A DNA stretch of 64,000 nucleotides. Source: Escherichia phage PNJ-6. The stretch is taken from the sequence record OQ076693; one strand, written 5' to 3'. The translations under genes were made by a program, and so were the position numbers. This document shows, piece after piece, positions 1-64,000 of the stretch (its first letter is position 1; each line of letters opens with the position of its first letter). The notes under the pieces are model-generated. The model had not been told where the DNA came from. It saw only the letters and a program-made list of their open reading frames with translations, and ran no database searches.

Positions 1-114
1 CGAAGGTCCGTAAGATAACCAACGGCACGGCCTTTCTTAAAGACTCGGATTCCGTCTGTAGAATCACCAAATGCTGCCACAACCATATCGTTAGTAATCA
101 ATTGCATATTCATA
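1..114 (-). CDS. hypothetical protein, N-terminal fragment (gene body runs off window start)
   Basis: Minus-strand ATG at 112-114 preceded by GAGGAG Shine-Dalgarno; 38 in-frame codons (MNMQLITNDMVVAAFGDSTDGIRVF...) reach the window edge; no recognisable domain. Confidence 0.4.
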
Positions 115-143
115 ATTTTCTCCTCGTGTTGTTGATAAAAGCC

Positions 144-173
144 ATAGTAACACCATCCTTGGTGTTTGTAAAC
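144..173 (-). promoter_or_regulatory. T4-type early promoter (-35 GTTTAC, 18-bp spacer, -10 TACTAT)
   Basis: Minus-strand GTTTAC (rc at 168-173) and TACTAT (rc at 144-149), between rnlA and the next gene. Confidence 0.45.
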
Positions 174-175
174 CA

Positions 176-1309
<1,134 letters not shown>

Positions 1310-1327
1310 TCAGTTAGTTTTTTTTAA

Positions 1328-1357
1328 ATTGTACCACAATCCTTGTGGTATGTAAAC
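1328..1357 (-). promoter_or_regulatory. T4-type early promoter (-35 GTTTAC, -10 TACAAT) for rnlA
   Basis: Minus-strand GTTTAC (rc 1352-1357), 18-bp spacer with CCACAA/TTGTGG palindrome, TACAAT (rc 1328-1333); about 30 nt upstream of the rnlA ATG. Confidence 0.5.
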
Positions 1358-1767
1358 TACTTTTTCTTATGTTGGATATTCCAAGGCGGGTTGAACTTTT
1401 TGATAAAAAGCGGTTCTTCAAGGTCCATTGTTGCGATGGTCATTGAACCAAGTTCGTTGGTGACTGAAAGGTCAAAACATTGGCGGGCCCAGAATTCAAC
1501 CTTTTTGCCTTGCATTAAGGCATCCAAAATCATAAGTGATTTTCTTGAATCTGAAGTCTGGTCTTTTCGATTTATGGCTGTTCGATAATAGTTAATGCGT
1601 TTCTTTAAATTCTTGGTTTTACCAATATACACAAGTTCGTCATCTATAGCAATAGCGTATATGACATTTTTCTTATTAGGGACATCAACTGTTTTAATTG
1701 TTGCATCTTCTAATAGCTCCAATTCTGTATATTTAATAAAGGAATATTCGGCGGCAATATCTTTCAT
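1357..1767 (-). CDS. denA: endonuclease II-like (GIY-YIG-type nuclease)
   Basis: 136-aa ORF with GIY-YIG-like core (VIYAIAIDDELVYIGKTKNLKKRINYY); size and position between rnlA and nrdB match T4 denA. Confidence 0.8.
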   Translation of the reverse strand: MKDIAAEYSFIKYTELELLEDATIKTVDVPNKKNVIYAIAIDDELVYIGKTKNLKKRINYYRTAINRKDQTSDSRKSLMILDALMQGKKVEFWARQCFDLSVTNELGSMTIATMDLEEPLFIKKFNPPWNIQHKKK

Positions 1768-1775
1768 AATAAAGT

Positions 1776-1789
1776 GGGACCGAAGTCCC
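1776..1789 (-). terminator. intercistronic GC hairpin with UUCG loop (nrdB-denA boundary)
   Basis: GGGAC-CGAA-GTCCC on + strand; on the transcribed strand GGGAC-UUCG-GUCCC followed by U-rich ACUUUAUUAU. Confidence 0.5.
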
Positions 1790-1793
1790 GTCC

Positions 1794-2972
1794 TTAGAAA
1801 TATTTTTTGTATGAATTGATTACATTTTGGTCTACATCATTATCAATTTGTGCGACAAGATAAGAACTGATTTCAACTTCCTGAGGAGCTGCTTGAACTA
1901 AATCGGAGTTCAGATATTCACGAATCCAAGGATACGGATGCTTGGTCGGAGCATCAGTGATTGGGCATGGCAAACCACACTGTTTCATACGAGACACAGT
2001 CAAGTAATCAACAAAAGCACACATACTCTGCGTATTGATACCTGGACATGTACCGTCTTTAAAGAGGTGTGCAGCCCATTCCTTCTCTTGTCTATTTACT
2101 TCCATAAAAATGTTAACTGCTTCTTGTTCACATTCTTTAGCAATTTGAACCCACTCATCACCATCAGCACCAGATTGAAGTTGACGGATAATGTACTGAG
2201 TACCCTTGAGGTGGAGTTGTTCGTCACGAGCAATGAACTTCATAATCTTTGCATTGCCTTCCATAATTTCCATATTTTTATGGAAGTTAAAGGTACATGC
2301 AAATGATACGTAAAAACGAATAGCTTCTAAGGCGTTGATAACATGCAAACAGAGATAAAGAGACTTCATTAAATCACGCTTAGCAGCGGCTTCTTGCTTA
2401 ATAGCACGTTCTAATTGAAGGTCTGCACCAATTGACGCTTTGGCTAGTTCCGTGAATTCTTTCTGGTTTTCCCAATGGCGGGTCTTGACTAGAACATCAT
2501 CGTAATATTTACCTATTGATTCAGCTCGTTTCATGATTGCTTCGTCTAATACAATCTCATCAAATACCTTAGATGGGTCTGTATAAAGATTTCGCATAAT
2601 ATGTGTATACGAACGAGAGTGAATAGTTTCACTGAAAGTCCATGTTGCAACCCATGTATCTAATGAAGGGTCAGAAATCAGTGCCATAAGTACCGCAGAT
2701 GGGGCCCTGCCTTGGATAGAATCTAATAATGATTGATACTTAAGATTGTTTGTAAAGATGTCCTGTTGGAACTGAGGAAGCTTATTGAACTGCGCAGAGT
2801 CCAACATCAAGTTTACCTCTTCTGGGCGCCAAAAAAATGATAATTGCTTTTCGGTCAAATCTTCAAAAACTTTATGGCGTTGAATATCATAACGCGCAAT
2901 ACCAAGACCAGAACCAAAGAACATCGGTTCATTCAAAACATCGACTTGTTGTGTGTTAAAAACTGTACTCAT
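1794..2972 (-). CDS. nrdB: aerobic ribonucleotide reductase small subunit
   Basis: 392-aa ORF with class Ia R2 iron-ligand regions (FSETIHSRSYTHI; ARDEQLHLKGTQYI); contiguous ORF, no intron interruption. Confidence 0.93.
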   Translation of the reverse strand: MSTVFNTQQVDVLNEPMFFGSGLGIARYDIQRHKVFEDLTEKQLSFFWRPEEVNLMLDSAQFNKLPQFQQDIFTNNLKYQSLLDSIQGRAPSAVLMALISDPSLDTWVATWTFSETIHSRSYTHIMRNLYTDPSKVFDEIVLDEAIMKRAESIGKYYDDVLVKTRHWENQKEFTELAKASIGADLQLERAIKQEAAAKRDLMKSLYLCLHVINALEAIRFYVSFACTFNFHKNMEIMEGNAKIMKFIARDEQLHLKGTQYIIRQLQSGADGDEWVQIAKECEQEAVNIFMEVNRQEKEWAAHLFKDGTCPGINTQSMCAFVDYLTVSRMKQCGLPCPITDAPTKHPYPWIREYLNSDLVQAAPQEVEISSYLVAQIDNDVDQNVINSYKKYF

Positions 2973-3025
2973 TATATTTTCTCACTTAGTTTAACTCATC
3001 CATGAGTAAATTATAATAAAAAGTC

Positions 3026-5281
3026 TTAAAGCTTACAAGCAGAACAATCTTCAGCTTTAGGTGTTTCTAATTCATAGTCATCTGTACCTGACCCATCACG
3101 AGTGTTATGATAGTAGAGGTTTTTTCCGCCAAAGTACCAGAAGTAAAGCAGATCGTCAAGCATTACTGACATTGGCACTTTACCTTTCTCGAATACTGCA
3201 GGGTCATAGTAAGTATTAGCAGAAGCAGATTGGCACACCCATTTCAACATGATAGCAACTTGGGTCAAATAAGGTTTATTACCTTTCTTAGCAAGTTTCC
3301 ACGCGTAGTCATAAAGACTCATGTTATGTTCTATATTAGGAACAACCTGACGGAAGTTGCCTTCTTTAGATTCTTTAATACTTACTGGACCGCGCGGAGG
3401 TTCGATACCGTTTGTAGAGTTTGATACTTGACTGCTTGACTCACAAGGCATGAGTGCAGACAACGTTGAGTTACGAATTCCATGTTCTTTGAGTTCAGCT
3501 CGAAGTTCTTCCCAGTCACAGACGTAGTTCGGGGCTGCGATTTGGTCAATCTTTTTATTGTACCAGTCGATAGGTAATTCGCCTCTAGACCATTTAGTGT
3601 CTGAATAATACTCACAAGGTCCTTTTTCTTTGGCGAGTTTGATTGAAGCTTTGATAAGGCCATATTGCAATCTCTCAAACAATTCATGAGTCAAATCGTT
3701 AGCGTCTTCATATGAAGCAAAGTTAGAAGCTAACCATGCGGCATAGTTCGTCACACCAACACCGAGGTTTCGACGCTTTTTGGCTTTTAAAGCTTCTGGA
3801 ACAGGATAATCTTGATAATCTAACAGGTTATCAAGTGCACGTACTTGTACTTCAGCAAGTTCATTAATTTTATCTTGGTCTTGCCAATCAAATTTATCTA
3901 ATACAAAAGCAGATAATGTGCATAAACCAATTTCAGCATCAGGACCATTCACGTCATTAGTCGGAATAGCGATTTCACAACATAAGTTACTCTGACGAAT
4001 TGGAGCTTTTTCGCGAATAAACGGAGTGTAGTTATTCGTGTTATCAACGAATTGTGGATAAATTCGAGCAGTGCCAGAACGTTCAGTCATGAACAATTCA
4101 AAGAGTTCTAGTGCTTTGATTCTTTTCTTTCTGATTGTCGGGTCTTTTTCAGCTTTCTCATAAAGCTCACGGAATTTATCTTGATCTTCAAAGAACGAGT
4201 AGTATAGTTCGCCTGACATTTCGTGAGGGCTAAATAAAGTAATATAATCATTTTTACCAAGGCGTTCCATCATAAGGTCATTAATCTGAATTCCGTAGTC
4301 CATATGTCGAATACGGTTTTCATCCACACCTTTGTTATTTTTCAGAACTAATAGGTTCTCTACTTCTAAGTGCCACATCGGATAATACGCTGTAGCAGCA
4401 CCACCACGAATACCACCTTGAGAACAAGATTTTACTGCAGTTTGGAAATGTTTCCAGAATGGAATAACACCTGTATGTCGAACTTCACCCATACCGATCT
4501 TAGAACCTTCTGCACGAAGCATACCAACGTTGATACCGATACCAGCTCGTTTAGAAATATATTCAATAATTGATGCTGAAGTTTTGTTAATAGATTTTAA
4601 CGAATCACCGGCTTCAATAACTACACAACTAGAGAACTGGCGAGTCGGAGTACGAGCACCTGCCATAATTGGGGTTGGCAATGAAACTTGATGAGTAGAA
4701 ACGGCATCATAAAAACGAATAATATGTTTCAAACGGTCATGAGTTTCGTCTTGATGTAAGGCCATACCAATAGCCATGATAGCAAACTGGGGAGTTTCAT
4801 AAATCTTCCCAGTTGTTTTATCTTTAACTAGATATTTTTCTTTAAGCTGCATAGCACCAGCATAAGTCAGGTCAAAATCTCGCTCATGTTTAATCTGTGA
4901 ATCGAGATAAATGATTTCTTCTGCAGAATATCTAGACAACAACTCAGGGTCGTATTTGCCTTCATTAACACAGTAAGAAATATGGTCGATAAAAGCAGGC
5001 GGTTCAAACTGCCCGTATACATCTTTACGAAGTGCAAACATTAATCCTTTAGCGGCGACATACTGATAATCAGGTTCTTCGACAGAAATCGAGTTAGCTG
5101 CAACTTTAATACAAATCTTCTGAATATCTTTGGTGCTCATCCCATCGACAAGATGGGTTTTAATTTCTTCGTACAATTCATATGGGTCAATTTGTGTTCC
5201 TTCACATTGCCAAGTTAAGACTTGAATAATTTTCTGTGCATCAAAATTTTGGGATACACCACTGCTCTTAGTTACTTGCAT
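3026..5281 (-). CDS. nrdA: aerobic ribonucleotide reductase large subunit
   Basis: 751-aa ORF; catalytic-site region SNLCCEIAIP, C-terminal redox cysteine pair (DCSACKL); adjacent to nrdB. Confidence 0.93.
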   Translation of the reverse strand: MQVTKSSGVSQNFDAQKIIQVLTWQCEGTQIDPYELYEEIKTHLVDGMSTKDIQKICIKVAANSISVEEPDYQYVAAKGLMFALRKDVYGQFEPPAFIDHISYCVNEGKYDPELLSRYSAEEIIYLDSQIKHERDFDLTYAGAMQLKEKYLVKDKTTGKIYETPQFAIMAIGMALHQDETHDRLKHIIRFYDAVSTHQVSLPTPIMAGARTPTRQFSSCVVIEAGDSLKSINKTSASIIEYISKRAGIGINVGMLRAEGSKIGMGEVRHTGVIPFWKHFQTAVKSCSQGGIRGGAATAYYPMWHLEVENLLVLKNNKGVDENRIRHMDYGIQINDLMMERLGKNDYITLFSPHEMSGELYYSFFEDQDKFRELYEKAEKDPTIRKKRIKALELFELFMTERSGTARIYPQFVDNTNNYTPFIREKAPIRQSNLCCEIAIPTNDVNGPDAEIGLCTLSAFVLDKFDWQDQDKINELAEVQVRALDNLLDYQDYPVPEALKAKKRRNLGVGVTNYAAWLASNFASYEDANDLTHELFERLQYGLIKASIKLAKEKGPCEYYSDTKWSRGELPIDWYNKKIDQIAAPNYVCDWEELRAELKEHGIRNSTLSALMPCESSSQVSNSTNGIEPPRGPVSIKESKEGNFRQVVPNIEHNMSLYDYAWKLAKKGNKPYLTQVAIMLKWVCQSASANTYYDPAVFEKGKVPMSVMLDDLLYFWYFGGKNLYYHNTRDGSGTDDYELETPKAEDCSACKL

Positions 5282-5368
5282 ATAGTCCTCAGTATAGGTT
5301 GATAGACATTACTCCAAACGGGATAGTATTTATCCCGTTAATTTATTATACACTTTTAAACTGAAGCG

Positions 5369-5623
5369 TTAATTATCCTCAGCAATAATTTCTTCGTATT
5401 CTTTAGGTGTCAAGACTGTGATATCGAAATAAACCAACGGTTCTTTTTCTATACCATAACCACCACAAAATTCACGATATTCATAAATTCGTTCATGTGA
5501 ATAGCAAATGAATCGTTCACCTTTAACTGTGATTTCACTATTCGGTGAAGGGATATCCAGTTCGGTAGGATTTTTCATTTCAAAAATTGTGGTGCCATAT
5601 GAATTAATAAAACGTAAAATCAT
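5369..5623 (-). CDS. hypothetical protein (small ORF between td and nrdA)
   Basis: 84-aa ORF in the td-nrdA interval; no recognisable motif. Confidence 0.5.
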   Translation of the reverse strand: MILRFINSYGTTIFEMKNPTELDIPSPNSEITVKGERFICYSHERIYEYREFCGGYGIEKEPLVYFDITVLTPKEYEEIIAEDN

Positions 5624-5624
5624 T

Positions 5625-7308
<1,684 letters not shown>

Positions 7309-7317
7309 TGTATTTCC

Positions 7318-7560
7318 TCAAACAGACTTTTTCACAATTTTCCAATCAGCTTTAAATTGGTCGACATCCGAGTGATAAATCCAGAATCCGGATGATATAC
7401 CATCTTCGTAGAGTGGACATCCATCACATTCTTCGTTCCAACCCATTTCGCGTAAAGCTTCTTCAGCTTGTTCAAGGAGTTCGGCGTCTTTACCAACGAT
7501 GTTGAAGTACCATTTACCTCTAACTTCAGAATCTTTGATGCTCTGGCGTTGCAATCTCAT
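7318..7560 (-). CDS. hypothetical protein
   Basis: 80-aa ORF; promoter-like element immediately upstream at 7570-7615. Confidence 0.5.
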   Translation of the reverse strand: MRLQRQSIKDSEVRGKWYFNIVGKDAELLEQAEEALREMGWNEECDGCPLYEDGISSGFWIYHSDVDQFKADWKIVKKSV

Positions 7561-7624
7561 TTTATTCTCCGCTTCACTTTTGATTTGATAGGGCTACTAT
7601 AACATAACCCTATCTGATTGTATA

Positions 7625-8029
7625 TTACTTTTTAAAAGTTTTTTGCAAAAGTTTGATGATTTCGTCGACGTTGGTTTCATCTACGATACAATGGATTTTT
7701 GTTACACCTAAAGTTATACCTTCGTTAGTAGGTTGAGGCTTTACTAAATCTACCTCAGTAAAGTACTCAATAAAGTATTTAAACTCGTCGGGATAAATCT
7801 CAAAATAAGTTTCAATTTCACCACCGGCAGAACATACAGTACCATCTTCCATAGTTACACTTACTACGTTTGACGTATCGCTATCATAATCAGGTTCCAT
7901 TCCGTTTACAACAAAACTAGGCCCATGGAGTTCAATCAGTTTTAACATCTTAGCGTTATTATGTGGTGCTTCTTGAACAAAGTCGTCTTTAAATAAAGGG
8001 TTAATGATATAAGATTTTCCGATTTCCAT
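7625..8029 (-). CDS. hypothetical protein
   Basis: 134-aa acidic ORF; early promoter at 8059-8087 upstream. Confidence 0.5.
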   Translation of the reverse strand: MEIGKSYIINPLFKDDFVQEAPHNNAKMLKLIELHGPSFVVNGMEPDYDSDTSNVVSVTMEDGTVCSAGGEIETYFEIYPDEFKYFIEYFTEVDLVKPQPTNEGITLGVTKIHCIVDETNVDEIIKLLQKTFKK

Positions 8030-8058
8030 TTTGATTTCCTCATGTTGTTGATATGACT

Positions 8059-8087
8059 ATACTAACACATCCAGGGAAGAAGTAAAC
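8059..8087 (-). promoter_or_regulatory. T4-type early promoter (-35 GTTTAC, 17-bp spacer, -10 TAGTAT)
   Basis: rc of 8082-8087 is GTTTAC and rc of 8059-8064 is TAGTAT; upstream of ORF 7625..8029. Confidence 0.45.
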
Positions 8088-8118
8088 AACTTTTTCGGCA
8101 ATTTACAGATACTCAAAA

Positions 8119-8136
8119 GGGAGACCGAAGTCTCCC
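8119..8136 (-). terminator. hairpin terminator downstream of gene 32
   Basis: 7-bp stem GGGAGAC/GTCTCCC with 4-nt loop, followed on the minus strand by CUUUUGAG. Confidence 0.55.
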
Positions 8137-8142
8137 AATTTA

Positions 8143-9045
8143 TTATAGACCAGCTAACAGGTCATCGAGGTCACCATCATCAGAGGATGAGGTAGAGCTC
8201 ATGAAGTCATCTTCAGTTTTTGCAGAACTAAAGGCTTCCATGTCTTTATCAAAATCGTCAAGGTCAGAAGCAACTTTATCTGCAACAGAAGCTGCTGCGG
8301 CTGCTGCACCACCAAGAGCGGCAGTACCAAGAACCTTAGCGAAAGATTCATTTAATTTTTCAAATGATTTGAACTGGTCTTTAGCCGTCAAAGTAGTAAG
8401 GTCTACCATCTGGTCATATAGTTCTTTCTGGAATGCTTCGTCGTTAATACGAGGAATTTCAGATTGACCCAAGAATTTAGATTCGTCATAGTTGCTAAAA
8501 CCGGAAACCTGCTTAGCTTTCAGAACGAAGTTAGCACCTTCAAACGGACAAGTAACATCAACTGGAGTTTCGCCCATTTCGGTATCAACTGCAATCATTG
8601 CATTGATTTTGTCCCAAATCTTTTTACCGAAACGATATTTAAATACTTTACCTTCGTTATCTGGAGCTTGAGGGTCTTTAACAACCAGAATATTAGCCCA
8701 ATAAGAAGTTTTACGTTTCAGTTGAGAATATTCAGTTTTGTTAGTATTGTACAGGTCATTTTTACTAATGTACTGACATACAGGACAAGAGTCATAATCA
8801 CCATGTGTAGAAGAGCAATTTTCAATATACCATTTACCGTTTTTCTTAAAACCGTGGTTAACAAGAATTGCAAATGGTAGTGCATCATCAGTTTTTGCTG
8901 GCAAGAAACGAATTACCGCTTGACCATTACCGGATGCATCTAGCTTCAGCTTCCATTCGCCTTTATCTTCTGAAGAGAAACCTTTGTTACCATTCAGTTT
9001 AGCCATTTGAGCAGCGAGGTCAGCAGTAGATTTACGTTTAAACAT
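8143..9045 (-). CDS. 32: single-stranded DNA-binding protein gp32
   Basis: 300-aa ORF; Zn-binding His/Cys cluster ([16 protein letters not shown]), acidic C-terminal tail ([14 protein letters not shown]); AU-rich operator and hairpin in its 5' leader. Confidence 0.93.
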
Positions 9046-9048
9046 GGA

Positions 9049-9124
9049 TTATTACCTTTATTTAGATTATTTAGATTATTTAATTTATTTACAGTTGGTT
9101 GCTACGACACTTATACCTCGTAGC
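9049..9124 (-). promoter_or_regulatory. gene 32 translational operator (hairpin plus AU-rich repeat leader)
   Basis: 5' leader of gene 32 has a 6-bp stem (GCTACG/CGTAGC, 9101-9124) followed by an unstructured AU-rich tract with tandem TTTAGATTAT units; fits known gp32 autoregulation. Confidence 0.55.
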
Positions 9125-9134
9125 TGGTATGATT

Positions 9135-9142
9135 TATTTATA
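9135..9142 (-). promoter_or_regulatory. late promoter (TATAAATA) upstream of gene 32
   Basis: Exact TATAAATA on the minus strand about 90 nt upstream of the gene 32 ATG. Confidence 0.45.
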
Positions 9143-9171
9143 AAGTAATTTTAACACACAAGAAATAAAGC

Positions 9172-9825
9172 TTAATACCTACATGATTTGATTGTTTCTA
9201 TGAACAATTTCTTAGCAGCATTTCCATCGATTTGAAGTATTTTTCGATATGCCTTTAATTTGGTAGAATAATTTTGCCAGACCAAATTGTCAGTAAGTTC
9301 GTCGTGCTTATCTATAATATTCAAAAATGAGTCCAACAATAAGAAAGTCTCAAATGAAATTATATTGCTTTGTAGCAATTTGAATATGTAGCTCGACTGA
9401 ACGTTGTTATTATAATCAAATATCTCTTGAAGCGCACTAACTTCAACTTTCTTACTGAAATAGTAGATGTTACGTACATCTTCAGCAAACGTCTCCTTGG
9501 CTTGTTTGAGACGTCCAATATATTCCCTATAGAAAACTAATGCATCAGCGTCTGATATCTCACCAATCCATGCATCTTGGTTAGCAACTAAGTTACTGAT
9601 GAATATCAAGGTGAGTTCCTTCAATTTATATTTCTCTGCTAGCTTTTCAAAGAAATATTTATCTCGGCGTTTTTGATACGCATTATCCGAAACACGCATG
9701 CACCAGTTATATTTGATTACGTCATACCGACCATTAAAATGTTGTTTGCACATCAAGTATAGTTTGTATACCGATTTTCCGTTAATATAACGTTCTCCAT
9801 CAGGAGGCATGCGTATTTTAATCAT
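9172..9825 (-). CDS. 59: helicase loading protein gp59
   Basis: 217-aa ORF at the T4 gene 59 position between 32 and 33; T4 gp59-like sequence and size. Confidence 0.85.
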   Translation of the reverse strand: MIKIRMPPDGERYINGKSVYKLYLMCKQHFNGRYDVIKYNWCMRVSDNAYQKRRDKYFFEKLAEKYKLKELTLIFISNLVANQDAWIGEISDADALVFYREYIGRLKQAKETFAEDVRNIYYFSKKVEVSALQEIFDYNNNVQSSYIFKLLQSNIISFETFLLLDSFLNIIDKHDELTDNLVWQNYSTKLKAYRKILQIDGNAAKKLFIETIKSCRY

Positions 9826-10160
9826 AATAAGAAATCTAACGTATTAGTTTTTTCACCACGAGCAACTGATGGGCGAAGCATGTTTTCGTCAATTGCTTCG
9901 CTTGTAATTTTTTCAACAATTCCTGTAGGAATAAATTTAGCAAATTGTGTTTCTGGAATAGAATTTTCTTCCAAGAAAGCAGTTGTTGCTTCTAAATAAG
10001 ACATACCAAATCGTTCAACCATGGATTCGATAATGAATCCGTTTTCTTGTCGGTCAAGTAATTTAGCGATATCATCTTTATCGTGTTTTACTGCTAATTC
10101 TTGTTCAGATAAACCGGCCTCATCAACCGGTTTAATATCACTTAGTGAAAACTGTGTCAT
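9822..10160 (-). CDS. 33: late transcription co-activator gp33
   Basis: 112-aa acidic ORF, ATGA-coupled to gene 59; T4 gp33-like sequence and position. Confidence 0.82.
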   Translation of the reverse strand: MTQFSLSDIKPVDEAGLSEQELAVKHDKDDIAKLLDRQENGFIIESMVERFGMSYLEATTAFLEENSIPETQFAKFIPTGIVEKITSEAIDENMLRPSVARGEKTNTLDFLL

Positions 10161-10407
10161 AAAGCTCGACTACCTCTTCGTTTTCAGCTTCAAATTGATC
10201 ACGAGCGTCTTTATGATAAAGAGCTAACAAACGATTAAACATTTTTCCATCGACGCCAAGCTCTTCTTTAGCACGAGTACGAATGTCTTTAATCAGTTCA
10301 TTATAACCAGAAATTTTAAGTTTGTTATCGGAAGCTTCCTTGACTAGTTTAGCCAGTTCTTCACCATGCACATCTTGATTAAATTCAACTGCTTCTTTCT
10401 TAGCCAT
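10138..10407 (-). CDS. dsbA: double-stranded DNA-binding protein DsbA-like
   Basis: ORF 10138..10425 trimmed to the internal ATG (MAKKEAVEF...) so it does not overlap rnh; about 89 aa, between rnh and 33 as in T4. Confidence 0.7.
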   Translation of the reverse strand: MAKKEAVEFNQDVHGEELAKLVKEASDNKLKISGYNELIKDIRTRAKEELGVDGKMFNRLLALYHKDARDQFEAENEEVVELYDTVFTK

Positions 10408-10414
10408 GTTTACC

Positions 10415-11332
10415 TCAGAATTCATTAATTACACTTGTTAATTTAGAAAGACCAGATTTTACAAAGTATGAATAAATCTTGCCTTTAGGTTGTGGTTTAT
10501 ATGAGTTATAATACTCTATAATGGTTGAAGCAATATTATCAGGGATATAATCAAAATCAATGAGAACCAAATTTTCTTGGTACCGTTTATATTCTTCTGC
10601 ACTTAATAATACTTCAGCTTGAGAACGGTCATTGGCAATTGCTTCAATAATCGTTGTTTTCATGCTCGGAGTTCGTTCACCATCAACTCTGGTAAACCAG
10701 AAGTCGCCACGAACTCGAACAGATGCAACGCCATCTTTACGGTCACCTTTAAGAATTTTAGTCATGCAATCAATTTCAGCAGAACCGTTCTTAATTTTAA
10801 CCCATTTTTTCTGTGGTGGCGACCACTGTTTAACGTTAGGATATTTGTGTAATTGTGTAAAGTCACCGTCTGATGCAACAATACATACCTTATGTCCAGC
10901 TAATGACAAATATTTAGTTAATACACCGATATGGTCATCCGCTTCATACTTGTCAATATCCATTACAACGTATGGCATGTATTTCTTAATCTCATCAACA
11001 ACTTGACGGAGCGCAGTAAAATATCCTTCCCAATCCCACTTTGAAGCTTCACGATCGGTTTTACGATTTTTCTTGTAATAGTAAGCAAAGTCACGACGCC
11101 AATAACCTGAAGTAGCATTATCCATACACAATACAAATTTTGTATAGCCTTGCTTACGGAACATCACTACGTTTTTACGAATTGAATTCAAGATTACATG
11201 GCGAACCATCGGAACAGTAATTTTATCGCCATCTTCAAAGTTGTTTAATGCGGCTGCCAATGCAATGTTACTAAAGTCGGCAAGTGCAATACCTTCTTTG
11301 TAATCTTCATCCAACATCATTTCTAAATCCAT
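10415..11332 (-). CDS. rnh: RNase H / 5'-3' flap exonuclease
   Basis: 305-aa ORF with FEN-family acidic clusters (CMDNATSGYWRRD; IVASDGDFTQL); divergent from gene 34 as in T4. Confidence 0.88.
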   Translation of the reverse strand: MDLEMMLDEDYKEGIALADFSNIALAAALNNFEDGDKITVPMVRHVILNSIRKNVVMFRKQGYTKFVLCMDNATSGYWRRDFAYYYKKNRKTDREASKWDWEGYFTALRQVVDEIKKYMPYVVMDIDKYEADDHIGVLTKYLSLAGHKVCIVASDGDFTQLHKYPNVKQWSPPQKKWVKIKNGSAEIDCMTKILKGDRKDGVASVRVRGDFWFTRVDGERTPSMKTTIIEAIANDRSQAEVLLSAEEYKRYQENLVLIDFDYIPDNIASTIIEYYNSYKPQPKGKIYSYFVKSGLSKLTSVINEF

Positions 11333-11364
11333 ATGAACCTCTTGTTCAGTTAGTCAACTTGACT

Positions 11365-11394
11365 ATAGTAACATACTCATTTGAAAGCGTAAAC
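11365..11394 (-). promoter_or_regulatory. T4-type early promoter for rnh (-35 GTTTAC, -10 TACTAT)
   Basis: rc of 11389-11394 is GTTTAC; 18-bp spacer; rc of 11365-11370 is TACTAT; about 35 nt upstream of the rnh ATG. Confidence 0.45.
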
Positions 11395-11397
11395 TGG

Positions 11398-11405
11398 TAT
11401 AAATA
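11398..11405 (+). promoter_or_regulatory. late promoter (TATAAATA) for gene 34
   Basis: Exact TATAAATA 31 nt upstream of the gene 34 ATG; divergent from the rnh early promoter. Confidence 0.6.
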
Positions 11406-11435
11406 AGTATTATTGAAACAATAAAGGAAAAACGA

Positions 11436-14400
11436 ATGGCCGACATCAAACGTAAGTTCAGAGCCGAAGACGGTCTGGACGCCGGTGGCGACAAGATTGT
11501 TAACGTAGCATTAGCCGACCGTACAGTAGGTACTGATGGCGTAAACGTTGACTTCCTGGTACAAGAAAACACCGTTCAAGTATATGATTCTACGCGTGGA
11601 TATAACAAAGGATTTGTTGTTCTTTATGACAACCGTTTATATCAAGCAATAAATGATATCGTGTCTCCTTCCGGGGCATTTAACCTTTTACAATGGCGTG
11701 CAGTTCGTACCGATGCACAATGGATAACTGTCGCTTCTGGGACTTATCAACTTTCTTCAGGTGAATCGATTTCGGTTAACACTGGTGCTGGCAATGATAT
11801 GGTTTTCACATTGCCAAATGCGCCGGTTGATGGTGATACTGTTGTTTTGGCTGATATTGGTGGAAGAACCGGGACAGTTAAAGTACAGATTAACGCGTCT
11901 GTGCAGAGTATTTTAAACTTTAGAGGTGAACAAGTTCGTACAGTTTTAATGACGCGACCACGTTCACAACTAGTGTTTGTGTTTAGTAATCGTTTGTGGC
12001 AGATGTATATCATTGATTACGGTAAAGAATCAATCACTGTTACACCTGCGACACCATACCAAGCACAAGCAAATGATTTTATCGTTCGTCGTTTTACTAG
12101 TGCAGCACCAATCAACATTACACTTCCACGTAATGCTAACAATGGTGATATAATCAGCCTAGTCGATTTAGATAGATTAAACCCACTGTATCATACAATT
12201 GTTAAAACATTTGATGATACAACGTCTATTGGTGAAGTCGGGACTCATATTGCCGAAGGCAGAAATGACTCTGACGCGTTTTTTGTTTTTGATGCTGCAA
12301 ATAGTTTATGGCGTATATGGGAAGGCGACCAGAAATCGCGTCTTCGTATTATCCGTGCGGATTCAAATATTCGTCCAAATGAAGAAGTTCTTATTTTTGG
12401 CACAAATAACGCTACAGCCGGAACTATTAATCTTACGCTGCCTACTGGAATTTTGAGTGGTGACACTGTTAAAATTTCAATGAACTACATGCGTAAAGGC
12501 CAAACAGTAAAAATTAAAGCTGCCGAAGGTGATACAATTGCTTCTTCTATTGCGTTGCTTCAGTTCCCTAAACGTTCTGAATATCCACCTGATGCTCAAT
12601 GGGTCTCTGTTACTGAACTAGAATTCAATGGCACTACTTCATATGTTCCTGTATTAGAATTAGCGTATATCGAAGACACCGATTCTGACACTCATTATTG
12701 GGTTGTGCAACAGAATGTCCCTACGGTAGAACGTGTTGATGCTGGAACTGATGCTACACGAGCTCGTTTAGGTGTTATTGCTCTTGCTACTCAAGCGCAA
12801 GCAAATGTTGATTTAGAGAATACTCCAGCTAAAGAAGTTGCTATTACTCCTGAAACGTTGGCAAATCGTACAGCAACTGAAGCTCGACGTGGTATCGCTA
12901 AAATTGCTACAACAGCACAAGTTAACCAGAATTCCACAGCATCATTTGTGGACGATACTATTGTTACGCCTAAAAAACTAAATGAGCGTACAGCAACTGA
13001 AACTCGTCGTGGTCTTGCTGAAATTGCTACTCAGGCTGAAACCGATGCTGGTCTTGATGACACAACGATTATTACACCTAAGAAATTGCAGGCACGTCAG
13101 GGCTCTGAAACGCTGTCTGGTATAGTTAAATATGTATCGACTACTTCTGCTACTCCTGCTGAAACTCGTGGGGCTGCAGGCACTAATGTTTATAATAAAA
13201 CCGTAAATAATTTAACTATTTCTCCTAAAGCCCTTGACCAATATAAAGCAACTTACGCCCAACAAGGTGCAGTAATTTTAGCTATTGATAGTGAAGTAAT
13301 TGCTGGACAATCTCAGTCTGGATACTCTCATGCTGTAGTAACTCCTGAAACACTACATAAGAAAACTTCTACTGATGGACGTATTGGTTTAATTGAAATT
13401 GCTACGCAAACAGAAACTAATGCTGGGACTGATTATACACGTGCAGTAACGCCTAAGACGTTAAATGATAGGAAAGCTACGGAAGGATTATCCGGCATAG
13501 CCGAAATTGCTACGCAAGTTGAATTTGATACTGGAACTGATGATACTCGTATCTCAACTCCACTGAAAATTAAAACTCATTTTGATTCTTCTGACCGTAC
13601 CAGTGTTAATTCTGATTCCGGACTTATTGAAGAAGGAACCTTGTGGAACCATTATACTCTTGATATTTCTAAAGCAAATGAAACACAACGTGGTACACTT
13701 CGCGTAGCGACCCAGGCAGAATCTAATGCAGGAACTTTAGATGATGTTCTTATTACTCCTAAAAAGCTTTTAGGGACTAAGTCCACTGAAACGTCTGAAG
13801 GTGTAATCAAGGTTGCTACTCAGGCTGAAACTGTGACTGGAACGTCAGCGAACACTGCTGTATCTCCTAAGAATTTAAAATGGATTGTCCAGAACGAACC
13901 AACATGGGCTGCTACTACAGCAATTCGCGGATTCGTTAAAACTTCATCCGGTTCTATTACATTCGTTGGTAATGATACAGTCGGTTCTACACAAAACTTA
14001 GAGCTATACGAGAAAAATAGCTATGCAGTATCACCGTATGAATTAAACCGTGTATTAGCAAATTACTTGCCATTAAAAGCAAAAGCTGCTGACGCAAATT
14101 TATTAGATGGTCTAGATTCATCTCAGTTCATTCGTAGGGACATTGCACAGACGGTTAATGGTTCACTAACCTTAACCCAACAAACGAATCTGAGTGCCCC
14201 TCTTGTATCATCTAGTACTGCTACGTTTGGCGGTTCAGTTTCGGCAAATAGTACATTAACTATTTCTAATACAGGTGCTTCAACTCGCTTAATATTTGAA
14301 AAAGGTCCACAAACTGGAAACAACCCTGCTCAGGCGATGAATATCCGTGTATGGGGTAACCAATTCGCCGGCGGTTCTGATACATCTCGTGCTACGATAT

Positions 14401-15311
14401 TTGAAGTTGGTGATGAAACATCTAACCACTTTTATTCACAACGGGATAACCTTGGTAATATTACTTTCAGCATCAACGGTACAGTTCGGCCGATTAATGT
14501 TAATGCATCCGGAACATTGAATGCTAATGGTGCGGCAACATTTGGACGTTCGGTGACAGCACAGGGTGAATTTATAACCTATAGTGCAAACGCATTCAGA
14601 GCAATTAGTGGTGATTACGGATTCTTTATTCGTAATGATGCTGCTAATACCTATTTTATGCTTACTGCATCAGGTGATCAGACTGGCGGATTTAATGGAT
14701 TACGTCCTTTAGCTATTAATAATGCATCCGGCCAAGTAACGATTGGTGAAGGCTTAATCATTGCCAAAGGTGCTACTATAAATTCAGGTGGTTTAACTGT
14801 TAACTCGAGAATTCGTTCTCAGGGTTCTAAAACTGCTGATTTATACACTCGTGCTCCTACTGCTGATACAGTCGGATTCTGGTCAATCGATATTAACGAT
14901 TCAGCCACTTATAACCAGTTCCCAGGTTATTTTAAAATGGTTGAAAAAACTAATGAAGTGACTGGGCTTCCATACTTAGAACGTGGCGAAGAAGTTAAAT
15001 CTCCTGGTACACTGACTCAGTTTGGTAACACACTTGATTCACTTTACCAAGATTGGATTACTTATCCAACAACTCCAGAAGCACGTACAACCCGTTGGAC
15101 ACGTACATGGCAGAAAACTAAAAATTCTTGGTCGAGTTTTGTTCAGGTATTTGATGGTGGAAACCCTCCTCAACCTTCTGATATTGGCGCTTTACCTTCT
15201 GATAATGCAACAATCGGAAACTTGACAATAAGGGATTTCTTAAGGATTGGTAATGTCCGCATTATTCCAGATCCTGTGAATAAATCTGTTAAATTCGAGT
15301 GGATTGAATAA
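11436..15311 (+). CDS. 34: long tail fibre proximal subunit gp34
   Basis: 1291-aa ORF on the late strand; late promoter TATAAATA at 11398-11405; first of the 34-35-36-37-38 block. Confidence 0.9.
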   Translation: MADIKRKFRAEDGLDAGGDKIVNVALADRTVGTDGVNVDFLVQENTVQVYDSTRGYNKGFVVLYDNRLYQAINDIVSPSGAFNLLQWRAVRTDAQWITVASGTYQLSSGESISVNTGAGNDMVFTLPNAPVDGDTVVLADIGGRTGTVKVQINASVQSILNFRGEQVRTVLMTRPRSQLVFVFSNRLWQMYIIDYGKESITVTPATPYQAQANDFIVRRFTSAAPINITLPRNANNGDIISLVDLDRLNPLYHTIVKTFDDTTSIGEVGTHIAEGRNDSDAFFVFDAANSLWRIWEGDQKSRLRIIRADSNIRPNEEVLIFGTNNATAGTINLTLPTGILSGDTVKISMNYMRKGQTVKIKAAEGDTIASSIALLQFPKRSEYPPDAQWVSVTELEFNGTTSYVPVLELAYIEDTDSDTHYWVVQQNVPTVERVDAGTDATRARLGVIALATQAQANVDLENTPAKEVAITPETLANRTATEARRGIAKIATTAQVNQNSTASFVDDTIVTPKKLNERTATETRRGLAEIATQAETDAGLDDTTIITPKKLQARQGSETLSGIVKYVSTTSATPAETRGAAGTNVYNKTVNNLTISPKALDQYKATYAQQGAVILAIDSEVIAGQSQSGYSHAVVTPETLHKKTSTDGRIGLIEIATQTETNAGTDYTRAVTPKTLNDRKATEGLSGIAEIATQVEFDTGTDDTRISTPLKIKTHFDSSDRTSVNSDSGLIEEGTLWNHYTLDISKANETQRGTLRVATQAESNAGTLDDVLITPKKLLGTKSTETSEGVIKVATQAETVTGTSANTAVSPKNLKWIVQNEPTWAATTAIRGFVKTSSGSITFVGNDTVGSTQNLELYEKNSYAVSPYELNRVLANYLPLKAKAADANLLDGLDSSQFIRRDIAQTVNGSLTLTQQTNLSAPLVSSSTATFGGSVSANSTLTISNTGASTRLIFEKGPQTGNNPAQAMNIRVWGNQFAGGSDTSRATIFEVGDETSNHFYSQRDNLGNITFSINGTVRPINVNASGTLNANGAATFGRSVTAQGEFITYSANAFRAISGDYGFFIRNDAANTYFMLTASGDQTGGFNGLRPLAINNASGQVTIGEGLIIAKGATINSGGLTVNSRIRSQGSKTADLYTRAPTADTVGFWSIDINDSATYNQFPGYFKMVEKTNEVTGLPYLERGEEVKSPGTLTQFGNTLDSLYQDWITYPTTPEARTTRWTRTWQKTKNSWSSFVQVFDGGNPPQPSDIGALPSDNATIGNLTIRDFLRIGNVRIIPDPVNKSVKFEWIE

Positions 15312-15319
15312 GAGGTATT

Positions 15320-16447
15320 ATGGAAAAATTTATGGCTAAGTTTGGACAAGGATACGTCCAAACGCCATTTTTATCGGAAAGCAATTCAGTACGATTTAAA
15401 TTAAGCATAGCGGGCTCTTGTCCGCTATCAACGTCTCCTACTTATATTAAGTTCCAGGATAATCCACTTGGGTCCCAGGTTTTTTCCGTTGGATTAAACG
15501 TTCGTGTAATAAATCCTACAACAGGTGCAGTAGTTGAATCTAAGTCATATAATTTCTCTACTGAAAACGACGCCACGTCAAGTGCATTTGTTACTTTCAT
15601 GGACACATATGCTTCAAATTTTATATTTGCTCTTGTTACTAACGCTAAAACGAACTTTCCACCCGAAGTTCTCGCATGGTTTACTAAAGCTGGGAGTTCT
15701 GCTATTCCATTAGCTCAACAAGTTTTAAATATAGTGGACATTTCTTATTCTGCATTTTATATTTCTGGTAAGAATGCTATAGCGCTAGAACATATTAAGT
15801 ATAGTAATAAGAAAACTTCAACCGACTATAGTACACCACTTGATGTTGTGTACGACACGATCGATGATATTGGTGCTACCGGCTTCCCTAGTCGTACGTA
15901 CGAATCGACAGACACATTTTTATCTGCTGTTGGAGGTACTAATAATGAAATTAAAAGGATGCCTACAACGTCCCTTATTACACCTCTCGCTGGGTATAAA
16001 TTGAAGCCTGGAGATTTCCTTTATATGAAATTCCAACTAATGGCTGATGCCGATTTGTTAGCACAAGGGACGACACGACTTTCTATTCGTTTCTTTAAAT
16101 CTCCTTCTACTTCACCTATTTCATTTAAGGATACAAACTTTGATGGGGCTGCAGGTGAATGGAAGATATATGAAGACTACATAGAAATTCCTGCTGGTGC
16201 TGACGGGTTCACGATTTATTGTTATCGTACAGCTCCAGTCGGGCAAGGTGGATTAAGAAACGTTATATTCACTGAAGTATCATGTAATGGAAGCGTTTCA
16301 AAACCTGCTGAGTTTGGTGTAAATGGTATTCGTGTAAATTATGTTTCAGAATCTTTAAGTGCCCCAGACATAATGACATTACCTACTCAATCTTCAACTG
16401 ATACTGGTAAGGTATTTGGACAAGAATTTAAAGAAGCATCGGAATAA
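15320..16447 (+). CDS. 35: long tail fibre hinge protein gp35
   Basis: 375-aa ORF directly after 34 with SD AAGAGG; size and position as T4 gp35. Confidence 0.82.
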   Translation: MEKFMAKFGQGYVQTPFLSESNSVRFKLSIAGSCPLSTSPTYIKFQDNPLGSQVFSVGLNVRVINPTTGAVVESKSYNFSTENDATSSAFVTFMDTYASNFIFALVTNAKTNFPPEVLAWFTKAGSSAIPLAQQVLNIVDISYSAFYISGKNAIALEHIKYSNKKTSTDYSTPLDVVYDTIDDIGATGFPSRTYESTDTFLSAVGGTNNEIKRMPTTSLITPLAGYKLKPGDFLYMKFQLMADADLLAQGTTRLSIRFFKSPSTSPISFKDTNFDGAAGEWKIYEDYIEIPAGADGFTIYCYRTAPVGQGGLRNVIFTEVSCNGSVSKPAEFGVNGIRVNYVSESLSAPDIMTLPTQSSTDTGKVFGQEFKEASE

Positions 16448-16452
16448 ATTTA

Positions 16453-16470
16453 GGGAGACTTCGGTCTCCC
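16453..16470 (+). terminator. intrinsic terminator after gene 35
   Basis: GGGAGAC-TTCG-GTCTCCC followed by ATTTTTG. Confidence 0.65.
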
Positions 16471-16477
16471 ATTTTTG

Positions 16478-16485
16478 TATAAATA
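16478..16485 (+). promoter_or_regulatory. late promoter (TATAAATA) for gene 36
   Basis: Exact TATAAATA 25 nt upstream of the gene 36 ATG, just after the gene 35 terminator. Confidence 0.6.
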
Positions 16486-16509
16486 TGGTATACATATAAG
16501 GAGACAACT

Positions 16510-17175
16510 ATGGCCGATTTAAAAGCTGGTAGTACAACTGGCGGTGCTGTCATATGGCATCAAGGTAATTTCCCTTTAATGCCAGCAGGTGATGACGTCC
16601 TGTATAAAACGTTTAAACTCTATTCAGAATATAATAAACCACAAGCTGCTGATAACGATTTCGTTTCTAAAGCTAACGGTGGTACGTATGCCGCTCGAGT
16701 AACATTTAATAATGGTGTGCAAGTACCTTATGCCGTAAATAACACAAATCAAAGTGGTATTTATCCTGGCAATGGCGATGCTGCTACTTTTGATACAGCA
16801 AATATTGATATTGTTTCATGGTATGGCATTGGTTTTAAATCATCACAAGGATCTGCAGGTAGAACTGTTGTTGTTAACACTCGTACTGGTGATATCAGCA
16901 CTAAAGGTGGTATTTATGCAACTGGTCCTGTCCGTTCTAACGCTACTGCTCCTGTAGCAGCGAATGACCTTACTAGAAAGGACTATGTTGATGGACGAAT
17001 AAATATTGTTACGGATAACGCAAATTCCCGTGTATTGCGTAAAGGCGACACCATGACTGGTACTTTAACAGCACCAAACTTTTTCTCACAGAATCCGGCA
17101 TCCGAGGCTAATCATGTTCCTCGTTTCGACCAGATTGTAATTAAAGATTCTGTTCAAGATTTCGGCTATTATTAA
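16510..17175 (+). CDS. 36: long tail fibre distal connector gp36
   Basis: 221-aa ORF; terminator hairpin and late promoter upstream; position between 35 and 37. Confidence 0.82.
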
Positions 17176-17183
17176 GAGGACTT

Positions 17184-20100
17184 ATGGCTACATTAAAACA
17201 GATACAATTTAAAAGAAGCAAAGTAGCAGGAGTTAATCCTACTGCAGCACAATTAGCCGAAGGCGAATTAGCGATAAACTTAAAAGATCGAACTCTTTTT
17301 ACTAAAGATGACCTCGGTAATATTATTAGCCTAGGCTTTGCTAAGGGCGGGGATATTAACGGTAATGTAACTCAAAATGGTGGTTATTTACAAAACGGCA
17401 CATTTAACCTCAATGGTAATATGTTCGTTTACGCTGGTAAGTATATTGAATTTTTACCTAAAACCGCTGGAAATGGTGCATGGGCCAACCAACATTTGAA
17501 TAAAGCCCCTATCTTTACAGATTTAAGTTCAACTACTTCTGTTTCAGAATACCATCCGCTGATTAAACAACGCTATAAAGATGGAACTTTTTCTGCTGGT
17601 ACATTAGTAAACGAAGGTAGTTTTAAATTCCATTATATTGATGAAACCGGGACTTCAAAATACTGGACTTTTAATCGAAACGGTAATTTTCAAGTTGATT
17701 CCGGAAGTTTATTAGTATCTAATGGATATTTAGTTACTCAAAGTAATATTGAAACTAAAGCTGGTTCTTTAATTGGTCCTAAAGTTATTACCAAAAATAT
17801 CAATGTGAGCACTAAATCTTGGGACACTAATATTGATACTGCATATGATTTAGTTTCATTACCGACTTGGCAGTATACTCCAACCGAAACGGATTTGGAT
17901 ACTAATGGTATAAACTACCTTCGTAAATTCCGCGGACATGTTTCTTCTGCTATTTTCCATGAAGTTGCTGATGCTCGTTCAGGTAAACCACAGAATATTT
18001 CGTATTGGACGGGGCGTAATGCTGAAGTTTATCAATGGTCTTATACCACAGATGGGCGTATGTCTGTTGCTAATTCGATAGGTATAGGTCTTGCTGATGT
18101 TGGTGACCAAGGACGTTATCCATTGGTTTCGTTTGGTAAAGGTATTGCAATTGGTGACAATGATACTGGTATTAAATGGGTTCGTGACGGGGTTATCGAT
18201 TTAGTTGCGAATGGTATTTCTGCCGGCACTATTCTTAATAATGGTATTAACAGTACTAAAAAATTGATGGTTGGTTATAGTCGAGATTCTGGTTCTACTT
18301 GGGATTACCCAAATAACAACCAAGCAATGTTTACTGCGCGTACCGATGTTGATGGTAATAATAACGGTGACGGTCAGACTCATATCGGTTATAACAGTAA
18401 TTCTAAAATGTATCACTATTTCCGTGGTACAGGTCGTATGGCTGTTGGTATGTCCCAAGGTCTCCTTGTTGAACCAGGAATTTTAGATATTAGCACTGGT
18501 TCAAATACATTAAGTTTGCGTGCTGATGGTACCGTCGCTTCTGTTCAAACATTAAAGCTTAATAATGGATTATATTTTAATGGTGATGGAACTAATGCTT
18601 CTCTAGTTTTTAAAGCAGCTTCAGGTATTGACGGCACTAAGCAAATCATGTGGGAAGGCGGTACTCGAGCAGGTCAGAATAAGAGTTATGTAACTGTTAA
18701 AGCATGGGGTAATTCATTTAACGTATCCGGCGATCGTAATCGTGAAACAGTTTTTGAAGTAGCTGACGGACAAGGATATTATTTTTATTCTCAGCGCGTA
18801 GCTCCAACCGGTTCAGAAACTGTGGGACCTGTTGTAACACAAATTAATGGACAACTGAATGCAAGAGGGAGCATTATCACCGATGGAAGTCTTAGAGTTA
18901 ATGGATTAAGTACATTATCCGGACAAGTTACTATGGATAACGGGCTTGTTTTATCCGGTGGTGGTTCTATTACCGGTCAAGTTAAAATCGGTAATACCGC
19001 AGATGCTTTCCGTATTTACAATGCTGAATATGGAGCTATTTTCCGTCGTTCTGAAGCGTCTTTGCATATTATACCTACACTTAAAGATGCAGGTGAAAGT
19101 GGTGGAATAAGTAATCTCCGCCCGCTTAGTATTAGCCTTAATAATGGTATGGTGCAAATGCGTCATTCTGTTACGTTAGGCGATGATGGTGCTGGTGGTA
19201 ATATGATTACTGTGGACAACGATAACAAACTTGTTGTTGTTACTAGTAATAGTCGCATTTCTCCTAATTTCAGAATGCAGATAGGTCAGTCGGTGTACAT
19301 CGATGCAGAATGTACTGATGCTGTTCGCCCAGCCGGAGCGGGTTCATTTGCTTCCCAGAATAATGAAAACGTTCGTGCTCCTTTCTATATGAATATTGAT
19401 AGAACAGATACAAGCACTTATGTTCCTATTGTGAAACAAAGATACGTTCAAAATAATAGTTGCTATTCTATTGGTACTTTAATTAATGGTGGTAACTTTA
19501 GAGTTCATTATCACGAAGGTGGCGATGGCGTTTCTACTGGCGCAATTATAAAGGATTTAGGTTGGGAATTTAATAAAAACGGTGATTTTTACTCTCCTGG
19601 TAAATTAGGCGCTGGTAATGTTCGTATTGGTACTGATGGTAATATCACTGGTGGTTCTGGTAATTTTGCTAACTTGAATACCACAATAAATAACCTTAAG
19701 ACGGATATTGTCTCAAGTTATCCAATTGGTGCTCCGATTCCTTGGCCTACTGATACACCTCCTGAAGGTTATGCCATAATGGAAGGTCAAACATTTGATG
19801 CTGGCTTGTATCCTAAGTTAGCTGCAGTGTATCCTTCCGGCTCTCTGCCTGATATGCGTGGTCAAACTATCAAGGGTAAACCATCTGGGCGTGCTGTATT
19901 AAGTACAGAAGCAGACGGTGTTAAGTCACATAGCCATAGTGCAAGTGCATCAAGCACAGATTTAGGTACTAAGACCACTTCTAGTTTTGATTACGGTAGC
20001 AAAACGACTTCAAGCTTTGATTATGGTACTAAGACCAGCAGTACTACTGGTAACCATAACCATACAGTAAGTGGGAACACCAGTTCAGCCGGTGCTCACC

Positions 20101-20474
20101 AGCACGCTCGTTCAGGTCCACAGGTCACTGCTGCATGGGCAGACGATTTGTTTAGAGACGGGGTTACTACGATAAGTGCAAACGCATATGCTAAACTTAA
20201 CTCAGGTATCACTGGTTCGACTTTAGCAACTAAGGTCGGTAAAACATCAAATGATGGCGCCCATACCCACTCTTGGTCTGGTACTACTAGCACCACAGGT
20301 AACCATGCCCATACCGTTGGTATTGGTGCTCATACGCATACTGTCGGTATTGGTGCTCATTCTCATACTGTTTCAATTGGTTCCCATGGCCATACAATAA
20401 CTGTAAATGCCACAGGAAATACAGAAAACACAGTTAAAAACGTTGCTTTTAACTATATCGTTCGTTTAGCATAA
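17184..20474 (+). CDS. 37: long tail fibre distal subunit gp37 (receptor-recognising tip)
   Basis: 1096-aa ORF; C-terminal His-rich HxH repeats ([29 protein letters not shown]) and 10-aa tandem repeats ([10 protein letters not shown]). Confidence 0.9.
19965..20048 (+). repeat. tandem 30-nt coding repeats in the gp37 tip ([10 protein letters not shown] units)
   Basis: Units ggtactaagaccacttctagttttgattac / ggtagcaaaacgacttcaagctttgattat / partial third copy, in frame in gene 37. Confidence 0.7.
20299..20398 (+). repeat. tandem 27-nt His-rich coding repeats in the gp37 tip (G-x-H-x-H-T-V)
   Basis: Four units encoding [34 protein letters not shown]. Confidence 0.7.
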
Positions 20475-20480
20475 GGAGAA

Positions 20481-20498
20481 GGGACTTCTGTCCCTTTT
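20481..20498 (+). terminator. hairpin plus T-run between genes 37 and 38
   Basis: GGGAC-TTCT-GTCCC followed by TTTT, 6 nt after the gene 37 stop; gene 38 starts 10 nt later, so probably partial termination. Confidence 0.5.
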
Positions 20499-20503
20499 AT
20501 AAT

Positions 20504-21055
20504 ATGAAACTCTATCACTATTATTTTGACACTAAAGAATTTTACAAAGAAGAAAATTATAAACCATTAAAAGGCGTAGGATTTCCGGCTCATTCGACAC
20601 CAAAAAAACCTTTAGACCCTAAAGAAGGCTATGCTGTTGTATTTGACGAACGCGAACAAGAATGGGTATATGTTGAAGACCATCGTGGAAAAACAGTATG
20701 GACTTATGATAAGCAAAAAATTGTTATTGACACTCCAGGTGCTCTTCAAAATGTTACTACAGAAGAACCTGGTGAATTTGACATTTGGACCGACGACGGG
20801 TGGAAGGAAGATGAAGCGTATAAACGCGTAGTTCAACGTGATAGGAAAATTCATGAACTCTATAAATTATTCAGTGTTTTAAGTTCTCTTATTGACGCAG
20901 AGGTTGCTAATAGAGAAGAAAAACGAAAATTTAAAGAGCTCAAAAAATTCTTTGCCCTTTTAGAAAAACACGAACATCTTGGTGGTGAATTCCCTAAATT
21001 CCCTGACCTTGAAAACAAATCTATTTTCAAAGCGATTATAAATATCTTTAAGTAA
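20504..21055 (+). CDS. 38: tail fibre assembly chaperone gp38 (T4-type)
   Basis: 183-aa ORF immediately after 37; T4 gp38-like N-terminus (MKLYHYYFDTKEFYKEENYKP) and size. Confidence 0.85.
   Translation: MKLYHYYFDTKEFYKEENYKPLKGVGFPAHSTPKKPLDPKEGYAVVFDEREQEWVYVEDHRGKTVWTYDKQKIVIDTPGALQNVTTEEPGEFDIWTDDGWKEDEAYKRVVQRDRKIHELYKLFSVLSSLIDAEVANREEKRKFKELKKFFALLEKHEHLGGEFPKFPDLENKSIFKAIINIFK
21037..21044 (+). promoter_or_regulatory. late promoter (TATAAATA) for holin t
   Basis: Exact TATAAATA inside the 3' end of gene 38, 21 nt before the t ATG. Confidence 0.55.
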
Positions 21056-21064
21056 GGAGGTATT

Positions 21065-21724
21065 ATGGCAACACCAAAAGTGTCATTTTCACCTAGTGAT
21101 ATTCTATTTGGGTTGCTAGATCGTATTTTCAAAGATAACGCTACTGGAAAGGTTTTAATGTCACGAGTAGCGGTAATTATTCTTTTGTTCCTAATGGCAC
21201 TAATATGGTACAAAGGAAGTATTTTGCTGGATTATTACGTAAGAGCTAAGTATGATACTTATACTGAAATAATCCAAAAAGAACGAGCTTTACGTTTTGA
21301 ATCTGCGGCTCTAGAACAACTGCAAATAGTTCATATCTCATCTGGTGCAGATTTTAGTGCTGTGTATTCTTTCAGACCTAAAAACTTAAATTATTTTGTC
21401 GACCTTATAGCTTATGAAGGCAAACTACCTAGCACAATTTCTGAAAAGTCCCTTGGTGGATTCCCGGTGGATAAAACGGCCAATGAATATATAATTCATT
21501 TAAGTGGCCGTCATTTCTCATCTAAATCAGAATTTGCATTTTTGCCTACAAAATCTAAGACTGCCGAACTTTCTTATATGTATAGTTGTCCATACTTTAA
21601 TTTGGATAACATCTATGCTGGAACTGTGACGATGTATTGGTATAAGGGGAATAATATACTTGAGGAGGATCGCTTAGCGGCTATATGCAACCAAGCGGTC
21701 CGAATACTAGGAAGGGCTAAATAA
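21065..21724 (+). CDS. t: holin T
   Basis: 219-aa ORF; single N-terminal transmembrane segment (VAVIILLFLMALIWY) plus large C-terminal domain; late promoter at 21037-21044. Confidence 0.9.
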   Translation: MATPKVSFSPSDILFGLLDRIFKDNATGKVLMSRVAVIILLFLMALIWYKGSILLDYYVRAKYDTYTEIIQKERALRFESAALEQLQIVHISSGADFSAVYSFRPKNLNYFVDLIAYEGKLPSTISEKSLGGFPVDKTANEYIIHLSGRHFSSKSEFAFLPTKSKTAELSYMYSCPYFNLDNIYAGTVTMYWYKGNNILEEDRLAAICNQAVRILGRAK

Positions 21725-21997
21725 TTAGTTGTTAGAATACATCGCTAAATGACGATAAATATTTTCAAAACCTTCATTGAATTCACTAATCAGTGTTTTC
21801 TTTTCTTCGGCAGTTAAATTTGTAATTAGTTTTCTGAACGAATTCTGATTTAGCTGCCGACCATCTTTTTTAATTCCAATCTCATTCAAGAATCCGATGA
21901 AACTTGCTCGGTCTTCAACAATATCTTCCCTAGAGAATTTAATCAAAATAGAAGCAATAGTAATAATTTCACGTACGATTTCAATGTCTTTATTCAT
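21725..21997 (-). CDS. asiA: anti-sigma70 factor AsiA
   Basis: 90-aa ORF convergent with t; T4 AsiA-like sequence (REIITIASILIKFSREDIVE...). Confidence 0.88.
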   Translation of the reverse strand: MNKDIEIVREIITIASILIKFSREDIVEDRASFIGFLNEIGIKKDGRQLNQNSFRKLITNLTAEEKKTLISEFNEGFENIYRHLAMYSNN

Positions 21998-22043
21998 AAC
22001 GTTTTATTCATTCCACTTAGTTGATATGGATATAGTACCATTA

Positions 22044-22205
22044 TCAGTGTTGATTGTAAATGGCTTTTTCTACGCTTTTAACGTAATTGGTGTAGTCTTC
22101 CTGTTCGTACGAGTGTAAGGCCAAGAACGGAACTAATAGTTCATTATAGACTAAAGCCTCACGCTCACGTTCGGCCTCTACTACGTTCTGAAGATTATGA
22201 CTCAT
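22044..22205 (-). CDS. hypothetical protein
   Basis: ORF 22044..22259 trimmed to internal ATG (MSHNLQN...) to limit overlap with the upstream gene; asiA-motA interval. Confidence 0.35.
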   Translation of the reverse strand: MSHNLQNVVEAEREREALVYNELLVPFLALHSYEQEDYTNYVKSVEKAIYNQH

Positions 22206-22494
22206 ATCGTTCCTTATAACTATCAATATAGTCCTGTATGTCGAAGAACGACATTTCATATTCTAGGGCATTAAGAGCCCGTTCTTCAGTATAGTCAGAA
22301 CCAAAGACGATAGTGATTTCACCAGGCTTCATGTGATTGAAATCAACACTAAAAGGAATACGAGAACATACTTCGTCTGCCATATCTGCAACAACGCTAC
22401 GATATACTTCTCGGTTAACCTGATAAAGCTCTGCAAGTTCTTCGCATCGAATAACAAGTTCAGTTGCAGGATTTTCTTTGATTTTAGTAAGCAT
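22195..22494 (-). CDS. hypothetical protein
   Basis: ORF 22195..22581 trimmed to internal ATG (MLTKIKENPATEL...), about 100 aa. Confidence 0.4.
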   Translation of the reverse strand: MLTKIKENPATELVIRCEELAELYQVNREVYRSVVADMADEVCSRIPFSVDFNHMKPGEITIVFGSDYTEERALNALEYEMSFFDIQDYIDSYKERYES

Positions 22495-22577
22495 AGTCTT
22501 TACCCTTATGTTTTTGTTTACGTTTAGATTGAAGTTCTGATTTCTTCTTGTCCTTATGAACAGAAGCCTTATTGAAA

Positions 22578-22793
22578 TCATGTTTTGCTACAAGATTGTT
22601 CATAATGCTTTATAACCTCGTTTAAACATTTACTAGTGAAAGAAAACTTTTTAGCCACAGAACATTCGATAATGTGCTCTTTCAAATCTTTAGAGTCGGT
22701 ATACCCCATCTCAGTAATAAAGTGGCGAATTAACGCTTTATTCTTATCATTAACAGAATTAAAATAATCTGCTTTAGAATCAATTATTCTCAT
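22578..22793 (-). CDS. hypothetical protein
   Basis: 71-aa ORF; 4-nt overlap coupling with neighbours. Confidence 0.45.
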   Translation of the reverse strand: MRIIDSKADYFNSVNDKNKALIRHFITEMGYTDSKDLKEHIIECSVAKKFSFTSKCLNEVIKHYEQSCSKT

Positions 22794-23061
22794 CGTCTAA
22801 TTTCCTTAATTTATATTGCAACGAGCTAATAATTTCTTCGTTCATTTTAATATACATGTCACGCAAGAAAGATTTTAACCCGTCACGAATAATTGCTAAC
22901 GTATCACCTTTACATAAATTGACCAAATAAGGGTGGTCTAAAGCATCCCAACCTGGCTGATTAGCATACATACCATAGTTTTCTTCCATCATATGATTAA
23001 GACGTTTGATATCTTGGATACGTGATTCAATAGCATCTTTCTGGAGTTGTTTAATATTCAT
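22780..23061 (-). CDS. hypothetical protein
   Basis: 93-aa ORF in the asiA-motA interval. Confidence 0.45.
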   Translation of the reverse strand: MNIKQLQKDAIESRIQDIKRLNHMMEENYGMYANQPGWDALDHPYLVNLCKGDTLAIIRDGLKSFLRDMYIKMNEEIISSLQYKLRKLDDENN

Positions 23062-23522
23062 TAATAAAGGTCCTCTGAATAAAGTTCTTTCTCACTTCCG
23101 CCACGTTCAATACGTACCTGTCCAGCATACGTTGCAATAATCATTGCTTCTTCACGAGTCCAGTAATTAGAGTATTGGTCGATAAAGCCTTGGTCGTCAC
23201 CACAAACTTGTTGCGAGACTAATTGAGGACCAACTATATCAAGTACTTCAGCCATATCTTTAGAGTAATGACGAACTCCAGGAATAACCAGAGTTCCACC
23301 ACTCTTCAATTTAAACCTATTAGCTGCACATACTATAACACGTTGAACTTTTTGGTCATTATTCCAATAGCACGTTTGCCAACAGATTTCAGGAACTTCA
23401 TTCATTATATCATCAGCAGAATAATTATAACCGTAGGACTGGAATTTTTCTGCTAGACTTTCAGGAGTCTCACGAGACAAGGCCAAATCTAATAGCTCTA
23501 AACGTTCTTTAAATGATTTCAT
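23061..23522 (-). CDS. hypothetical protein
   Basis: 153-aa ORF (VIVCAANRF...[13 protein letters not shown]...[11 protein letters not shown]); fold not assignable by eye. Confidence 0.5.
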
Positions 23523-23863
23523 TTAAACCATTCCTTAATACGTTGCCAAATAGATTTTTGTGCTTGTTTATTTACACCAATCGAACGAATAACCGGTTGT
23601 GACTGCTGATATTCTTTATAATCTTCTTTATAGATTTCGTAAGCTGCATCAACAAATGAACTGATCGCTGCCATAAAGTTTTTACGTATACCGCCAGGAG
23701 CTACTCCATTAGGGAATTCAGAATTTTCGCGAATAATTAAATATAACCCAGCTTTAACTTTAACTATAGTTCCAAGATAAGCCCCATGGTACCAAATATC
23801 CCATCCTTCCTGAGTAGGTTCTGCACATTTACGAAGTTCGTTAATAATATTCAGCTTATTCAT
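23519..23863 (-). CDS. hypothetical protein
   Basis: 114-aa ORF, ATGA-coupled to the downstream gene. Confidence 0.5.
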
Positions 23864-23873
23864 TATGTATTCC

Positions 23874-24506
23874 TCACAGTACGTTAGTTACAAGGGTAAT
23901 GATTTCTTTGGACACATTAGGGAAGTCGATGTAAGTATATTTACCACCGATCTTAATCTTAACATCATTTTCAAGAGAAGTAAACAGCTTTGATTCAGTT
24001 TCTGACATGTTGTATGCAAAGATTCTAAGAGAACCATTTCGACGAATTTCGATCTGACGAATACCTAGAACTCGTTTTGCAAATCGAACTTCCAAGTTAC
24101 TACGGTTTTCACCAATTTCTTTAACTTCAACTTTATCTTTAATATTTTCAAAAACAAAGTTTGCTAATTCATGCATTTCAGGAGTAACTCCACGTGCTTT
24201 TCTAGTGTTACGTTTCTGAAGAAGTTCTGGAGCATTTTCTTGGGCAAAGAGGTCTGCAGCTTTTTGGATAATATCCATTGCTTCGCCTGTTGCTATAAGT
24301 CCATCACCAGATTTTTCGACTAAACCTTTCTTAATCAATACACCAATGTTAGAGTTAACAACCGATGCATTGTATTCCGCTTCCAGAGCTTCACGGACGT
24401 TGGCAGCAGTGGTGAAGTTGTTCTTAATGATATAAACCATTATTGCAGCAGTTTTTTCATTCAGAGCGTTTTCAGAAGCTTTGATGATGTAAGTAACTTT
24501 AGACAT
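23874..24506 (-). CDS. motA: middle-transcription activator MotA
   Basis: 210-aa ORF; T4 MotA-like N-terminus (MSKVTYIIKAS...) and conserved region NSNIGVLIKKGLVEKSGDGLI; early promoter upstream. Confidence 0.88.
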   Translation of the reverse strand: MSKVTYIIKASENALNEKTAAIMVYIIKNNFTTAANVREALEAEYNASVVNSNIGVLIKKGLVEKSGDGLIATGEAMDIIQKAADLFAQENAPELLQKRNTRKARGVTPEMHELANFVFENIKDKVEVKEIGENRSNLEVRFAKRVLGIRQIEIRRNGSLRIFAYNMSETESKLFTSLENDVKIKIGGKYTYIDFPNVSKEIITLVTNVL

Positions 24507-24580
24507 TTTATTTCTCCAAATTAGTATTTGTTTTGATAGGTCTATAATATCATGTTTGAAGCAAAAGTAAACTTTATTTT
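24498..24580. repeat. duplicated promoter-leader-start module, copy 1 (motA)
   Basis: About 83 bp nearly identical to 24818-24900, spanning the first three codons (MSK), leader and early promoter. Confidence 0.75.
24544..24572 (-). promoter_or_regulatory. T4-type early promoter for motA (-35 GTTTAC, 17 bp, -10 TATTAT)
   Basis: rc of 24567-24572 is GTTTAC; 17-bp spacer containing TTGCTTC; rc of 24544-24549 is TATTAT; 38 nt upstream of the motA ATG. Confidence 0.6.
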
Positions 24581-24610
24581 GGGCTCTTTTTCCAAAAGCC
24601 CTGGTAAAAT

Positions 24611-24826
24611 TTACAAACTCATTTCTTTAATAAGGCCAATAAGTTTTGCCTTTTTAGAACGAAGCTTTTCTAAATGATGTCCATTTGAACCGCGAACCAC
24701 TAAAGAATTGATTTCAACTTCTAAGAAATTTAATTCTTCAAAAAGTGCTTTACGGGGAGCATTCATACCAGGTTTAACTTTACCAAAACGAGTAGTTGTG
24801 TTTTGGGTTAATTTCATTTTAGACAT
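24611..24826 (-). CDS. hypothetical basic protein
   Basis: 71-aa ORF whose promoter, leader and first codons duplicate those of motA. Confidence 0.5.
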   Translation of the reverse strand: MSKMKLTQNTTTRFGKVKPGMNAPRKALFEELNFLEVEINSLVVRGSNGHHLEKLRSKKAKLIGLIKEMSL

Positions 24827-24900
24827 TTTATTTCTCCAATTTGGTTGTTTTGTTTTGATAGGTCTATAATATCATGTTTGAAGCACATGTAAACTGTTTT
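24818..24900. repeat. duplicated promoter-leader-start module, copy 2 (ORF 24611..24826)
   Basis: Near-identical to 24498-24580 with small indels. Confidence 0.75.
24866..24894 (-). promoter_or_regulatory. T4-type early promoter, duplicate of the motA promoter
   Basis: Near-identical copy of 24544-24572 (GTTTAC, 17 bp, TATTAT) upstream of ORF 24611..24826. Confidence 0.6.
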
Positions 24901-24919
24901 GTGAGAAAAATGCACAAAA

Positions 24920-24935
24920 GGGAGCCGAAGCTCCC
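24920..24935 (-). terminator. hairpin terminator downstream of gene 52
   Basis: GGGAGC-CGAA-GCTCCC; minus strand continues CUUUUGUGCAUUUUU. Confidence 0.55.
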
Positions 24936-25011
24936 TAATCATGTTTGTCCAACCAATACAGCCAAATCACTAGTGCAGCTATTGCACCGAGAAATCCTAA
25001 GGCTAGGGCAC

Positions 25012-26337
25012 TCAAAGTGCCTCCAAGTCTTTAGTGTACTCTGTCACAACATCAGTGGACTTCCAATACTCATTTTCTTCTTTCTTAGCTTTAGCTTCTT
25101 CTGCTAGTTTACGTGCTTCGTCGGAAGTGATATGGAAGATGTTAAGACCTACCAGTTTATCGACATGTTCTTTATACATTTCGATTTGTGCTAGCTCTTC
25201 AGTCAAAGCTTTACGAGTCTTGCCCTGAATCACAATTTCACCTGTAATAACTTTTTTGATGAAGTGTGCCTTAGCAAAAGCAAGTTTAAATGCTTTTTCA
25301 GATTCAAGGATTTTGTTGTCAATACGTTTCTGAACGTAAGTCTTACGGACTTCAACAAAATCTTTGATTAAGTCCACTACGTTATCATAGACCGCTAATT
25401 TACCCTTTTCATTAATCACCGTGATGTTTTGTGAACGACGTTCGATGAGACTAAAATCTTTCATGATTTTTTCATGACGTAGCTCTTCATCATCAGGAAG
25501 CGAGTACTCTTTACGGAACTTCACCTTAAACCCAAAGCCGTGTTCACCACAATCATCTTCCCATGAGATTAGACCTTTGTCTTCCAACGGGTCAAGAACC
25601 TTACTCACATACGTTTCACGGTCGAATTTATATGGGATTTCAGTTATCTGCATTTGAGTGCGAGATGTGAACTTATATGTTCCGTGAATCTCATAACGCC
25701 CATCAACTTCATGTACTTCACCACGGAATTCCGGAAATTCAACTTTTGGCTTAGTGACATTTTTACCTTGAAGAGCTTGTAATACAGCCTTTTTGACTGA
25801 TTTAAAACTATGAGGCAGAATATTTGTTGCGTAACCGGTTGCAATACCAGAGACGCCATTCAAAAGAACTGTCGGAATAATAGGAAGATAGAATTTTGGC
25901 GGAATGTGTTCTTTATCTTCATGAGCTGGAGCATATTCAGTATCTTTATATACGTTATAGAAATTTTTACTTACACGAGCAAAAATATAACGAGATGCCG
26001 CAGCTTTTTGGACTGTTCTAGAACCAAAGTTGCCTTGGCCATCTAACAACGGATAGTTGTTGTTCCATGTGTTAGCCATCAATGCACCTGCATCTTGTGC
26101 AGAAGATTCACCATGGTGATAACCTAAATCTGCAACACCGCCTGCAATTGACGCAAGTTTATGAAATTTTTCTTTATTACCACGAGCCAAATCTAACGCA
26201 CGATGAACCACAAAACGTTGAACCGGCTTAAATCCATCAATCATGTTTGGGATTGCACGGTTTTCAACGGTGTACATCGCATATGCTAAGGCTTCGTTAT
26301 CAATAATACTTTTTAGATTACGAGAATTCAATTGCAT
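25012..26337 (-). CDS. 52: DNA topoisomerase II medium subunit (GyrA-like) gp52
   Basis: 441-aa ORF with GyrA-type N-terminal breakage-reunion region (AYAMYTVENRAIPNMIDGFKPVQRFVVH); T4 gene 52 position. Confidence 0.88.
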   Translation of the reverse strand: MQLNSRNLKSIIDNEALAYAMYTVENRAIPNMIDGFKPVQRFVVHRALDLARGNKEKFHKLASIAGGVADLGYHHGESSAQDAGALMANTWNNNYPLLDGQGNFGSRTVQKAAASRYIFARVSKNFYNVYKDTEYAPAHEDKEHIPPKFYLPIIPTVLLNGVSGIATGYATNILPHSFKSVKKAVLQALQGKNVTKPKVEFPEFRGEVHEVDGRYEIHGTYKFTSRTQMQITEIPYKFDRETYVSKVLDPLEDKGLISWEDDCGEHGFGFKVKFRKEYSLPDDEELRHEKIMKDFSLIERRSQNITVINEKGKLAVYDNVVDLIKDFVEVRKTYVQKRIDNKILESEKAFKLAFAKAHFIKKVITGEIVIQGKTRKALTEELAQIEMYKEHVDKLVGLNIFHITSDEARKLAEEAKAKKEENEYWKSTDVVTEYTKDLEAL

Positions 26338-26341
26338 ATTT

Positions 26342-26482
26342 TCACCATATTAATGAACGAATAACCATTATAACATCTGAAATGAAAAGCACTACTTGGA
26401 TTAGCCCAAACATCACACCGTAGTACAGGACCGTAAGCAACAACAAGAGCCCGAAGGCTCCTGCTAAGATTTTCTTAATCAT
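26342..26482 (-). CDS. small hydrophobic protein (46 aa)
   Basis: Below the ORF-track size cutoff; MIKKILAGAFGLLLLLTVLYYGVMFGLIQ...; start overlaps the upstream stop (TAATG); T4 ac/stp interval. Confidence 0.3.
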   Translation of the reverse strand: MIKKILAGAFGLLLLLTVLYYGVMFGLIQVVLFISDVIMVIRSLIW

Positions 26483-26628
26483 TACTCGCCTTTTAATACG
26501 TTAAAAAGAGCTAAGACCGCTAAGGTACCTTGTGACACAGCCTGTTGAAATACTGTTGTTTCGCCTGTAACTAAAGTGTTAACGAATAAAAACGACCAAC
26601 ACAACAATGCAATAATCCATGTTACCAT
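26482..26628 (-). CDS. small hydrophobic protein (48 aa)
   Basis: Below the ORF-track cutoff; MVTWIIALLCWSFLFVNTLV...; SD GAGG upstream. Confidence 0.3.
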   Translation of the reverse strand: MVTWIIALLCWSFLFVNTLVTGETTVFQQAVSQGTLAVLALFNVLKGE

Positions 26629-26680
26629 TTTAATTACCTCAAAAATAAATTAAAGGCCCAACTTAATAGGCCTGTATAAA

Positions 26681-27127
26681 TTAGTAACTCTGCAGAATGA
26701 ATTTGAAATTATCGGCCAGAAGACGGTTCATTTCAGTGAGTGTTTGATATTCTGATGTATGATTGCGAGTGAATGCCAGAGCCAATTGTCCTTTACCATA
26801 ACCAGTAGTCAGTGGTTTCATGTTCTTAGCTGCAACAAAGATTACATCATATTCAATATTGTTAGTGCCCATAGTACGGGCTAGTTGCGAACGGCCTTGA
26901 CGAATGTGAGAAAGAATTGCATCCAACCCTTGTTTAGAACGTTGACGTCCTACAAAGAATCGTGCTGCTACTTGACGCCAGTCAGATGAACCTTTAACAA
27001 AGAAGTAAAAACCTTCACGAGAACGAAACTCTTTAGAAACTTCAGAACCGTATTCACCATTACGAACTACTGCAACAACTTCACCGCCAACTGCCAGAAG
27101 GTCTTTACGAGTTAAATATTTGGACAT
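26681..27127 (-). CDS. ndd: nucleoid disruption protein Ndd
   Basis: 148-aa ORF with T4 Ndd-like conserved core ([29 protein letters not shown]; [15 protein letters not shown]). Confidence 0.82.
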
Positions 27128-27171
27128 GCTAATTTCCTCAATTGATTAATGTTTTTGTAATCCATGAGAGC

Positions 27172-27201
27172 ATTATACTCTGCTCTCAAGAGTTTGTACA
27201 A
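27172..27201 (-). promoter_or_regulatory. sigma70-like early promoter for ndd (-35 TTGTAC, -10 TATAAT) with -10 inside a hairpin
   Basis: rc of 27196-27201 is TTGTAC; 18-bp spacer; rc of 27172-27177 is TATAAT; 8-bp inverted repeat TGAGAGCA/TGCTCTCA (27165-27188) brackets the -10. Confidence 0.5.
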
Positions 27202-27203
27202 TT

Positions 27204-27404
27204 TTATTCGGCCATATCAGAACGTTCAAAAAGCTCTTCAACAGTTAAACATTCAGTGTCATCTTCAATAAAGAATCGAGTCCAACACGTTGGGGCGATA
27301 CAGTTATGAGTTTGTCCGGCGATAGAAGCTACACGAATAAGCTGCTGACCATTATTCAGAACAAATTTTTCACCAATTTCAACATCTTTAAAAAGCTTAG
27401 CCAT
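27204..27404 (-). CDS. hypothetical protein
   Basis: 66-aa ORF with early promoter at 27433-27462. Confidence 0.5.
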   Translation of the reverse strand: MAKLFKDVEIGEKFVLNNGQQLIRVASIAGQTHNCIAPTCWTRFFIEDDTECLTVEELFERSDMAE

Positions 27405-27432
27405 TTTGTATTCCTCATGTTTTGATAGGACT

Positions 27433-27462
27433 ACTATACCATAATCCTACCTTGATGTAAAC
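27433..27462 (-). promoter_or_regulatory. T4-type early promoter (-35 GTTTAC, 18 bp, -10 TATAGT)
   Basis: rc of 27457-27462 is GTTTAC; rc of 27433-27438 is TATAGT; upstream of ORF 27204..27404. Confidence 0.5.
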
Positions 27463-27654
27463 AATTAAATTACATTAAAATATGTTAAAGCCAACCATGT
27501 TCCGGTGAACGAACATGCGATGTAAAAACCTGTATCGCAAATTGTTCTTAGTACAATAATAAGTGCATTTTTCATAAGTACCTCAATGCAATTGAAAATA
27601 TTATACAAATCATAGGGATACTAAGCAACCATATTCCGATCCACGTTTTAGAGC

Positions 27655-27918
27655 TCATATCTCAACTTCCGCGAGTTCCATATATCCTTTGTTGATAACC
27701 TCTTTAAGGTCTTTAGAAAGAATAACACTAAAATGGTCGTTCATATGTCCATTAACCAGACGAGTTATTTCGGCTTCAGATGACATATAAGGCACGTCTG
27801 AGTCCCAATGAGATAGTCCCAAATGGGTATAAATCATCCCTTCGTCATCTGCAGTGTTGTACATTGAAACAAATTCGCCTGTTACTTTATGTTTTGCGTA
27901 GAAAAATTTAAATTTCAT
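27655..27918 (-). CDS. hypothetical protein
   Basis: 87-aa ORF with early promoter at 27945-27974. Confidence 0.5.
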   Translation of the reverse strand: MKFKFFYAKHKVTGEFVSMYNTADDEGMIYTHLGLSHWDSDVPYMSSEAEITRLVNGHMNDHFSVILSKDLKEVINKGYMELAEVEI

Positions 27919-27944
27919 GATGTTATCCTCTTTTAGATAGGACT

Positions 27945-27974
27945 ACTATATCATAGTCCTACTTAGTTGTAAAC
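27945..27974 (-). promoter_or_regulatory. T4-type early promoter (-35 GTTTAC, 18 bp, -10 TATAGT)
   Basis: rc of 27969-27974 is GTTTAC; rc of 27945-27950 is TATAGT; -10 sits in the loop of inverted repeat TAGGACTA/TAGTCCTA (27938-27961). Confidence 0.5.
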
Positions 27975-27986
27975 ACTTTTATGAAA

Positions 27987-28544
27987 TTAAAGTTGAAGAT
28001 ACCACCCGTTGTAGTTGCTCTTGCGGACGATTTTCTTTAGGTCTTCATGGTCTCCCACGAACTTTATAGAATAAGAGAAGACGTCAGGTGAGGTTTCTTT
28101 GACATCTAATATAATAATGCAATCTGCGACTCGATGGTTCAAGAAGGGCCCTATGTTGATTCCATTACCACCCGGATAATCACCACTGTATCCTGTGGTA
28201 ACAGAAATCCATTTAGAATCTATCTGGTGTGTCTTGACTTCTACACGAATTCCACAATACTTGGGATGGGCTAACACGTCCCATGCATACGTGTACGGGT
28301 CTTCTACGTCTTCAATACCTTTATTAACATACCCGTCTAGCCAATTTGCTACTACATACTCTGCAAAGACCGCAACCTTACAACGTCGAACTACATCTTC
28401 TTTGTTTTGGCCAGGATTTTGGCTCAGGGAATACCGGGCAGTGTCAGCAATCTTCACCTTCATTTCACTAGTCAAAAACTCATTCGACAGGATAAATGTC
28501 GGAAGATTCTTCAGTCTCAACAGTCCCAAGTTCGTCTTTACCAT
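27987..28544 (-). CDS. putative nuclease at the denB position
   Basis: ORF 27987..28607 trimmed to the internal ATG with SD GAGG, giving 185 aa; PD-(D/E)xK-like D...EVK arrangement (WDVLAHPKYCGIRVEVK); T4 denB interval; family not verified. Confidence 0.4.
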   Translation of the reverse strand: MVKTNLGLLRLKNLPTFILSNEFLTSEMKVKIADTARYSLSQNPGQNKEDVVRRCKVAVFAEYVVANWLDGYVNKGIEDVEDPYTYAWDVLAHPKYCGIRVEVKTHQIDSKWISVTTGYSGDYPGGNGINIGPFLNHRVADCIIILDVKETSPDVFSYSIKFVGDHEDLKKIVRKSNYNGWYLQL

Positions 28545-28767
28545 AGATACCTCTGATGTGTAGTTCGCCAAAATAAATGCGGTCACCTTCTTCAAGATAT
28601 TCTGCATCTACAGGCGGAATCTCAATAACAACTTCGTCGCATTCTAACCAGCCGTAGTGTGCATCGCCAGGATGTTTTACCAATTTAGCACAATAAACTG
28701 ATTTACACTTATGATGACCACGAAGATTAGCAATTTTGGATTCTGATACGTCAAATGGATGAATCAT
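28480..28767 (-). CDS. hypothetical protein
   Basis: ORF 28480..28821 trimmed to internal ATG (MIHPFDV...); still overlaps the downstream gene by about 65 nt, so one of the two starts is uncertain. Confidence 0.35.
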   Translation of the reverse strand: MIHPFDVSESKIANLRGHHKCKSVYCAKLVKHPGDAHYGWLECDEVVIEIPPVDAEYLEEGDRIYFGELHIRGIYGKDELGTVETEESSDIYPVE

Positions 28768-28789
28768 AATTACCCCTAAAGAAAAAAAA

Positions 28790-28805
28790 GGGGACCGAAG
28801 TCCCC
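28790..28805 (-). terminator. intrinsic terminator downstream of rIIB
   Basis: GGGGAC-CGAA-GTCCCC; minus strand has a run of 8 U immediately after. Confidence 0.7.
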
Positions 28806-28810
28806 AATTA

Positions 28811-29758
28811 TTATTCTGCAAATAATTCAGTAACGTCTGAAATTACTTCATAACGACAAGTACGCATCTTAGCATCACCATAGTCAACTGGGATAGATAC
28901 AACATCACGTGGATGAACTTTAACCTTAACAACTTTATCTGAGCTAGAACCAAAGTAACGAATATACGATTTAGCGCAAACATGTAGACCACGGGAGCAG
29001 GTTTGTGTATCATCATCGTTAACACGAGTACGAGGCATTGAAACAACTTTACCTGGTGAGTTATCAAATGTACCGCTATAGCAATCTAAATAATCTTTAC
29101 GAACTACTTTCCACGCGTAGAAATGCCCATCTTCAGTGATTTCAATATCATTTGCAACCAAGAAGTCGAATAAACGTTGTACAGCTTTTTCGCTTGGGTT
29201 TTCTAACAGGTTTTCAAGGAACGGTAGATAGAATTTAAAGTCTTCGCCTTTTTCCATGGAATCAATAATACGATTAACCAGTCCTGAACGAATCTCTATA
29301 CCTTGATAAAATAAACTACCACCTTCAATAACAACATTACCGTCAACAAACTTACTAATAGCTTTCTTGATGTTAATAAGTTCGACAGCTTTACTAAGGT
29401 TTCCTGCGACCAGATTAGCTTTAATTTCTTCAAAATTTGCATGACTTGATGGAGTCGCATTGTATGCTACGCGTCCTTCAATAATTGAAATAAATTTAGA
29501 TGACGCGTTCCATACGATTTCAGGACGATGTCCGCCGATAATAGGTTCATCATTTTCTGGAACTTCTTCGATTACATAAGAGGCATCGTTTGCTTCAGGG
29601 ACAACGCCTTCTGCTTTAAAATTCTTAACAATCTTACGAAGAGTATCTGTTGAAATGTCGAAGTAATCGGCAATTTCTTTACGAGTCCATTTGCCTGATT
29701 CAACCAGGCCGTAAGCTTCTAACTGTTCTTCTTGGGACAAGCATTTAATATTGTACAT
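28811..29758 (-). CDS. rIIB: rIIB protein
   Basis: 315-aa ORF with T4 rIIB-like conserved C-terminal half (MPRTRVNDDDTQTCSRGLHVC; VKVHPRDVVSIP). Confidence 0.9.
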   Translation of the reverse strand: MYNIKCLSQEEQLEAYGLVESGKWTRKEIADYFDISTDTLRKIVKNFKAEGVVPEANDASYVIEEVPENDEPIIGGHRPEIVWNASSKFISIIEGRVAYNATPSSHANFEEIKANLVAGNLSKAVELINIKKAISKFVDGNVVIEGGSLFYQGIEIRSGLVNRIIDSMEKGEDFKFYLPFLENLLENPSEKAVQRLFDFLVANDIEITEDGHFYAWKVVRKDYLDCYSGTFDNSPGKVVSMPRTRVNDDDTQTCSRGLHVCAKSYIRYFGSSSDKVVKVKVHPRDVVSIPVDYGDAKMRTCRYEVISDVTELFAE

Positions 29759-29767
29759 AATGTTTCC

Positions 29768-31981
29768 TTATTTGGCCGCTTCCACGGCCTTCATGAATTT
29801 AACGATTTGAGCGACCTGTTCTTTGGAAAGAGTACCACGTCGTCCCATGTATTCTGACACAATATGATAATTGGTTTCGAATTCAATAACCATTTTATCA
29901 TCATTATCGTAAGCATTATCTTTAAGCTTATCGAAAATTTTAGCACACAATTCTAACTTCTTATTCAGGTCTGTATTAGTAGCACCTGCGAATCGATTCC
30001 ATCCCCAACGATTATTTACTGTTGAGAGTTTTGCAAAGTCTTTACTGATTTCTTTGTTCTTAGAGCTAAAATACTTACTAAGGAAGTTAAGCTCTTCGTT
30101 ACGAGTAATATGATTCAAATAAGGCTGTGCTCTACGACTTGGTGATACATACTCATCATAATCCACTTTATCAATTAGCGTAATATAGTCATTAATTGAT
30201 TTTTCGAACAAGCATTCTACTTCACCAAGTTTACGAACTTTCTTAGCAATCTGTGGACGAACTACAGTGAACTCTTTAATACCTGACAAATCGGCAATAC
30301 GGGTCAAGAAATTGGAGTCATAGTTCAACCAACCTTTATCTGCGTCAAGACATTCAGCATTAGAACGATTACGAACTATAGCATAACCTTGGATTTCATC
30401 TGCTTCACTTGCCGGAATAAAGAGGTCTTCTGATACCCAAACATCGTTTTCATTCTTAAAGAATCGATGAGCACTCGGGGATTTAGGACGAGGCTCATTA
30501 GTCCGTTTCCTGACTTCAATCCATGGCTTAACGATTTGTAAAAGCTCTGAAGTCTTGTACATGTTAATGTTGTCGCCATCAAAGATAACTTTAAGGCGTT
30601 CCAGAAGTTTCATTGCATCTTCGTCTGTAGGGTCAACGAATAGTACGCTTTTACCAAAACCGCGTGGAACTTTACCGGATAATTTAACCTCGTCTTTAGA
30701 CATTTCAATTGAATTAAGAGCTCGCATTAATGGAACACGTCCCTTAACGTCGTCAATAACAATTTCAACGTTTTTAATGTTAATGCCAATCAGACTGTTA
30801 ATTGAAATAGTTGCCGATGAGCTACCACTTTCACGAATACGACGAAGACGAGGGGATTCAACGATATCGTATACGACGCCGAGATTACACCATTCAGGTC
30901 CCATTTTAAAACGTTTGTACAACTCAGAATAAGTTAGTTGTTCTTTAGAATATTTCAGAGATTCAATATTAGACCCAGCCCTTTCCATGTATTTGCGAGC
31001 GGTATAGCCAAGAGAATCAATTTCACGGAACACATGACGCGGGTATTTACAATCAATCCATTTCTTAGAATCTTCAGCGAACAGTTTAGCATCGATTTCT
31101 GCAACGCGTTTATGGATATTTGCTACGGTACGTTTATCAAATGACAATGCTTCACGAGACGGGGCGACATCTAGTTCACCCATAGGGAATTTAATATAAG
31201 CTGTAGTGCATCGCGTCATCATCCATGTTTGTTCTTTAATAACACTTCCGATTGGATATACAATACCGCCATAAACAGCCATGATATTACCACGTTCACC
31301 CCATGGAGCTTCCTTGGCTAAATAAACATCATCGAATTCCGGGAAGTATTTGATATCTTTAACACCACGAACTTCTGCAATATCACCTAGAGGACGCATA
31401 ACATATGCAATTTCAGATGCGAACTTTTCAAAATCTTCTGGGTTAACAGGCACAACTACTTCTACACCCGTACGGTCATCAGGACCCATCTTATCTACGA
31501 AGGTCGGCTTAATCTGTGGGCCTGTGTCATCTTGATAAATTACATAACCACGAACTTCACCGTTGTGATAAGACGTAAGGTTAAACGTATCGGTATATGC
31601 TAGTGGAGCTTTAGAGCCGAGTCCGAATCCACCGATGAAATCGTTACTCGATGTTTTAGTTGAAGCAAAATATGAGTTATAGATTCCTGGCTCTTCGTCA
31701 TTACCTCGAATGGTGAAATCACTCATACCAGGACCAAAGTCTCGAACTACAAAACGTGGGTCTAGACGACCTGGAGCCTGAACAATAAACTTATCAGTGC
31801 AACCATTAAGAATTTGGCCATCGATACAGTTTGTGATTAATTCACGTACACAAGCCAATTCTTTGTTTGTATAAAGGTCATTAGACAAAATCTTATAAAC
31901 TTTGCTATTGCCTTGAATAGTAAATGCTGTGCTCTTACCGCCTGAACCAATAATCGTTTCTTTAGCCGTTTCAATAATCAT
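29768..31981 (-). CDS. rIIA: rIIA protein
   Basis: 737-aa ORF immediately upstream of rIIB; T4 rIIA-like N-terminal ATPase-like region. Confidence 0.9.
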   Translation of the reverse strand: MIIETAKETIIGSGGKSTAFTIQGNSKVYKILSNDLYTNKELACVRELITNCIDGQILNGCTDKFIVQAPGRLDPRFVVRDFGPGMSDFTIRGNDEEPGIYNSYFASTKTSSNDFIGGFGLGSKAPLAYTDTFNLTSYHNGEVRGYVIYQDDTGPQIKPTFVDKMGPDDRTGVEVVVPVNPEDFEKFASEIAYVMRPLGDIAEVRGVKDIKYFPEFDDVYLAKEAPWGERGNIMAVYGGIVYPIGSVIKEQTWMMTRCTTAYIKFPMGELDVAPSREALSFDKRTVANIHKRVAEIDAKLFAEDSKKWIDCKYPRHVFREIDSLGYTARKYMERAGSNIESLKYSKEQLTYSELYKRFKMGPEWCNLGVVYDIVESPRLRRIRESGSSSATISINSLIGINIKNVEIVIDDVKGRVPLMRALNSIEMSKDEVKLSGKVPRGFGKSVLFVDPTDEDAMKLLERLKVIFDGDNINMYKTSELLQIVKPWIEVRKRTNEPRPKSPSAHRFFKNENDVWVSEDLFIPASEADEIQGYAIVRNRSNAECLDADKGWLNYDSNFLTRIADLSGIKEFTVVRPQIAKKVRKLGEVECLFEKSINDYITLIDKVDYDEYVSPSRRAQPYLNHITRNEELNFLSKYFSSKNKEISKDFAKLSTVNNRWGWNRFAGATNTDLNKKLELCAKIFDKLKDNAYDNDDKMVIEFETNYHIVSEYMGRRGTLSKEQVAQIVKFMKAVEAAK

Positions 31982-31993
31982 ATTTTTCTCTCA

Positions 31994-32194
31994 TCACAAG
32001 TTACGTTTAAAAATTTCTGCTACTTCAAGAAGTTCTTCTTTAGTAGCTGTATCGGTTTGTATTTTATATCGAATTTCTTTAAAGCGTTCTTTAAAGGACT
32101 CTGCTGACTCGATATCAAAAAATCTTTGGATAAGCCGGAATTCCCGGAGCACAGCTTTATCAAAAAGTTCCAAGTCCACGTTATATGTTCTCAT
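31994..32194 (-). CDS. hypothetical protein
   Basis: 66-aa ORF just upstream of rIIA. Confidence 0.45.
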   Translation of the reverse strand: MRTYNVDLELFDKAVLREFRLIQRFFDIESAESFKERFKEIRYKIQTDTATKEELLEVAEIFKRNL

Positions 32195-32219
32195 AATATT
32201 CTCTTCAGTAGATTCCTAG

Positions 32220-32270
32220 GGCACTATTACTAAAGACCGTATAATCTATCATCTTATGTGTAATAGTGCC
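32220..32270. repeat. 11-bp perfect inverted repeat flanking a 29-nt loop
   Basis: GGCACTATTAC (32220-32230) and GTAATAGTGCC (32260-32270); loop contains TATAAT on the + strand; between the glycosyltransferase gene and the rIIA-proximal ORF. Confidence 0.6.
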
Positions 32271-32286
32271 TCAGGCTATTCAGGAT

Positions 32287-33387
32287 TTACGCTGTGAAGA
32301 TTTTATCCCACATCGCAACAACTGCATCTCGATTATACTTCTTCCATACTGCTTCAGCACGTTTAACTCGAGCTTCGTATGTGTCAGTGAATTCTAATAC
32401 AGCTTTTGTGTAAAGCGCAACTACTTCTTTCTTAGGAGTAGAGGAATCAATTTCTACACGCACAGTATCTGGGTCGTATTCGAATGTCGCATGAGGATAA
32501 TCCTTAAAAACTAACTGGATTACAGGGACACCTTTAGAGATGGCTTCAATAGAACTATTCTCTACCGTACCTGTGTCAGGACACGTATTAATAAGTGCTT
32601 TAGCTGTTTTAAGACGTTCCATGATTTCACTGTGTGGAGCATCAATAATAACAGGATATTTAGCTGGTGGTGCCCATTTGCTTGGACAGTATCCTACACC
32701 ATTTTCGCCTAGTGCTTTAATCGCTTCAAGAGCAACATCAGTACGACGCATTTTAGTGTCATAACGTTGTGCACTAATAATCAGATCAGTCGCCGGGAGA
32801 ACTTCTGGCTTTTCAGTCAAACAAATAACCGGATAATCTTCGGCTTCAAACAACGGATTTGCTCGCCAATAATCATAATCAATTTTGTCAGTCAGAGCTG
32901 AAGTCATATAACAATATTTGCGTTCAAATTCACGGAAGGCTTTAGTAGGAGCATAACTCTTACCACCATTCTTATGAATTTGAATAGTCTGGTCCCAAAT
33001 TTGAACAATGCCACGAGATACCGGTTCAAATGGTGTTGCCATAAAATTCTTATGAACTTTAGAGAGACCTGCGTCTTTAATTGCCTGAACGGTTAGTTTA
33101 GTCGGTTCCATAGTAACAACAAAATCGTATTCATGGATGCCGGCTAGTTCAACAATCTTACGAGCCATAGTATAACTCATACCTAGACTAAATTTAGTCA
33201 GATGCCCAACAGGATGGTGTGTAACTTTCCAGTCACCAAACGTGTCATTATCAAAGCCGATATAATCAATATCAGCACCGATGGACACAAGATATTTCAA
33301 CACATTTAAATGTACTGCTTCAAGACCACCTTGTACACGGTCAGGATTAAATGGGACTGCACGAGATGGGATAAACATAACTTTCAT
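32287..33387 (-). CDS. GT-B fold glycosyltransferase (candidate hmC-DNA sugar transferase)
   Basis: 366-aa ORF; N-terminal Rossmann-like start (MKVMFIPSRAVPF) and C-terminal GT4-like donor-binding motif (TGTVENSSIEAISKGVPVIQ); between rIIA and 39, where T4 has no glycosyltransferase. Confidence 0.65.
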   Translation of the reverse strand: MKVMFIPSRAVPFNPDRVQGGLEAVHLNVLKYLVSIGADIDYIGFDNDTFGDWKVTHHPVGHLTKFSLGMSYTMARKIVELAGIHEYDFVVTMEPTKLTVQAIKDAGLSKVHKNFMATPFEPVSRGIVQIWDQTIQIHKNGGKSYAPTKAFREFERKYCYMTSALTDKIDYDYWRANPLFEAEDYPVICLTEKPEVLPATDLIISAQRYDTKMRRTDVALEAIKALGENGVGYCPSKWAPPAKYPVIIDAPHSEIMERLKTAKALINTCPDTGTVENSSIEAISKGVPVIQLVFKDYPHATFEYDPDTVRVEIDSSTPKKEVVALYTKAVLEFTDTYEARVKRAEAVWKKYNRDAVVAMWDKIFTA

Positions 33388-33413
33388 AATTAAGCCTTAT
33401 TAAAATTAAAATG

Positions 33414-33431
33414 AAGCTCCCTAAGGAGCTT
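33414..33431 (-). terminator. hairpin overlapping the gene 39 stop codon
   Basis: AAGCTCC-CTAA-GGAGCTT; minus strand continues CAUUUUAAUUUU; the glycosyltransferase ATG is about 30 nt further downstream. Confidence 0.45.
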
Positions 33432-35247
33432 AGGACATCCATTCTTTACGAAGTTCTGAATCATCACCCAACAACATTTCAAAGAGTTCTTTCCAATTTT
33501 CAGGAAGTTTAACTACGTCGTACACAGGGTTCTGAATCATTTCACGATATTCTGACTTTTCAAGGGAGCCCAATCCTTTGATGTATCGAATACTATGCTT
33601 AGGCAGTGTATCTTTAGCTTCTTCGTACTCAGCTACAGTATAAAACCATTTTTGAGTTTTGCCAATTTGTGCAATAATTACAGGCGTTTTAACAAAGCGA
33701 ATACGTCCTTGTTCAAACAATTCAGGCCAATTACTAAAGAAAGCAAGCAAAGCCGGATAAATACTTCCAAGACCGTCATGATCGGCATCGGTCATAATCG
33801 CAATATTACGATAGTTCGTGTTCTCTGCCTTTTCACCAAGAATAAGACCTGTGATAGCACAGATATCAAAGAGCTCTTTGTTCTTCATCATATCAGCATA
33901 TGACATACCCCAGCTATTCATCACCTTACCACGTAATGGGAATCCACCGTGTAGTTCACGGTCACGAACATCAATGAGATAACCAATTGCCGAATCACCT
34001 TCTGTTAAGAACAATGTCGTATCTGCATCTTTACCACATTGGTTAGCTTTAATATGCTTATGAACCTTAGCTTTAGTTGCCTTTTTAGCTGCTTTAGTTT
34101 CTGCAGCCTTTTCTGCCGCCAATTTACGAGCTAATGCTGCTTCGACAATAGGCATAATCAAGGCTTCGTTTTTAAGAAGTGCCTGAGCAATTTTCTTAGC
34201 ATCTAATTGGATATGATTACGAATATCACCATACGTTGACGTTAAACGTTCTTTAGTCTGAGAATCAAAACGCATGTTGCTCATGTCTCTAATAAACATC
34301 AACATTGTGAGGCATTCTTTAACACGAGCTTTAGTGACTTCAATACCCTTATATTTCTTTTTAATACCCGGCAAAAGATGTTCGCAGATATCATCCATTA
34401 CACATTCAACATGATGACCACCGTTTTTAGTATGGATGTTATTCACATAAGTTAAATGACGGAAGCCGTCTGGTGATGTTGTGAATGCTATAGAGACTTT
34501 ATCATTTTCTTGAATAATGTTATCTTCACCAAATTGTTTAGCAAATCGTTTAAAATTACCATCAACCTTTTTACCATTAAATGTGAACTTGATATCAGGA
34601 TAAACGACTGCCAATGTTTGAAGTCGGTCTAAAGTAATATCTAAATAAATTTGAGATAAATTATGTTCTTCAAATGAAGAGAAATCAGGAGTGAAGATTA
34701 CTTTAGTGCCTTTACCTTTAGATTTCTTAGAAGACCATGATTTGTTTTCCATTCCGTTTGAACAGTTAACAGTGATTTCATTTTCACCATCTGACGTTAT
34801 GCCTGTAAACAACGTAGAGAAGATATTAGTTAAACTACTCCCGACGCCGTTCATACCACCAGTCTTACGTTCAGAGTCATCGCCAAAGTTACCGCCAGCC
34901 TTTGGAATAGTCCAGGCTGCTACAGGCCCAGGAATTTGTTCGCCTGTTTGGTCGGTAACTAAACCTTGAGGAATACCACGTCCGTTATCTTCCACCGAAA
35001 CTTGATTATTTTTAATTTGCACATCAATTTTATTTGCAAACTTAAATGATGTACGAATAGCTTCATCAACCGAGTTGTCAATAATCTCATCGATTAATTT
35101 AACCAGACCAGGAACATATTCAACTTGTTGATATTTACCAAACAAAAAACGCTCGTGGGCTTCTTTGGCCGAAGAACCAATATACATGCCACTACGTTTC
35201 TTAATATGTTCTACATCTGACAATACCTTAATTTCATTTTTAATCAT
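33430..35247 (-). CDS. 39: DNA topoisomerase II large subunit (GyrB-like ATPase + TOPRIM), single uninterrupted ORF
   Basis: 605-aa ORF; GHKL motifs (IDNSVDEA; DNGRGIP; GMNGVGSS) and TOPRIM (LTEGDSA; IMTDADHDG); one ORF covers what T4 splits between genes 39 and 60. Confidence 0.9.
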   Translation of the reverse strand: MIKNEIKVLSDVEHIKKRSGMYIGSSAKEAHERFLFGKYQQVEYVPGLVKLIDEIIDNSVDEAIRTSFKFANKIDVQIKNNQVSVEDNGRGIPQGLVTDQTGEQIPGPVAAWTIPKAGGNFGDDSERKTGGMNGVGSSLTNIFSTLFTGITSDGENEITVNCSNGMENKSWSSKKSKGKGTKVIFTPDFSSFEEHNLSQIYLDITLDRLQTLAVVYPDIKFTFNGKKVDGNFKRFAKQFGEDNIIQENDKVSIAFTTSPDGFRHLTYVNNIHTKNGGHHVECVMDDICEHLLPGIKKKYKGIEVTKARVKECLTMLMFIRDMSNMRFDSQTKERLTSTYGDIRNHIQLDAKKIAQALLKNEALIMPIVEAALARKLAAEKAAETKAAKKATKAKVHKHIKANQCGKDADTTLFLTEGDSAIGYLIDVRDRELHGGFPLRGKVMNSWGMSYADMMKNKELFDICAITGLILGEKAENTNYRNIAIMTDADHDGLGSIYPALLAFFSNWPELFEQGRIRFVKTPVIIAQIGKTQKWFYTVAEYEEAKDTLPKHSIRYIKGLGSLEKSEYREMIQNPVYDVVKLPENWKELFEMLLGDDSELRKEWMS

Positions 35248-35298
35248 GTTGTCTCCTCGTTATGAAGGTATTCTATCATCCGAAATCTAAAGCAAAAA

Positions 35299-35310
35299 GG
35301 GCCGAAGCCC
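35299..35310 (-). terminator. hairpin terminator after ORF 35311..35733
   Basis: GGGC-CGAA-GCCC followed on the minus strand by UUUUUGCUUU. Confidence 0.5.
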
Positions 35311-35733
35311 TTATTTAAATTTAATTTTCTGAAGTGCATCAATTGCAGCCAAACGACCTTGTTCACTTTTAACTGTAATGACCACATCACCTGATACGAT
35401 CACCGAACCATCAACGAATTCTATAGAGCCTTTTTTGAAATCGACAGTTGTATCTGGTTCCGGAACTTCTTCAAAGAATTTAAATTCTGCACCATAAATC
35501 AGAATATCACCTTGCATACTAATGATTGTACGTCCAGGTCCATCGGTTTCAGCGGCAATCATTGAAACACCGTAACCAATCATCTCTTCTACGATAAAAT
35601 CTCTTGATAATAAAACTGTATGCAGAGTGGTGTTAAGACGTTTACCAGTCGTATTAAGAATTCTCAAGAAATTATCTTCCTGTCCTTTGATAATACGATA
35701 TTTCTTACCAACTTCAAAACCTTTAAAAGCCAT
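35311..35733 (-). CDS. hypothetical protein
   Basis: 140-aa ORF followed by terminator hairpin 35299-35310. Confidence 0.5.
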   Translation of the reverse strand: MAFKGFEVGKKYRIIKGQEDNFLRILNTTGKRLNTTLHTVLLSRDFIVEEMIGYGVSMIAAETDGPGRTIISMQGDILIYGAEFKFFEEVPEPDTTVDFKKGSIEFVDGSVIVSGDVVITVKSEQGRLAAIDALQKIKFK

Positions 35734-35735
35734 AA

Positions 35736-35915
35736 TTAACCCTTCTTAAGTAAGTCGTAAAAACCACCGTTCACATGTTTAGGAGCAGAAACCCGACGAG
35801 TAGACAGACGATGACATTCAGGGCAAACATCGTTTTCTCGTTCAGAAATCCTTTTAATTTTTTCATATTCATGGCCACAATCTTCAGATTGACATTTATA
35901 GTCGTATAATGGCAT
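35736..35915 (-). CDS. small zinc-ribbon protein (59 aa)
   Basis: Below ORF-track cutoff; MPLYDYKCQSEDCGHEYE...VCPECHRLSTRRV has CxxxxC...CPxC zinc-ribbon spacing. Confidence 0.4.
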   Translation of the reverse strand: MPLYDYKCQSEDCGHEYEKIKRISERENDVCPECHRLSTRRVSAPKHVNGGFYDLLKKG

Positions 35916-35917
35916 TA

Positions 35918-36346
35918 TTATTCCTTAAAATGTGCTTTCAACATTTGATACAAAGACCACGCCTGGTCATTATTTTTGATAGTAATCGTCGTCACCGGAA
36001 ATTCAGACAATTCGTCAAGTTCACCAGAATCTTGCTCTTCAGACGCTTGATATGGATTTTCAACTTCGTCAAAGAACTCTGCTTCATTCGTGGAGAGCCA
36101 AATAAAGTTTTCATCAAGGATATCACCGCCTGTTGCGTATCCAACCATGCCAGTAGATGTCACAATTTTAGTAGGACGTCCAAGATGGTCAACATCTAAT
36201 ACTTTAAATGGTTCCATGCCAAGACGTCGTGCATAAATCCCATTATCAGTGTGGTCTTTAATAAACTCTTCTTGGGCACGTTTATCTATAAATTGGTACC
36301 ATGAGTTAACGCGGAATTTATTAGCCATTAGTAAGTTTCCTTCCAA
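35918..36346 (-). CDS. hypothetical protein
   Basis: 142-aa acidic ORF; start may be an internal ATG. Confidence 0.45.
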
Positions 36347-36555
36347 TAAGTTGTACCATTTTCAGTGATTTCACGGAAGATACCATAGATAGGCATTTCA
36401 TCACCGAGTTTTTCATAAACATAAACCACTTCAGTGTAGCATAAAAATTCGGTCCAGTTTTTCTGTACAACAACTAAATCAGGATTAAACAGAACATCTT
36501 CAAACTCATCGATGTTTGAATCAGTAGTTACGTTTTTAATGATTTGACGTTTCAT
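36328..36555 (-). CDS. hypothetical protein
   Basis: ORF 36328..36600 trimmed to the internal ATG with SD GAGGAGAA (MKRQIIKN...), 75 aa; promoter-like element 36576-36613 upstream. Confidence 0.45.
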
Positions 36556-36612
36556 AATATTCTCCTCTTGTTTTGATAGGTCTATAGTATCATAGACCAT
36601 AGTTGTTGTACA

Positions 36613-37098
36613 TCATTTTAGCAAAATAAAATCAACTTGTTCTGCCAATGAACGTCTAAACATTAATTGACAACTTCCGAGGATGAAATCAGGTGCTTCA
36701 TAGACCGCGATGTAGTATCCTTTAGCTTTCAAGAGTTCAACATCCACCTGGTCATCAAACCAGGCATAAACCGCGTCAACACTTTCAAATCCAAAATAAA
36801 ACCCTTGAGCCCAATCTTCACCCAATTCAAATGTGTGCTCAATTCTATAGTATCTTAAGATATTTTGTTCAAGGAGTTTGTCTTCATTTACTGTAGGACG
36901 ATTAGGGACATTGTAGTTGTCGCCATGATGGTAGAAGTTACCTGAGAGTATTCCATGCTTATCAAGGAACTCCCATGTTTCTTCAGAGTTGTCGGTGCCC
37001 GACCAACCGTATGGCGAACGAGGTTCTTTATTCCAAGAGGTTTCCCCAAATTCTGACGGCTTTACCGTCTTCGATAGCAATTCCTGGTAATGATTCAC
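36613..37098 (-). CDS. hypothetical protein
   Basis: 161-aa ORF; early promoter at 37165-37193. Confidence 0.5.
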   Translation of the reverse strand: MNHYQELLSKTVKPSEFGETSWNKEPRSPYGWSGTDNSEETWEFLDKHGILSGNFYHHGDNYNVPNRPTVNEDKLLEQNILRYYRIEHTFELGEDWAQGFYFGFESVDAVYAWFDDQVDVELLKAKGYYIAVYEAPDFILGSCQLMFRRSLAEQVDFILLK

Positions 37099-37164
37099 GT
37101 TGAGTACAAAAACTACGTTCTACGCGGTAAACTAACATATTATTCTCCTCTGGTTGATATGGTT

Positions 37165-37193
37165 ATAATATCAAAACCAGAGGAGAAGTAAAC
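37165..37193 (-). promoter_or_regulatory. T4-type early promoter (-35 GTTTAC, 17 bp, -10 TATTAT)
   Basis: rc of 37188-37193 is GTTTAC; rc of 37165-37170 is TATTAT; upstream of ORF 36613..37098. Confidence 0.55.
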
Positions 37194-37197
37194 AACT

Positions 37198-37617
37198 TTA
37201 TGCGAAAGCAGCTGGGCTATATTTTTTAATTTGGAATTCAGGAACTACCATGAACTGTCCAGCGAAAACGATGTTATAAAGCTTAACACCATCTTCTACC
37301 CAACGGTCACTAATAAATCCGGCGATTTGCTTAGTTTTCCACGGTGTTCCATCAGTTGCCGCAGCAATAGTGAATTCATGGTCTTTTTCAACAGAAACTG
37401 ATCTGCATAGTCCCCATTTGAACGCTTTTTCTTCTGGTTCAATGAATTGGCTTTTAACATAGCCAATATTACCATTAGCATCACGAACTTTAACTTGGTT
37501 ACGACCAAAAACCGGATCACTCACAGAAAGAACTTCAACCAACTTCCCGGCAACTTTAGAGCGAGAAGCAACAGATACATATACGTAATCACCTGTAGAG
37601 AGATTTACAATATTCAT
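37198..37617 (-). CDS. hypothetical protein, tandem paralog family member 1
   Basis: 139-aa ORF sharing N-terminal ASRSKVAGKLVEV and C-terminal GFISDRWVEDGVKLYNIVFAGQF with the next two genes. Confidence 0.55.
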   Translation of the reverse strand: MNIVNLSTGDYVYVSVASRSKVAGKLVEVLSVSDPVFGRNQVKVRDANGNIGYVKSQFIEPEEKAFKWGLCRSVSVEKDHEFTIAAATDGTPWKTKQIAGFISDRWVEDGVKLYNIVFAGQFMVVPEFQIKKYSPAAFA

Positions 37618-37626
37618 AATAATTCC

Positions 37627-38124
37627 TTAAGCTTTACGAGGAGACACATAGCGAGTGATTTCAGATTCTTTAACGACTCGGAAGTCACCTAAGAATACGA
37701 TATTGTATAACTTTTCACCATCTTCAACCCATTGGTCACTAATGAAGCCACACATGATATCAGTTTTGCTTGGATAACCGTATTCGTCGATGTAATCAAA
37801 TTCTTTATCGGTTATAAATTCAACGCCTTTGCAAAGGGCCCATTTGAACTGTACATTAGGCTCAGTGGATTCACATACGTATCCATCACGTGATTCAACT
37901 TCTTCAACAGAAGCAAATTTGACTCGTATATGTTTTTCCAAGAATTTAGGACTTACGTAAGCGTACTGAGTATCCTGACGTCCAAAACTAGGAATGATTC
38001 GAACTTTAACTTCTTTAACACGTCCCATGCCGTTAGTACGAAGCCCTGCTACTTCAACCAGACGACCTGCAGCTTTAGAACGAGAAGCAGGAGATACACG
38101 AAGGATTTCACCAATAGTAATCAT
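37627..38124 (-). CDS. hypothetical protein, tandem paralog family member 2
   Basis: 165-aa ORF; ASRSKAAGRLVEV and GFISDQWVEDGEKLYNIVFLGDF shared with neighbours. Confidence 0.55.
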   Translation of the reverse strand: MITIGEILRVSPASRSKAAGRLVEVAGLRTNGMGRVKEVKVRIIPSFGRQDTQYAYVSPKFLEKHIRVKFASVEEVESRDGYVCESTEPNVQFKWALCKGVEFITDKEFDYIDEYGYPSKTDIMCGFISDQWVEDGEKLYNIVFLGDFRVVKESEITRYVSPRKA

Positions 38125-38184
38125 AATTTCTCTCTTTGTTTAAATTGAATTTACTATACTCCATCCGTCCTTGGATGTACAACA

Positions 38185-38679
38185 TTAATTAAGGATATTA
38201 ACCACAGCACTACGTGGAACCACACTAAAATCACCTGCATGAACTACGTTCAGAAGTTCAACACCATCTTCAATCCATTGGTCAGTTACCCATCCATTTA
38301 CTGGACCAGCGAATGGGCGTCGAATTGAAACATATTTACACAATAAATCAGTAGGCTCAATAGGCTTAATCAGAGTACCGTACATACAAGCGATATCCAT
38401 ATCAAAGTGGAGACCATCTTTAACAGGTGCTTCTTCAATCAACAGTTCAAAGTCGGTGCTTGGAATGGCAGTAGTAGAAATTGTACCGTATGAATTTTTA
38501 ATTTCTAAGAATAACCAAGGGCCTTCAACTTGTTTGATGAAGTTAACAATAGTGAAACTATTACCTTGAGTGGCACCTAAAATTTCACAAAACTTTTCAT
38601 AAGTTCGCACTGAAGCACCGTACCAGTTGATTTGTTTTTCGTCTTTCAGGATGTAAGTAGCCGTAGTATTGATGTTCAT
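38185..38679 (-). CDS. hypothetical protein, tandem paralog family member 3
   Basis: ORF 38185..38721 trimmed to internal ATG with SD AGGAAA; C-terminal GWVTDQWIEDGVELLNVVHAGDF is paralogous to members 1 and 2. Confidence 0.5.
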   Translation of the reverse strand: MNINTTATYILKDEKQINWYGASVRTYEKFCEILGATQGNSFTIVNFIKQVEGPWLFLEIKNSYGTISTTAIPSTDFELLIEEAPVKDGLHFDMDIACMYGTLIKPIEPTDLLCKYVSIRRPFAGPVNGWVTDQWIEDGVELLNVVHAGDFSVVPRSAVVNILN

Positions 38680-38709
38680 AATGTTTTCCTGTTTGGTTAA
38701 GATAGAAAG

Positions 38710-38739
38710 ATTATACTCCAACCATCCTTGGTTGTAAAC
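38710..38739 (-). promoter_or_regulatory. T4-type early promoter (-35 GTTTAC, 18 bp, -10 TATAAT)
   Basis: rc of 38734-38739 is GTTTAC; rc of 38710-38715 is TATAAT; upstream of paralog 3; a similar element lies upstream of paralog 2 (38153-38182). Confidence 0.55.
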
Positions 38740-38744
38740 TGGTT

Positions 38745-39422
38745 TTATCGCTGTTTTACACTTAACGGGTCAGGATTCTCAGGGACATCTTCAAGGCCAA
38801 GCGCATAACGCTGAGCATATTTTAACATCAAAATATCTTTAGCACAATCATGAATACTATCATGGGCAACGAATCCTTTTAACGTACCCATCGGTAATGG
38901 ACACATACTTAATCCTCGTGTCAACGAGTAAGCTTCGATTGCTGTACGAATATCACGTTGAGCCCAGAATTTAACCGGTTCTAATTTATCAGTATCAATA
39001 TCTGGTTCAAGAACACCTTCATCACGATAGAGGTCACGAATCAAATCGACCAAGATCGGGAAGTCAAAGCTCATACCACGGCACCACATCTGTGATTTCC
39101 ATTGGTCAACTTTATTAGCTCGGCAATAGTCTAAAAAGATTTTAATGCCTTCAAGCGTAGTGACATCGTCTTCAGATGGAGCCAAGTTTTTACGTGCTTC
39201 AGCCGATTGTTCTTTCCACCATTTCATAGTGGATTTAGCGAAAACTCGCTTCCCTTTCTGAGAAGCCAAATTAAATTTAATTCGCTTACCTCGTTGAACA
39301 AGTTCTTCAAATGATTCAACAACTTCAGGGTCGGAATTATATGCAATAACCGCAAGGTCAATAACAGCCGCTTTTGATGTATTGCCGAATGTTTCAAAAT
39401 CTATAATAACATCAGTGCTCAT
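38745..39422 (-). CDS. dexA: exonuclease A (DEDD-type 3'-5' exonuclease)
   Basis: 225-aa ORF with N-terminal Exo I motif (VIIDFETFG) and later acidic motifs; upstream of dda as in T4. Confidence 0.82.
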   Translation of the reverse strand: MSTDVIIDFETFGNTSKAAVIDLAVIAYNSDPEVVESFEELVQRGKRIKFNLASQKGKRVFAKSTMKWWKEQSAEARKNLAPSEDDVTTLEGIKIFLDYCRANKVDQWKSQMWCRGMSFDFPILVDLIRDLYRDEGVLEPDIDTDKLEPVKFWAQRDIRTAIEAYSLTRGLSMCPLPMGTLKGFVAHDSIHDCAKDILMLKYAQRYALGLEDVPENPDPLSVKQR

Positions 39423-39431
39423 AATTTTCTC

Positions 39432-40745
39432 TCAAATAAAATGGACGTCAAACCGACCACGAGTTGTGCCGACATACAATAACTGTTTAGCTAATTCTGA
39501 ATCGGCGTAATGGATACACGGTGTATAAACAAAGGCCGTGTCAACAGACATACCCTGGGCCTTATGGAAGGTTGATACTGGTAGTGCCTTCACCTTAGTG
39601 AACATACGTTTAGCATCCCAGAATTCGCTCCATGGAGCTTTACCACCTTTATTCCAAAATTTGTATGTTTCTGCGGTCTTAGCCAAAAACAAATTGAATT
39701 TATAAAGCTCTTCTTCAGAAGAAATAACCTTTATATCTTCGCGGATGTATTCTTCATCATCCCCATACGTTTCTACTGTAAGATTCCAGTATCGTATCAT
39801 ATATTCGCCTGAAACACCACGTGCTTTAACGAATGTAGACGTTTCTACAGCATCTCGAATACGAACGAATTGACCGTTATTGAAAAGCATTTCGGTCATA
39901 TTTTTACCATCTAGCTTATATGTCTTAGTAAACGGCTCTTGTAGAACAATGACTTCGTCTTTAATAAATGGTTTTTCTGTTTCAAGAAGTTTTCGGCGAA
40001 TAATTGAATTTAACTTGTCCACCGACTTATTTGTGAATGCCATCATTCGATTTTCGAAAAGGTCTTCAGGAGTTTTAACGACGTTAAAATAGTTCATCAT
40101 ATACGATTTAAGGTCTGTATATCCGTGAACACCGTGCCCATCAACTACTTTATCGTAAATCCATTTGCCATTACGAATATCAGTCGCAACATCAATAATT
40201 GGTGCATTGCTACGTTTAACTTCTGTAAGGTTGCATTGCACGAAGTCTTTGTGAGTGAAGAAAGGACTTAGATACGCAGTTGATTCGCCTGGGTCTACCG
40301 GACGAATCTGGCATCGGTCGCCGATTCCAATTACTGTACACCATTTAGGGATACTAGCTAACATTATTTTAAACAGAGAACGGTCGCACATTGACGCTTC
40401 ATCAAATAACAGTACACGACACAAGGCTAAGTCTGGAACCTTTTTCTGTTCAAATAATACGTTTTCTTCGTATGTAGTTGGGTTGATTTTAAGAATGCTA
40501 TGAATAGTCGATGCTTCTTGACCAGCAAGTTTGCTTAGAACCTTTTTAGCAGCATGTGTAGGGGCCGCTAAAATAATACCTGATTCTCCGGCAGAAATAA
40601 GAGCTTCAACGATGAATCTAGTAAGGGTTGTTTTACCTGTACCAGCAGGCCCATTAATAGTTACGTGATGTTTCTTTTCTTTAATAGCGTTCATAACAAC
40701 GTTGAAGGCGTTTTTCTGGCCTTCAGTCAAATCATCAAATGTCAT
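39432..40745 (-). CDS. dda: Dda SF1 DNA helicase
   Basis: 437-aa ORF; Walker A (GPAGTGKTT), Walker B region (LLFDEASM), SF1B helicase motifs. Confidence 0.9.
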   Translation of the reverse strand: MTFDDLTEGQKNAFNVVMNAIKEKKHHVTINGPAGTGKTTLTRFIVEALISAGESGIILAAPTHAAKKVLSKLAGQEASTIHSILKINPTTYEENVLFEQKKVPDLALCRVLLFDEASMCDRSLFKIMLASIPKWCTVIGIGDRCQIRPVDPGESTAYLSPFFTHKDFVQCNLTEVKRSNAPIIDVATDIRNGKWIYDKVVDGHGVHGYTDLKSYMMNYFNVVKTPEDLFENRMMAFTNKSVDKLNSIIRRKLLETEKPFIKDEVIVLQEPFTKTYKLDGKNMTEMLFNNGQFVRIRDAVETSTFVKARGVSGEYMIRYWNLTVETYGDDEEYIREDIKVISSEEELYKFNLFLAKTAETYKFWNKGGKAPWSEFWDAKRMFTKVKALPVSTFHKAQGMSVDTAFVYTPCIHYADSELAKQLLYVGTTRGRFDVHFI

Positions 40746-41053
40746 CGTAAAGTCCCTGCAATTGGAATACTAACAATACGGCCTGTGTCCAGGATTCGTT
40801 GATACAATTTTTGCGTCTCCGCATCTAGTTTAATGCGTTTCATTTCAAGCTTATTAAACCAGAACTTACGCGGAGTTTCGACCATTCTTAGAACTCCCAT
40901 TTTTAAATCTGTTTTATACTGGGTTTTCAAAGTATCGAAAACTTTATCTGCAATATCCTTTCTAAAAAATACTGCAGGACGATGCTCATCAAGTGGAACC
41001 GGGACAGTAAATCCTTCCATATCTCGATAAACTATTGCATATACATAAACCAT
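40742..41053 (-). CDS. hypothetical protein
   Basis: 103-aa ORF, ATGA-coupled to dda. Confidence 0.5.
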   Translation of the reverse strand: MVYVYAIVYRDMEGFTVPVPLDEHRPAVFFRKDIADKVFDTLKTQYKTDLKMGVLRMVETPRKFWFNKLEMKRIKLDAETQKLYQRILDTGRIVSIPIAGTLR

Positions 41054-41055
41054 AA

Positions 41056-41803
41056 TTAACCTTTAATAAGTTGGAATAATGATGCGCTAAGTGGTAAGCC
41101 ACGTTTCAATTTTAATTTACCAATGAAACCGATCTTTTCAAAACGTTGCAGACCTTGGATAACTTTATCATATGTATCGAAAAGCGATTCAGCGTCAGTT
41201 AATTTAGTTTTAGTTTTCCAGTCAGAGCCTTTAAGAAGAACGTTGAGTTTAGTAAGTTCATGGCCTTCTGCTTGATGTGAGCCATTAATGCGTGCTTTCA
41301 AAGCAACAATTCTAAGTTTAGATTCGTTAGATAAAGGTTGATTTTTCATCATGTTCGCCATATGCTTAACACGATTTTCACGTTTTGCTCGGATTTTTAA
41401 AATAGTACCATAAACCTTTTTAATTTGGGCCCATTTCTTCTCGTCGAGATTAAGTTTCTCTACTTTACGGGCAGAAGGATTAGCGATACGTCTTGCAATG
41501 GCATCACGTTTTTCAATAAGTTCTTCTAATGTTAAATCAGAACGAGCCGTGTTATATTTTTTTCTTAACTGGGATAACATTACCTTTAATGTAGCCTATA
41601 TCATTATTAAAACGTTCTAAGGATAATTTCTCACCTTCAACAGAGTTATTGAAAGATTCACCTGAGTAAGCGCAGACCTTTTGATCAAGAATGTTTTTAA
41701 GGTAATTAAAGTCTAAGTTAAAATCCTTAGAGCGTCTCTTCGCAGAAGCTCTGGTGTGGTCAAGACGACGATTGATTTTGTTAATTTTATTATTAGATAA
41801 CAT
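41056..41803 (-). pseudogene. HNH-type nuclease-like gene split by a frameshift at an A7 tract (two ORFs 41552..41803 and 41056..41580)
   Basis: Upstream ORF has a degenerate HNH_3-like motif (KVCAYSGESF...LSLERFNNDIGYIKGNV) and stops right after it; the downstream 174-aa ORF is in the +1 frame and overlaps it at a run of 7 A (41557-41563 on the + strand). Confidence 0.4.
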
Positions 41804-41852
41804 AATATTTTCCTCTGTCTTACGGACGTTAGGTCATTTAGCTGATGGGTCT

Positions 41853-41881
41853 ATAATATCATGCCCTCAGGTAGTGTACAC
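41853..41881 (-). promoter_or_regulatory. T4-type early promoter variant (-35 GTGTAC, 17 bp, -10 TATTAT)
   Basis: rc of 41876-41881 is GTGTAC; rc of 41853-41858 is TATTAT; upstream of the HNH-like ORF. Confidence 0.45.
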
Positions 41882-41955
41882 TCCTTTTTCGTAAAATGCT
41901 TTAATTTTTTATGTGTTATAATGGTTCTGAGTTCCATCCGGTTATTCCAATCCAG

Positions 41956-42564
41956 TCAGTAACCGACAATAGACAGATTCCAGATTGTATAACGTCCATC
42001 TTGAATAATAGAATCTACACGCAGTGTAGTCCCTATAGGGAGCATAAATTCACATTCGTCGGATATAAGTCTAGCATTAGACCGTCTTGTCGCTTCAGGG
42101 AAAGCTCCATTGAACTCACAAGATGGCGCAGCCAGAATCATGTTAAGCATATGTTCACGGAAGTTGAAAGCAAATGGTGCATCTTTGATACAGAACATAT
42201 TAAATGTTCCGTAAAAATTATATGAAGCGAAGTTACGTGCTACACCAAACACCGGACTAAAGCTCATTACTCTGTCAAATTTAATAATACTACCAATGCC
42301 TTTATCATCGAGTGTGGCCATAGTTTTCTTAGAGATTCCACGATACATTGTCTCAGGAACAGAAGACGTCCAATTTCTACGAACGATTGAACTTAACTCC
42401 TGTTGAATACAGTCTGGCTTGTTTTCCATACACTGCCACAGTACACTTTGTTCAATGTCGCTGAATTGACTATCAATTTCGTACTGCAATACATCTTGAT
42501 ATTCAGGGTTTTGAGCACGACGAACCATTTCTTCAATTTCACACTCATTATACGGCATAAACAT
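41956..42564 (-). CDS. ADP-ribosyltransferase, ModA/ModB-like
   Basis: 202-aa ORF with R-S-E triad arrangement (YRGIS; SFSPVFG; ECEFMLP); T4 modA/modB position between dda region and soc; only one copy. Confidence 0.55.
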   Translation of the reverse strand: MFMPYNECEIEEMVRRAQNPEYQDVLQYEIDSQFSDIEQSVLWQCMENKPDCIQQELSSIVRRNWTSSVPETMYRGISKKTMATLDDKGIGSIIKFDRVMSFSPVFGVARNFASYNFYGTFNMFCIKDAPFAFNFREHMLNMILAAPSCEFNGAFPEATRRSNARLISDECEFMLPIGTTLRVDSIIQDGRYTIWNLSIVGY

Positions 42565-42723
42565 TTAGGTTTCTCCTGTGGTTGATAAAGGGTATATTAT
42601 CATCATCGGAAGAGTTTGTACACTAAAAATTCAACATTTTCAAATGAATGATTTTGTTAGGTATTCGCGTTCTTGAAGTTCAGATTGACATGTCATGATA
42701 GACCTCCATTTAAAGATAAGCCT

Positions 42724-42752
42724 ATCATAACACGAGAGGAGGGAATGTAAAC
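42724..42752 (-). promoter_or_regulatory. T4-type early promoter (-35 GTTTAC, 17 bp, -10 TATGAT)
   Basis: rc of 42747-42752 is GTTTAC; rc of 42724-42729 is TATGAT; about 160 nt upstream of the modA-like ATG; a second promoter-like element lies at 42594-42623. Confidence 0.4.
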
Positions 42753-42912
42753 TACTTTTTAAGCTTTCCTACTAAAGGTCCATCAGGGCCAGGTTGTTCT
42801 AACATGAATAACGATGCTTTAAAAAGCAATGTCAACCCTTTCACCATTCGATACCATGTCTCAAAGTCTTTTTCCTTGATTTCTAGTAAGAATTTCTCTT
42901 TAAATTTCTCTT

Positions 42913-43101
42913 TCATTTCCAAGGACTCCATGGTGGAGGGTCGTCATAATAAGAGGCAAGGTCTTTCAGGGCTTCAACAGGTAAACTAAAGCCGTGACGT
43001 TGTATAATACTATCTAGTTCATCAACAAGTTCACTACGATGCACTTTAGGAGCCTCAACTTCAGGCTCATCAAACATACTCATCAAGTCCATATTATTCA
43101 C
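42913..43101 (-). CDS. hypothetical protein
   Basis: 62-aa acidic ORF. Confidence 0.4.
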   Translation of the reverse strand: MNNMDLMSMFDEPEVEAPKVHRSELVDELDSIIQRHGFSLPVEALKDLASYYDDPPPWSPWK

Positions 43102-43558
43102 CGAGATAAAAACTAGCAGGTTCAGAGAATGTTTCTAGTGCTACACCTTTTGTCTTAAAAAATTTCCAAATAGCTCGTTGCAAATGGATTAAATCTGCTA
43201 ATGATGTAATAAAGTATTTTTTGGCAAAATACTTATGGTCTCGCTTTTCAAACAAGTCTAAACGCTTTTCAGGATTCACATAAACTGCATTTTCCGTAGA
43301 TTCATAACCTAAGTCCTTTATGCCTTCTTCAAGACTAAACGGAGAATTTTTAGAATGAGTAATAGCTCCAACTCGCTCTACACGAATTTTGTAACCTTTA
43401 GGAATCTGCAATTTACAGAATTCTTCTACGATATATTGCGGATTATTTAGACTTTTGTTAATGAGAATAGCTATTTCTAGTGGAGTCTTATCTTCTACTG
43501 GTATATGTTTAAACGACTTGGCTTCAAGCAAATACATTTTAAATAACATAGCATCCAT
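43094..43558 (-). CDS. hypothetical protein
   Basis: 154-aa ORF. Confidence 0.5.
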   Translation of the reverse strand: MDAMLFKMYLLEAKSFKHIPVEDKTPLEIAILINKSLNNPQYIVEEFCKLQIPKGYKIRVERVGAITHSKNSPFSLEEGIKDLGYESTENAVYVNPEKRLDLFEKRDHKYFAKKYFITSLADLIHLQRAIWKFFKTKGVALETFSEPASFYLGE

Positions 43559-43764
43559 TATAATTTCCTCGATGGTTCACCCATATAAAGTTTTACAATA
43601 CGTTCGCCTTCATCTTCGACGAGCTTCTCTTCATGTTTCTGGAATTCTTTAGCCATATTCTCTTCAAGAACATCCAGCCAATCTTCCGGATCGACACCAT
43701 CGCCCCAGCTTTTAAACCATCTTACAACTCTGTTCATTCGCAGCTCCCTGAGCTTGAACCACAA
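43558..43764 (-). CDS. hypothetical protein
   Basis: 68-aa ORF, overlap-coupled. Confidence 0.4.
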   Translation of the reverse strand: MWFKLRELRMNRVVRWFKSWGDGVDPEDWLDVLEENMAKEFQKHEEKLVEDEGERIVKLYMGEPSRKL

Positions 43765-44018
43765 TCAGAATAACTTGACCCAGAATCACCAGGCCAAGAC
43801 GATACGTATGAATGATTATAATCGGAAGAGCTTGAAGCATTAACCTGTTTTGTTTTTGGACGAACAACTTCTTCCACCATTCCGTCACCGATATATTCCC
43901 AGCTTTTTTCGTGTGTATCGGGAATAGGCATCATACCTTCGCCTGGTTTAACAGCAAACAACTTCTTCAGCATCGTAAGCATTAATTGTTCCTCGAACAA
44001 AACGAACACCACCATCAT
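43734..44018 (-). CDS. hypothetical protein
   Basis: 94-aa ORF with Ser/Gly-rich C-terminus. Confidence 0.4.
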   Translation of the reverse strand: MMVVFVLFEEQLMLTMLKKLFAVKPGEGMMPIPDTHEKSWEYIGDGMVEEVVRPKTKQVNASSSSDYNHSYVSSWPGDSGSSYSDCGSSSGSCE

Positions 44019-44244
44019 CCCAACGGATTTCGGCGTTAAATTTGACGTCTTCGCCTTCCATCATGAATGAATGCACGATTACATCATCATAATATCCAAG
44101 ACCGTATTTCAACGAAACTTCTTGAGCAATCAAAGCACCTAATGTGTTATTAGGTTTAATCCAACGATTTAACATATTGTTCTCCTCTTGAGTAAGTAAG
44201 AATATCTTAACACAGTTTTTAGTGGTTGTAAACTGTAGAAACAA
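43948..44244 (-). CDS. hypothetical protein
   Basis: 98-aa ORF; overlaps downstream ORF, start may be the internal ATG (MLNRWIKPNN...). Confidence 0.4.
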   Translation of the reverse strand: MFLQFTTTKNCVKIFLLTQEENNMLNRWIKPNNTLGALIAQEVSLKYGLGYYDDVIVHSFMMEGEDVKFNAEIRWDDGGVRFVRGTINAYDAEEVVCC

Positions 44245-44250
44245 AAAAAA

Positions 44251-44270
44251 AGGAATCCCGAAGGATTCCT
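44251..44270 (-). terminator. intrinsic terminator downstream of soc
   Basis: AGGAATCC-CGAA-GGATTCCT; minus strand has a run of 8 U after the hairpin. Confidence 0.7.
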
Positions 44271-44278
44271 TAAATTAT

Positions 44279-44515
44279 TTAACCGCTTACCGGTGTAGGG
44301 GTAAACATTGCAGCATTCTTAGTTTTCCAATCACCTGCATCAGAAACTACAGTAGAATATGCTGCCTTTTCTGATGGAAAGATTTGGTAATGAGAATCTG
44401 CAATCCGATGTTCGTTTGAATAAATCTCAAACGGCACAGAAACTTCCATACCTTTAACTTCTTTACCTTCACCAGCAGGATGCGTAAAGGTTTTGATGTT
44501 TACATAACCACCCAT
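44279..44515 (-). CDS. soc: small outer capsid protein Soc
   Basis: 78-aa ORF (YVNIKTF...FPSEKAAYSTV); late promoter TATAAATA at 44547-44554 upstream and hairpin terminator downstream. Confidence 0.85.
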   Translation of the reverse strand: MGGYVNIKTFTHPAGEGKEVKGMEVSVPFEIYSNEHRIADSHYQIFPSEKAAYSTVVSDAGDWKTKNAAMFTPTPVSG

Positions 44516-44517
44516 AA

Positions 44518-44856
44518 TTAACTCCTTTGTTGTTTAATTACAGGTGTATTTATAATGAATTTCTTCGGGACAATAAAATATCCGAATTTAGTTAATATAA
44601 CAACATCACCGTTAATTATTACCGGAGAATAATCATCTGGAGTATTAAATTTCCAGTGGAGTCTAGTATTATATCCATCAGAGCCGAATGCTTTATTAGC
44701 CGGTCTCCCAGCTTTTTGCCATGCATAAAAATCAAGTTTCATTTGCAACCCAATCAACCATATGTAGATGGTCTGATAATTGACTAACATGCTGAAGCTG
44801 ATTAGACAGGAGCTTACAAATAAGCTCACTGTTATCATTTTTAAATAGCTGGTCAA
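44518..44856 (-). CDS. hypothetical protein
   Basis: 112-aa ORF with hydrophobic N-terminus; the soc late promoter lies inside it, so the real start may be internal. Confidence 0.4.
   Translation of the reverse strand: MTSYLKMITVSLFVSSCLISFSMLVNYQTIYIWLIGLQMKLDFYAWQKAGRPANKAFGSDGYNTRLHWKFNTPDDYSPVIINGDVVILTKFGYFIVPKKFIINTPVIKQQRS
44547..44554 (-). promoter_or_regulatory. late promoter (TATAAATA) for soc
   Basis: Exact TATAAATA on the minus strand about 32 nt upstream of the soc ATG. Confidence 0.6.
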
Positions 44857-44904
44857 TACGTTTCTTGTGGGCTTTCTTAAGCTGTCGTTTATTTAAACGA
44901 GCCA

Positions 44905-45426
44905 TTAGTAACCTCGGTCTTGGCGAGCGAAGTTTTCAGCATTCTTCAAGTAATACAGTTTGAAGATTTCTTCAGCAGAAAGTCCTAGACCTTGGAACAT
45001 ATTTAGAACGAAATGCAGAATATCAATCATTTCAAATTTAATTTCAAGCTGGTCTTCAGGAGACAGTTCATCGATACGACGATTTCGATATTCAGCGTGT
45101 TGCGCCTTCCACGGTTTCCATACAGAGCTAGCGGCTTTTTCACCATTGCTCATACCACCAAGTGAAGTCAGAAGTTCACGGAATTCATCATCAATATAAT
45201 CTTTCTGATTACGCAACCAATCAACAACATCACCAGCAGTAGCCAATTCATCAGGATGTTTGTTATGTTCAGGCTTGTCATTTGCCAGACGAACCTGTAA
45301 AGATTTCTGCATATCAAGCATTACCTGCAGAGGGTCTTTATCTTCGTGAATCAAAGCATTAAAATAAGCTTCTTCTGCTTTATCAACACCAGAAATAAGT
45401 TGTGAACATTCGTTAAAGTGTGCCAT
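44905..45426 (-). CDS. 56: dCTP pyrophosphatase (dCTPase) gp56
   Basis: ORF 44905..45441 trimmed to MAHFNECSQL...; MazG-like core (DELATAGDVVDWLRNQKDYIDDEFRELL; EDQLEIKFEMIDILHFVLNMF). Confidence 0.82.
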   Translation of the reverse strand: MAHFNECSQLISGVDKAEEAYFNALIHEDKDPLQVMLDMQKSLQVRLANDKPEHNKHPDELATAGDVVDWLRNQKDYIDDEFRELLTSLGGMSNGEKAASSVWKPWKAQHAEYRNRRIDELSPEDQLEIKFEMIDILHFVLNMFQGLGLSAEEIFKLYYLKNAENFARQDRGY

Positions 45427-45514
45427 TATTTTTCCTTTCAATTCAGTATAAGAGAGTTAATTCTAACATTAATTTTATAAAGCGTAATAAATAATAGGTA
45501 ACTAAGGAGATATT

Positions 45515-45712
45515 ATGTTTAAACTTCCATCGTTAATCAACGCTATTAAAGGCAATAAAAAGAAAACTGCTATCGCCGCAATAGTTGTAGGTGGCATTAT
45601 TTCATGGAACTTCGGTATCGCACCATTATTAGTTGCTAATGGTATTATAGTTCCTTCTGTTCCATTGGATACTGTAGTCGATTTGGCCTTTGCTATTATA
45701 GGGCTTGTTTAA
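45515..45712 (+). CDS. small membrane protein (65 aa), opposite strand to neighbours
   Basis: Strong SD (AAGGAGAT) 7 nt before ATG; hydrophobic helices (IAAIVVGGIISWNFGIAPLLVANGIIVP; VVDLAFAIIGLV); only plus-strand gene in this early block. Confidence 0.5.
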   Translation: MFKLPSLINAIKGNKKKTAIAAIVVGGIISWNFGIAPLLVANGIIVPSVPLDTVVDLAFAIIGLV

Positions 45713-46731
45713 ATCTTCGAATAATGAGATAATCTCATTTTAGCATGCAACCCACTTGAAATATTCTGTTTCATGTATTCTAAAATTTCTTGTGGTGTTG
45801 CATTTTCTTTCATTACCATATCATTCACGTCCTTTGATCTCCATGGAGCTCGGTCCCAGAACATGACACGTTCGCCTGCATCAACTAATCGCTTCATGCG
45901 AGCTATAGTGTCTTTGTGTCGCGGTTCATTATCCATTACCCATACCCGACGTTCTTTAAATGGTACCACATCTAAATCTATTGAGCCGCCTGTAATAGCG
46001 ATTGCATTGGGTATGAATAAACTATCAATAGGGCCTTCCATTACCCAGACGTCTCCTTCCTTAACACGTTCAACACCATAAATTTTTGTTGCAGACTCAA
46101 ACGCTTTAATAGTGATATATTTCTGAGGAGCATCTTTACGAAGTGCACGTCCTTGGAATGACTCAGCCTTCCCGTCTTTATTAAAAATAGGAATCACTAA
46201 ACGTGGTTCGGGAATCTCTTTCTTATACGTACCAGGTTGAATCTTGTTGACCAATTTAGGCCATTCTAATGTGAACCATAATCTGTTCCACGATTCTTTA
46301 GGAATGCATCGAGACTTAACATATTTCACAATAGGATGCTCTTCAGGCAGCTTGTCCAGACGAGAACAAGAAGGCAAAGAATTTATAGTCTTTTTCTCCG
46401 GTTCTGGTTTATGTTCAGGAACCTTTTCAATCTTTGGTTCCATTCTAGCTTTTTCTTTACGAACTTCCATTAGATATTCGCGATAAAGCTCTTCATCATA
46501 CTCTTTTAAGTATCCGGAAATTGTATTGTGGTATTGACAATTATAGCAATGTACATTACCAGGAGTACCGCCGTAATACCATCCGCGAGCTTTCATTGCA
46601 TCTGTCTGTGAGTCGCCACAAACTGGACAACGAAATGTTAATTTAAATGTGCTTGAATTATTGATTTGTCTAAAACGAGGTAGGTGAGAAAACGCACGAT
46701 AAGCAAATTCATTATCTATCCATTCAGCCAT
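45709..46731 (-). CDS. 61: DNA primase gp61
   Basis: 340-aa ORF with N-terminal Zn ribbon (CPVCGDS...CYNC) and TOPRIM region (VWVMEGPIDSLF; VWVMDNEPRHKD). Confidence 0.9.
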   Translation of the reverse strand: MAEWIDNEFAYRAFSHLPRFRQINNSSTFKLTFRCPVCGDSQTDAMKARGWYYGGTPGNVHCYNCQYHNTISGYLKEYDEELYREYLMEVRKEKARMEPKIEKVPEHKPEPEKKTINSLPSCSRLDKLPEEHPIVKYVKSRCIPKESWNRLWFTLEWPKLVNKIQPGTYKKEIPEPRLVIPIFNKDGKAESFQGRALRKDAPQKYITIKAFESATKIYGVERVKEGDVWVMEGPIDSLFIPNAIAITGGSIDLDVVPFKERRVWVMDNEPRHKDTIARMKRLVDAGERVMFWDRAPWRSKDVNDMVMKENATPQEILEYMKQNISSGLHAKMRLSHYSKI

Positions 46732-46770
46732 AGTATTCTCCAGAGGCCTTAAATTAATAAGGCCATCATA

Positions 46771-47265
46771 TCACAACTTATTAATATTTACTTTAATTCG
46801 CTTTCTTTTCTTGGAAGGAATTTGTTCTGGACCTTTATTTACGACTGCACCTGTAGTTGTTCCTGATGCAATAGCTTGAGGGCTGCCACCTGAATCACCA
46901 GCAACCATATCCTCAAATAAAGGGAGTTCTTTAAATATTTCTTTCTGTTGTTCTTCTGTAATGTTATAGCGGGATGCTACAGCACTCCAGGCAGACATCA
47001 TTGAGGCCATTCCATTAAGACCTGGAACAGTGCTCATCATTCGCTTCATTGAACGAACTGAAGCATGAAAAGGTGTATACGCCGCTTTCTCTTCAGGAGT
47101 AGAAGGACGTTTAAGAACACTTCCACGTTCATCGATGATTTTGGCTTCGTATGCTTTCCATTCGGTAAAAGGTTTTTGCATTAGTCGAATAAACTTATAT
47201 GCGTAAACAGAATCTATTGCAGTGTTAATAATACCCATAGGTACCTCCTGAGTATATTTAATCAA
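46771..47265 (-). CDS. hypothetical protein
   Basis: 164-aa ORF with basic C-terminus (SKKRKRIKVNINKL). Confidence 0.5.
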   Translation of the reverse strand: MIKYTQEVPMGIINTAIDSVYAYKFIRLMQKPFTEWKAYEAKIIDERGSVLKRPSTPEEKAAYTPFHASVRSMKRMMSTVPGLNGMASMMSAWSAVASRYNITEEQQKEIFKELPLFEDMVAGDSGGSPQAIASGTTTGAVVNKGPEQIPSKKRKRIKVNINKL

Positions 47266-47455
47266 TTACAAAGATTGCTTTGTCACCATTTATATCTGTG
47301 ACTTCATATGTAGTGCCTTCATACTGTGGAATATTCCAAATTACGCCATTATTAGCTTTTACGCTAATATGACATTGGTGTTTTGAAACAACTTCGTAAT
47401 CTTCAAAACTTGTAAAAACACTAATTTTAGAACCAGTGCAAATTGCAGTAGTCAT
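47258..47455 (-). CDS. hypothetical protein
   Basis: 65-aa ORF, overlap-coupled. Confidence 0.45.
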   Translation of the reverse strand: MTTAICTGSKISVFTSFEDYEVVSKHQCHISVKANNGVIWNIPQYEGTTYEVTDINGDKAIFVID

Positions 47456-47456
47456 T

Positions 47457-48116
47457 TTAACCTCGATTCATAAATGCATTAAATATTTGGTCATCAACAG
47501 AAATTTCTAATTCGACTTCAATTGCTTCAGCCTTTTCTTCAGGTGGTAATTCGTATCCACACACTACAATTTTTTCATCGATATCAAAATATACAGAAGC
47601 AATATGATTAATGTTATTTTCAGTTAAGTCTAAATCAACATCAACATCTTTTTGACCTACACTTAAAGGATAACTAATACGGGTTATTTTATTATCTTTA
47701 ACAAAGAGTCCACCGACATACTCTGTACTACGTTTGAAGTTTACACGTTTCCGAAATGAAAGATATGATGCATCTTTACCGTGAGCTCGGCTCATAGGAC
47801 ATAATGAATAGCTAGAATAAGAGATGTCAAATCCTACACCTTCAATATGAGCCAACGCGTCGTGATTAAACCAATTATAATCATATGCCAAATCCATTAT
47901 ATTGTAATATGTGAAAGGCACCGGATTAACATCATACGTTGTACCTTTAAAATCTGCCCAGGCAACGATTTCGTTATCTTTAACAATTACAAAAATTACA
48001 CCAATATGGTATCCGTTATTATTTTCATTCGGCGTTATATTATAACATTGTGCATTAGGAAATTTACCATATTTAAATGGCGCATTTTTGTGCATATAAT
48101 AAATCATATTATTCAC
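47457..48116 (-). CDS. hypothetical protein
   Basis: 219-aa ORF, overlap-coupled to sp. Confidence 0.5.
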   Translation of the reverse strand: MNNMIYYMHKNAPFKYGKFPNAQCYNITPNENNNGYHIGVIFVIVKDNEIVAWADFKGTTYDVNPVPFTYYNIMDLAYDYNWFNHDALAHIEGVGFDISYSSYSLCPMSRAHGKDASYLSFRKRVNFKRSTEYVGGLFVKDNKITRISYPLSVGQKDVDVDLDLTENNINHIASVYFDIDEKIVVCGYELPPEEKAEAIEVELEISVDDQIFNAFMNRG

Positions 48117-48402
48117 CTGTGATTTCGGTTACGATATCTTTGTTATCGAAATTAGGGTCACAATACAAAACATAATTGTACTGCATAATACCGCCAGACT
48201 TAAGTTGTTCAACAACTTTATTAACCATATTAGGACGGTCTCGTTTAGTGATGTTCATGATATCAGAGAAGATTTGTTGTTCAACATCTTCTTGATTTGC
48301 AGTCATTGACCACTCACAGAGGTCTTTATCATAACCTGCCGTAACTGGAGCTGGTGCACATGATACTGCAAGTAAGATTGCTGCCAATGATAACTTTTTC
48401 AT
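48109..48402 (-). CDS. sp: Spackle-like periplasmic protein (lysozyme inhibitor / superinfection exclusion)
   Basis: 97-aa ORF with signal peptide (MKKLSLAAILLAVSCAPAPVTA) and conserved core GYDKDLCEWSMTA...SGGIMQYNYVLYCD; early promoter 48432-48461. Confidence 0.78.
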   Translation of the reverse strand: MKKLSLAAILLAVSCAPAPVTAGYDKDLCEWSMTANQEDVEQQIFSDIMNITKRDRPNMVNKVVEQLKSGGIMQYNYVLYCDPNFDNKDIVTEITGE

Positions 48403-48431
48403 TTTAACTCCTTAGTTGATTTGATAGGACT

Positions 48432-48461
48432 ACTATACTATAGTCCATCTATAATGTAAAC
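48432..48461 (-). promoter_or_regulatory. T4-type early promoter for sp (-35 GTTTAC, 18 bp, -10 TATAGT)
   Basis: rc of 48456-48461 is GTTTAC; rc of 48432-48437 is TATAGT; 30 nt upstream of the sp ATG. Confidence 0.5.
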
Positions 48462-48465
48462 AGGT

Positions 48466-48714
48466 TTATTCTTTTTCGCGAATAATAATTACTTGTTGAG
48501 GCTGCTGAGCAGATTTCTTTTCGGCAACGATAGACCAAATTAAAGTTCCGATCCAACCAATCATCGTCCAGTTAAAGAGTAAAGATATAAAGAAGATTGC
48601 TGTTGTGCTTTTTGTGCCACGAATAAGTGCGATTACCCAAGGCAACATGTAAATGATGATTGAACCAATACCTGCGATTAAAACTGCTACTGAACTAGCT
48701 ACGAATAATTCCAT
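48466..48714 (-). CDS. Imm-like superinfection immunity membrane protein
   Basis: 82-aa ORF with two TM helices and the family signature YMLPWVIALIRGTKSTTAIFFISLLFNWTMIGWIGTLIWSI. Confidence 0.6.
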   Translation of the reverse strand: MELFVASSVAVLIAGIGSIIIYMLPWVIALIRGTKSTTAIFFISLLFNWTMIGWIGTLIWSIVAEKKSAQQPQQVIIIREKE

Positions 48715-48775
48715 GTTAATTTCCTCTTAATTTGTTATGTTTATAATATCTTGTTTTAACTTTGGTGTAAACCAA

Positions 48776-49144
48776 TTAATTAAATTTGTTTAAACGTTCA
48801 ATACACTGGACGTAGTTATTCGCGATTTGTTTCTGGGTAGGCTCTTTACCAGTTGTTTCAACATAGCGAATGAATGCGATTTCAGTAGCCTGTAGACAAT
48901 GTTCTTTAACGCGTTGTTCTTTTGACAATGCTACAGTATCAGAGTCACGATAACGTTGAGCATGGGCATCAGCTTGAATCATTCGATTACCTACAGTAAC
49001 CGGGTCTTCCACTTCAACTTTAGGTTGGTCATACTGTTTAACATTAGGATTGTAAATCAGTTGGCCAACGTTATTAGGGATAAAGCCATGGGCACCACAT
49101 CCGGTTAATCCAAATACCATTGCTAAAGCGATTAATTTTTTCAT
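48776..49144 (-). CDS. putative lipoprotein
   Basis: 122-aa ORF; signal peptide plus lipobox (MKKLIALAMVFGLTGC). Confidence 0.6.
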   Translation of the reverse strand: MKKLIALAMVFGLTGCGAHGFIPNNVGQLIYNPNVKQYDQPKVEVEDPVTVGNRMIQADAHAQRYRDSDTVALSKEQRVKEHCLQATEIAFIRYVETTGKEPTQKQIANNYVQCIERLNKFN

Positions 49145-49204
49145 TTCAATTTCCTCTGTAGTTGATAAAAAGATAGTAACACAGTATGTGGTGCTTGTAA
49201 ACAG

Positions 49205-49480
49205 TTATTTTAAACTTTTGCGAAATTTGCGTTTTTCTTGACGAATCTGTCGTTTAGTCGGACGTACAGCAAATTTAACGAAGTCCACTTTGCCGTGTGG
49301 AAACTTTTCAGATGCTTCACAGTCCATCATTAGTTCCCATCCTTCCAGAATAAGAGCTTTCCATTGTGTAGTTGATGCAAATTCGTATGTTGATGGTTTA
49401 AACACAGTTGAATACATATTATCCTCTGAAATCAGCTTCAAAAACTTTCTCGTCATTAACAAATGCTTTAACAAGTGCAC
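49205..49480 (-). CDS. hypothetical protein
   Basis: 91-aa ORF; overlaps the next gene, start may be internal (MYSTVFKPS...). Confidence 0.4.
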   Translation of the reverse strand: MHLLKHLLMTRKFLKLISEDNMYSTVFKPSTYEFASTTQWKALILEGWELMMDCEASEKFPHGKVDFVKFAVRPTKRQIRQEKRKFRKSLK

Positions 49481-49610
49481 TGTTCACTTCAGCGAGTTGT
49501 ACAGCAACCCACTCGATTTCTTCACGGTCACCTGATAACATGATATCTTTAGTGAACATCTCACCACTTTTAAACCAACCAATAAAAGTAACTTTAGTTA
49601 ATTTGCTCAT
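49419..49610 (-). CDS. small protein, possibly Dmd-like antitoxin
   Basis: ORF 49419..49631 trimmed to ATG with SD GAGGAAAT (MSKLTKVTFIGWFKSG...), 63 aa; in a T4 61.x-type neighbourhood where dmd lies in T4; call by size and synteny only. Confidence 0.4.
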   Translation of the reverse strand: MSKLTKVTFIGWFKSGEMFTKDIMLSGDREEIEWVAVQLAEVNSALVKAFVNDEKVFEADFRG

Positions 49611-49924
49611 ATTTCCTCGCAAAATGCCCATTCAGCGTGATAAACTGTAGCACCTTTAGTATTATTCATTTGAACTACGTCTACCGGAGAAATTACTCGA
49701 TAGAGACGTGGTTCACCTCCATAAGAGCGTGCTGCTCGTCCCGCATAAATCTTTGCTAAACCGATATCTTCAGTAAAGAATACCCGATCCAAGTTTTTCT
49801 TACGTCCTGTTTCAGACAGAACTCCTGTTTCCTCAGGAGGACAAAGCATGTTTTCGATGTTAGCTGAACTGCTTGAACCGTGATAAAAAATCTTAAATTC
49901 TGCTTTACAATCGATGGTTTTCAT
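49607..49924 (-). CDS. hypothetical protein
   Basis: 105-aa ORF (FYHGSSSS...RLYRVIS); early promoter 49951-49979; ATGA-coupled to next gene. Confidence 0.5.
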   Translation of the reverse strand: MKTIDCKAEFKIFYHGSSSSANIENMLCPPEETGVLSETGRKKNLDRVFFTEDIGLAKIYAGRAARSYGGEPRLYRVISPVDVVQMNNTKGATVYHAEWAFCEEI

Positions 49925-49950
49925 TTTGTTCTCCAGTAGTTGATAGGTCT

Positions 49951-49979
49951 ATAATAACACAACTACTGGAGAAGTAAAC
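49951..49979 (-). promoter_or_regulatory. T4-type early promoter (-35 GTTTAC, 17 bp, -10 TATTAT)
   Basis: rc of 49974-49979 is GTTTAC; rc of 49951-49956 is TATTAT; upstream of ORF 49607..49924. Confidence 0.55.
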
Positions 49980-50354
49980 TTAAAAACGTAATTTAGATAC
50001 ATCTGCGTTGATTTCGTTTTGGTTTGCGTCGTATGCAATTAAACGAACCGCTTTAGATGGGTCATTCAATGCATAGAAATGATGGAACATTGCTCGAACG
50101 ATATCACCATTTACGAGTTCTACCTGGATAGGAGAACCTTTTTCGAGTTGGAAATGTTCATAAGCTTTGATGGTTCGCAGATAATCAAGTTTTTGATTTC
50201 CGGCTCCAACAATTTGTACGATACGTTTGCCCATGTTTTCCATACGAGATACAATAGTTTTAGGAGCAAGAATAACATAGGTTGCCAGCGGAGAAACTAC
50301 TTCAACAGTTGTGTTTTCGGTGATTGCAGTAAAAATTGCTTGAGACATATTCAT
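49980..50354 (-). CDS. hypothetical protein
   Basis: 124-aa ORF directly downstream of gene 41. Confidence 0.5.
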   Translation of the reverse strand: MNMSQAIFTAITENTTVEVVSPLATYVILAPKTIVSRMENMGKRIVQIVGAGNQKLDYLRTIKAYEHFQLEKGSPIQVELVNGDIVRAMFHHFYALNDPSKAVRLIAYDANQNEINADVSKLRF

Positions 50355-50420
50355 AATGTTTTCCTCTTGGTTTGTGTAAGTACATCATATCATGCCTAGA
50401 GTAAGATGTAAACCCCGAAA

Positions 50421-50436
50421 GGAGACCGAAGTCTCC
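50421..50436 (-). terminator. hairpin downstream of gene 41
   Basis: GGAGAC-CGAA-GTCTCC, 6 nt after the gene 41 stop; T-run on the + side, so it may act in either direction. Confidence 0.45.
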
Positions 50437-50441
50437 TTTTA

Positions 50442-51884
50442 TTAAAATTTTAACTCGTTGGCTAAGCTATCTAGGTCAGCACGTGTTGCTTTGGCTTTAC
50501 CTACGCGTTCCGTACGATTCACCTCTGCCTGACGCATCTGAGCACCTGCGTTTTCATTTACTGTGTTAGATGTGTTCATGCCTTCTTGCTCAATCTCAAT
50601 CCATTTCTGGTTGCCTTTACGTACACCCATCAGGAATTTATTCCACTTATTCTTATCACCATATCGTGATTTGATTTGTTTGATAAGTTGTTGTTCAGCT
50701 TGTGCAAGTTCTTCGGTTTCAATTACGGCCAACATGAAATCTGCCGTTGCTGGTAAACCTGCTGATTCTGCAATATCGCTCATGTTCATATCCGAAGCAT
50801 CCCATGCTGCACGTCCTACTTGAGCTGCAGTCCATAGAACTGTTTCAGATTCTACTGCTAATGCACGAAGTTCTTCTGCGATAGCTTTAACTAATGTGTA
50901 GCTATTTTCAGTGTAAACTCTGATACGACAAGACCCACAAATACCTAAGTAATCAACCATGATTACAGATGGCACAAAGTTCTTCTTAAGTTTTAACTCA
51001 TTAAGCAATGCACGAAATGTATTAGCATTAGCTCCACCAGTAGGATACTGTTTAACTACTAAACGTCCTAATGTGGATTTTGAACGCCATTTTTCCATCT
51101 TGGCTTTATATTCAGCATAAGATACGTTACCATCATCAATATCATCGAGTGATACGTCAAGCATGTTTGCATCTATACGCTTAGCGCAAACTTCTTCAGC
51201 CATTTCCATAGAAATATAAAGAACATTATGACCTGTTTGAAGATAATCTGCAGCAAGTGAACAAAGGCCTAAAGATTTACCAACGTTAACGCCTGCCATT
51301 AAAACGTTTAGTGTACCTGTTTCTGCACCGCCTTTGGTGATTTTATTCAAAATGTTTAATTTGAACGGGACCTTACGTGCTTTGTTCAGATAAGAAAGCC
51401 AGCGGGTTTCATAGTCTTCCATCCAGTCATGTCCAACATAACTATCAAACGAAATTGAAAGTGCTTGACGCATAATATCAGGAATAGCTCCTACGTCAGG
51501 CATTTTCTTGTTACGTTGTTCTGGAGGTAGTTCAGCATTAGACTGAATCTCAATGATTTTGGATGTAGCATTATACATCGCTTTTTGCTGGACATATTTC
51601 TCAGTTTCTTTAACCAACCATTCGTGGTCTTCAGGAGTATCAGCCAATTTTTCAATTAGGTCTGAAGTTCCTTTATATTCGGCTTCAGTTAAAGAACTGT
51701 TATCTAAAGCCACCTTTAATGCATTGATAGACGGCATTGCATTATATTCGTTAACGTGGCTCTTTATAATTTTAAAGACATTTTTTGCCGGTCCACGCTC
51801 AAAATACTCAGAATCCATATAAGGCCAGACCTTAGAAAAATAAGCCTGGTCATATACTAGATGAGACAAAATAATTTCTACCAC
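50442..51884 (-). CDS. 41: replicative DNA helicase gp41 (DnaB family)
   Basis: 480-aa ORF; Walker A (LMAGVNVGKSLG), Walker B region (VIMVDYLG), DnaB-like C-terminal RecA fold. Confidence 0.9.
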   Translation of the reverse strand: MVEIILSHLVYDQAYFSKVWPYMDSEYFERGPAKNVFKIIKSHVNEYNAMPSINALKVALDNSSLTEAEYKGTSDLIEKLADTPEDHEWLVKETEKYVQQKAMYNATSKIIEIQSNAELPPEQRNKKMPDVGAIPDIMRQALSISFDSYVGHDWMEDYETRWLSYLNKARKVPFKLNILNKITKGGAETGTLNVLMAGVNVGKSLGLCSLAADYLQTGHNVLYISMEMAEEVCAKRIDANMLDVSLDDIDDGNVSYAEYKAKMEKWRSKSTLGRLVVKQYPTGGANANTFRALLNELKLKKNFVPSVIMVDYLGICGSCRIRVYTENSYTLVKAIAEELRALAVESETVLWTAAQVGRAAWDASDMNMSDIAESAGLPATADFMLAVIETEELAQAEQQLIKQIKSRYGDKNKWNKFLMGVRKGNQKWIEIEQEGMNTSNTVNENAGAQMRQAEVNRTERVGKAKATRADLDSLANELKF

Positions 51885-51893
51885 GATAACTCC

Positions 51894-52235
51894 TTAAAAG
51901 AATTTAAATTTTTTCTTGGTCCGTTCATTAAAAGCTTGTTGTACTTGCATTGTAACACATTTTTCAACATGTGGTGCAAGTTCTGCTTTTCTGTCCTGGT
52001 CAAGAACTGCAAAGTCCATTACGATTTTACCATCAACCCAGTCTAGTTTTGTAATATAGACTATATGATGAGAACCATCTTCAAGTGTAATCAGAATCTC
52101 TTGAATGACATTTTCCATTGCTGAACGGATAATTTTAAGAGATTCATTAAACACTCGTTCTTTGCGAATGTCTTCCCCTTCCGAAGAAGGGGATTCATCA
52201 ACGATTTCTAGATTTAAATCATCGAGATTATTCAT
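51894..52235 (-). CDS. small protein at the gene 40 position
   Basis: ORF 51894..52256 trimmed to internal ATG (MNNLDDLNLEIV...); between uvsX and 41 where T4 gene 40 lies; call by synteny and size only. Confidence 0.45.
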   Translation of the reverse strand: MNNLDDLNLEIVDESPSSEGEDIRKERVFNESLKIIRSAMENVIQEILITLEDGSHHIVYITKLDWVDGKIVMDFAVLDQDRKAELAPHVEKCVTMQVQQAFNERTKKKFKFF

Positions 52236-53400
52236 CGAAATCTTCCATTTCGTCAAGGTCGTTTTCTATATCTGCTGCAGACGGAGCATCAGAAGTTTTA
52301 ACCGGAACTTTAGTTGTTGCTTTGCAATTAATAAGGTCGTTAACAGCGTCATCAACTTCTTTAATAGAAGAGATAGCACCTAGTTTATATTTAGTTTCAA
52401 TTGCATCTCGGAAAGGTTTGTGTTTAAACAACGGTCCCCAGAATTCTACACAATCAGTAGCTTTAGCACGCCATGATTTTTCTTCACGAATCATTTCGCC
52501 TGTTTCTTCGTCAAGGAATTCTCGAGCATACCACCCGGCTTTAGGCTTAACTACAAAACCAATTTCAGTTGCCATTTCTAACAAGCCACTGAATGGGTCA
52601 ATACCACCATCGAAATTAACCGTGATTGGGAAAGTAGATTTTTCTTTAACGGTGCGAGATTTTTCTGCTTTCAACGTGAAGTCATAACCGGTCAATTCTG
52701 TACCTTCTTTAACCTGACGTTTAGAGATAAAGAATACAGTGTTAGCAGAGTAAAGAATACCTGTACCACCACCCATAATCTCTTTAGGATACAATCCGCC
52801 GATTTCCATTGCTGTATGGTTGATTGCAACACATGGAATATCTTTAATAGTCAGATAAGGAGTCACAATGCGGAACAGAGATTTAAGTGCCTTAGCACGA
52901 GACATATCACCTACAACTTTCTCGTTCAATGCATCTTCAGTTTCTTTCTTAGATGCAGTATTACCGATTGAATCGATAAAGATAATAACTTTATCACCGC
53001 GTTCAATCGCGTCAAGCTGATTAGTCATATCAACTTTAAGTTGTTCGACAGATTGAATCGGAGTATGAACTACACGGTCTAAATCAACACCCATTGAACG
53101 AAAATAAGATTCTGAAGCACCAAATTCCGAATCATAGAACAAACAAATTGCATCTTTATATTTCTTCATATATGCTGCAACCATGGTCAGTCCAAACAAC
53201 GTTTTAAAGTGTTTAGAAGGAGCAGCAAAAATAGTTAAGCCTGATTGCAACCCAGCATTCAGTGCACCACCTAATGCAATATTCAACATCGGAATACGAG
53301 TAGGGACTTCATCACGATTATTAAACAGCTTAGACTTAGTCAAGTCTGCAGTCATTTTAGAAGTAGAAGCTTTAATCAGACGAGATTTTAAATCAGACAT
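52228..53400 (-). CDS. uvsX: recombinase UvsX (RecA/Rad51 family)
   Basis: 390-aa ORF; Walker A-like P-loop (FAAPSKHFKT), RecA core, acidic C-terminus (DLDEMEDFDE). Confidence 0.9.
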   Translation of the reverse strand: MSDLKSRLIKASTSKMTADLTKSKLFNNRDEVPTRIPMLNIALGGALNAGLQSGLTIFAAPSKHFKTLFGLTMVAAYMKKYKDAICLFYDSEFGASESYFRSMGVDLDRVVHTPIQSVEQLKVDMTNQLDAIERGDKVIIFIDSIGNTASKKETEDALNEKVVGDMSRAKALKSLFRIVTPYLTIKDIPCVAINHTAMEIGGLYPKEIMGGGTGILYSANTVFFISKRQVKEGTELTGYDFTLKAEKSRTVKEKSTFPITVNFDGGIDPFSGLLEMATEIGFVVKPKAGWYAREFLDEETGEMIREEKSWRAKATDCVEFWGPLFKHKPFRDAIETKYKLGAISSIKEVDDAVNDLINCKATTKVPVKTSDAPSAADIENDLDEMEDFDE

Positions 53401-53499
53401 TGTATTTTTCCATAGGCATCATTATATTTTACTCATGTTTAAAAGATAAGACGATTATATACTAAGGGTTATACAGCATTTAAAACTTTAAACAGGCTC

Positions 53500-54048
53500 T
53501 TAACGAGCCCATTTGATAATTTCTGTAATCAAATTATTACGTTCGCTTGCATTAAATCCTATAACTTTGTTAGCACCATCATGATTAAGTAATTGATACG
53601 TTTGGATTTCGTTATGAATTGCAAACTCTTCAAAATACGAAATGACTGTATTAAACCTGAATGAAGACAAAGTAATAAGGTCGTCTTCAAAACTTTCAGT
53701 CATTTCGTTACGTGTTAAAATAATTGTGAACACATCATGGTTTTGGCAAAGACGAACATAATCCTGTTCATAAACGTCAAGAACCGAGTCCGCATCTTGT
53801 CGAATACGTCCATAAACCCAGTTACTAATATATCCACGGTCTAACAGATAAATCTTAGTAGGGTCTAAATAATTCAACATCGTTTCGAAACAGCCAACTT
53901 CATTTCGAGACTTAACATCGAAACGTCCATCAACTGTTCGTTTAGGGAAATCAATCTTTACATATCTTTCACTAATTTCCATTATGTCATTAATGAAAGT
54001 TGTTTTACCAGCATTATCCGGGCCATCTACTAAAATAATTTTAGCCAT
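53500..54048 (-). CDS. P-loop kinase-like protein
   Basis: 182-aa ORF with N-terminal Walker A (ILVDGPDNAGKTT), like small nucleoside/nucleotide kinases; occupies part of the T4 beta-gt interval between uvsX and 42. Confidence 0.5.
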   Translation of the reverse strand: MAKIILVDGPDNAGKTTFINDIMEISERYVKIDFPKRTVDGRFDVKSRNEVGCFETMLNYLDPTKIYLLDRGYISNWVYGRIRQDADSVLDVYEQDYVRLCQNHDVFTIILTRNEMTESFEDDLITLSSFRFNTVISYFEEFAIHNEIQTYQLLNHDGANKVIGFNASERNNLITEIIKWAR

Positions 54049-54049
54049 T

Positions 54050-54949
54050 TTATTCCTCGATTACGACATCTTCATATTTAGGTATATTATACGGCGAAGA
54101 AATTAAAGCATTAAAGTAGATGAACTCGCCAAGACCTGGATGGAATACTTCTTCAGGATTTTCGAAGTATTGAATCTTCGGACGTCCTTTAAGAATTTGA
54201 TAGTACTCAGTTTTAGTTGGTTTAAAAATTCGAATCAGCGCTTCTTCAGGATACTTATTTCTGTCGAAGCTATTATTTGGATCGGTTATATAAAGCGGTT
54301 GACCTAATTGAATTGCACATTCAACCACTTGTTCAAAACGATAGCACGGGTCACTAATTCGAAATGGATGAAAAATACCATCTAGATGAATAGGAGCCAA
54401 ATCACCTACAAGACGCTGCATGATGGAAGGACGTATAACTTTCTGCGTTACGATAATCTTATTACCATCTGCACCTGCGTTAACCAGCACTTCTTTTTGA
54501 CGTTCATTCAACACAGTAGTTTGAAGTGAACGATTAACAGACAACATGTCGGTTTTTAAGAATTCGTCAATATAAAAACGTGGTTTATTAGGGTCTGCAG
54601 TGATATTGAAATTGAATTCTACGTCAAAATTGCCGTCATATCCAGTGATATCTGTGATTAGAAAATCACAATCATAATAATCAATTAATGAATCAACCAC
54701 AAATTCATTTTCAGACCAGAAATATTTACGAGTGTTATATGCGTTATCTTTATACCATAATGGAACAAACTTAAATTCTGGGAAAAGACGTTCGCATTCT
54801 TTAATATCAGATGCATTACGTGGATATGTAATCACATCACCCGGATTAGCACGGTGCAAATGAAGTTGGAAGTTGCCATCCTTAAGGATAGCATACTGTC
54901 CAGTTTCATAAGACCGCATACTCAAGATAGGTACGCGGAAAATAGCCAT
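54050..54949 (-). CDS. hypothetical protein (in place of T4 beta-glucosyltransferase)
   Basis: 299-aa ORF immediately upstream of gene 42, overlap-coupled; no recognisable motif by eye. Confidence 0.5.
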   Translation of the reverse strand: MAIFRVPILSMRSYETGQYAILKDGNFQLHLHRANPGDVITYPRNASDIKECERLFPEFKFVPLWYKDNAYNTRKYFWSENEFVVDSLIDYYDCDFLITDITGYDGNFDVEFNFNITADPNKPRFYIDEFLKTDMLSVNRSLQTTVLNERQKEVLVNAGADGNKIIVTQKVIRPSIMQRLVGDLAPIHLDGIFHPFRISDPCYRFEQVVECAIQLGQPLYITDPNNSFDRNKYPEEALIRIFKPTKTEYYQILKGRPKIQYFENPEEVFHPGLGEFIYFNALISSPYNIPKYEDVVIEE

Positions 54950-55665
54950 TAGACAAGGAATCCTTTAACATAATCAAAATCACGTTCAAACACATGGGCA
55001 CTTACCATGGTATGAGTATAATCACCAACTTCTACACCACATTCGTTAGCGATATAATGAAGTAATTTTCCTTGGAGATAAAAATCCAACTGCATAACAA
55101 CAGCACAGTTCTGAGAACGCATATGACAGTGGGTATAAAGCTTACCATCACGAATATAATAAGTCACTGAGTCAGTACATGGATATTCAAGTGTTTCGTC
55201 TGAATCAAGCAAAGCCTGATCAGAACTTTCTAGAATTTGGAACACAACTCTTCGAGAGTTAGGTTTTTCTTTAAGTTCTTTTAGAAGAGTTGGTAACTGG
55301 GCCGCAATGCGAGGACCATAGAAAGTGTTGAAGTTTGCAGGCAAAGCGTCTGATTTAGGTTTAGAAATAAATTTAGCGACGTTAGGATATGCCTTAAATG
55401 CTTCTTTTGCATCAGTACCACCAGAAATCATAAATTTCCAGAAATCTTCAGCATATTCATAAGAGATGCGATTAATACGTGGGTCGGTCATTTTGAATGA
55501 TGAAGGGGTATCAACAACTACTGTCATAGACCCAATTTCATTACAACGTCCAATACGAGAATCAGTAACGAACTGTGGATTTTCTAAAATTTCACGATTG
55601 ACAGCTTTAAATGCGGATTGAAAATCTGCGGCTTTAATATATTTCATTGTGTTATGTTTTCCCAT
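54949..55665 (-). CDS. 42: dCMP hydroxymethylase (thymidylate synthase fold)
   Basis: 238-aa ORF with TS-fold catalytic-cysteine region (LEYPCTDSVTYYIRDGKLYTHCHMRSQN); synteny uvsX...42...43. Confidence 0.72.
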   Translation of the reverse strand: MGKHNTMKYIKAADFQSAFKAVNREILENPQFVTDSRIGRCNEIGSMTVVVDTPSSFKMTDPRINRISYEYAEDFWKFMISGGTDAKEAFKAYPNVAKFISKPKSDALPANFNTFYGPRIAAQLPTLLKELKEKPNSRRVVFQILESSDQALLDSDETLEYPCTDSVTYYIRDGKLYTHCHMRSQNCAVVMQLDFYLQGKLLHYIANECGVEVGDYTHTMVSAHVFERDFDYVKGFLV

Positions 55666-55683
55666 GTTTACCTCAATACAGTT

Positions 55684-55708
55684 ATTATATACTCAATTCA
55701 TAAAGCTT
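55684..55708 (-). promoter_or_regulatory. possible MotA-dependent middle promoter for gene 42
   Basis: Minus-strand AAGCTTTA (near match to the MotA box) 11 bp upstream of TATAAT (rc of 55684-55689); about 20 nt upstream of the gene 42 ATG. Confidence 0.3.
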
Positions 55709-55785
55709 ATTTGAATTTCTTAGCGATGTTGATATAACGTAAAGCTTCAGCATCGATATTTCCAAGAACACTATGAAGAAATGCA

Positions 55786-55947
55786 TCAGCGTAGTATTCT
55801 AGTTGAACAGGTTTCTTTAATCACTTTAGCCGCTTTAGTTTCAAACAGGCCCATAAGGGCCTTTTTAAGAATTTGTTCGTTGCTGTTAATTTTAATAGTC
55901 AAAATCTCTTCGTTAAGTTGGTGGTTAAAAGTTTTTCTAGAAATCAT
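55786..55947 (-). CDS. small ORF (53 aa) coupled to the upstream cassette gene
   Basis: Below ORF-track cutoff; ATG overlaps the stop of ORF 55944..57104 (ATGA); contains a GGCCC-TTAT-GGGCC hairpin, so it could instead be a terminator region. Confidence 0.25.
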   Translation of the reverse strand: MISRKTFNHQLNEEILTIKINSNEQILKKALMGLFETKAAKVIKETCSTRILR

Positions 55948-57104
55948 TCTGGGTACCTCAAAGCGTCATCAGAGTTAGTTATATCAATAATAGATATAGA
56001 GTTTTCTGATAACCCATTTTTAGATAACTGACGTTTATAATATCTTTCACAATATGTACACGTCGTCCCGCAGATTTCATTAGCACAATCGAAATCTGGA
56101 TGTTTGAACCACCTTTTTTCTAAAAAGCCATCTAACAAAGAGGTTTCAATATTTACCGTATGTGAAAACTCAGTCTCATTTTCAAGAGTGAAAATGGTCT
56201 CTAAAGGCTTCCACAATTCCAACAAATTACCTTCAAACTTTTCAGAAGCGTAAGCTTCAAGAACTTTCAAAATGTAGTCGGTGCTACCTGTACGTCCTGA
56301 AACTTTAAATTGAGTGATACCAATATCATTATAAAGTTTCAAATCTTGGGGACGAACAAAACGAGTTCTCAACCAGTTAAATGGGTCTGTATCACGAGCT
56401 TTAATACAGTGCTGCATAGGATATCCATTTAAGGATTTAGCATCATCAGCTGTAACATCAGTACTATGGAAAATATAGCAAGAGTCACGATAGCTACAAT
56501 GTGTTGTATACCCTTTACCAGCATTAGAACAGAACTCATTTACAAGAACTTCAAATATTATATTGTTCTTATTACAAAACTCTGCTGCACGCTTCAGGAA
56601 AGAAACTGAACGGTTCTTATGAATTCCACAGCAGACCTTTTTGATATTATATTGGTCATGCAAGTATTTGATTTGAGTTACAGCATCGACATGTAGAATT
56701 GTTGAAACTTCAATCTCAATGTCTTTATTGACTTCACGAACAATTTCCATAACAACAGGGTTAGCGATAGTAATACGCCATACGCCTATTGACCAAAGAT
56801 ACTGAACATAATCCTGAATAGCTTTCTTCTTCCACTCAACTAGTTCTCTTTTTGAACCAGGATTTATCGTGTTGAGTGTATAGTTAAAGCAAATACCTAA
56901 TTCGTTACAACGTTTAACGTAATCTTCTAACATCTTTTTGTCAACGTCAGGAAGCCTAAAATCAGGTCTGGCTGCTACAAAAGCCATTTCTCTTGTAGAG
57001 CCGTATACTTCGTTTATCAAGCTATTAGGATAAGTTTTATTGAGCTCTACGATTTTATCAAGAAGAGCTAAATCAAAATTCGTTCCGATTTTAAAAGTAT
57101 TCAT
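55944..57104 (-). CDS. Cys-rich protein, distant peptidase-U32-like resemblance; function unknown
   Basis: 386-aa ORF; segment FEVLVNEFCSNAGKGYTTHCSYRDSC resembles the U32 signature; C-terminal cysteine cluster CANEICGTTCTYCERYY; first gene downstream of the sugar cassette. Confidence 0.35.
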   Translation of the reverse strand: MNTFKIGTNFDLALLDKIVELNKTYPNSLINEVYGSTREMAFVAARPDFRLPDVDKKMLEDYVKRCNELGICFNYTLNTINPGSKRELVEWKKKAIQDYVQYLWSIGVWRITIANPVVMEIVREVNKDIEIEVSTILHVDAVTQIKYLHDQYNIKKVCCGIHKNRSVSFLKRAAEFCNKNNIIFEVLVNEFCSNAGKGYTTHCSYRDSCYIFHSTDVTADDAKSLNGYPMQHCIKARDTDPFNWLRTRFVRPQDLKLYNDIGITQFKVSGRTGSTDYILKVLEAYASEKFEGNLLELWKPLETIFTLENETEFSHTVNIETSLLDGFLEKRWFKHPDFDCANEICGTTCTYCERYYKRQLSKNGLSENSISIIDITNSDDALRYPE

Positions 57105-57161
57105 TTTTTTTGCATCTCACGTTAATTGACGCGATGGTTTTTGCAGGTCTTACTTAAATTA

Positions 57162-57563
57162 TTATAGATTCGGTTTATATGATTTAAATGTTTCGAATTC
57201 GCCTTTATTCATAAGAGCTTTGAATTCGTCAGGACGCATAGCTTTATCGTCGATAATCCAATCATATACTGGTTTATGTGTTAGCAAATTATGGTACTTC
57301 AAGCCAATGTTTGCCAAGTTCTGAATCAGACTTGGGAGAATGTCAATTGCTATACGACCAGGACCGACTGACTTCATACCGCGAGCAGTGTAAAGCGTTA
57401 TGGTATGCCCTGCATCATACAGGGCATTAATGGCAGACACCATTTCGACGTCTGGTTTGAAGTTCACGTAATCACGATTGTTATTCCACTCTGTTATACA
57501 ATCATCGACATCAAAACAAAGATTAAGCATGTTTTCTACACGGTGCATTAGATTCGTTCCCAT
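57162..57563 (-). CDS. HAD-superfamily phosphatase (minimal)
   Basis: 133-aa ORF with HAD motif I DxDxT (LCFDVDDCITEW), motif II-like TARG, motif IV-like acidic pair (YDWIIDDKA). Confidence 0.6.
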   Translation of the reverse strand: MGTNLMHRVENMLNLCFDVDDCITEWNNNRDYVNFKPDVEMVSAINALYDAGHTITLYTARGMKSVGPGRIAIDILPSLIQNLANIGLKYHNLLTHKPVYDWIIDDKAMRPDEFKALMNKGEFETFKSYKPNL

Positions 57564-59233
57564 TGATGAGTGATATCGCCACCGATTGGACGATAAGAAA
57601 CACCAGTTTCTTTATCAGTTAGTACCCATTTACCAGGATTTTTTGTAATCAGAGTAGCCGTTACAGGTTCTGCTACGTCATAACTAATAGAGCCGTCCTG
57701 AAGTACACGGCCCATGTTACGTAATTGCTTAGTCAGAAGTTCCATACCTTTATAATATGCGGCTACCGCTTTAAGTGGATTATTCTTGAAATAACCACCT
57801 AATGCAATCCAGATAATTGCCACTGCCAAATGATGATACTCGTTAAACGAACTCATCTTTCCATATTTGTAAACTAATGGATTGATGTTAATAGTCACAT
57901 TACAAGTTGTTTCATCAATAGTAAACTGGCCCCAGGTCGGATTAGCGTTGAATTCATCATAACCTGAAACAGCATAAAGCACTTTAGCTTCATCGTACAA
58001 TTTTGGCCCGTAAATCTTGGTTTCGCCAAAATATCCACGAGGGTCGATAAACTTGACTTCACCGTTATCAGTAATCATAGTATTACTGAAGTTCGGGTCG
58101 CCATGAATAACAGAGTACTGTCCCTGAGAACGGTTATGATAACGAATAAGATGTTCTAAAGCTTGTTTCAGCATTGGCTTCAGACGCCCAATCTTAGTGT
58201 AGTTCACATGTGTGATTTTACCAAATGAATCAATCAATGGTTGAATACTTTCACAACGATCAATAACTTTCGTATAGAATTCTTTAGTGAAATCACGGCG
58301 AACAGTTTCAGGACTTACAAAATAAGTGTCTGTGCTGAATTTCAGTGCATCTAAAATTGCATCAACAATTTGTGGACGAGCAAGACTCGATTTGGATTTA
58401 ATATATTCAAATGCCGGCTTACCTTTAATGCGTTCCATTTCAAAGTTATTTTCATTAACAGAAACTAACTGAGGAACTGAATCTGATTTCACTTTAAGAT
58501 ACCATGAAATCTCATCTTTCTGAAGAGCTCGACCCTGTTCGGTTAATGCGAATTTAGTTACAGTTTCTTCACCAATTTCAACTGCATTAAAACTACGATT
58601 AAGTTCACGAACTTCATGAGCTTTTTCAAGTTTAGGCATATCACCTAAATCAATTAGATTCATAAGCTCTGATTTATTGAATGCACTGCCGTAAAGAAAT
58701 TCTACGAAATCACGTCCTTTGCAGTATTCATGAATTTCCTCATCAGTAGAGCCCATATAGAATTCCCAGTCTTTGAACTGATAAATTCCTACAACATTAC
58801 CACCTGTTGAACCTACGTTAGTGATATTTTCACCGTCGAAATTATATCGGCATTCGTCACCCTTAACATAGATTGCGTTAACATTCCAAGACCATGAACC
58901 GAAATCAGGAATAATATCACACCAGTTAACAATTACATTATGGCCGTCTAAATCTTTGTGTAATTTAGCAAGAGCATAAGCAGAACCATACGCTTCATCA
59001 ACTGTACGAATAGTCACATTGAACCCTTCTTGCTCACAATAAGCTCGAACAGTTTCAGCAAATTTTGAATGAACTACTACAATAATTTCATCTGCGCCAA
59101 GGTCAGAATAAATTGTATACAAATTGCTCAGAATAGTGTCTTGTTTATAGTTAACAAGCACCTTAGGAATATGATGCGTTATTGGATACAAACGAGTTGC
59201 CAGTCCAGCACCAAGAATAACAGCTTTTTTCAT
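57548..59233 (-). CDS. bifunctional sugar kinase / sugar-1-phosphate nucleotidyltransferase
   Basis: 561-aa ORF; N-terminal NTP-transferase signature (MKKAVILGAGLATRLYPIT...PKVLV); C-terminal APH/choline-kinase-type motif (VIHGDPNFSNTMITDNGEVKFIDPRG); overlaps the HAD gene by 16 nt. Confidence 0.7.
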   Translation of the reverse strand: MKKAVILGAGLATRLYPITHHIPKVLVNYKQDTILSNLYTIYSDLGADEIIVVVHSKFAETVRAYCEQEGFNVTIRTVDEAYGSAYALAKLHKDLDGHNVIVNWCDIIPDFGSWSWNVNAIYVKGDECRYNFDGENITNVGSTGGNVVGIYQFKDWEFYMGSTDEEIHEYCKGRDFVEFLYGSAFNKSELMNLIDLGDMPKLEKAHEVRELNRSFNAVEIGEETVTKFALTEQGRALQKDEISWYLKVKSDSVPQLVSVNENNFEMERIKGKPAFEYIKSKSSLARPQIVDAILDALKFSTDTYFVSPETVRRDFTKEFYTKVIDRCESIQPLIDSFGKITHVNYTKIGRLKPMLKQALEHLIRYHNRSQGQYSVIHGDPNFSNTMITDNGEVKFIDPRGYFGETKIYGPKLYDEAKVLYAVSGYDEFNANPTWGQFTIDETTCNVTININPLVYKYGKMSSFNEYHHLAVAIIWIALGGYFKNNPLKAVAAYYKGMELLTKQLRNMGRVLQDGSISYDVAEPVTATLITKNPGKWVLTDKETGVSYRPIGGDITHQWERI

Positions 59234-59414
59234 GTTGTGGTCCTCATTGGTAAGTAGGAGTATTGTACACTATTCTAGTTAAAGCATTCATACTTTGCTT
59301 GTAGTCCAATCATAATCCATCCGATTACAAGTGTTGGAATCATTACTGGAGCTTAACGGCTCCAGTAGATAGTCATGACAAGCATCAATAGTAAAAGTCC
59401 TATTGTTATTGCTT

Positions 59415-60050
59415 TCATTGTTCGCCTCGTAACATGGCACCTAGTGCACCGCCAGGGTGGAACTTAAGGAAGTCATTAGAGGTAAATCCACGTTCAGACG
59501 AAAGGTTGATAGCAAACGTATCGATAAGCGCTAACAACAATGTAGTGGACATGGTCGGAGCCAGAGAATTCTCATCAACCTCTACTGCGATGCCTGTACA
59601 GAAAGAGTAATCAAAAAGGGCTTCATTTTCTTGTGGAATGTCTGGGTTACAATGCAACAGAATCTGTTTGACGTTCGGACGAATCATTTTAAGATGCTTA
59701 GCCACACCTATCATTTCTTCAGTTTTACCAGAACGACTAATATGAATCAACACATCATTAGGCGCAATGAATCCTGCATCACCGTGAGAATAATGCCCTG
59801 TGTTCAAGTACATACTCGGGATACCGAGTGAAGCAAATGTCTCAGAAGCTTTAGTTGCAATATTAGCATTCTTACCAACACCTGTAATAATTACTCGGCT
59901 TTCATAATTACTAAGTCCCGGGCGTCGAAGAGTTTCTAGAATAGCATTATAACGAGCAGGGTTTTGACTAATTACTTTGGCCATAGCGGCCAAAGAAGAA
60001 GCTTGTTTTATGATTGCGTCAATAGCGATAGTAATAGGAGTAGTTTTCAT
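59415..60050 (-). CDS. SIS-domain sugar-phosphate isomerase (arabinose-5-phosphate isomerase-like)
   Basis: 211-aa ORF with KdsD/GutQ-type SIS motifs (ITGVGKNANIATK; HISRSGKTEE; LAPTMSTT; HPGGALG); no CBS domains. Confidence 0.75.
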   Translation of the reverse strand: MKTTPITIAIDAIIKQASSLAAMAKVISQNPARYNAILETLRRPGLSNYESRVIITGVGKNANIATKASETFASLGIPSMYLNTGHYSHGDAGFIAPNDVLIHISRSGKTEEMIGVAKHLKMIRPNVKQILLHCNPDIPQENEALFDYSFCTGIAVEVDENSLAPTMSTTLLLALIDTFAINLSSERGFTSNDFLKFHPGGALGAMLRGEQ

Positions 60051-60090
60051 ATTTCTCTCATTTAATTAGTTTACCGTCCATGACATTATA

Positions 60091-62802
60091 TCAAAAATCG
60101 AACATATCGAACAGAGATGCTTTCTTCTCGTAATCGAGTTTCGCTGCTGATGTGAATCCTTCAAGTGGTTTAATAAATGTCTTCTCAAGGAGAACAGTGT
60201 AGTCCATCCAATGAAGTACGTCGTCTTTAATTAAATCTGTGATTTCAGTACCAGAAGGCCATGCGATACATTTATCACCGAATGGGTTTCCTTCACGTAA
60301 AGGCAGAACATATACTTTTTCACCTTCTACAACTTGCGGTGCATCGATATTACCTTTGATAGCCCGGTTATACGTCAGAATTCCACGAATATGGAACGGG
60401 CATTTGGGACCAGGGAATCCACCTACATCATATTTAGCAATGTTATTCGCAGAAGATACCGACGCGATGCTAATATAATTCAATTGACGGAATTCTTTTT
60501 CAAACTCTTTAAAATATTCTTGTAATGATTCTTCACCTTCTTGAAGCATACGACGAATACATTCTTTAAGAGCTTTCTGTACTGCTTTAGGGGTCGAAGA
60601 TTTCTGAGTCTCTAGACCCATGATTTTGAGTTTAGGCTCGGCGTAACGAGTACCTTCCATATCCCACACGTTTAATGCATAACGTTTCTTACCAGTCCAG
60701 AATCCACCAATACCTTTAGAACCAAGCGGAGGACCAGCGATAGCTTCTCGGTCCATGAACATTAAGTGTTGTTTATTGTTCATGTATTCACACATTTCAC
60801 GGAAACCTCTATCAATAGCTGGTTCCATACGTTCACGTGCAAACTTATCTAAGAAGTCTACCCAATGGTTGGTATCACGGAATTTAGATTCACCAACCTT
60901 ATCGATAATTTTATCAGCAGATACGTAAATAGAGTCTGTATCACCATAAAGAACGAAAGCTTCACCTTCTGTACCACAAACTTCATTCAGATATTCATTA
61001 ACTTTACGTTCAATCCACTGTAAAGCCATTTGACCAAATGTTGTGATTGCAGTAGCATTACGCAAATCATAATAACGGAACCAAACGTTGCCAAGCGCAC
61101 CATAAAGTGAGTTGATAAGCAATTTACGGTTAATTTGGGCAGTCATACCTGCAACTTCAGTACGTTGAGCTCTAAACAACATTTCATTAAGAGATTTAGC
61201 AGACAACTTTTTAATCTTTTCTTTAATCTCATCACTGAAGTCGAAACGATAATCAACATCTAATGGTTCATCAACAGAAAGATTAGGATTATGCAATGCC
61301 TCTTTAATTATTTCACCGTTACGTTGAGCTGCAAGCATGTAACCTTTATGTTCTTTACGTTGATTAAAGACTTTAGTGATTTCAGTTGGAACAACACCGT
61401 CACGGTCTTTATAATACATCATGCCGTTAGGAGAACAACTGTACACATCAGAAGGACGTTCAGCAACAGCGTTAATATAATCATGCAATGGAGCTACTTT
61501 AAACGTTCCTGCTATTGTTTCTGGGCTAATATTCACTTGGCGAATAATACTTGGATACAGAGATGTAAGGTCGAAACTCATTACATATTTGTATCGATTT
61601 GGAATAGGTTCCTTAACAAAAGCGCCGGGATAAGGTTGAACCGGATGAGAACGACCTTGTGGAATCACCTTGTTCTGCTCTTTAAGGCTATTAAAAATAA
61701 TAGCATCCCATGTTTTAATTGGGCTAAACACAGATTGAATCTGTATCTTAGCATAATAACCCATGTCTAAACTCAAGTTGATGAACTGACGTTTAGCATC
61801 AATTTGCAATACCCGATACACGTCGATAATGTTATAAGAAATATATCGTTGGTGATTGCTTTCACGAAGCTTAGAAATAGGGCCGTCATATTTCAGTTTA
61901 CCAACGTTCAATTCAAATTCTGAAATGTAATCCAGAGAATATGATGGTTGATTGGTAAAAGAGAATTTTTTGTAAAGGTCAATGTAATCAAGAACAGAGA
62001 TACCGAACAATGTAATGATTTCACGAGAACCATACATGTTTTCGATAACTTTAACACGAGTTTTACGATGTGGTGATAAACGTTTCGCAGTAGATTCGCC
62101 AAAAATATTCTTGATTCGGTTATACACATATGGAATATCAAATGACTCAACGTTCCATCCAGTCAAAATGACAGGAGTTTTCTGTTGCCAGAAGTTGAGA
62201 TATTCCATCAACAATTCTTTTTCGTTATCGAACGGCATATAAATGATTTTATCGATAATTTCGGATGGAACTTCATCACCACCTTGTTCTTGAAGCTTAG
62301 CCGCAATTTCGATAGACCATTCTTCCACATTACCATATGGAGAATTCAATAGATCAAATACGTAGAACCTGTCGTCAATTGAGTCATAATGGGTGATAGC
62401 ATCAATCGGATGTTTTGCTTGTGACGGCTCAGGGAACCCGTCCGGAGATGTTACTTCGATGTCGAAGTTAGCCACACGAATTTTTGTATGGTCGTATTTG
62501 ATTTCATAGTTATAAGTGTCAGACAAATACGCCAATTTGAAATCGTCCATGCCAAGTGCTTCAAGACCGATATCTTCCATGCGTTTAATCCATTGTGAGG
62601 CATCACGCATATTGGCGAACAACTTACGAGTACACGGCTTACCGTAGATATCGAAATATTTCGTAGCCTGACTTTCTGGGCAATGAGCAAACAGTGATGG
62701 TTTATATTCTACTTCACGAGTACGTTCACGGCCGTTAGAATCGATGTAACGTTCAAAAATTGAATCACCAATCTGTTCAACCGTTAAGTAAAATTCTTTC
62801 AT
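60091..62802 (-). CDS. 43: DNA polymerase gp43 (family B)
   Basis: 903-aa ORF; exo motifs (NFDIEVTSP; YNIIDVYRV), polymerase motif A (SFDLTSLYPSII), motif C (LYGDTDSIYV); from memory the N-terminus looks like RB69 gp43. Confidence 0.95.
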   Translation of the reverse strand: MKEFYLTVEQIGDSIFERYIDSNGRERTREVEYKPSLFAHCPESQATKYFDIYGKPCTRKLFANMRDASQWIKRMEDIGLEALGMDDFKLAYLSDTYNYEIKYDHTKIRVANFDIEVTSPDGFPEPSQAKHPIDAITHYDSIDDRFYVFDLLNSPYGNVEEWSIEIAAKLQEQGGDEVPSEIIDKIIYMPFDNEKELLMEYLNFWQQKTPVILTGWNVESFDIPYVYNRIKNIFGESTAKRLSPHRKTRVKVIENMYGSREIITLFGISVLDYIDLYKKFSFTNQPSYSLDYISEFELNVGKLKYDGPISKLRESNHQRYISYNIIDVYRVLQIDAKRQFINLSLDMGYYAKIQIQSVFSPIKTWDAIIFNSLKEQNKVIPQGRSHPVQPYPGAFVKEPIPNRYKYVMSFDLTSLYPSIIRQVNISPETIAGTFKVAPLHDYINAVAERPSDVYSCSPNGMMYYKDRDGVVPTEITKVFNQRKEHKGYMLAAQRNGEIIKEALHNPNLSVDEPLDVDYRFDFSDEIKEKIKKLSAKSLNEMLFRAQRTEVAGMTAQINRKLLINSLYGALGNVWFRYYDLRNATAITTFGQMALQWIERKVNEYLNEVCGTEGEAFVLYGDTDSIYVSADKIIDKVGESKFRDTNHWVDFLDKFARERMEPAIDRGFREMCEYMNNKQHLMFMDREAIAGPPLGSKGIGGFWTGKKRYALNVWDMEGTRYAEPKLKIMGLETQKSSTPKAVQKALKECIRRMLQEGEESLQEYFKEFEKEFRQLNYISIASVSSANNIAKYDVGGFPGPKCPFHIRGILTYNRAIKGNIDAPQVVEGEKVYVLPLREGNPFGDKCIAWPSGTEITDLIKDDVLHWMDYTVLLEKTFIKPLEGFTSAAKLDYEKKASLFDMFDF

Positions 62803-62861
62803 TTAATTTCCTTTAGACGAGTTATTGTCTTTTGTTTGTTGATGAACTTATTATACTCCAA

Positions 62862-62879
62862 ATGGGACCGAAGTCCCAT
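62862..62879 (-). terminator. hairpin downstream of regA
   Basis: ATGGGAC-CGAA-GTCCCAT immediately after the regA stop. Confidence 0.45.
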
Positions 62880-62883
62880 TGCT

Positions 62884-63252
62884 TTAATTACCAATTGTAT
62901 ATTTTGCTTTCAAAGTCCAGTCATCTTTCTGTTTAAAAGAGATAACACGGAAGTTATTAGTCAGGCCAAACAGATCTTCACGAGCAGAGTCTTCAATAAC
63001 AATCAATCCCCAGTCTTCAAGCAACTGAGCAATCGAATCACGACGCTGATAGTCTTCACCATCAATATCAACCTGACGTCCGTCCATACGCAACATTTCT
63101 TTAAAGTGGACGATGTAATATTTACCCTGCTTTTGGAGGATATGACAAGACTGGTAAAGGACTTTATCCTTGTTATTAGCGATGCCCATACGGGTCAAAG
63201 TCTCTTTGACTTTCAGAAAATCTTCAGGGTTCTTCAATTTAATTTCAATCAT
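62884..63252 (-). CDS. regA: translational repressor RegA
   Basis: ORF 62884..63261 trimmed to MIEIKLKNPEDFLKVKETLTRMGIANNKDKVLYQSCHIL...; T4 RegA-like, about 122 aa. Confidence 0.85.
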   Translation of the reverse strand: MIEIKLKNPEDFLKVKETLTRMGIANNKDKVLYQSCHILQKQGKYYIVHFKEMLRMDGRQVDIDGEDYQRRDSIAQLLEDWGLIVIEDSAREDLFGLTNNFRVISFKQKDDWTLKAKYTIGN

Positions 63253-63254
63253 TT

Positions 63255-63818
63255 TTACCATTCCAATGCTAATTTTTTAAATTGTTTTTGTTCTTTCACA
63301 TTTTTTGTAACTTCTTTGAGAAACTCATCAGTGACCATGGCCTTCAGTTCTTTAAGGACTATTGGCAACTTGTTATTTTTTTCAAGGAGCCGCTTATACT
63401 CAGTAGCGTCATTCATGTTGATTGTGTAATGTTTCATCAACAGTTTGATAACTAGTAACTCTGAAGTGTCTTCGACTAGTTTAGCCCATTTAGAGAATCG
63501 ACGACCACGCGGAATTGCCGCCATCATATAGTTGAAGTGCGCTTCATCACTTAATTCAGAACCGACTAAGTTCATCATGTAAACAGCTGGCATACATTCT
63601 GGGAACTGGGATAATGAGTTCTCAACCATAAATTTTGAGTAGTCGACCTGAGCAATTGACATAGATTTCTTTTCATTAATAGCATTAATGATTTTAAAGA
63701 ATTCATTCTCAGGTTTTTCTTTAAACATATCAGCACATTTTTGAATCGCATCAGCGTCATTAGACTTCCATGCAATTTGGTGCTCGTTAAGCCGGACGTC
63801 ATCATCGAATAAGTTCAT
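63255..63818 (-). CDS. 62: clamp loader small subunit gp62
   Basis: 187-aa ORF; start overlaps the upstream stop (TAATATG); T4 gp62-like sequence. Confidence 0.88.
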
Positions 63819-63822
63819 ATTA

Positions 63823-64000
63823 TTTCCAAGTCAGTTCGCAGGTCAGTTGAAGAAGCATATACATAACATGTAATTCAATATTACTTGCTAATCCATGAAA
63901 CTTATTGTTTTCGCCTGCAATTTCATAAAGCGAAATAATACTTTTACCAGGTGCAACTTGGTCATAACATTCTGAAACTAATTTATCGATGAACCATGAA
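63823..64000 (-). CDS. 44: clamp loader large subunit gp44, C-terminal fragment (gene continues beyond window end)
   Basis: In-frame minus-strand ORF from the window edge ending ...LTCELTWK with TAA at 63820-63822; called by synteny with 62. Confidence 0.55.

Follow-up and report, generated by a model that had tools for sequence, protein, structure and literature searches.

The srd gene of Escherichia phage PNJ-6 is divided between two open reading frames by one extra A in an adenine run

RESULTS

Two open reading frames at the srd locus

The DNA analysed is a stretch of 64,000 nucleotides from Escherichia phage PNJ-6 (sequence record OQ076693), which we call the window. On its minus strand two open reading frames, ORF1 and ORF2, overlap across a run of seven adenines (A7), with the coordinates and sequence given for them in the original prediction (Table 1). 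The frame of ORF2 is +1 relative to that of ORF1. The junction on the coding strand is GTT AAG AAA AAA ATA TAA, with the adenines of the run lying at 41563..41557; ORF1 finishes as ...GNVIPVKKKI before its stop codon, and ORF2 opens with MLSQLRKKYNTARSD. Both predicted products are basic, with pI values of 9.9 and 10.3. The two ORFs are identical in sequence to NCBI entries of Escherichia phage PNJ-6, WBM23522.1 for ORF1 and WBM23521.1 for ORF2, and GenBank carries them as separate coding sequences, each named 'putative anti-sigma factor'.

Table 1. Coordinates of the features at the srd locus of the window
Feature	Position	Strand	Description
ORF1	41552..41803	-	83 aa: Srd residues 1-82, one out-of-frame Ile, TAA
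ORF2	41056..41580	-	174 aa: out-of-frame MLSQLRKK (8 residues), then Srd residues 83-248
A7 homopolymer	41557..41563	-	T7 on the + strand; site of the one-base insertion
srd	41056..41803	-	748 nt here versus 747 nt in relatives; out of frame by one inserted A
Shine-Dalgarno-like GAGGA	41811..41815	-	8 nt ahead of the srd ATG; read from the sequence
Promoter-like TGTACA-16-TATTAT with TG	41853..41880	-	Upstream of srd; consensus scan
N-terminal HNH-like (beta-beta-alpha) domain	41482..41803	-	Residues ~1-107; bisected after residue 82
C-terminal helical region	41056..41442	-	Helices H121-153, H159-191 and H203-222, conserved tail, stop codon

The junction of ORF1 and ORF2 is not a chance overlap, because the two match adjoining parts of a single Srd protein in the relatives: ORF1 is 100% identical to residues 1-82 of that protein, and ORF2 98.8% identical to residues 79-248. 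When the frame is corrected the resulting 248-amino acid protein matches phrog_1400, 'Srd anti-sigma factor', over residues 3-248 (E = 1.4e-99), and is 99% identical to three database proteins of 248 amino acids. A segment of 901 nt around the junction has matches in 159 phage records, and in 158 the match covers 80% or more of the segment; the corresponding feature in these records is annotated 'Srd anti-sigma factor' or equivalent. The gene order in the window is dda (39432..40745), dda.1 (40742..41053), srd and modA (41956..42564). In phages RB69, JN02, PHB12 and F2 srd is one 747-nt coding sequence flanked by modA and dda.1, and the window is itself of the genus Mosigvirus (RB69-like T-even phages), with ~97.5% identity to Escherichia phage 308Ecol101PP over 24 kb.

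ORF1 and ORF2 are thus one T4-type early gene, srd, split by a single extra A. The prediction of a single gene interrupted at a homopolymer, sitting where T4 has srd, was correct on both counts, and the gene is srd itself, as it is annotated in RB69. The alternative that had been set beforehand as the test of this, two ORFs that are independent in the relatives also, fails: in all relatives examined srd is one uninterrupted frame, and in the window the frame of ~245-250 codons expected of srd is broken. The gene is already known, and its A7 allele is already in GenBank in the form of the two coding sequences. For T4, PMC13232886, with reference to Qi et al. 2015, describes Srd as a protein that attaches to the N-terminal half of host RNase E and promotes the decay of host mRNA.

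The start of the complete gene is preceded by Shine-Dalgarno-like and promoter-like sequences (Table 1). The number of promoter-like sites in the region is not above that expected from shuffled sequence, and it is only the position of the one upstream of srd that is suggestive. The ATG of ORF2 is preceded only by AAAGG at a poor spacing of 2 nt. Lacking a properly spaced ribosome-binding site, ORF2 is unlikely to be translated independently.

The adenine run in related phages

How general is the A7 run among phages that carry srd? At the corresponding position RB69, JN02, PHB12 and F2 have AAG AAAAAA TAT, that is six adenines (A6) where the window has seven, and A6 is found in every intact srd allele with a readable run. 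Searched with 81 nt that have the A7 run at their centre, 156 close phage records give no match of 99% identity or better, so that the A7 form is present in none of them; the matches listed cover 80 nt, the length expected with A6. With the N-terminus of ORF2 as query, tblastn finds 681 phage records that encode srd. Among its best-ranked alignments none has an N-terminus of the ORF2 type, the alignments starting at residue 5. A 248-amino acid srd is present in all ten of the contigs that encode the exact ModA of the window and extend as far as srd. Homologues with identities down to 40% also have Srd as a single protein, in 34 sequences of 231-254 amino acids and, in addition, one partial sequence of 171 amino acids. 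In IMG/VR and in the JGI metagenomes the exact A7 pattern is absent; the A6 pattern is itself rare there, with one and two matches, respectively, so that the zero for A7 says little.

The inserted base is the only change of consequence in the gene. With it removed, srd of the window encodes the consensus of 17 distinct Mosigvirus alleles with no amino acid change, and its two private substitutions are both synonymous. The lesion is therefore either a very recent event or an error, and not the mark of an old pseudogene. Among the intact alleles the standing variants number 30 synonymous to 12 non-synonymous (71% synonymous).

Alleles of seven and five adenines in other phages

The A7 allele is not confined to the deposited genome. 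Identical 83- and 174-amino acid ORFs, with the A7 run between them, are found in the Logan assemblies of SRR32936262 (a contig of 38.5 kb) and SRR32936258 (3.5 kb). These are adjacent accessions with one haplotype, and we count them as one independent confirmation; a literature search found no paper mentioning either run number. The haplotype is distinct from that of the window, differing at five positions within srd and by ~3% in the flanks. All five srd differences are synonymous, as expected for recent derivatives of intact alleles, and this would fit continued selection on a gene still being expressed as well. We considered the five differences as a signal of selection on the A7 allele and rejected it, since variation among intact alleles is already largely synonymous.

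In the Logan contig 41 genes over 20.5 kb were compared, and all but srd and dda are uninterrupted. The lesion in dda, at about 10950-10960 of the contig, is a change of GAAGCTC to GAAGGCCC near codon 46, which leaves the N-terminal 48 residues and residues 46-437 in different frames; it is a complex change and not a miscall of a long homopolymer.

The run has also been altered in the opposite direction. Escherichia phage AV115 (OR352945.1, 9132..9877, minus strand) has five adenines (A5) where its relatives have six. The product is an 89-amino acid fragment ending ...VKKNITRLVLI, and the gene is annotated as an 89-amino acid 'putative anti-sigma factor' and a 101-amino acid 'anti-termination' coding sequence. 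Further truncated srd products fall into the same protein clusters, one of 141 amino acids with a frameshift at AAAAAGG and one of 152 amino acids that is a C-terminal part. The presence of A7 on a second haplotype, together with A5 in AV115, favours a hot spot over a one-off error, and the data point to srd as a dispensable gene whose adenine run is prone to slippage.

Integrity of other genes in the window

The genes of the window were compared with those of 308Ecol101PP (76 genes) and HX01 (23 genes). Of these ~99 comparable genes just one besides srd is interrupted. It is a conserved early gene of the Y00F family encoding 174 amino acids (36616..37162, minus strand), in which C3 has become C4 at 37044-37047 (+ strand), so that the first 31 residues and residues 26-174 lie in different frames. 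The C4 insertion is found in none of 146 phage records, and the broken pieces have no exact-sequence match in the protein collection searched. In the Logan strain with the A7 allele the Y00F gene is intact (PF26820 in the Logan contig). The genes compared show these further mismatches: a gene absent from the window, a gene that is replaced, a gene that runs off the end of the window and a small ORF in which an inverted hairpin has altered the sequence. Genes in the neighbourhood of srd are thus found broken strain by strain, the Y00F-family gene in the window and dda in the Logan strain.

Runs of at least seven identical bases occur eight times in the 64-kb window. Homopolymer length differs from that of the compared relatives in 5 of 61 comparable runs, and two of the five differences are gene-breaking. 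Outside the two broken genes, a T8 run at 1318-1325 lies between genes and is T7 in relatives, an A8 run at 28782-28789, again between genes, is A7 or A5, and an A9 run at 44243-44251 has 11 or 7 adenines.

Two further points of variation were observed. The hairpin at 59346-59365, CTGGAGC-TTAACG-GCTCCAG with a 7-bp stem, has its 6-nt loop inverted with respect to OR062945.1, where the loop reads CGTTAA; it is located within a 47-amino acid ORF annotated 'putative phosphosugar isomerase' in OR062945.1. At 42565-42751, between modA and the next gene upstream, the window does not have a second Mod-type ADP-ribosyltransferase gene (modB-like, 193 amino acids, ~500 bp) that adjoins modA in RB69, 308Ecol101PP, DCP548 and the Logan strain. 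The modB-like gene is missing from phage F2 and MZ189261.1 also, and we therefore regard this as a presence/absence polymorphism.

The N-terminal domain of Srd

The structure of Srd was examined in an AlphaFold2 (AF2) model of an intact homologue that is 99% identical (mean pLDDT 87). In the model, strands at residues 60-64 and 76-80 are followed by a helix at residues 81-87, a beta-beta-alpha unit predicted with confidence, and this is the fold that characterizes the HNH or His-Me finger nucleases. The frameshift falls at the start of the helix, so that the 83-amino acid product should have neither the helix nor the C-terminal helical region. In the alignment of homologues V79, K80, K82, Y83, N84 and R87 are invariant. 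It had been proposed that ORF1 stops just after its HNH-like motif; instead the conserved domain itself is severed, the break lying after invariant K82 and before Y83, N84 and R87, which are invariant too.

Sequence comparisons give a graded picture of the relationship to nucleases. The N-terminal ~100 residues match PHROG families annotated as endonuclease (E = 3.6e-18), HNH endonuclease (1.1e-14) and endonuclease VII (7.7e-11), and all three alignments span the frameshift site. A profile of the N-terminal domain on its own has as its best match in the PDB the 'HNH endonuclease' 4h9d, at a marginal E = 0.043, and the full-length protein and full-length profile find just coiled-coil and ribosomal noise there. 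In Pfam neither ORF1, ORF2 nor their fusion has a relevant family at E ≤ 1, HNH_3 included, and for ten distant relatives of the N-terminal domain no nuclease family, HNH or otherwise, is found at E ≤ 0.01. A Foldseek search of the PDB with the Srd model yields nothing significant, because the helical C-terminus dominates the comparison. In BFVD the matches are to Srd of other T4-like phages, to many small uncharacterised phage proteins and to one protein annotated as an HNH endonuclease.

The domain is widespread. It is found in at least 1,323 proteins in one profile search and at least 5,271 in another, most of them of ~100-180 amino acids, and among 120 matches listed of the at least 1,323 none has a Pfam domain. 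Its motif is SA..R..F.L...C.Y[ST]G...[DE]R.[DN]..GY..GNV....N..[KR]. Arg64 of Srd aligns with the histidine of the 'DH' motif of 4h9d and is invariant both among Srd proteins and in an alignment of 13 N-terminal domain sequences. Of the four zinc-binding cysteines Srd retains the first alone, C44; Ser47 stands in place of the second, and Lys80 and Tyr83 in place of the other pair. From these alignments the N-terminal domain of Srd looks like a derivative of an HNH (His-Me finger) domain that has no catalytic histidine and has lost three of four zinc cysteines. The original description of ORF1 as degenerate and probably non-catalytic HNH-like is reasonable as a statement of ancestry; membership of HNH_3 is not supported, there being no match in Pfam. 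A literature search found no paper linking Srd with HNH domains.

DISCUSSION

Origin and consequences of the A7 allele

The explanation we favour, with a probability of about 0.6, is that the A7 allele is real, that it arose recently and at strain level by slippage at a run that is a hot spot, in a gene the phage can do without, and that it is a loss-of-function allele or a strong hypomorph. Slippage during replication would have extended A6 to A7 within the codons for Lys80-Lys82 and shifted the frame. Ordinary translation would then produce an 83-amino acid fragment without the helix of the beta-beta-alpha unit or anything downstream, and the remaining 166 codons would be left in a frame that has no credible ribosome-binding site. 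The outcome would be an inactive or strongly hypomorphic allele, and not a conserved recoding device. We infer that the A7 allele exists in the phage itself and was not introduced by a base-calling error, and that it yields little Srd or none.

A less probable explanation, but one to be taken seriously, is that the phage truly has A6 and an intact srd, and that the extra A arose because the homopolymer was miscalled in the deposited genome. In favour of this, the homopolymer has gained a single base, removal of that base gives a perfect consensus Srd, and the A7 form is missing from all of the close relatives counted above. Moreover, a second private +1 homopolymer insertion breaks another conserved gene, that of the Y00F family, which is the pattern of a platform prone to indels. 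Set against this, A7 is found in two further assemblies whose haplotype is not that of the window, in a contig with just srd and dda broken among the genes compared, and all the other comparable genes of the window are uninterrupted. Two further readings treat the pieces as something other than a damaged srd. If the gene had undergone a functional fission, the N-terminal HNH-like and C-terminal helical pieces would be made and would work as two separate proteins. Both are open and are annotated as two coding sequences, and ORF2 has an ATG of its own; yet that ATG has no properly spaced Shine-Dalgarno sequence, the cut lies within the beta-beta-alpha fold, between invariant residues, and not at the domain linker (residues 108-120, of low confidence at 110-116), and the two-ORF arrangement is not seen among the best-ranked of the 681 records. 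We consider fission very improbable. A decaying mobile HNH gene of the homing-endonuclease type, which was one of the options of the original prediction, is scarcely credible and was not borne out. The N-terminal domain is indeed related to the HNH, endonuclease and endonuclease VII families, to 4h9d and to PacI. However, every relative examined has srd flanked by modA and dda.1, and the gene is not an insert that is present in some and absent from others: four annotated close relatives and the ten contigs that share ModA all have it there, and the 681 records encode it. In addition the loss of histidine and cysteines is ancient, being common to the Srd family and to the inspected small relatives, and the gene is intact apart from one base.

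Alternatively, the A7 allele might still be expressed, or the run might be a reversible switch, by any of three routes. tRNA-Lys might slip by +1 on AAA-AAA-A ahead of AUA, which would yield exactly the wild-type sequence VKKKYNT; slippage of RNA polymerase on the run might bring part of the transcripts back into frame; or slippage between A5, A6 and A7 might act as a phase-variation switch of Srd dosage in phage populations. As read from the sequence, a +1 shift on the run recreates the consensus exactly, alleles of both signs (+1, A7 and -1, A5) have been deposited, and the two A7 haplotypes differ solely at synonymous sites, as would be the case if the protein were still made. The last of these is unremarkable, however, given the 30:12 ratio of standing variants. 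The shift site is also not conserved, the intact alleles having A6 and the A7 form being absent from the 156 close records and from the best-ranked of the 681; no Shine-Dalgarno-like stimulator is present within a few nucleotides of the run, and the sequence downstream, as read, shows no obvious conserved element. The A5 allele of AV115 would need the opposite shift for its rescue. Besides, efficient slippage in transcription, or sliding of ribosomes, would generally take a run longer than seven. Taken together we think continued expression or reversible switching unlikely. The programmed frameshift that had been offered as one option is thus not supported, since the A7 arrangement is not conserved and AV115 has A5.

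The boldest form of the switching idea is that the adenine run of srd is a functional contingency site, at which slippage among A5, A6 and A7 turns Srd off or down to a low level, that level being sustained by tRNA-Lys or transcript slippage in the +1 direction. We judge this to be decidedly unlikely. If it were true, Mosigvirus populations would be tuning an activator of RNase E that in certain hosts carries a cost or is detected, and selection, not chance, would explain why A7 is present on two haplotypes and A5 in a third phage. A literature search found no paper linking Srd with defence-escape mutations.

If the A7 allele is a slippage mutation as we propose, a phage carrying it is probably Srd-null or a hypomorph, which is relevant if such a phage is used to study the shut-off of host mRNA. 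In the annotation, the two 'putative anti-sigma factor' coding sequences should become one srd, flagged as frameshifted. A domain resembling an inactivated HNH fold is in addition a starting point for mapping the contact of Srd with RNase E or RNA.

Comparison with known systems

The closest comparison is with srd of T4 and RB69 (also named dda.2; NP_861707.1 in RB69). The gene occupies the same place between modA and dda.1, and the reconstructed protein of the window likewise has 248 amino acids. The 901-nt region is 98.4% identical to that of RB69, with srd differing at eight positions plus the inserted A. Unlike the gene of RB69, that of the window has the extra A in the codons for Lys80-82 and so is read as ORFs of 83 and 174 amino acids.

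The N-terminal domain shares its predicted beta-beta-alpha core with the HNH and His-Me finger enzymes, such as 4h9d, PacI (3m7k) and the members of PHROG 3118, 3322 and 1035. In register with 4h9d, the CxY[ST]G of Srd corresponds to CHYCG, [DE]R to DH, GNV to GNV and N..[KR] to CNNRK. Srd differs from these enzymes in having arginine in place of the catalytic histidine, one of four zinc cysteines, no match to HNH in Pfam and a long helical C-terminal region, and its known activity, in T4, is the binding of RNase E and not the cleavage of DNA.

In common with the programmed sites of prfB (+1) and dnaX (-1, at A AAA AAG), the two frames of srd meet at an adenine run in lysine codons, where a +1 slip would give full-length Srd. 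In contrast to those sites the split of srd is not conserved, no stimulatory Shine-Dalgarno sequence or structure stands out next to it on reading the sequence, and an A5 allele of the opposite sign exists. The variation in length resembles that of homopolymer contingency loci and slippage pseudogenes, with A5, A6 and A7 found among isolates and each length other than A6 knocking out srd. It departs from the contingency loci in that there is no evidence for srd of switching within a population or of selection for variability, and A6 is overwhelmingly the dominant form.

Follow-up and report, generated by a model that had tools for sequence, protein, structure and literature searches.

The window analyzed here is a 64,000-nt stretch of DNA from Escherichia phage PNJ-6 (OQ076693). 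This phage is a Mosigvirus, and its DNA is 98–99% identical to RB69, JS09 and pEK20. Positions 48109-49144 carry three consecutive minus-strand ORFs of 97, 82 and 122 aa, which are sp, imm and imm.1 (Table 1).

The arrangement is already known and not new, because the RB69 GenBank record AY303349 names sp, imm and imm.1 in this order. The RB69 genes (AAP75937, AAP75938 and AAP75939) share order, orientation and flanks (61.2 on one side, 61.4/dmd on the other) with those of the window, at 98% DNA identity over 2.3 kb. A 2.3-kb query spanning the locus is matched over at least 80% of its length by 154 database records. The closest is pEK20, 99.0% identical with point differences only. As a genome feature the locus matters little: the RB69 record has carried its genes, their names and their order since 2003, and they are fixed across the genus. 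For the 61.4 homologue, the RB69 annotation (213 nt) places the start at an internal ATG.

Table 1. Features at the sp-imm-imm.1 locus and in the 42-43 interval of the window
Feature	Positions	Strand	Evidence
Gene 61.2 homologue (AdfA, anti-DarT factor A), downstream flank	47457..48116	-	PF23813 4.7e-121; RB69 and T4 annotations
sp (gene 61.3), Spackle periplasmic protein, 97 aa	48109..48402	-	PF25676, phrog_1586, T4 Sp alignment, RB69 'sp'
Promoter-like site upstream of sp	48432..48460	-	TTTACA-17-TATAGT preceded by G; 10/12 matches
imm, superinfection immunity inner-membrane protein, 82 aa	48466..48714	-	PF14373, phrog_1039, T4 Imm alignment, RB69 'imm'
Promoter-like site upstream of imm	48743..48771	-	TTTACA-17-TATTAT; 10/12 matches
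imm.1, predicted lipoprotein, 122 aa	48776..49144	-	PF17578, phrog_1754, T4 Imm.1 alignment, RB69 'imm.1'
Promoter-like site upstream of imm.1	49173..49201	-	TTTACA-17-TACTAT; 9/12 matches, with TG
Gene 61.4 homologue (DUF7279), upstream flank	49205..49417	-	PF23945 6.2e-20
Candidate arabinosyl-hmC sugar cassette in 42-43 interval	55944..60050	-	Domain matches; RB69 ORF050c-055c; PMC6024577
Peptidase_U32-like gene of cassette	55944-57104	-	Domain match
NTP_transferase gene of cassette	57548-59233	-	Domain match
Small hydrophobic ORF remnant at ancestral site	59275..59418	-	Alignments; RB69ORF054c, phrog_3610 type; PSD2001 peptide
SIS domain gene of cassette	59415-60050	-	Domain match

The three gene products and their promoter-like sites

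The initial annotation had described an Sp-like protein with a CEWSMTA...YVLYCD motif, a two-TM Imm-family protein with YMLPWVIALIRG...WTMIGWIG and a lipoprotein with an LTGC lipobox. All three descriptions hold. Sp is matched by PF25676 (T4_Spackle) along the entire profile (positions 1-96/96) with 145 bits against a cut-off of 27 (1.1e-42), and by phrog_1586 (2.9e-42). It is 66% identical to T4 Sp at full length, across 97 aa, and the T4 protein has the same length and an equally long signal peptide.

A hydropathy scan finds a single N-terminal hydrophobic stretch in Sp, a predicted signal peptide. The mature part retains Cys29 and Cys81, aligned with those of T4 Sp, which form a disulfide in the T4 Spackle structure (PMC7677548). 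T4 Sp (gp61.3) is periplasmic after signal-peptide cleavage, where it binds the gp5 tail lysozyme of the superinfecting phage and inhibits it (PMC7677548). Judged from its identity to T4 Sp, the window Sp would bind and inhibit gp5 tail lysozyme too.

T4 Imm is an inner-membrane protein that stops incoming phage DNA from crossing, so that the DNA is left in the periplasm. The initial annotation had proposed a family profile as the check on the Imm-like ORF, and PF14373 (Imm_superinfect) matches it with 57 bits (1.8e-15; cut-off 27.9), nearly the score of T4 Imm itself (58.2 bits). The match to phrog_1039 has an E-value of 1.1e-30. The window protein, at 82 aa against 83 in T4, is 65% identical to T4 Imm at full length, and both end in an identical VIIIREKE. 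Like T4 Imm it has two hydrophobic segments, at about 3-31 and 38-63 with R32 and K35 between them (boundaries read from the sequence). In the hydropathy scan, segment 1 passes the 19-residue threshold and segment 2 does so only marginally. With this full-length likeness, the window Imm would confer immunity to the entry of superinfecting T-even DNA.

The third protein begins with MKKLIALAMVFGLTGC and has one N-terminal hydrophobic stretch in the hydropathy scan and the lipobox LTG|C16 with Gly at +2. It is matched by PF17578 (DUF5481) with 37.3 bits (3.7e-9; cut-off 27) and by phrog_1754 at full length (5.1e-29). By these sequence comparisons, it is an orthologue of T4 Imm.1 (NP_049661), with 32% identity over the full length (E 1e-18), and T4 Imm.1 falls into the same Pfam and PHROG families. 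The two share the lipobox, the length, a YR-S motif, a Cys pair and the position directly upstream of imm, whereas an extra Cys pair of T4 (C33/C45) is absent from the window protein. Invariant in the family alignment are Y65, R66, S68, E76, C83 and C114.

The AF2 model of Imm.1 has a mean pLDDT of 63.5 and reaches about 90 for residues 80-120. Only the C-terminal helical hairpin, which carries the conserved Cys83 and Cys114, is confident, and the poorly predicted N-terminal stretch is probably a flexible tether. A Foldseek search against the PDB with this model gave no match at E ≤ 0.001.

Imm.1 belongs to a narrow family. A word-indexed homologue search gave three matches, an exhaustive HMMER search of 1.84 billion representatives just nine at E ≤ 1e-3, and no bacterial relatives were found in these searches. 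The lipobox and the C-terminal Cys pair recur in homologues from six other genera. Predicted lipidation is not universal in the family, because the metagenomic homologue P0002 has no lipobox cysteine. Another match, P0003, is from its sequence an apparent fusion with a DNA-polymerase fragment and probably an assembly chimera.

Each of the three genes is preceded by a Shine-Dalgarno-like GAGG/GGAG motif and, at the expected distance, by a promoter-like site. The pattern sought was of the T4-early, sigma-70 type, (G)TTTACA-17-TAnnnT, and the sites are consensus matches rather than mapped starts. The site before imm.1 resembles the T4 promoter there (CTGTTTACAAG...TACTAT...TATCAACTAC). The site before imm has no T4 counterpart, because T4 imm.1 and imm are just 11 nt apart; the window imm thus differs in having a promoter-like site of its own. 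The imm.1-imm gap is 61 nt in the window and 10 nt in KpnM6E1, and the genes overlap by 4 nt in Muldoon. In several genera, the two are close enough for translational coupling.

Relocation of the imm.1-imm pair

The T4 gene order is 43-imm.1-imm-42 ... 41-dmd-61.4-sp-61.2, which bears out the earlier statement that T4 imm lies between 42 and 43. In the window, by contrast, imm lies beside sp, and the imm.1-imm unit, with order and orientation as in T4, is found between 61.4 and sp. Gene 61.2 adjoins sp in T4 too, and sp in both phages sits between the 61.4 side and 61.2, but T4 sp comes directly after 61.4. Since 61.4 abuts sp in T4, the pair was inserted between them. Since Imm.1 is already the upstream neighbour of imm in T4, the two genes moved together as a unit.

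The 42-43 slot of the window holds a sugar cassette, as the initial annotation had noticed, with SIS-domain, nucleotidyltransferase and other genes in 55666-60090. The RB69 counterparts of the cassette genes are ORF055c and ORF53_52c, which are candidate arabinosyl-hmC genes (PMC6024577). A homologue of the small ORF found after imm in T4 and Gaprivervirus was left behind in the 43-42 interval, where an in-frame TAA at 59353-59355 shortens it. The sequence at 59348-59363 may hold an inverted hairpin loop. The RB69 annotation there reads 'similar to T4 42-imm intercistronic region'. At the cassette junctions, no duplicated recombination sequences were found. What the intergenic regions have in common is limited to generic early-promoter and RBS motifs, so that no clear recombination scar was seen.

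Besides T4 and Mosigvirus, the genera compared were Gelderlandvirus, Dhakavirus, Gaprivervirus, Muldoonvirus and Jiaodavirus. S16, dhaeg, PSD2001, Muldoon and KpnM6E1 all have imm beside 43. The gene is thus kept there in T4 and in five other sampled genera, in agreement with the proposed relocation next to sp. The T4 proteins do align with those of the window, and most sampled genera do not have imm beside sp. With five further genera on the side of T4, the T4 position is ancestral and the Mosigvirus position derived.

It is very improbable that the Mosigvirus order came first and that the pair was later transferred to the 43-42 interval in T4 and the other genera. Apart from the tidy look of grouped exclusion genes, we found no support for it. 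It has to face that imm adjoins 43 in six other sampled genera, including the distant Muldoonvirus, Jiaodavirus and Gelderlandvirus, and that the small ORF following imm in T4 and Gaprivervirus is still at the Mosigvirus 43-42 site. As sp, imm and imm.1 keep separate promoters, judged from the promoter-like sites, the derived position next to sp probably means nothing for function in itself.

Imm.1 as a possible companion of Imm

In each of the seven sampled genera, a phrog_1754 lipoprotein adjoins imm or is separated from it by one small ORF. Outside T4 and the window, the proteins are those of S16 (5e-46), Muldoon (2e-26), dhaeg (2e-52), PSD2001 (1e-46) and KpnM6E1 (2e-15), all with a lipobox and two C-terminal Cys. 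The pair occurs in three arrangements, imm.1-imm beside 43, imm-imm.1 beside 43 and imm.1-imm beside sp. BLASTP between Imm.1 and the S16 and Muldoon neighbours gave no match, hhalign with a small Imm.1 alignment was weak (probability 9%, E about 0.003), and these two neighbours are linked to Imm.1 only by the broader phrog_1754 profile. The lasting adjacency of the two genes suggests, though it does not prove, that Imm.1 works with Imm.

The initial annotation took the lipoprotein as an addition to the relocated immunity gene and suggested a profile search for Cor/Llp-like families. A reading along that line is that a newly acquired Cor/Llp-type blocker of an outer-membrane receptor joined the relocated imm to form a new exclusion island by sp. 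In its favour, the protein is a small lipoprotein encoded in the early region beside two exclusion genes. Cor (phi80, N15 and HK022) and Llp (T5) are likewise small phage lipoproteins, early and thought to act at the envelope. However, the window protein is not an addition, being orthologous to the Imm.1 that is already the neighbour of imm in T4, and the same PHROG family adjoins imm in seven genera.

The profiles point the same way. Neither Cor nor Llp families match the window lipoprotein in Pfam (E ≤ 0.1), PHROGs (E ≤ 0.01) or NCBIfam (E ≤ 0.1), and we reject a Cor/Llp-like identity for it. The sole Cor match is that of the Muldoon homologue (E 0.012), and it covers residues 1-25 alone, the signal peptide and lipobox. 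In sequence and profiles, the relationship is limited to the lipoprotein signal peptide, and receptor blocking of the FhuA type by Imm.1 finds no evidence there. A newly acquired blocker is therefore hardly credible.

Altogether, the locus is very probably the standard T-even superinfection-exclusion gene set (sp, imm and imm.1) of an RB69-type phage, with imm.1-imm relocated and Imm.1 probably associated with Imm. Imm.1 would be lipidated at Cys16. Because it has no Asp at +2, the Lol pathway probably carries it to the outer membrane, on whose inner face it would sit, the E. coli +2 rule being the sole basis for this sorting. By its model, a flexible tether would hold a small helical hairpin, stabilised by a disulfide, out into the periplasm.

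Most likely, Imm.1 serves the envelope process in which Imm acts, whether as an accessory to the entry block or as a second layer of it, and is not an independent new exclusion factor, because it stays beside imm in seven genera and moved with imm here. Possibly, and we propose it tentatively, T-even exclusion has a third component that has been overlooked, namely Imm.1, which would face the periplasm and work with Imm, for example by bridging or marking the outer-membrane side of the DNA-entry site. The reason is that an Imm.1-family lipoprotein is beside imm in seven genera through three rearrangements, one being the joint move in the window.

Alternatively, Imm.1 may be unrelated to exclusion and have another task in the envelope, for instance in the timing of lysis, in lysis inhibition, in stabilising the envelope or against an envelope defence of the host. 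It would stay by imm only as both are small early membrane genes of the same variable region. This is conceivable but somewhat doubtful. Plasmid-borne T4 imm alone reportedly conferred immunity in the work of Lu and Henning. In that case Imm acts without needing Imm.1, whose role may lie elsewhere. The separate promoter-like sites of imm and imm.1 in the window, the Foldseek search that returned no match and the literature, in which we found nothing on the function of Imm.1 or DUF5481, also fit a separate role. On the other hand, the adjacency survives three rearrangements across seven genera, whose proteins are in part only about 30% identical, and it does so where these genomes vary most, which chance can hardly explain. 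The spacing of the pair in several genera, which would allow translational coupling, also argues for the tie of Imm.1 to Imm.

The imm.1 gene is thus a testable lead, an uncharacterised T4 gene for a conserved predicted lipoprotein that is genomically linked to imm. If Imm.1 partners Imm, it would offer an experimental handle on how Imm blocks DNA entry. One comparative paper merely names Imm.1 as a T4-group marker. Annotation pipelines often mislabel imm.1 as 'iduronate sulfatase', 'capsid and scaffold protein' or 'immunity protein'.

Three genes and their T4 counterparts

Three consecutive minus-strand ORFs fill 48109-49144 of the window, exactly as the initial annotation described, and all three score above the cut-offs of their family profiles. 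Their products are full-length orthologues of T4 Imm (65% identity, E 5e-37), Sp (66%, E 2e-50) and Imm.1 (32%, E 1e-18). The window Imm and T4 Imm (58.2 bits) score practically equally against PF14373. T4 Imm.1 has a lipobox too (LAGC) and scores 239 bits against DUF5481. Hence, the lipoprotein is not an addition, as had been proposed, but imm.1, already the upstream neighbour of imm in T4.

Features of the window at the locus and around the old imm site
Feature	Position	Strand	Product, matches or sequence
61.2 homologue	47457-48116	minus	PF23813 AdfA, anti-DarT factor A, 4.7e-121
sp	48109-48402	minus	97 aa; PF25676 T4_Spackle 145 bits (cut-off 27), whole profile; phrog_1586 'spackle periplasmic'
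imm	48466-48714	minus	82 aa; PF14373 Imm_superinfect 57 bits (cut-off 27.9); phrog_1039 'immunity to superinfection'
imm.1	48776-49144	minus	122 aa; PF17578 DUF5481 37.3 bits (cut-off 27); phrog_1754
ORF between dmd and 41	49607-49924	minus	RB69ORF040c (phrog_2110)
ORF between dmd and 41	49980-50354	minus	RB69ORF041c (phrog_10668)
Single ORF	54050-54949		299 aa; RB69 annotates ORF046c and ORF047c there
Nucleotidyltransferase fusion	57548-59233	minus	one 561-aa ORF, N-terminal nucleotidyltransferase domain; RB69 ORF053c + ORF052c
Small hydrophobic ORF	59275-59418		between SIS and nucleotidyltransferase genes
Hairpin within small ORF	59348-59363	minus	GGAGC-CGTTAA-GCTCC

A hydropathy scan finds an N-terminal hydrophobic stretch in both Sp and Imm.1. 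In Imm, it finds a clear first segment and an only marginal second one; read by eye, they span about 3-31 and 38-63 with R32 and K35 between. Imm.1 begins with MKKLIALAMVFGLTGC, a standard lipobox. Sp keeps both Cys29 and Cys81, which pair as a disulfide in the structure determined for T4 Spackle (PMC7677548).

Upstream of each gene, a 60-63-nt intergenic region contains a promoter-like site, (G)TTTACA-17-TAnnnT, together with a Shine-Dalgarno-like motif, with the same look as in T4 early genes; these sites are consensus matches rather than mapped transcription starts. The strong AdfA match of the 61.2 homologue places an anti-defence gene right next to the exclusion genes.

The feature is already known from RB69, as its annotation (AY303349) reads 61.2, sp, imm, imm.1, 61.4, dmd and so has the three genes and their order on record. 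A 2.3-kb query spanning the locus matched 359 phage records, 154 of them covering at least 80% of it and 155 with a best match of at least 95% identity. The closest are all RB69/JS09-type phages of the genus Mosigvirus, pEK20 being the best (99.0%; RB69 98.0%). By tblastn, each protein has 153-154 matching records with an identity of at least 95%. From these sequence matches, the arrangement is consistent with being fixed across the genus.

Linkage and relocation of imm.1 and imm

The conserved imm/imm.1 linkage is the only lead worth following at this locus. It was traced with phrog_1754, a broader PHROG profile that is matched over its full length in all seven tabulated proteins.

Proteins matching phrog_1754 and their gene orders
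Phage	Genus	Protein	E	Order
PNJ-6 (window)	Mosigvirus	Imm.1	5e-29	61.4, imm.1, imm, sp
T4		Imm.1	6e-43	43, imm.1, imm
Salmonella phage S16	Gelderlandvirus	gp27	5e-46	43, imm.1, imm
Serratia phage Muldoon	Muldoonvirus	gp043	2e-26	43, imm.1, imm
Klebsiella phage KpnM6E1	Jiaodavirus	gp025	2e-15	43, imm.1, imm
Escherichia phage dhaeg	Dhakavirus	dhaeg_213	2e-52	43, imm, imm.1
Escherichia phage PSD2001	Gaprivervirus	UIS66270	1e-46	43, imm, imm.1

Each of the seven proteins carries a lipobox, in the form LTGC, LAGC or LSGC, and, towards its C-terminus, a pair of cysteines separated by about 30-40 residues. All seven genes adjoin imm, with one small ORF intervening in PSD2001. The imm.1/imm gap is 11 nt in T4 and 10 nt in KpnM6E1, and Muldoon has a 4-nt overlap. 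For a more distant Imm-like gene, that of Proteus phage SJ_PmiM (Bragavirus), the two flanking genes scanned gave no match to phrog_1754.

The adjacency has outlasted three rearrangements in the most variable part of the genomes, with protein identity down to about 30%. This is good contextual evidence, short of proof, that Imm and Imm.1 share a function.

In T4, the genes run 43, imm.1, imm, 42, beta-gt, segA, uvsX, 40, 41, dmd, 61.4, sp, 61.2, 61.1, 61. Since imm is immediately downstream of 43 in each of the five further genera compared, the T4 position is ancestral and the Mosigvirus one derived. Thus, the move of imm to the side of sp noted in the initial annotation is real, but imm did not move alone: the two-gene unit moved, with order and orientation as in T4, and only its position differs, between 61.4 and sp.

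The new neighbourhood is probably incidental, because each of the three genes has a promoter-like site of its own and the move coincides with a sugar cassette occupying the old site. No specific recombination scar was found at the new site, where the intergenic regions have nothing in common beyond generic early-promoter and RBS motifs. In T4, dmd directly follows 41, without counterparts of the two window ORFs between them.

The old site between 43 and 42

The window's 42-43 interval holds a SIS-domain gene, the nucleotidyltransferase fusion and further genes. They correspond to RB69 ORF050c-055c, candidates for arabinosyl-hmC synthesis (Thomas et al. 2018, PMC6024577). ORF053c and ORF052c were proposed to be a single gene that a sequencing error broke in two in the RB69 entry (PMC6024577), and the one 561-aa window ORF supports this. 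The 299-aa window ORF, where RB69 has ORF046c and ORF047c, is a similar case.

The small hydrophobic ORF here is a trace of the old arrangement, which stayed behind when imm.1-imm moved. In T4 (NC_000866, 11221-11373), its counterpart directly follows imm and lies unannotated in the stretch between imm and 42; in PSD2001 of Gaprivervirus, the counterpart (2740-2883, 47 aa, phrog_3610) directly follows imm too. The conserved peptide of about 47 aa ends in ...MIPT..LGW.....Q.KYEC.N.

The hairpin in this ORF reads GGAGC-TTAACG-GCTCC in RB69, TH58 and SQ17, whereas the window's 6-nt loop is the reverse complement. Loop apart, the window equals TH58 throughout the 221 nt aligned. Not one of the 153 Mosigvirus records that match attains 99% identity over this length, which makes the inversion apparently unique to the PNJ-6 genome. 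By introducing an in-frame TAA, it shortens the conserved 47-aa membrane peptide (RB69ORF054c/phrog_3610 type) to 21 aa. It reflects either a true mutation by loop inversion or an artefact of assembly.

What Imm.1 may be

By the E. coli sorting rule, lipoproteins without Asp at +2 from the lipidated Cys go to the outer membrane. All seven Imm.1 homologues lack Asp at this position, so outer-membrane transfer is predicted for Imm.1. The lipobox Cys is missing in one metagenomic homologue. The alignment has invariant Y65, R66, S68, E76, C83 and C114. In the AF2 model, only a C-terminal helical hairpin is predicted with confidence (pLDDT about 90 at residues 80-120); prediction is poor for the N-terminal 45 residues, in keeping with a flexible tether. 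A Foldseek search of the PDB with the model found no structure at E <= 0.001.

Our best inference, at somewhat less than an even chance, is that Imm.1 is a periplasm-facing, disulfide-stabilised lipoprotein that acts with Imm in one envelope process. An envelope role unrelated to that process would be the chief alternative. T4 imm cloned by itself reportedly gives immunity, so Imm.1 would be accessory at most. The Cor/Llp-like profile search suggested in the initial annotation returned no match for the window Imm.1 in Pfam, PHROGs or NCBIfam; the single Cor match was the Muldoon homologue (E 0.012), over signal peptide and lipobox only.

The public product names of the family are misleading. 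'Iduronate sulfatase' in T4 RefSeq NC_000866 and apparently NC_018855 (HX01), 'capsid and scaffold protein' for UIS66270 (OK254198) and 'immunity protein' in many others had no support seen here.

The family is narrow: searched exhaustively with HMMER, 1.84 billion representative proteins yielded only nine hits at E <= 1e-3. One of them, a 198-aa ENA metagenome protein in which a DNA-polymerase-I-like fragment is joined to 28 residues 100% identical to the end of Mosigvirus Imm.1, appears to be a chimeric metagenome assembly.

Follow-up and report, generated by a model that had tools for sequence, protein, structure and literature searches.

Our data place a pair of adjacent minus-strand genes of Escherichia phage PNJ-6, coding for a predicted glycosyltransferase of 299 aa and a nucleotide kinase-like protein of 182 aa, at the downstream end of an arabinosyl-5-hydroxycytosine hypermodification operon of an RB69-like phage. 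From the folds, motifs and orthology demonstrated in this analysis, we infer the substrates of both enzymes as well as the order of their steps, i.e. that the kinase would act on a modified deoxynucleoside monophosphate and that the transferase would add the first arabinofuranose, a model that we hold with moderate confidence.

The locus, first annotated in a pass made from the sequence alone, is not an unexplored one: papers of 2025–2026 list the two genes with predicted functions, and their position in the pathway has been described as well (PMC13326640; PMC13390438; PMC12838424). A demonstration of the activity of either protein was not found in the accessible literature, outside which He et al. 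2026 and Mahler et al. 2025 lie.

Organization and relatives of the locus

The window, i.e. the whole stretch of 64,000 nucleotides analysed here, contains the pair in the following setting:

52228..53400, minus strand: uvsX
53500..54048, minus strand: 182-aa nucleotide kinase of thymidylate-kinase fold, ortholog of RB69p045 and DLP3 gp78
54050..54949, minus strand: 299-aa compact GT-B glycosyltransferase (by structure prediction), predicted first (alpha) arabinofuranosyltransferase on 5-hydroxycytosine, ortholog of RB69p047+046, DLP3 gp79 and Thanatos TH1_063
54949..55665, minus strand: 238-aa thymidylate-synthase homologue, 5-hydroxy-dCMP synthase and not dCMP hydroxymethylase gp42 (Pfam Thymidylat_synt, E = 2e-15)
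55944..57104, minus strand: 386-aa peptidase-U32-family protein of the same cluster, RB69p050 ortholog (Pfam Peptidase_U32, E = 7e-11; phrog_5757; weak UbiU match)
57162..57563, minus strand: 133-aa HAD-type phosphatase of the RB69 gp51 / HY126 AfhF type (phrog_1238, E = 5e-43)
57548..59233, minus strand: 561-aa bifunctional sugar-1-phosphate nucleotidyltransferase and sugar kinase of the RB69 gp52:53 / HY126 AfhE type (Pfam NTP_transferase, E = 8.5e-10; weak APH-type kinase-family matches; phrog_4098)
59415..60050, minus strand: 211-aa SIS-domain arabinose-5-phosphate isomerase of the RB69 gp55 type (Pfam SIS, E = 1e-10; HY126 ortholog annotated as D-arabinose-5-phosphate isomerase)

The two open reading frames of the pair lie where the first-pass annotation had put them, and the kinase protein starts with MAKIILVDGPDNAGKTT. 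The 386-aa U32-family protein had no sequence match among solved structures. The pathway role of the HAD-type phosphatase is that given in PMC13326640 with reference to He et al. 2026, and the same paper reports that enzymes of the 561-aa AfhE type lead to UDP-arabinofuranose.

As read from the sequence, the stop codon of the thymidylate-synthase homologue and the start codon of the 299-aa gene share one base (TAATG). At the next junction, GAGGAA-TAA-A-ATG, the ATG of the kinase gene comes one base after the stop codon of the 299-aa gene, within the 3' end of which lies the Shine-Dalgarno sequence for the kinase (GAGGAA). No terminator-like sites were found on the minus strand from 55665 to 53500, this absence inside the operon being the sole use made of a promoter and terminator scan whose counts did not exceed those in shuffled sequence. 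Synthase, transferase and kinase form a translationally coupled and portable cassette, with the coupling seen at these junctions and the co-occurrence in the comparison of loci.

Over this region, Escherichia phage F2, an RB69-like Mosigvirus, matches at 100% identity and about 150 further phage genomes at 95% or more; identity to RB69 over the three genes is 97.5%, and RB69 and HY126 share the window's gene order. Between HY126 and the window, codon differences amount to 11 synonymous and 3 non-synonymous ones in the 299-aa gene and to 2 synonymous and 1 non-synonymous in the kinase gene. Homologues of the 299-aa protein occur in 348 phage records. At the protein level, the kinase is identical to RB69p045 at 179 of 182 positions, and the 299-aa protein to RB69p047 and RB69p046 at 177 of 181 and 116 of 116 positions, respectively; the split of the transferase into two genes stems from a one-base frameshift error in the RB69 reference record, and the F2 gene is intact. 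More distant orthologs are those of DLP3 (gp79, 46% identity) and Thanatos (48%). This open reading frame pair is real, far beyond what chance would allow.

In the corresponding interval, T4 has the order uvsX – segA – beta-gt – 42. The first-pass annotation had seen beta-gt as replaced here, and this is borne out: homology of the 299-aa protein to T4 beta-gt was considered and rejected (BLASTP E = 3.8).

The upstream neighbour as a 5-hydroxy-dCMP synthase

The same annotation had described the 299-aa gene as overlap-coupled to gene 42, i.e. to an hmC-synthesis gene. The overlap stands, but the identity of the neighbour does not: T4 gp42 shares only 25% identity with the 238-aa protein, which in an alignment with E. 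coli ThyA and T4 gp42 shows N169 and D177 in ThyA numbering (the D169N + N177D signature). On the ThyA fold, which the neighbour shares, N169 and D177 are the signature of flavin- and O2-dependent 5-hydroxy-dCMP synthases (Lee et al., NAR 2026, PMC13326640). The protein is also virtually the same as the HY126 phage 'thymidylate synthase', whose structure has been solved (PDB 9iqc/9ir2/9iqu; E = 2.7e-162). For its RB69 ortholog, gp48, 5-hydroxy-dCMP synthase activity has been demonstrated (PMC13326640), and formation of 5-hydroxy-dCMP has likewise been demonstrated for the HY126 ortholog. RB69 DNA carries beta-D-Araf-(1-3)-alpha-D-Araf-O-5-deoxycytidine, i.e. an arabinofuranosyl-5-hydroxycytosine and not arabinosyl-hmC (PMC13326640), the arabinose in RB69 having first been found in 2018, when hmC was assumed (PMC6024577). 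By its sequence, the 238-aa neighbour is a flavin- and O2-dependent 5-hydroxy-dCMP synthase and not the gene 42 product.

The 299-aa protein: a predicted GT-B glycosyltransferase

For this protein, which the first-pass annotation had considered as a possible second transferase of novel fold, it had recommended remote homology searches and structural modelling. The former gave no match, and the fold was revealed solely by structure prediction. Neither Pfam nor NCBIfam returned a match outside the protein's own family, PHROGs assigns it to family 3891 of unknown function, and phmmer as well as a 40-sequence profile found no glycosyltransferase in the PDB; thus the protein shows neither Glycos_transf_1 or Glyco_trans_4 membership nor a profile match to a solved glycosyltransferase. 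The AlphaFold2 model built with 40 homologues, however, is confident (pLDDT 94.6, pTM 0.89) and shows the GT-B architecture, i.e. a pair of Rossmann-like alpha/beta domains separated by a cleft. Its best structural matches are GT4-type structures, including sucrose-phosphate synthase, BshA and PimA, and a Foldseek search against viral models agrees with GT-B and also recovers both RB69 half-ORFs. As modelled, the protein would be a compact GT-B glycosyltransferase; the suggestion of a transferase probably survives, but that of a novel fold does not.

Residues that do not vary among the 40 transferase homologues cluster in three parts of the protein: the loop following strand 1 (S10-M-R-S13, Y19, K23-D-G-N26); the N-domain (T99-D-I-T-G-Y104, N113-F-N-I116, R124, Y126, D128); and the C-domain (F193, P195-F-R197, D200, T222, P224-N225, K246, H270-P271-G272), whose position 275 is always acidic (E or D; 40/40). 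GT-B enzymes would bind the nucleotide through C-terminal residues that comprise an acidic one of EX7E type as well as Arg/Lys for the phosphates; of an EX7E motif, however, the first Glu (E267) lacks conservation here and is replaced by K in half of the homologues (20/40).

In comparison with the T4 beta- and alpha-glucosyltransferases, the 299-aa protein lacks sequence similarity and is approximately 50–100 residues shorter; it is also acidic where they are basic, with a median isoelectric point of 5.1 in its family and 9.05 for T4 beta-gt. Whereas the T4 enzymes use UDP-glucose and 5-hydroxymethylcytosine, the predicted substrates here are UDP-arabinofuranose and 5-hydroxycytosine, with action on DNA being putative. 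The isoelectric point was discarded as a proxy for DNA binding because it is uninformative: DLP3 gp77, one of two enzymes jointly required to arabinosylate DNA, is also acidic (pI 5.7).

The RB69 gp46:47, DLP3 gp79 and Thanatos TH1_063 proteins ('arabinosyltransferase 1'; PMC13326640; PMC12838424), whose activity is likewise predicted, show no substantial difference from the 299-aa protein. Lee et al. 2026 made this prediction for RB69 gp46:47 and DLP3 gp79, and they argue from Thanatos, which is mono-arabinosylated and encodes this type of transferase only (PMC13326640). In their hands, single purified DLP3 transferases supplied with UDP-Araf or UDP-Arap did not arabinosylate 5-hydroxycytosine DNA, and they were unable to tell whether the first sugar joins the mononucleotide or DNA (PMC13326640). 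The Thanatos ortholog TH1_063 has been reported to form UDP-xylose from xylose-1-phosphate and UTP, and showed no transfer to DNA, dCMP or dCTP, all of the acceptors tried being unhydroxylated.

The 182-aa protein: a nucleotide kinase with thymidylate-kinase features

That the smaller protein is a P-loop, nucleotide-kinase-like protein, as first annotated, is confirmed by its thymidylate-kinase fold and motifs. PHROGs matches it to phrog_761, 'thymidylate kinase' (E = 4e-45), and it combines a P-loop, the DR(Y/H)-x2-S-x3-(Y/F) motif and the NMP-kinase fold. Invariant across 21 homologues and far more distant relatives are the P-loop GxDNxGKT, an FPK(R) element, R113 and an F-x-D122-D123-x-I block; D70-R71-x3-S75-x3-Y79 is also invariant, with a spacing exactly as in thymidylate kinase. 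The kinase thus resembles the thymidylate kinases (PF02223/TIGR00041; vaccinia 2v54, human TMPK) in fold, in the P-loop (E/D)GxDxxGK(S/T)T, in FP(x)R and in the DR-x3-S-x3-(Y/F) spacing. It differs from them in being shorter, in its restriction to 5-hydroxycytosine modification clusters and in falling below every family cut-off, i.e. a curated thymidylate-kinase family score is not reached: a search with PF02223 gave no match at E <= 1, and for TIGR00041 the protein scores 15.6 bits against a cut-off of 83.25. We also know of no thymidylate kinase with the invariant F-x-DD-x-I and FN block.

These scores bear on the most conventional explanation, according to which the 182-aa protein would be an ordinary dTMP kinase and the 299-aa protein a UDP-pentose pyrophosphorylase, as reported for TH1_063, and not a transferase. 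The former half has on its side the name 'thymidylate kinase' in many GenBank records and in PHROGs, but conflicts with the family cut-offs and with the finding that the kinase occurs only beside this transferase and synthase. The latter half takes up the UDP-xylose formation by TH1_063 in vitro; GT-B, however, is not a nucleotidyltransferase fold, and work cited in PMC13326640 is reported to have assigned the pyrophosphorylase step in HY126, by experiment, to the 561-aa enzyme. We consider this explanation highly improbable. A pentose-kinase role of the 182-aa protein, as envisaged in the first-pass annotation, also seems unlikely, as the nucleotide motifs of thymidylate kinases are kept and PMC13326640 reports the sugar-kinase step for HY126 AfhE.

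Two further relationships were rejected. Kinship with T4 gp1 was dismissed with a BLASTP E = 0.23 over 22 P-loop residues, and no T4 gp1 homologue was found within the window. A place in the 5-hmdU DNA kinase family (PF18748) was rejected, or would be very distant at best: the kinase gives no PF18748 match, whereas M6 gp54 scores 65 bits, and a direct comparison with M6 gp54 yields a BLASTP E = 1.5 and an hhalign probability of 81%, the latter over 82 P-loop-side columns only.

With 45 clusters at E <= 1e-10 in a set of 1.84 billion representatives, the kinase family is small and dedicated. RB69 gp45, DLP3 gp78 and RL38J1 gp214, each termed 'nucleotide kinase' and located in the same clusters, do not differ from the 182-aa kinase. 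T4 gp1 and RB69 gp159 belong to a different family but plausibly do the same job, i.e. the phosphorylation of modified dCMP. RB69 gp159, a dNMP kinase of T4 gp1 type, phosphorylates 5-hydroxy-dCMP to the diphosphate in vitro and is sufficient for incorporation in E. coli (PMC13326640). With gp159 serving 5-hydroxy-dCMP, T4-like phages would seem to have no need of a second kinase for this step, but they retain it strictly. A non-redundant job tied to the transferase, with the kinase acting on sugar-bearing dCMP or else at DNA with a base-flipping partner, is a possibility that we take seriously while regarding it as doubtful.

The cassette across phages and metagenomes

The comparison took in 58 viral-contig loci with transferase relatives, annotated phage regions and two long metagenomic contigs. 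In all 47 loci that were complete enough to judge, the kinase lies within 6 kb of the transferase homologue (E < 1e-38), and in these loci it is usually located directly downstream of the transferase with overlapping ends. In JS98/JS10-like phages, Klebsiella Marfa-like phages and Proteus phages the kinase is located upstream instead, still within the cluster. Three loci with transferase relatives of approximately 25% identity (L051, L053 and L056) have a kinase-like open reading frame immediately upstream of the transferase, with weak matches (E = 7e-8 in L053; E = 2e-3 to 3e-3 in L051 and L056).

The 14 metagenomic loci L031–L044 as well as L066 consist of synthase, transferase and kinase only, the arabinose-precursor genes being absent within 6–8 kb; two of these, L036 and L066, add a flavodoxin-like NAD(P)H oxidoreductase (flavin reductase) upstream of the cassette. 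Such cassettes without arabinose-precursor genes tie the kinase to the modified base and the first transferase and not to sugar synthesis. The suggestion of the first-pass annotation that the pair has a role in the DNA modification pathway is upheld, with orthologs in RB69/HY126-type clusters and both genes expressed together with the synthase.

Proteins of 314–357 aa from about 8 metagenomic clusters combine the kinase domain with a glycosylase domain of MBD4-type HhH-GPD fold, fused at the C-terminal side (Pfam PF00730; MBD4 structures matched at E = 2e-10). One of these fusions lies in a cluster of 5-hydroxycytosine/arabinose type with a D169N-type synthase, an FMN reductase, and arabinose-5-phosphate-isomerase-like and AfhE-like genes; no transferase homologue was found in the 12.8 kb available. 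The HhH-GPD glycosylase fold flips bases out of DNA, and the fusions hint at a kinase that acts on or at DNA together with a base-flipping partner.

Taken further, this would mean that the 182-aa protein works at the DNA level, alone or bound there together with the transferase, for instance as a kinase directed at bases or as a partner without catalysis, and does not act on the free nucleotide pool. Besides the fusions, and in particular the one in a 5-hydroxycytosine/arabinose-type cluster, there is a precedent in thymidine hypermodification, where a glycosylase-like transferase is the partner of the P-loop 5-hmdU DNA kinases (PMC8989533). The 182-aa protein, however, is outside that kinase family and retains the full set of dNMP-binding motifs of thymidylate kinases, a phosphate on the phenol-like 5-hydroxyl is of no evident use for glycosylation, and the fusion may merely mirror a common pathway, e.g. 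with the glycosylase repairing deaminated 5-hydroxycytosine. Overall, we regard a role at the DNA level as improbable.

Discussion

In the model that we favour, the thymidylate-synthase homologue makes 5-hydroxy-dCMP, and the 182-aa protein, as a dNMP kinase of thymidylate-kinase type, would convert a modified dCMP, most simply 5-hydroxy-dCMP itself, to the diphosphate. Host nucleoside diphosphate kinase and the phage polymerase would then bring the modified nucleotide into DNA. [quoted passage not shown] The synthase–transferase–kinase cassette would thus be a functional analogue of T4 genes 42, beta-gt and 1. What keeps our confidence at a moderate level is the redundancy with the gp1-type kinase, the negative DNA assays and the kinase–glycosylase fusions.

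The first two of these also enter into a different order of events, in which the transferase would arabinosylate 5-hydroxy-dCMP and the 182-aa kinase would take the resulting arabinosyl-5-hydroxy-dCMP, too bulky for a gp1-type kinase, so that the triphosphate would be polymerized and only the second arabinose added on DNA. The acidic nature of the transferase would fit such a pre-replicative role, as would sucrose-phosphate synthase, BshA and PimA among its best structural matches, enzymes with small and often phosphorylated acceptors; this list of matches, however, is biased, since GT4 structures in the PDB are mostly those of small-molecule enzymes. To our knowledge, all characterized phage DNA glycosyltransferases work after replication and none before it. 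The strict retention of a second kinase and its coupling to the transferase, alongside a gp1-type kinase that already serves 5-hydroxy-dCMP, suggest a non-redundant job, but phages without a gp1-type kinase would need the cassette kinase for plain 5-hydroxy-dCMP anyway. The absence of transferase activity on 5-hydroxycytosine DNA, from a study whose authors leave the level of the first step open, would also fit transfer to the nucleotide; yet this result is given as 'data not shown' and may be technical, and later arabinoses go on at the DNA level (PMC13326640). On balance, we consider glycosylation of the nucleotide unlikely and adhere to post-replicative transfer of the first arabinose. A transposon-mutagenesis preprint on Bas46 does not give per-gene essentiality for the transferase and kinase genes.

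Among phage DNA hypermodifications, arabinosyl-5-hydroxycytosine has been defined only recently. Restriction enzymes, the glycosylase Brig1 and CRISPR systems that target DNA are all blocked by it, and the T4-like phages that carry it number in the hundreds, with phage-therapy candidates among them. Interest now centres on three points: which substrate the kinase takes, whether the first arabinose joins the nucleotide or DNA, and the kinase–glycosylase fusions. Should the first sugar be added to the nucleotide after all, this would overturn the T4 paradigm of post-replication glycosylation, would be new for phage DNA glycosylation and would provide an enzymatic route to glycosylated dNTPs.

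Transferase and kinase

Across positions 2598-3498 of the RB69 locus (L064), the RB69 reference record contains one base more than F2, and this extra base breaks the transferase into RB69p046 and RB69p047; in F2 the gene is uninterrupted. The comparison thereby bears out the sequencing error that Lee et al. (PMC13326640) noted in the RB69 record. A more distant orthologue is found in the Thanatos phages:

L002 (Thanatos-2), 5995-6897: TH2_066 (equivalent of TH1_063 in Thanatos-1), orthologue of the 299-aa GT-B protein

For the Thanatos orthologue, synthesis of UDP-xylose from xylose-1-phosphate and UTP has been reported (PMC12838424), an activity that is unexpected for a GT-B fold and at odds with the 561-aa nucleotidyltransferase-sugar kinase enzyme being the pyrophosphorylase.

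The kinase has a more diverged homologue (E about 1e-31 to 1e-36) in JS98/JS10-like, Klebsiella Marfa-like and Proteus phages, where it precedes either the U32 gene or the synthase gene rather than following the transferase (loci L006-L008, L012-L016, L021, L026 and L027). Kinase and transferase are thus linked, but their adjacency is not constant.

As a separate observation, the kinase domain of this family also occurs joined to an MBD4-type HhH-GPD DNA-glycosylase domain (proteins P0179, P0180, P0185, P0187, P0189, P0194, P0196 and P0235), with one such gene at:

L068, 8001-9074: kinase-glycosylase fusion gene

The motifs G-x-GKY-x-DS and P-x-DKEL are conserved in these fusions, one of which is enclosed by a 5-hydroxycytosine/arabinose-type cluster. 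Possible roles are repair of deaminated 5-hydroxycytosine, i.e. of 5-hydroxyuracil:G, or a tie between the kinase and DNA.

Supply and expression of the synthase

In metagenomic cassettes, the homologue of the 5-hydroxy-dCMP synthase is adjoined by a flavodoxin-like or FMN-reductase gene:

L036, 4790-5293
L065, 1-523
L066, 6739-7293
L068, 9068-9613

The products of these genes are likely to provide the flavin-dependent hydroxylase with its reduced flavin. Among the ORFs examined in the cluster of the window, no gene of this kind was found. The substrate dCMP, in turn, would be supplied to the synthase by the product of an ORF about 8 kb away from the cluster, which is equated by position with the HY126 dCTP pyrophosphatase, a protein with a Pfam dUTPase_2 match:

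44905..45441 (-): positional counterpart of the HY126 gene annotated as dCTP pyrophosphatase

Between the U32 gene and the synthase there is a gap, which may contain a promoter for a synthase-transferase-kinase unit, and in which a small ORF differs in length from its annotated versions in HY126 (40 aa) and RB69 (RB69p049, 79 aa):

55666..55943 (-): 278-nt gap
55786..55947 (-): small ORF in the gap, 53 aa

A candidate anaerobic hydroxylase

The cluster also includes a gene for a U32 protein:

55944..57104 (-): peptidase-U32-family protein, 386 aa

Among the members of the U32 family are hydroxylases that work independently of O2: UbiU/V, RlhA (generating ho5C in 23S rRNA) and TrhP (ho5U in tRNA). 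At three distant loci (L051, L053 and L056), the gene order is dUTPase_2-like - GT - kinase - GT - U32 - Pol III alpha, and a ThyA homologue is absent from the surrounding 6 kb. In RB69, gp50 was labelled ‘sugar or heterocycle reductase’ by Lee et al. (PMC13326640). The known U32 hydroxylases, together with this ThyA-less gene order, suggest that the U32 protein is a candidate anaerobic C5 hydroxylase, which could serve as a backup or substitute for the O2-dependent synthase.

Follow-up and report, generated by a model that had tools for sequence, protein, structure and literature searches.

Arabinose has been chemically identified on the virion DNA of phage RB69 and its relatives (PMC6024577; PMC13390438). 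Thomas 2018 reported the modified base as ara-hmC (PMC6024577), whereas NMR and MS place the sugar in an ether linkage on 5-hydroxycytosine, so that the base is arabinosyl-5-hydroxycytosine (PMC13390438). RB69 gp48 was shown to have flavin- and O2-dependent 5-hydroxy-dCMP synthase activity, with incorporation of 18O from O2 (PMC13326640). A phage NDP-arabinose pathway for DNA hypermodification is in the literature (Thomas 2018; Mahler 2025; He 2026; Lee 2026), with arabinose-donor models for RB69, DLP3, and HY126 (PMC6024577; PMC13326640), and knockout of the Thanatos homolog of its fusion enzyme abolishes propagation (PMC12838424). Biochemical characterization of HY126 AfhE and AfhF is reported in the account given by PMC13326640. 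The donor pathway, which the original prediction regarded as biochemically undefined, has on that account since been defined and is no longer an open question.

The locus also brings in a second family. RlhA, TrhP, and UbiU/V are U32 proteins involved in O2-independent, prephenate-dependent hydroxylation (PMC10990095; PMC6599085), with prephenate as the oxygen donor (PMC10990095). Each known case has an O2-dependent partner that makes the same product, TrhO for TrhP and UbiI/H/F for UbiU/V (PMC10990095; PMC6599085). A Glu/Cys/Cys triad is essential in RlhA and TrhP (PMC6599085).

The window analyzed here (64,000 nucleotides of Escherichia phage PNJ-6, OQ076693) is from a Mosigvirus and is about 98% identical at the DNA level to RB69 and its relatives. 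Five minus-strand ORFs were found exactly where they had been described, flanked by the gp43 DNA polymerase (60091-62802) and a thymidylate-synthase-family gene (54949-55665). Against phage HY126, its cassette proteins show 97-100% identity. We estimate a probability of roughly 85% that this region is the sugar-donor half of an arabinosyl-5-hydroxycytosine DNA hypermodification cluster of the RB69/HY126 type, and that the U32 protein embedded in it would act as an O2-independent cytosine hydroxylase.

Genes for the arabinose donor

All features described below are on the minus strand. The gene at 59415-60050 encodes a 211 amino acid, SIS-only arabinose-5-phosphate isomerase, a homolog of RB69 ORF055c/gp55 with 99.1% identity to the HY126 protein. 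It matches Pfam SIS (1e-10) and PHROG 5670, "arabinose 5-phosphate isomerase" (4e-116), and contains the motifs GVGKN (residue 57), SRSGKT (residue 105), and HPGGALG (residue 198). The NCBIfam KpsF/GutQ match (2e-32) falls short of the curated cut-off since the protein lacks the CBS pair, in agreement with the earlier description of the protein as lacking CBS domains.

A 561 amino acid protein (57548-59233) is a bifunctional nucleotidyltransferase-kinase fusion of the AfhE type, 97.0% identical to HY126 AfhE. The N-terminus matches Pfam NTP_transferase (8.5e-10, residues 3-99), and the protein also matches NCBIfam sugar-1-P nucleotidyltransferases and PDB 1jyk (2e-5). The C-terminal half has only sub-threshold Pfam matches to kinase families (residues 344-409) and contains the kinase motifs HGDPNFSN (residue 377) and FIDPRG (residue 395). 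Of the families expected from profile searches, SIS, NTP_transferase, and HAD (the last through NCBIfam) were recovered, and the kinase appeared only below threshold. The third gene (57162-57563) encodes the anticipated minimal HAD phosphatase, a 133 amino acid protein of the AfhF type that is 100% identical to HY126 AfhF. It matches NCBIfam TIGR01689, a capsule biosynthesis phosphatase family (4e-13), and contains DVDDC at residue 18; a Pfam search of it returned no match.

We predict a four-step route to the donor. Based on homology, the SIS isomerase would convert host ribulose-5-P to D-arabinose-5-P, which the kinase domain of the fusion protein would phosphorylate at C1 to form arabinofuranose-1,5-bisphosphate. 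The HAD phosphatase would then take off the 5-phosphate, and the nucleotidyltransferase domain would combine arabinofuranose-1-P with UTP to form UDP-arabinofuranose. The kinase, phosphatase, and nucleotidyltransferase steps are reported to have been demonstrated in biochemical work on HY126 AfhE/AfhF, to which the window proteins are 97-100% identical, as PMC13326640 relates it. A self-contained pathway from ribulose-5-P to NDP-arabinose for DNA, as first proposed, matches the published RB69/DLP3/HY126 model in its central idea, but the order of its steps differs.

Base synthesis and glycosylation

The thymidylate-synthase-family gene at 54949-55665 had been taken for gene 42. Its product matches Pfam Thymidylat_synt (2e-15), is 99.6% identical to the HY126 protein, and has near-identical solved structures (PDB 9iqc, 9ir2, and 9iqu; E 1e-162). 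The signature residues E160, C163, N186, and D194 are equivalent to L143E, C146, D169N, and N177D. The D169N signature and the structures identify it instead as a flavin/O2-dependent 5-hydroxy-dCMP synthase, which would supply the base as 5-hydroxy-dCMP using flavin and O2.

The neighboring gene (54050-54949) encodes a putative first arabinosyltransferase, 99.0% identical to its HY126 counterpart, and has no match in a Pfam search; an arabinosyltransferase role was proposed for the RB69 gp46:47 homologs (PMC13326640). A second putative arabinosyltransferase is encoded away from the cluster at 32287-33387, where a glycosyltransferase had been predicted. It is 99% identical to RB69 ORF003c/gp3, for which the same role was proposed (PMC6024577; PMC13326640). 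Together the two enzymes would add one or two arabinoses to 5-hydroxycytosine. The cluster also includes a P-loop nucleotide kinase (53500-54048), a homolog of RB69 gp45 that matches PHROG 761 thymidylate kinase (4e-45) and is 99.5% identical to the HY126 protein.

A U32 family protein in the cluster

The 386 amino acid protein (55944-57104; RB69 gp50), previously described as of unknown function, matches Pfam Peptidase_U32 over threshold (7e-11). Judged from its sequence, it is a U32-family Fe-S protein. BLAST found no similarity between it and the E. coli U32 paralogs; by hhalign the top profile match among these, a remote one, is the 5-hydroxycytidine synthase RlhA (74% probability), and with the NCBIfam UbiU model the protein scores 18.5 bits, where the cut-off is 440. 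The triad of RlhA and TrhP aligns with E190, C203, and C209, which are invariant across the phage subfamily. The subfamily has ten invariant cysteines whose spacing differs from the canonical CX6CX15CX3C, including an additional invariant C-terminal CX4CX3CX2C cluster. No other cluster protein is as conserved: it has the lowest dN, with its synonymous sites saturated, and it evolves more slowly than DNA polymerase.

The U32 gene is restricted to phages with the arabinose cluster and is sited within that cluster, where it adjoins the flavoenzyme gene, with translational chaining of the two in some phages. In relatives from at least seven genera, among them phages of Serratia, Enterobacter, Klebsiella, Shewanella, Proteus, Yersinia, and Pectobacterium, its translation is coupled to that of a chorismate mutase gene whose product retains all catalytic residues. 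The product of chorismate mutase is prephenate. Mosigviruses, including the window, lack the chorismate mutase. Distant U32 homologs in other phage contigs are found beside DAHP synthase or coupled to a TAGT DNA glycosyltransferase, in the latter case with UDP-galactopyranose mutase nearby, and no ThyA homolog was found within 7-8 kb of these homologs.

The fusion enzyme is present in 57 Acinetobacter phage records, and neither U32 nor chorismate mutase occurs in the three Acinetobacter phages that we inspected directly, each representing a different genus. Acinetobacter is a strict aerobe. The U32 protein had been grouped with the sugar cassette, but it is outside the sugar-donor pathway and is not a sugar enzyme, since Acinetobacter phages that lack it still produce the same arabinosylated base. 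It is also missing from E. coli Dhakavirus JS10 and Enterobacter phage IME523, which have the remaining cluster, and is therefore dispensable under the conditions of isolation.

From these sequence features, we suggest that the U32 protein probably supplies an anaerobic route to 5-hydroxycytosine. It would hydroxylate C5 of cytosine, on dCMP or in DNA, without O2 and with prephenate as the oxygen donor. If so, the phage could still build its obligatory modified base in an anaerobically growing host, and U32 could let it modify DNA without air. In the literature we found no paper linking this U32 protein to O2-independent hydroxylation.

Two small accessory ORFs

A 53-codon ORF coupled to the U32 gene had been described, and it exists (55786-55947), its start overlapping the U32 stop, but it is in fact what a frameshift has left of a conserved 79-codon gene, phrog_8601 (55707-55947), together with an out-of-frame tail. 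The PHROG match covers positions 1-50 of the 79-position profile, and by tblastn the gene is in a single piece in most Mosigviruses and in two pieces in the window. The 79-codon gene was aligned with PECP20, phiR1-RT g049, and PM2 gp045, and it is not a chorismate mutase.

A two-helix membrane-type ORF (59275-59418) is coupled to the isomerase gene. It encodes 47 amino acids in HY126, and the window copy stops at codon 22 with an in-frame TAA (59353-59355). This stop results from a 6-bp inversion within a hairpin (59346-59365), which reads GGAGC-TTAACG-GCTCC in HY126 and GGAGC-CGTTAA-GCTCC in the window.

Alternative interpretations

There is a modest chance that the U32 protein is not a hydroxylase but a partner in electron transfer or reduction, such as one that reduces the synthase flavin or a sugar or heterocycle. 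Its position next to the flavoenzyme gene, the chaining in some phages, and the ten invariant cysteines, which suggest redox clusters, are consistent with this, and PMC13326640 labels it a "sugar or heterocycle reductase". However, same-family hydroxylases of Acinetobacter phages function without U32, and distant U32 homologs occur without a nearby ThyA homolog. A reductase role would also not account for the repeated association with chorismate mutase or DAHP synthase, and the conserved triad is the one needed for hydroxylation by RlhA and TrhP.

We consider it unlikely that the HAD protein frees arabinose from arabinose-5-P, that an anomeric kinase then forms arabinose-1-P, and that the donor arabinosylates hmC made by a gene 42 hydroxymethylase, as the original prediction had it. 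Table 1 of PMC13326640 keeps this older order, phosphatase and then kinase, with the entries "dephosphorylates Araf5p to Ara" for RB69 gp51 and "phosphorylates Ara to Araf1p" for the kinase domain; for the base, this reading has the ara-hmC report. The text of PMC13326640, summarizing He et al. 2026, instead has HY126 AfhE convert arabinose-5-P to the 1,5-bisphosphate before AfhF strips a phosphate, which gives the order isomerase, kinase, phosphatase, nucleotidyltransferase. The ether linkage to 5-hydroxycytosine, the D169N signature, and the 18O incorporation argue against hmC.

It is very unlikely that the U32 protein is a collagenase-like peptidase with no part in DNA modification. Database records name it a peptidase, putative protease, or collagenase-like protease, and its nearest solved structure was deposited as a U32 peptidase, but the characterized E. 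coli members hydroxylate rather than proteolyze (PMC10990095; PMC6599085), and its confinement to arabinose clusters, its coupling to chorismate mutase, and its slow evolution do not fit a peptidase. That the cassette makes a Kdo- or capsule-type sugar for another purpose is hardly credible: arabinose-5-P is a Kdo precursor and the top curated family of the HAD protein is a capsule phosphatase, but KdsA, KdsB, and KdsC genes were not found in the ORF list or by profile searches, the cluster sits among a 5-hydroxy-dCMP synthase, DNA glycosyltransferases, and a nucleotide kinase, and the arabinose is on RB69-type virion DNA.

Comparison with known systems

HY126 (Afh), RB69 (gp51-gp55), and DLP3 (gp81-gp83) have the same genes in the same order in the gp43-uvsX interval, and share with the window the SIS isomerase, the nucleotidyltransferase-kinase fusion, and the minimal HAD. 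There is no substantive difference; private to the window are the frameshift in the 79-codon gene and the stop in the membrane-type ORF.

ADP-L-glycero-D-manno-heptose is made by GmhA, HldE, and GmhB, a SIS isomerase, a kinase fused to a nucleotidyltransferase, and a HAD phosphatase. The chemical logic is identical: an anomeric kinase forms a bisphosphate, the HAD enzyme strips the distal phosphate, and the sugar-1-P is activated. The window pathway uses a pentose rather than a heptose and UDP rather than ADP, and its fusion has the reverse domain order of HldE. The phage kinase is APH/choline-kinase-like and the transferase GlmU/RmlA-like, so the domains are analogous and not homologous to the heptose enzymes. 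DLP3 gp81, the HAD homolog, has a Foldseek match to heptose-1,7-bisphosphate 7-phosphatase (PMC13326640).

The phage U32 protein has the Pfam U32 domain and fold in common with RlhA (ho5C2501 in 23S rRNA), TrhP (ho5U34 in tRNA), and UbiU/UbiV (anaerobic ubiquinone), and the essential Glu and two Cys of RlhA and TrhP are aligned in it. Its genomic linkage to prephenate supply is a further similarity. The ThyA-family 5-hydroxy-dCMP synthase would take the part of its O2-dependent counterpart, paralleling TrhO/TrhP. Compared with the known factors, it forms a separate phage-restricted subfamily and has a presumed substrate that is a deoxynucleotide or DNA rather than RNA or a quinone.

T4 gene 42 and the alpha/beta-glucosyltransferases follow the same strategy in the same gp43-uvsX neighborhood: a ThyA-family enzyme puts a hydroxyl handle on dCMP, which is glycosylated after replication. 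The handle here is a ring hydroxyl derived from O2 via flavin, whereas that of T4 is a hydroxymethyl from folate and water. The phage also has to synthesize its arabinose donor, which, unlike that of T4, does not come from host metabolism, and the O2 requirement of base synthesis creates a dependency that is absent from T4.

The UDP-arabinose cassette of the PNJ-6 window is settled, published biology, and the remaining interest of the region is its U32 gene (55944-57104, minus strand), which is unexplained in the literature searched. We propose, with a probability of about 0.4, that the U32 protein and the chorismate mutase (CM) that accompanies it in other phages form an O2-independent, prephenate-dependent cytosine C5 hydroxylase, a second route to 5-hydroxycytosine, and that relatives at ~50% identity act as stand-alone enzymes.

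Gene content and published pathway

All of the ORFs in the original prediction were found on the minus strand: a SIS isomerase (59415-60050), a nucleotidyltransferase-kinase fusion enzyme (57548-59233), a HAD phosphatase (57162-57563), the 386-aa U32 protein, its small coupled ORF and the neighboring gene. The predicted glycosyltransferase at 32287-33387 is also real, being 99% identical to RB69 ORF003c. The 4.4-kb region has 98.0-98.5% DNA identity to >150 Mosigvirus genomes (98.1% to RB69). The cassette, together with a 5-hydroxy-dCMP synthase (hydroxylase), a glycosyltransferase, and a nucleotide kinase, lies between gp43 and uvsX, in the same gene order as in HY126 and as described for RB69. 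Flanking the region, a 903-aa ORF encodes the gp43 DNA polymerase, which shows 100% identity to its HY126 counterpart. Identity to HY126 is 99.1% for the isomerase, 97.0% for the fusion enzyme (AfhE), and 100% for the HAD phosphatase (AfhF), the latter two over full length, and 99.6%, 99.0%, and 99.5% for the hydroxylase, glycosyltransferase, and kinase. Two genes, 57548-59233 (561 aa) and 54050-54949 (299 aa), are unbroken single ORFs. Sequencing errors, noted in the literature, split both in the RB69 reference record (as 052c/053c and 046/047). A promoter and terminator scan was uninformative (21 promoter-like sites vs 26 expected).

The idea of a self-contained NDP-arabinose pathway holds and had already been published. 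ORF055c and a corrected ORF53_52c were proposed as UDP-arabinose genes by Thomas et al. 2018 (PMC6024577), and the modification cluster was defined as gp45-gp55 by Lee et al. 2026 (PMC13326640). UDP-arabinofuranose synthesis and arabinosyl-5-hydroxycytosine in virion DNA are covered by literature on RB69, HY126, NP, and Bas46/47. Shewanella phage Thanatos no longer propagates once its fusion-enzyme homolog is knocked out (PMC12838424). The cassette explains where RB69-type phages get a sugar donor not made in E. coli. The resulting arabinosylated DNA is resistant to many restriction enzymes and CRISPR nucleases.

Three parts of the earlier interpretation need correction: the step order, the modified base, and the identity of "gene 42". 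The phosphatase had been placed before the kinase. In HY126, AfhE is described as converting arabinose-5-P to the 1,5-bisphosphate, AfhF (HAD) as removing a phosphate to give arabinose-1-P, and the N-terminal domain of AfhE as making UDP-arabinose (He et al. 2026, as cited in PMC13326640). This kinase-before-phosphatase order comes from a secondary account of He et al., and Table 1 of Lee et al. (PMC13326640) still gives the older one. The base had been named as arabinosyl-hmC; RB69 DNA instead contains mono- and di-arabinosylated 5-hydroxycytosine (Lee et al. 2026, PMC13326640).

The gene taken for a gene 42 hydroxymethylase (54949-55665) encodes a 5-hydroxy-dCMP synthase, a ThyA homolog with near-identical solved structures (9iqc, 9ir2, and 9iqu; E 1e-162). 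Its residues E160, C163, N186, and D194 correspond to the published signature L143E, C146, D169N, and N177D. T4 gp42-type dCMP hydroxymethylases have Asp where E. coli ThyA has D169, whereas the window protein has N186 there. The RB69 counterpart, gp48, produces 5-hydroxy-dCMP, incorporates 18O from O2, and binds flavin (PMC13326640).

Sugar-donor enzymes

Profile searches recovered the predicted SIS and NTP_transferase families, the HAD family through TIGR01689 and not through Pfam, and the kinase family at sub-threshold scores only. The 211-aa isomerase consists of a SIS domain (Pfam SIS, 1e-10; NCBIfam KpsF/GutQ, 2e-32 across that domain). Its score of 112.9 bits stays below the curated KpsF/GutQ cut-off of 203.7 because the C-terminal tandem CBS domains are missing. 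It matches the PHROG "arabinose 5-phosphate isomerase" (4e-116), and its catalytic-loop motifs, including HPGGALG, were located. The SIS domain and these motifs are shared with KdsD, GutQ, and KpsF, but the tandem CBS domains are not. Judged by sequence, the protein is a shortened, A5P-isomerase-like phage form and not a KdsD equivalog.

In the 561-aa fusion enzyme, the N-terminal part is a sugar-1-phosphate nucleotidyltransferase domain (Pfam 8.5e-10; PDB 1jyk, 2e-5). The C-terminal half, with kinase-family matches that are all sub-threshold, contains HGDPNFSN at residue 377 and FIDPRG at 395. The 133-aa protein matches TIGR01689, a capsule-biosynthesis HAD phosphatase family, at 4e-13, under its cut-off, and HAD-IIIA at 0.026, with no Pfam match. 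Motif I, DVDDC at residues 18-22, has Cys where DxDx(T/V) has Thr/Val. The predicted phosphatase function is supported by the 100% identity to AfhF.

JS10, Thanatos-2, R3_1, and Clarke_MM3 (loci L004, L005, L006, and L016) encode the fusion enzyme and HAD phosphatase with no SIS isomerase gene near the cluster. Phages of this kind presumably obtain arabinose-5-phosphate from host KdsD/GutQ. A distant (28%) fusion-enzyme homolog occurs in Vibrio phage D486 (locus L020, 8998-10305). Its neighbors there encode QueC-like, radical SAM, and nicotinamide phosphoribosyltransferase proteins, and neither a ThyA homolog nor U32 is present at the locus. The homolog may be part of some other modification or metabolic pathway, and it was left aside as a comparison locus for its unrelated context (QueC, radical SAM).

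The U32 protein

The 386-aa protein, originally assigned to no family, is a member of Pfam Peptidase_U32 (PF01136; 42.2 bits vs a threshold of 22.4), which has a TIM-barrel-like fold. Lee et al. labeled the gene "sugar or heterocycle reductase" (PMC13326640), and other database records call it a peptidase. BLASTP of the phage protein against E. coli RlhA, TrhP, UbiU, and UbiV gave no significant match, and a family HMM found only a weak match to TrhP among these paralogs. The NCBIfam UbiU equivalog scored 18.5 bits vs a cut-off of 440, and phmmer against PDB sequences gave no match. Phage U32 is thus placed, from sequence comparison, in a distinct subfamily and is not an ortholog of a characterized U32 member.

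Profile-profile comparison, the one informative approach to linking phage U32 with these proteins, ranked RlhA first among the E. coli paralogs (probability 74%, E 2.8e-5, 205 columns), followed by TrhP (12%) and UbiU (4%). The hhalign alignment to RlhA, with a probability of just 74%, places E190, C203, and C209 on E161, C169, and C176. All three phage residues are invariant in 124 subfamily sequences. The U32-motif Glu and two Cys are essential for hydroxylation in RlhA and TrhP (PMC6599085).

The 124-sequence alignment of the phage and metagenome subfamily contains ten invariant cysteines. Four are spaced C192-x10-C203-x5-C209-x23-C233, vs the canonical [4Fe-4S] motif CX6CX15CX3-4C. Also invariant are C158, C177, and a C-terminal CX4CX3CX2C; the latter is at residues 340-352, outside the U32 core. 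E. coli RlhA has four C-terminal cysteines too (C572, C580, C611, and C614), whereas TrhP, UbiU, and UbiV have no such cluster.

U32 is better conserved across genera than DNA polymerase (86% vs 69.5% identity, window vs Klebsiella phage R3_1). Its dN of 0.12-0.18 is the lowest in the cluster and synonymous sites are saturated, which argues for long-term purifying selection. Recent horizontal transfer was rejected as the source of this conservation because third-position identity (46-50%) is not above that of neighboring genes and synonymous sites are saturated.

Distribution of U32 and chorismate mutase

By tblastn, U32 is present in 221 phage records, every one with at least 80% identity, and the fusion enzyme in 371 records, 57 of them from Acinetobacter phages. 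No Acinetobacter phage occurs among the genera listed for U32 by tblastn. Direct HMM scans found no U32 gene in three Acinetobacter phages (Kimel, Acj9, and Melin), in E. coli Dhakavirus JS10, or in Enterobacter phage IME523. Acinetobacter phages make the same arabinosylated base (PMC13326640) without U32, so the gene is unnecessary for the sugar pathway. U32-less phages also bear on a role in the gut: Dhakaviruses such as JS10, which are stool isolates, argue against an absolute need for U32 there.

U32 is translationally coupled to a gene for a type II CM, scoring above the Pfam threshold, in Serratia phage LC53, Entb_45, R3_1, and Thanatos-2. CM was found by tblastn in 51 records, always adjoining U32 and the ThyA homolog, with a divergent copy in a Proteus phage. 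Phages of seven genera have U32 coupled to catalytically intact CMs, and the E. coli PheA residues R11, R28, K39, E52, S84, and Q88 are kept in seven of seven phage CMs examined. CM is absent from Mosigviruses, including the window, although U32 is present.

IME523 and Entb_45, two Kanagawaviruses with glycosyltransferases 99.3% identical, differ cleanly by having both genes or neither (locus L002, 5989-7397, vs L030, 7689-8056). U32 and CM behave as a single mobile unit. In Thanatos-2 (L005, 8001-9391) the pair follows the kinase gene and does not precede the ThyA homolog.

Small ORFs, hairpin, and endonucleases

The predicted 53-codon ORF coupled to the U32 gene is present, but it is a frameshifted allele of a U32-coupled 79-codon gene (55707-55947, minus strand; motif Y-x-D-A-F-x-H-S ... 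R-x-I-N) and aligns with positions 1-50 of a PHROG profile that is 79 positions long. The gene is intact in most Mosigviruses, with another frameshift in HY126 and a nonsense codon in phage F2. The distinct lesions indicate three or more independent disruptions of the gene among phages that are nearly identical. Homologs lie between the U32 gene and CM in Yersinia phiR1-RT and Pectobacterium PM2, so this is a separate, conserved gene.

We considered a decayed CM as the origin of the small ORF and rejected it. A profile built from four phage CMs, which found the Proteus phage CM (2e-14), stayed under 2 bits in all frames of the corresponding slots in the window and HY126, and the reconstructed 79-aa protein did not match it. 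The small gene also coexists with CM in the Yersinia and Pectobacterium phages.

After the isomerase is a small membrane-type two-helix ORF (59275-59418, minus strand), 47 aa in HY126 and cut to 21 aa here by an in-frame TAA. The stop codon arises from a 6-bp inversion within a perfect hairpin (59346-59365, minus strand; CTGGAGC-CGTTAA-GCTCCAG) whose loop is TTAACG in HY126. A NUMOD3-type homing endonuclease gene separates the HAD phosphatase and U32 genes in Serratia phage LC53 (locus L001, 5352-5990), and a segB-like endonuclease is directly upstream of the U32 gene in Yersinia phiR1-RT (L022, 1-345).

Distant U32 homologs in metagenomes

The U32 subfamily includes hundreds of metagenome members at ~50% identity. 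The contigs are from uncultivated, phage-like genomes, some very large (up to 466 kb); the loci include L026 (7001-9000 and 12073-13179), L025 (7001-8891), and the surroundings of U32 on L008, L009, L011, and L027. Each of the six sampled contexts resembles a module for phage replication or nucleotide metabolism, and no ThyA homolog occurs within 7-8 kb in any of them.

Upstream of U32 on two contigs are thymidylate kinase, UDG, PolIII-alpha, and dCMP deaminase; downstream on a third are NT5C, deoxynucleoside kinase, and nucleoside deoxyribosyltransferase. One contig encodes a true DAHP synthase directly after U32 (2.6e-70); this enzyme opens the shikimate route, which leads to prephenate. A TET-associated-type (TAGT) DNA glycosyltransferase is translationally coupled to U32 on one contig, with a dUTPase/dCTP-deaminase-family gene and UDP-galactopyranose mutase nearby, and one contig has radical SAM, U32, and PolIII-alpha. 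These loci may encode DNA hypermodification systems that have gone unrecognized and have a U32 hydroxylase at their core.

Proposed function and comparison with known systems

Phages with arabinosyl-5-hydroxycytosine destroy dCTP and require 5-hydroxy-dCTP for replication, in hosts that live largely without O2 in the gut. The only hydroxylase of the 5-hydroxy-dCMP route known to us requires molecular oxygen. The product of CM is prephenate. Prephenate is the oxygen donor in O2-independent UbiU/UbiV-dependent hydroxylations (PMC10990095) and is required for TrhP and RlhA (PMC6599085). As the most economical reading, we infer that prephenate is used by the U32 subfamily to hydroxylate a pyrimidine in DNA or in DNA precursors; the remote homology, non-canonical Cys spacing, and U32-less enterobacterial phages keep this reading inferential. 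CM would form prephenate, from which U32 would take the oxygen for pyrimidine hydroxylation. In an anaerobic host, U32 would back up the O2- and flavin-dependent 5-hydroxy-dCMP synthase of RB69-type phages. The ~50%-identical proteins of uncultivated large phages would act alone, as hydroxylases supplying other systems of DNA glycosylation.

Full-text searches, with He et al. 2026 and Mahler et al. 2025 outside their coverage, found no paper linking U32, CM, or prephenate to phage 5-hydroxycytosine. If the proposal is true, U32 hydroxylases, so far tied to RNA and quinones, would for the first time include an enzyme for DNA precursors, and prephenate would for the first time serve a virus as oxygen donor. 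A hydroxyl supplied from prephenate would explain modification in anoxic habitats, and oxygen-dependent host range differences would be predicted among therapeutic phages. With the phage proteins, U32 chemistry could then at last be reconstituted in vitro, in a compact system whose product is easy to measure.

The ADP-heptose pathway (isomerase, kinase, HAD phosphatase, and a nucleotidyltransferase fused to the kinase) follows the same logic as the corrected arabinose route. The RlhA product, 5-hydroxycytidine, matches the phage base in ring chemistry. The proposed pairing of the ThyA homolog with U32 would mirror the dual-pathway logic of the host systems TrhO/TrhP and UbiIHF/UbiUV.
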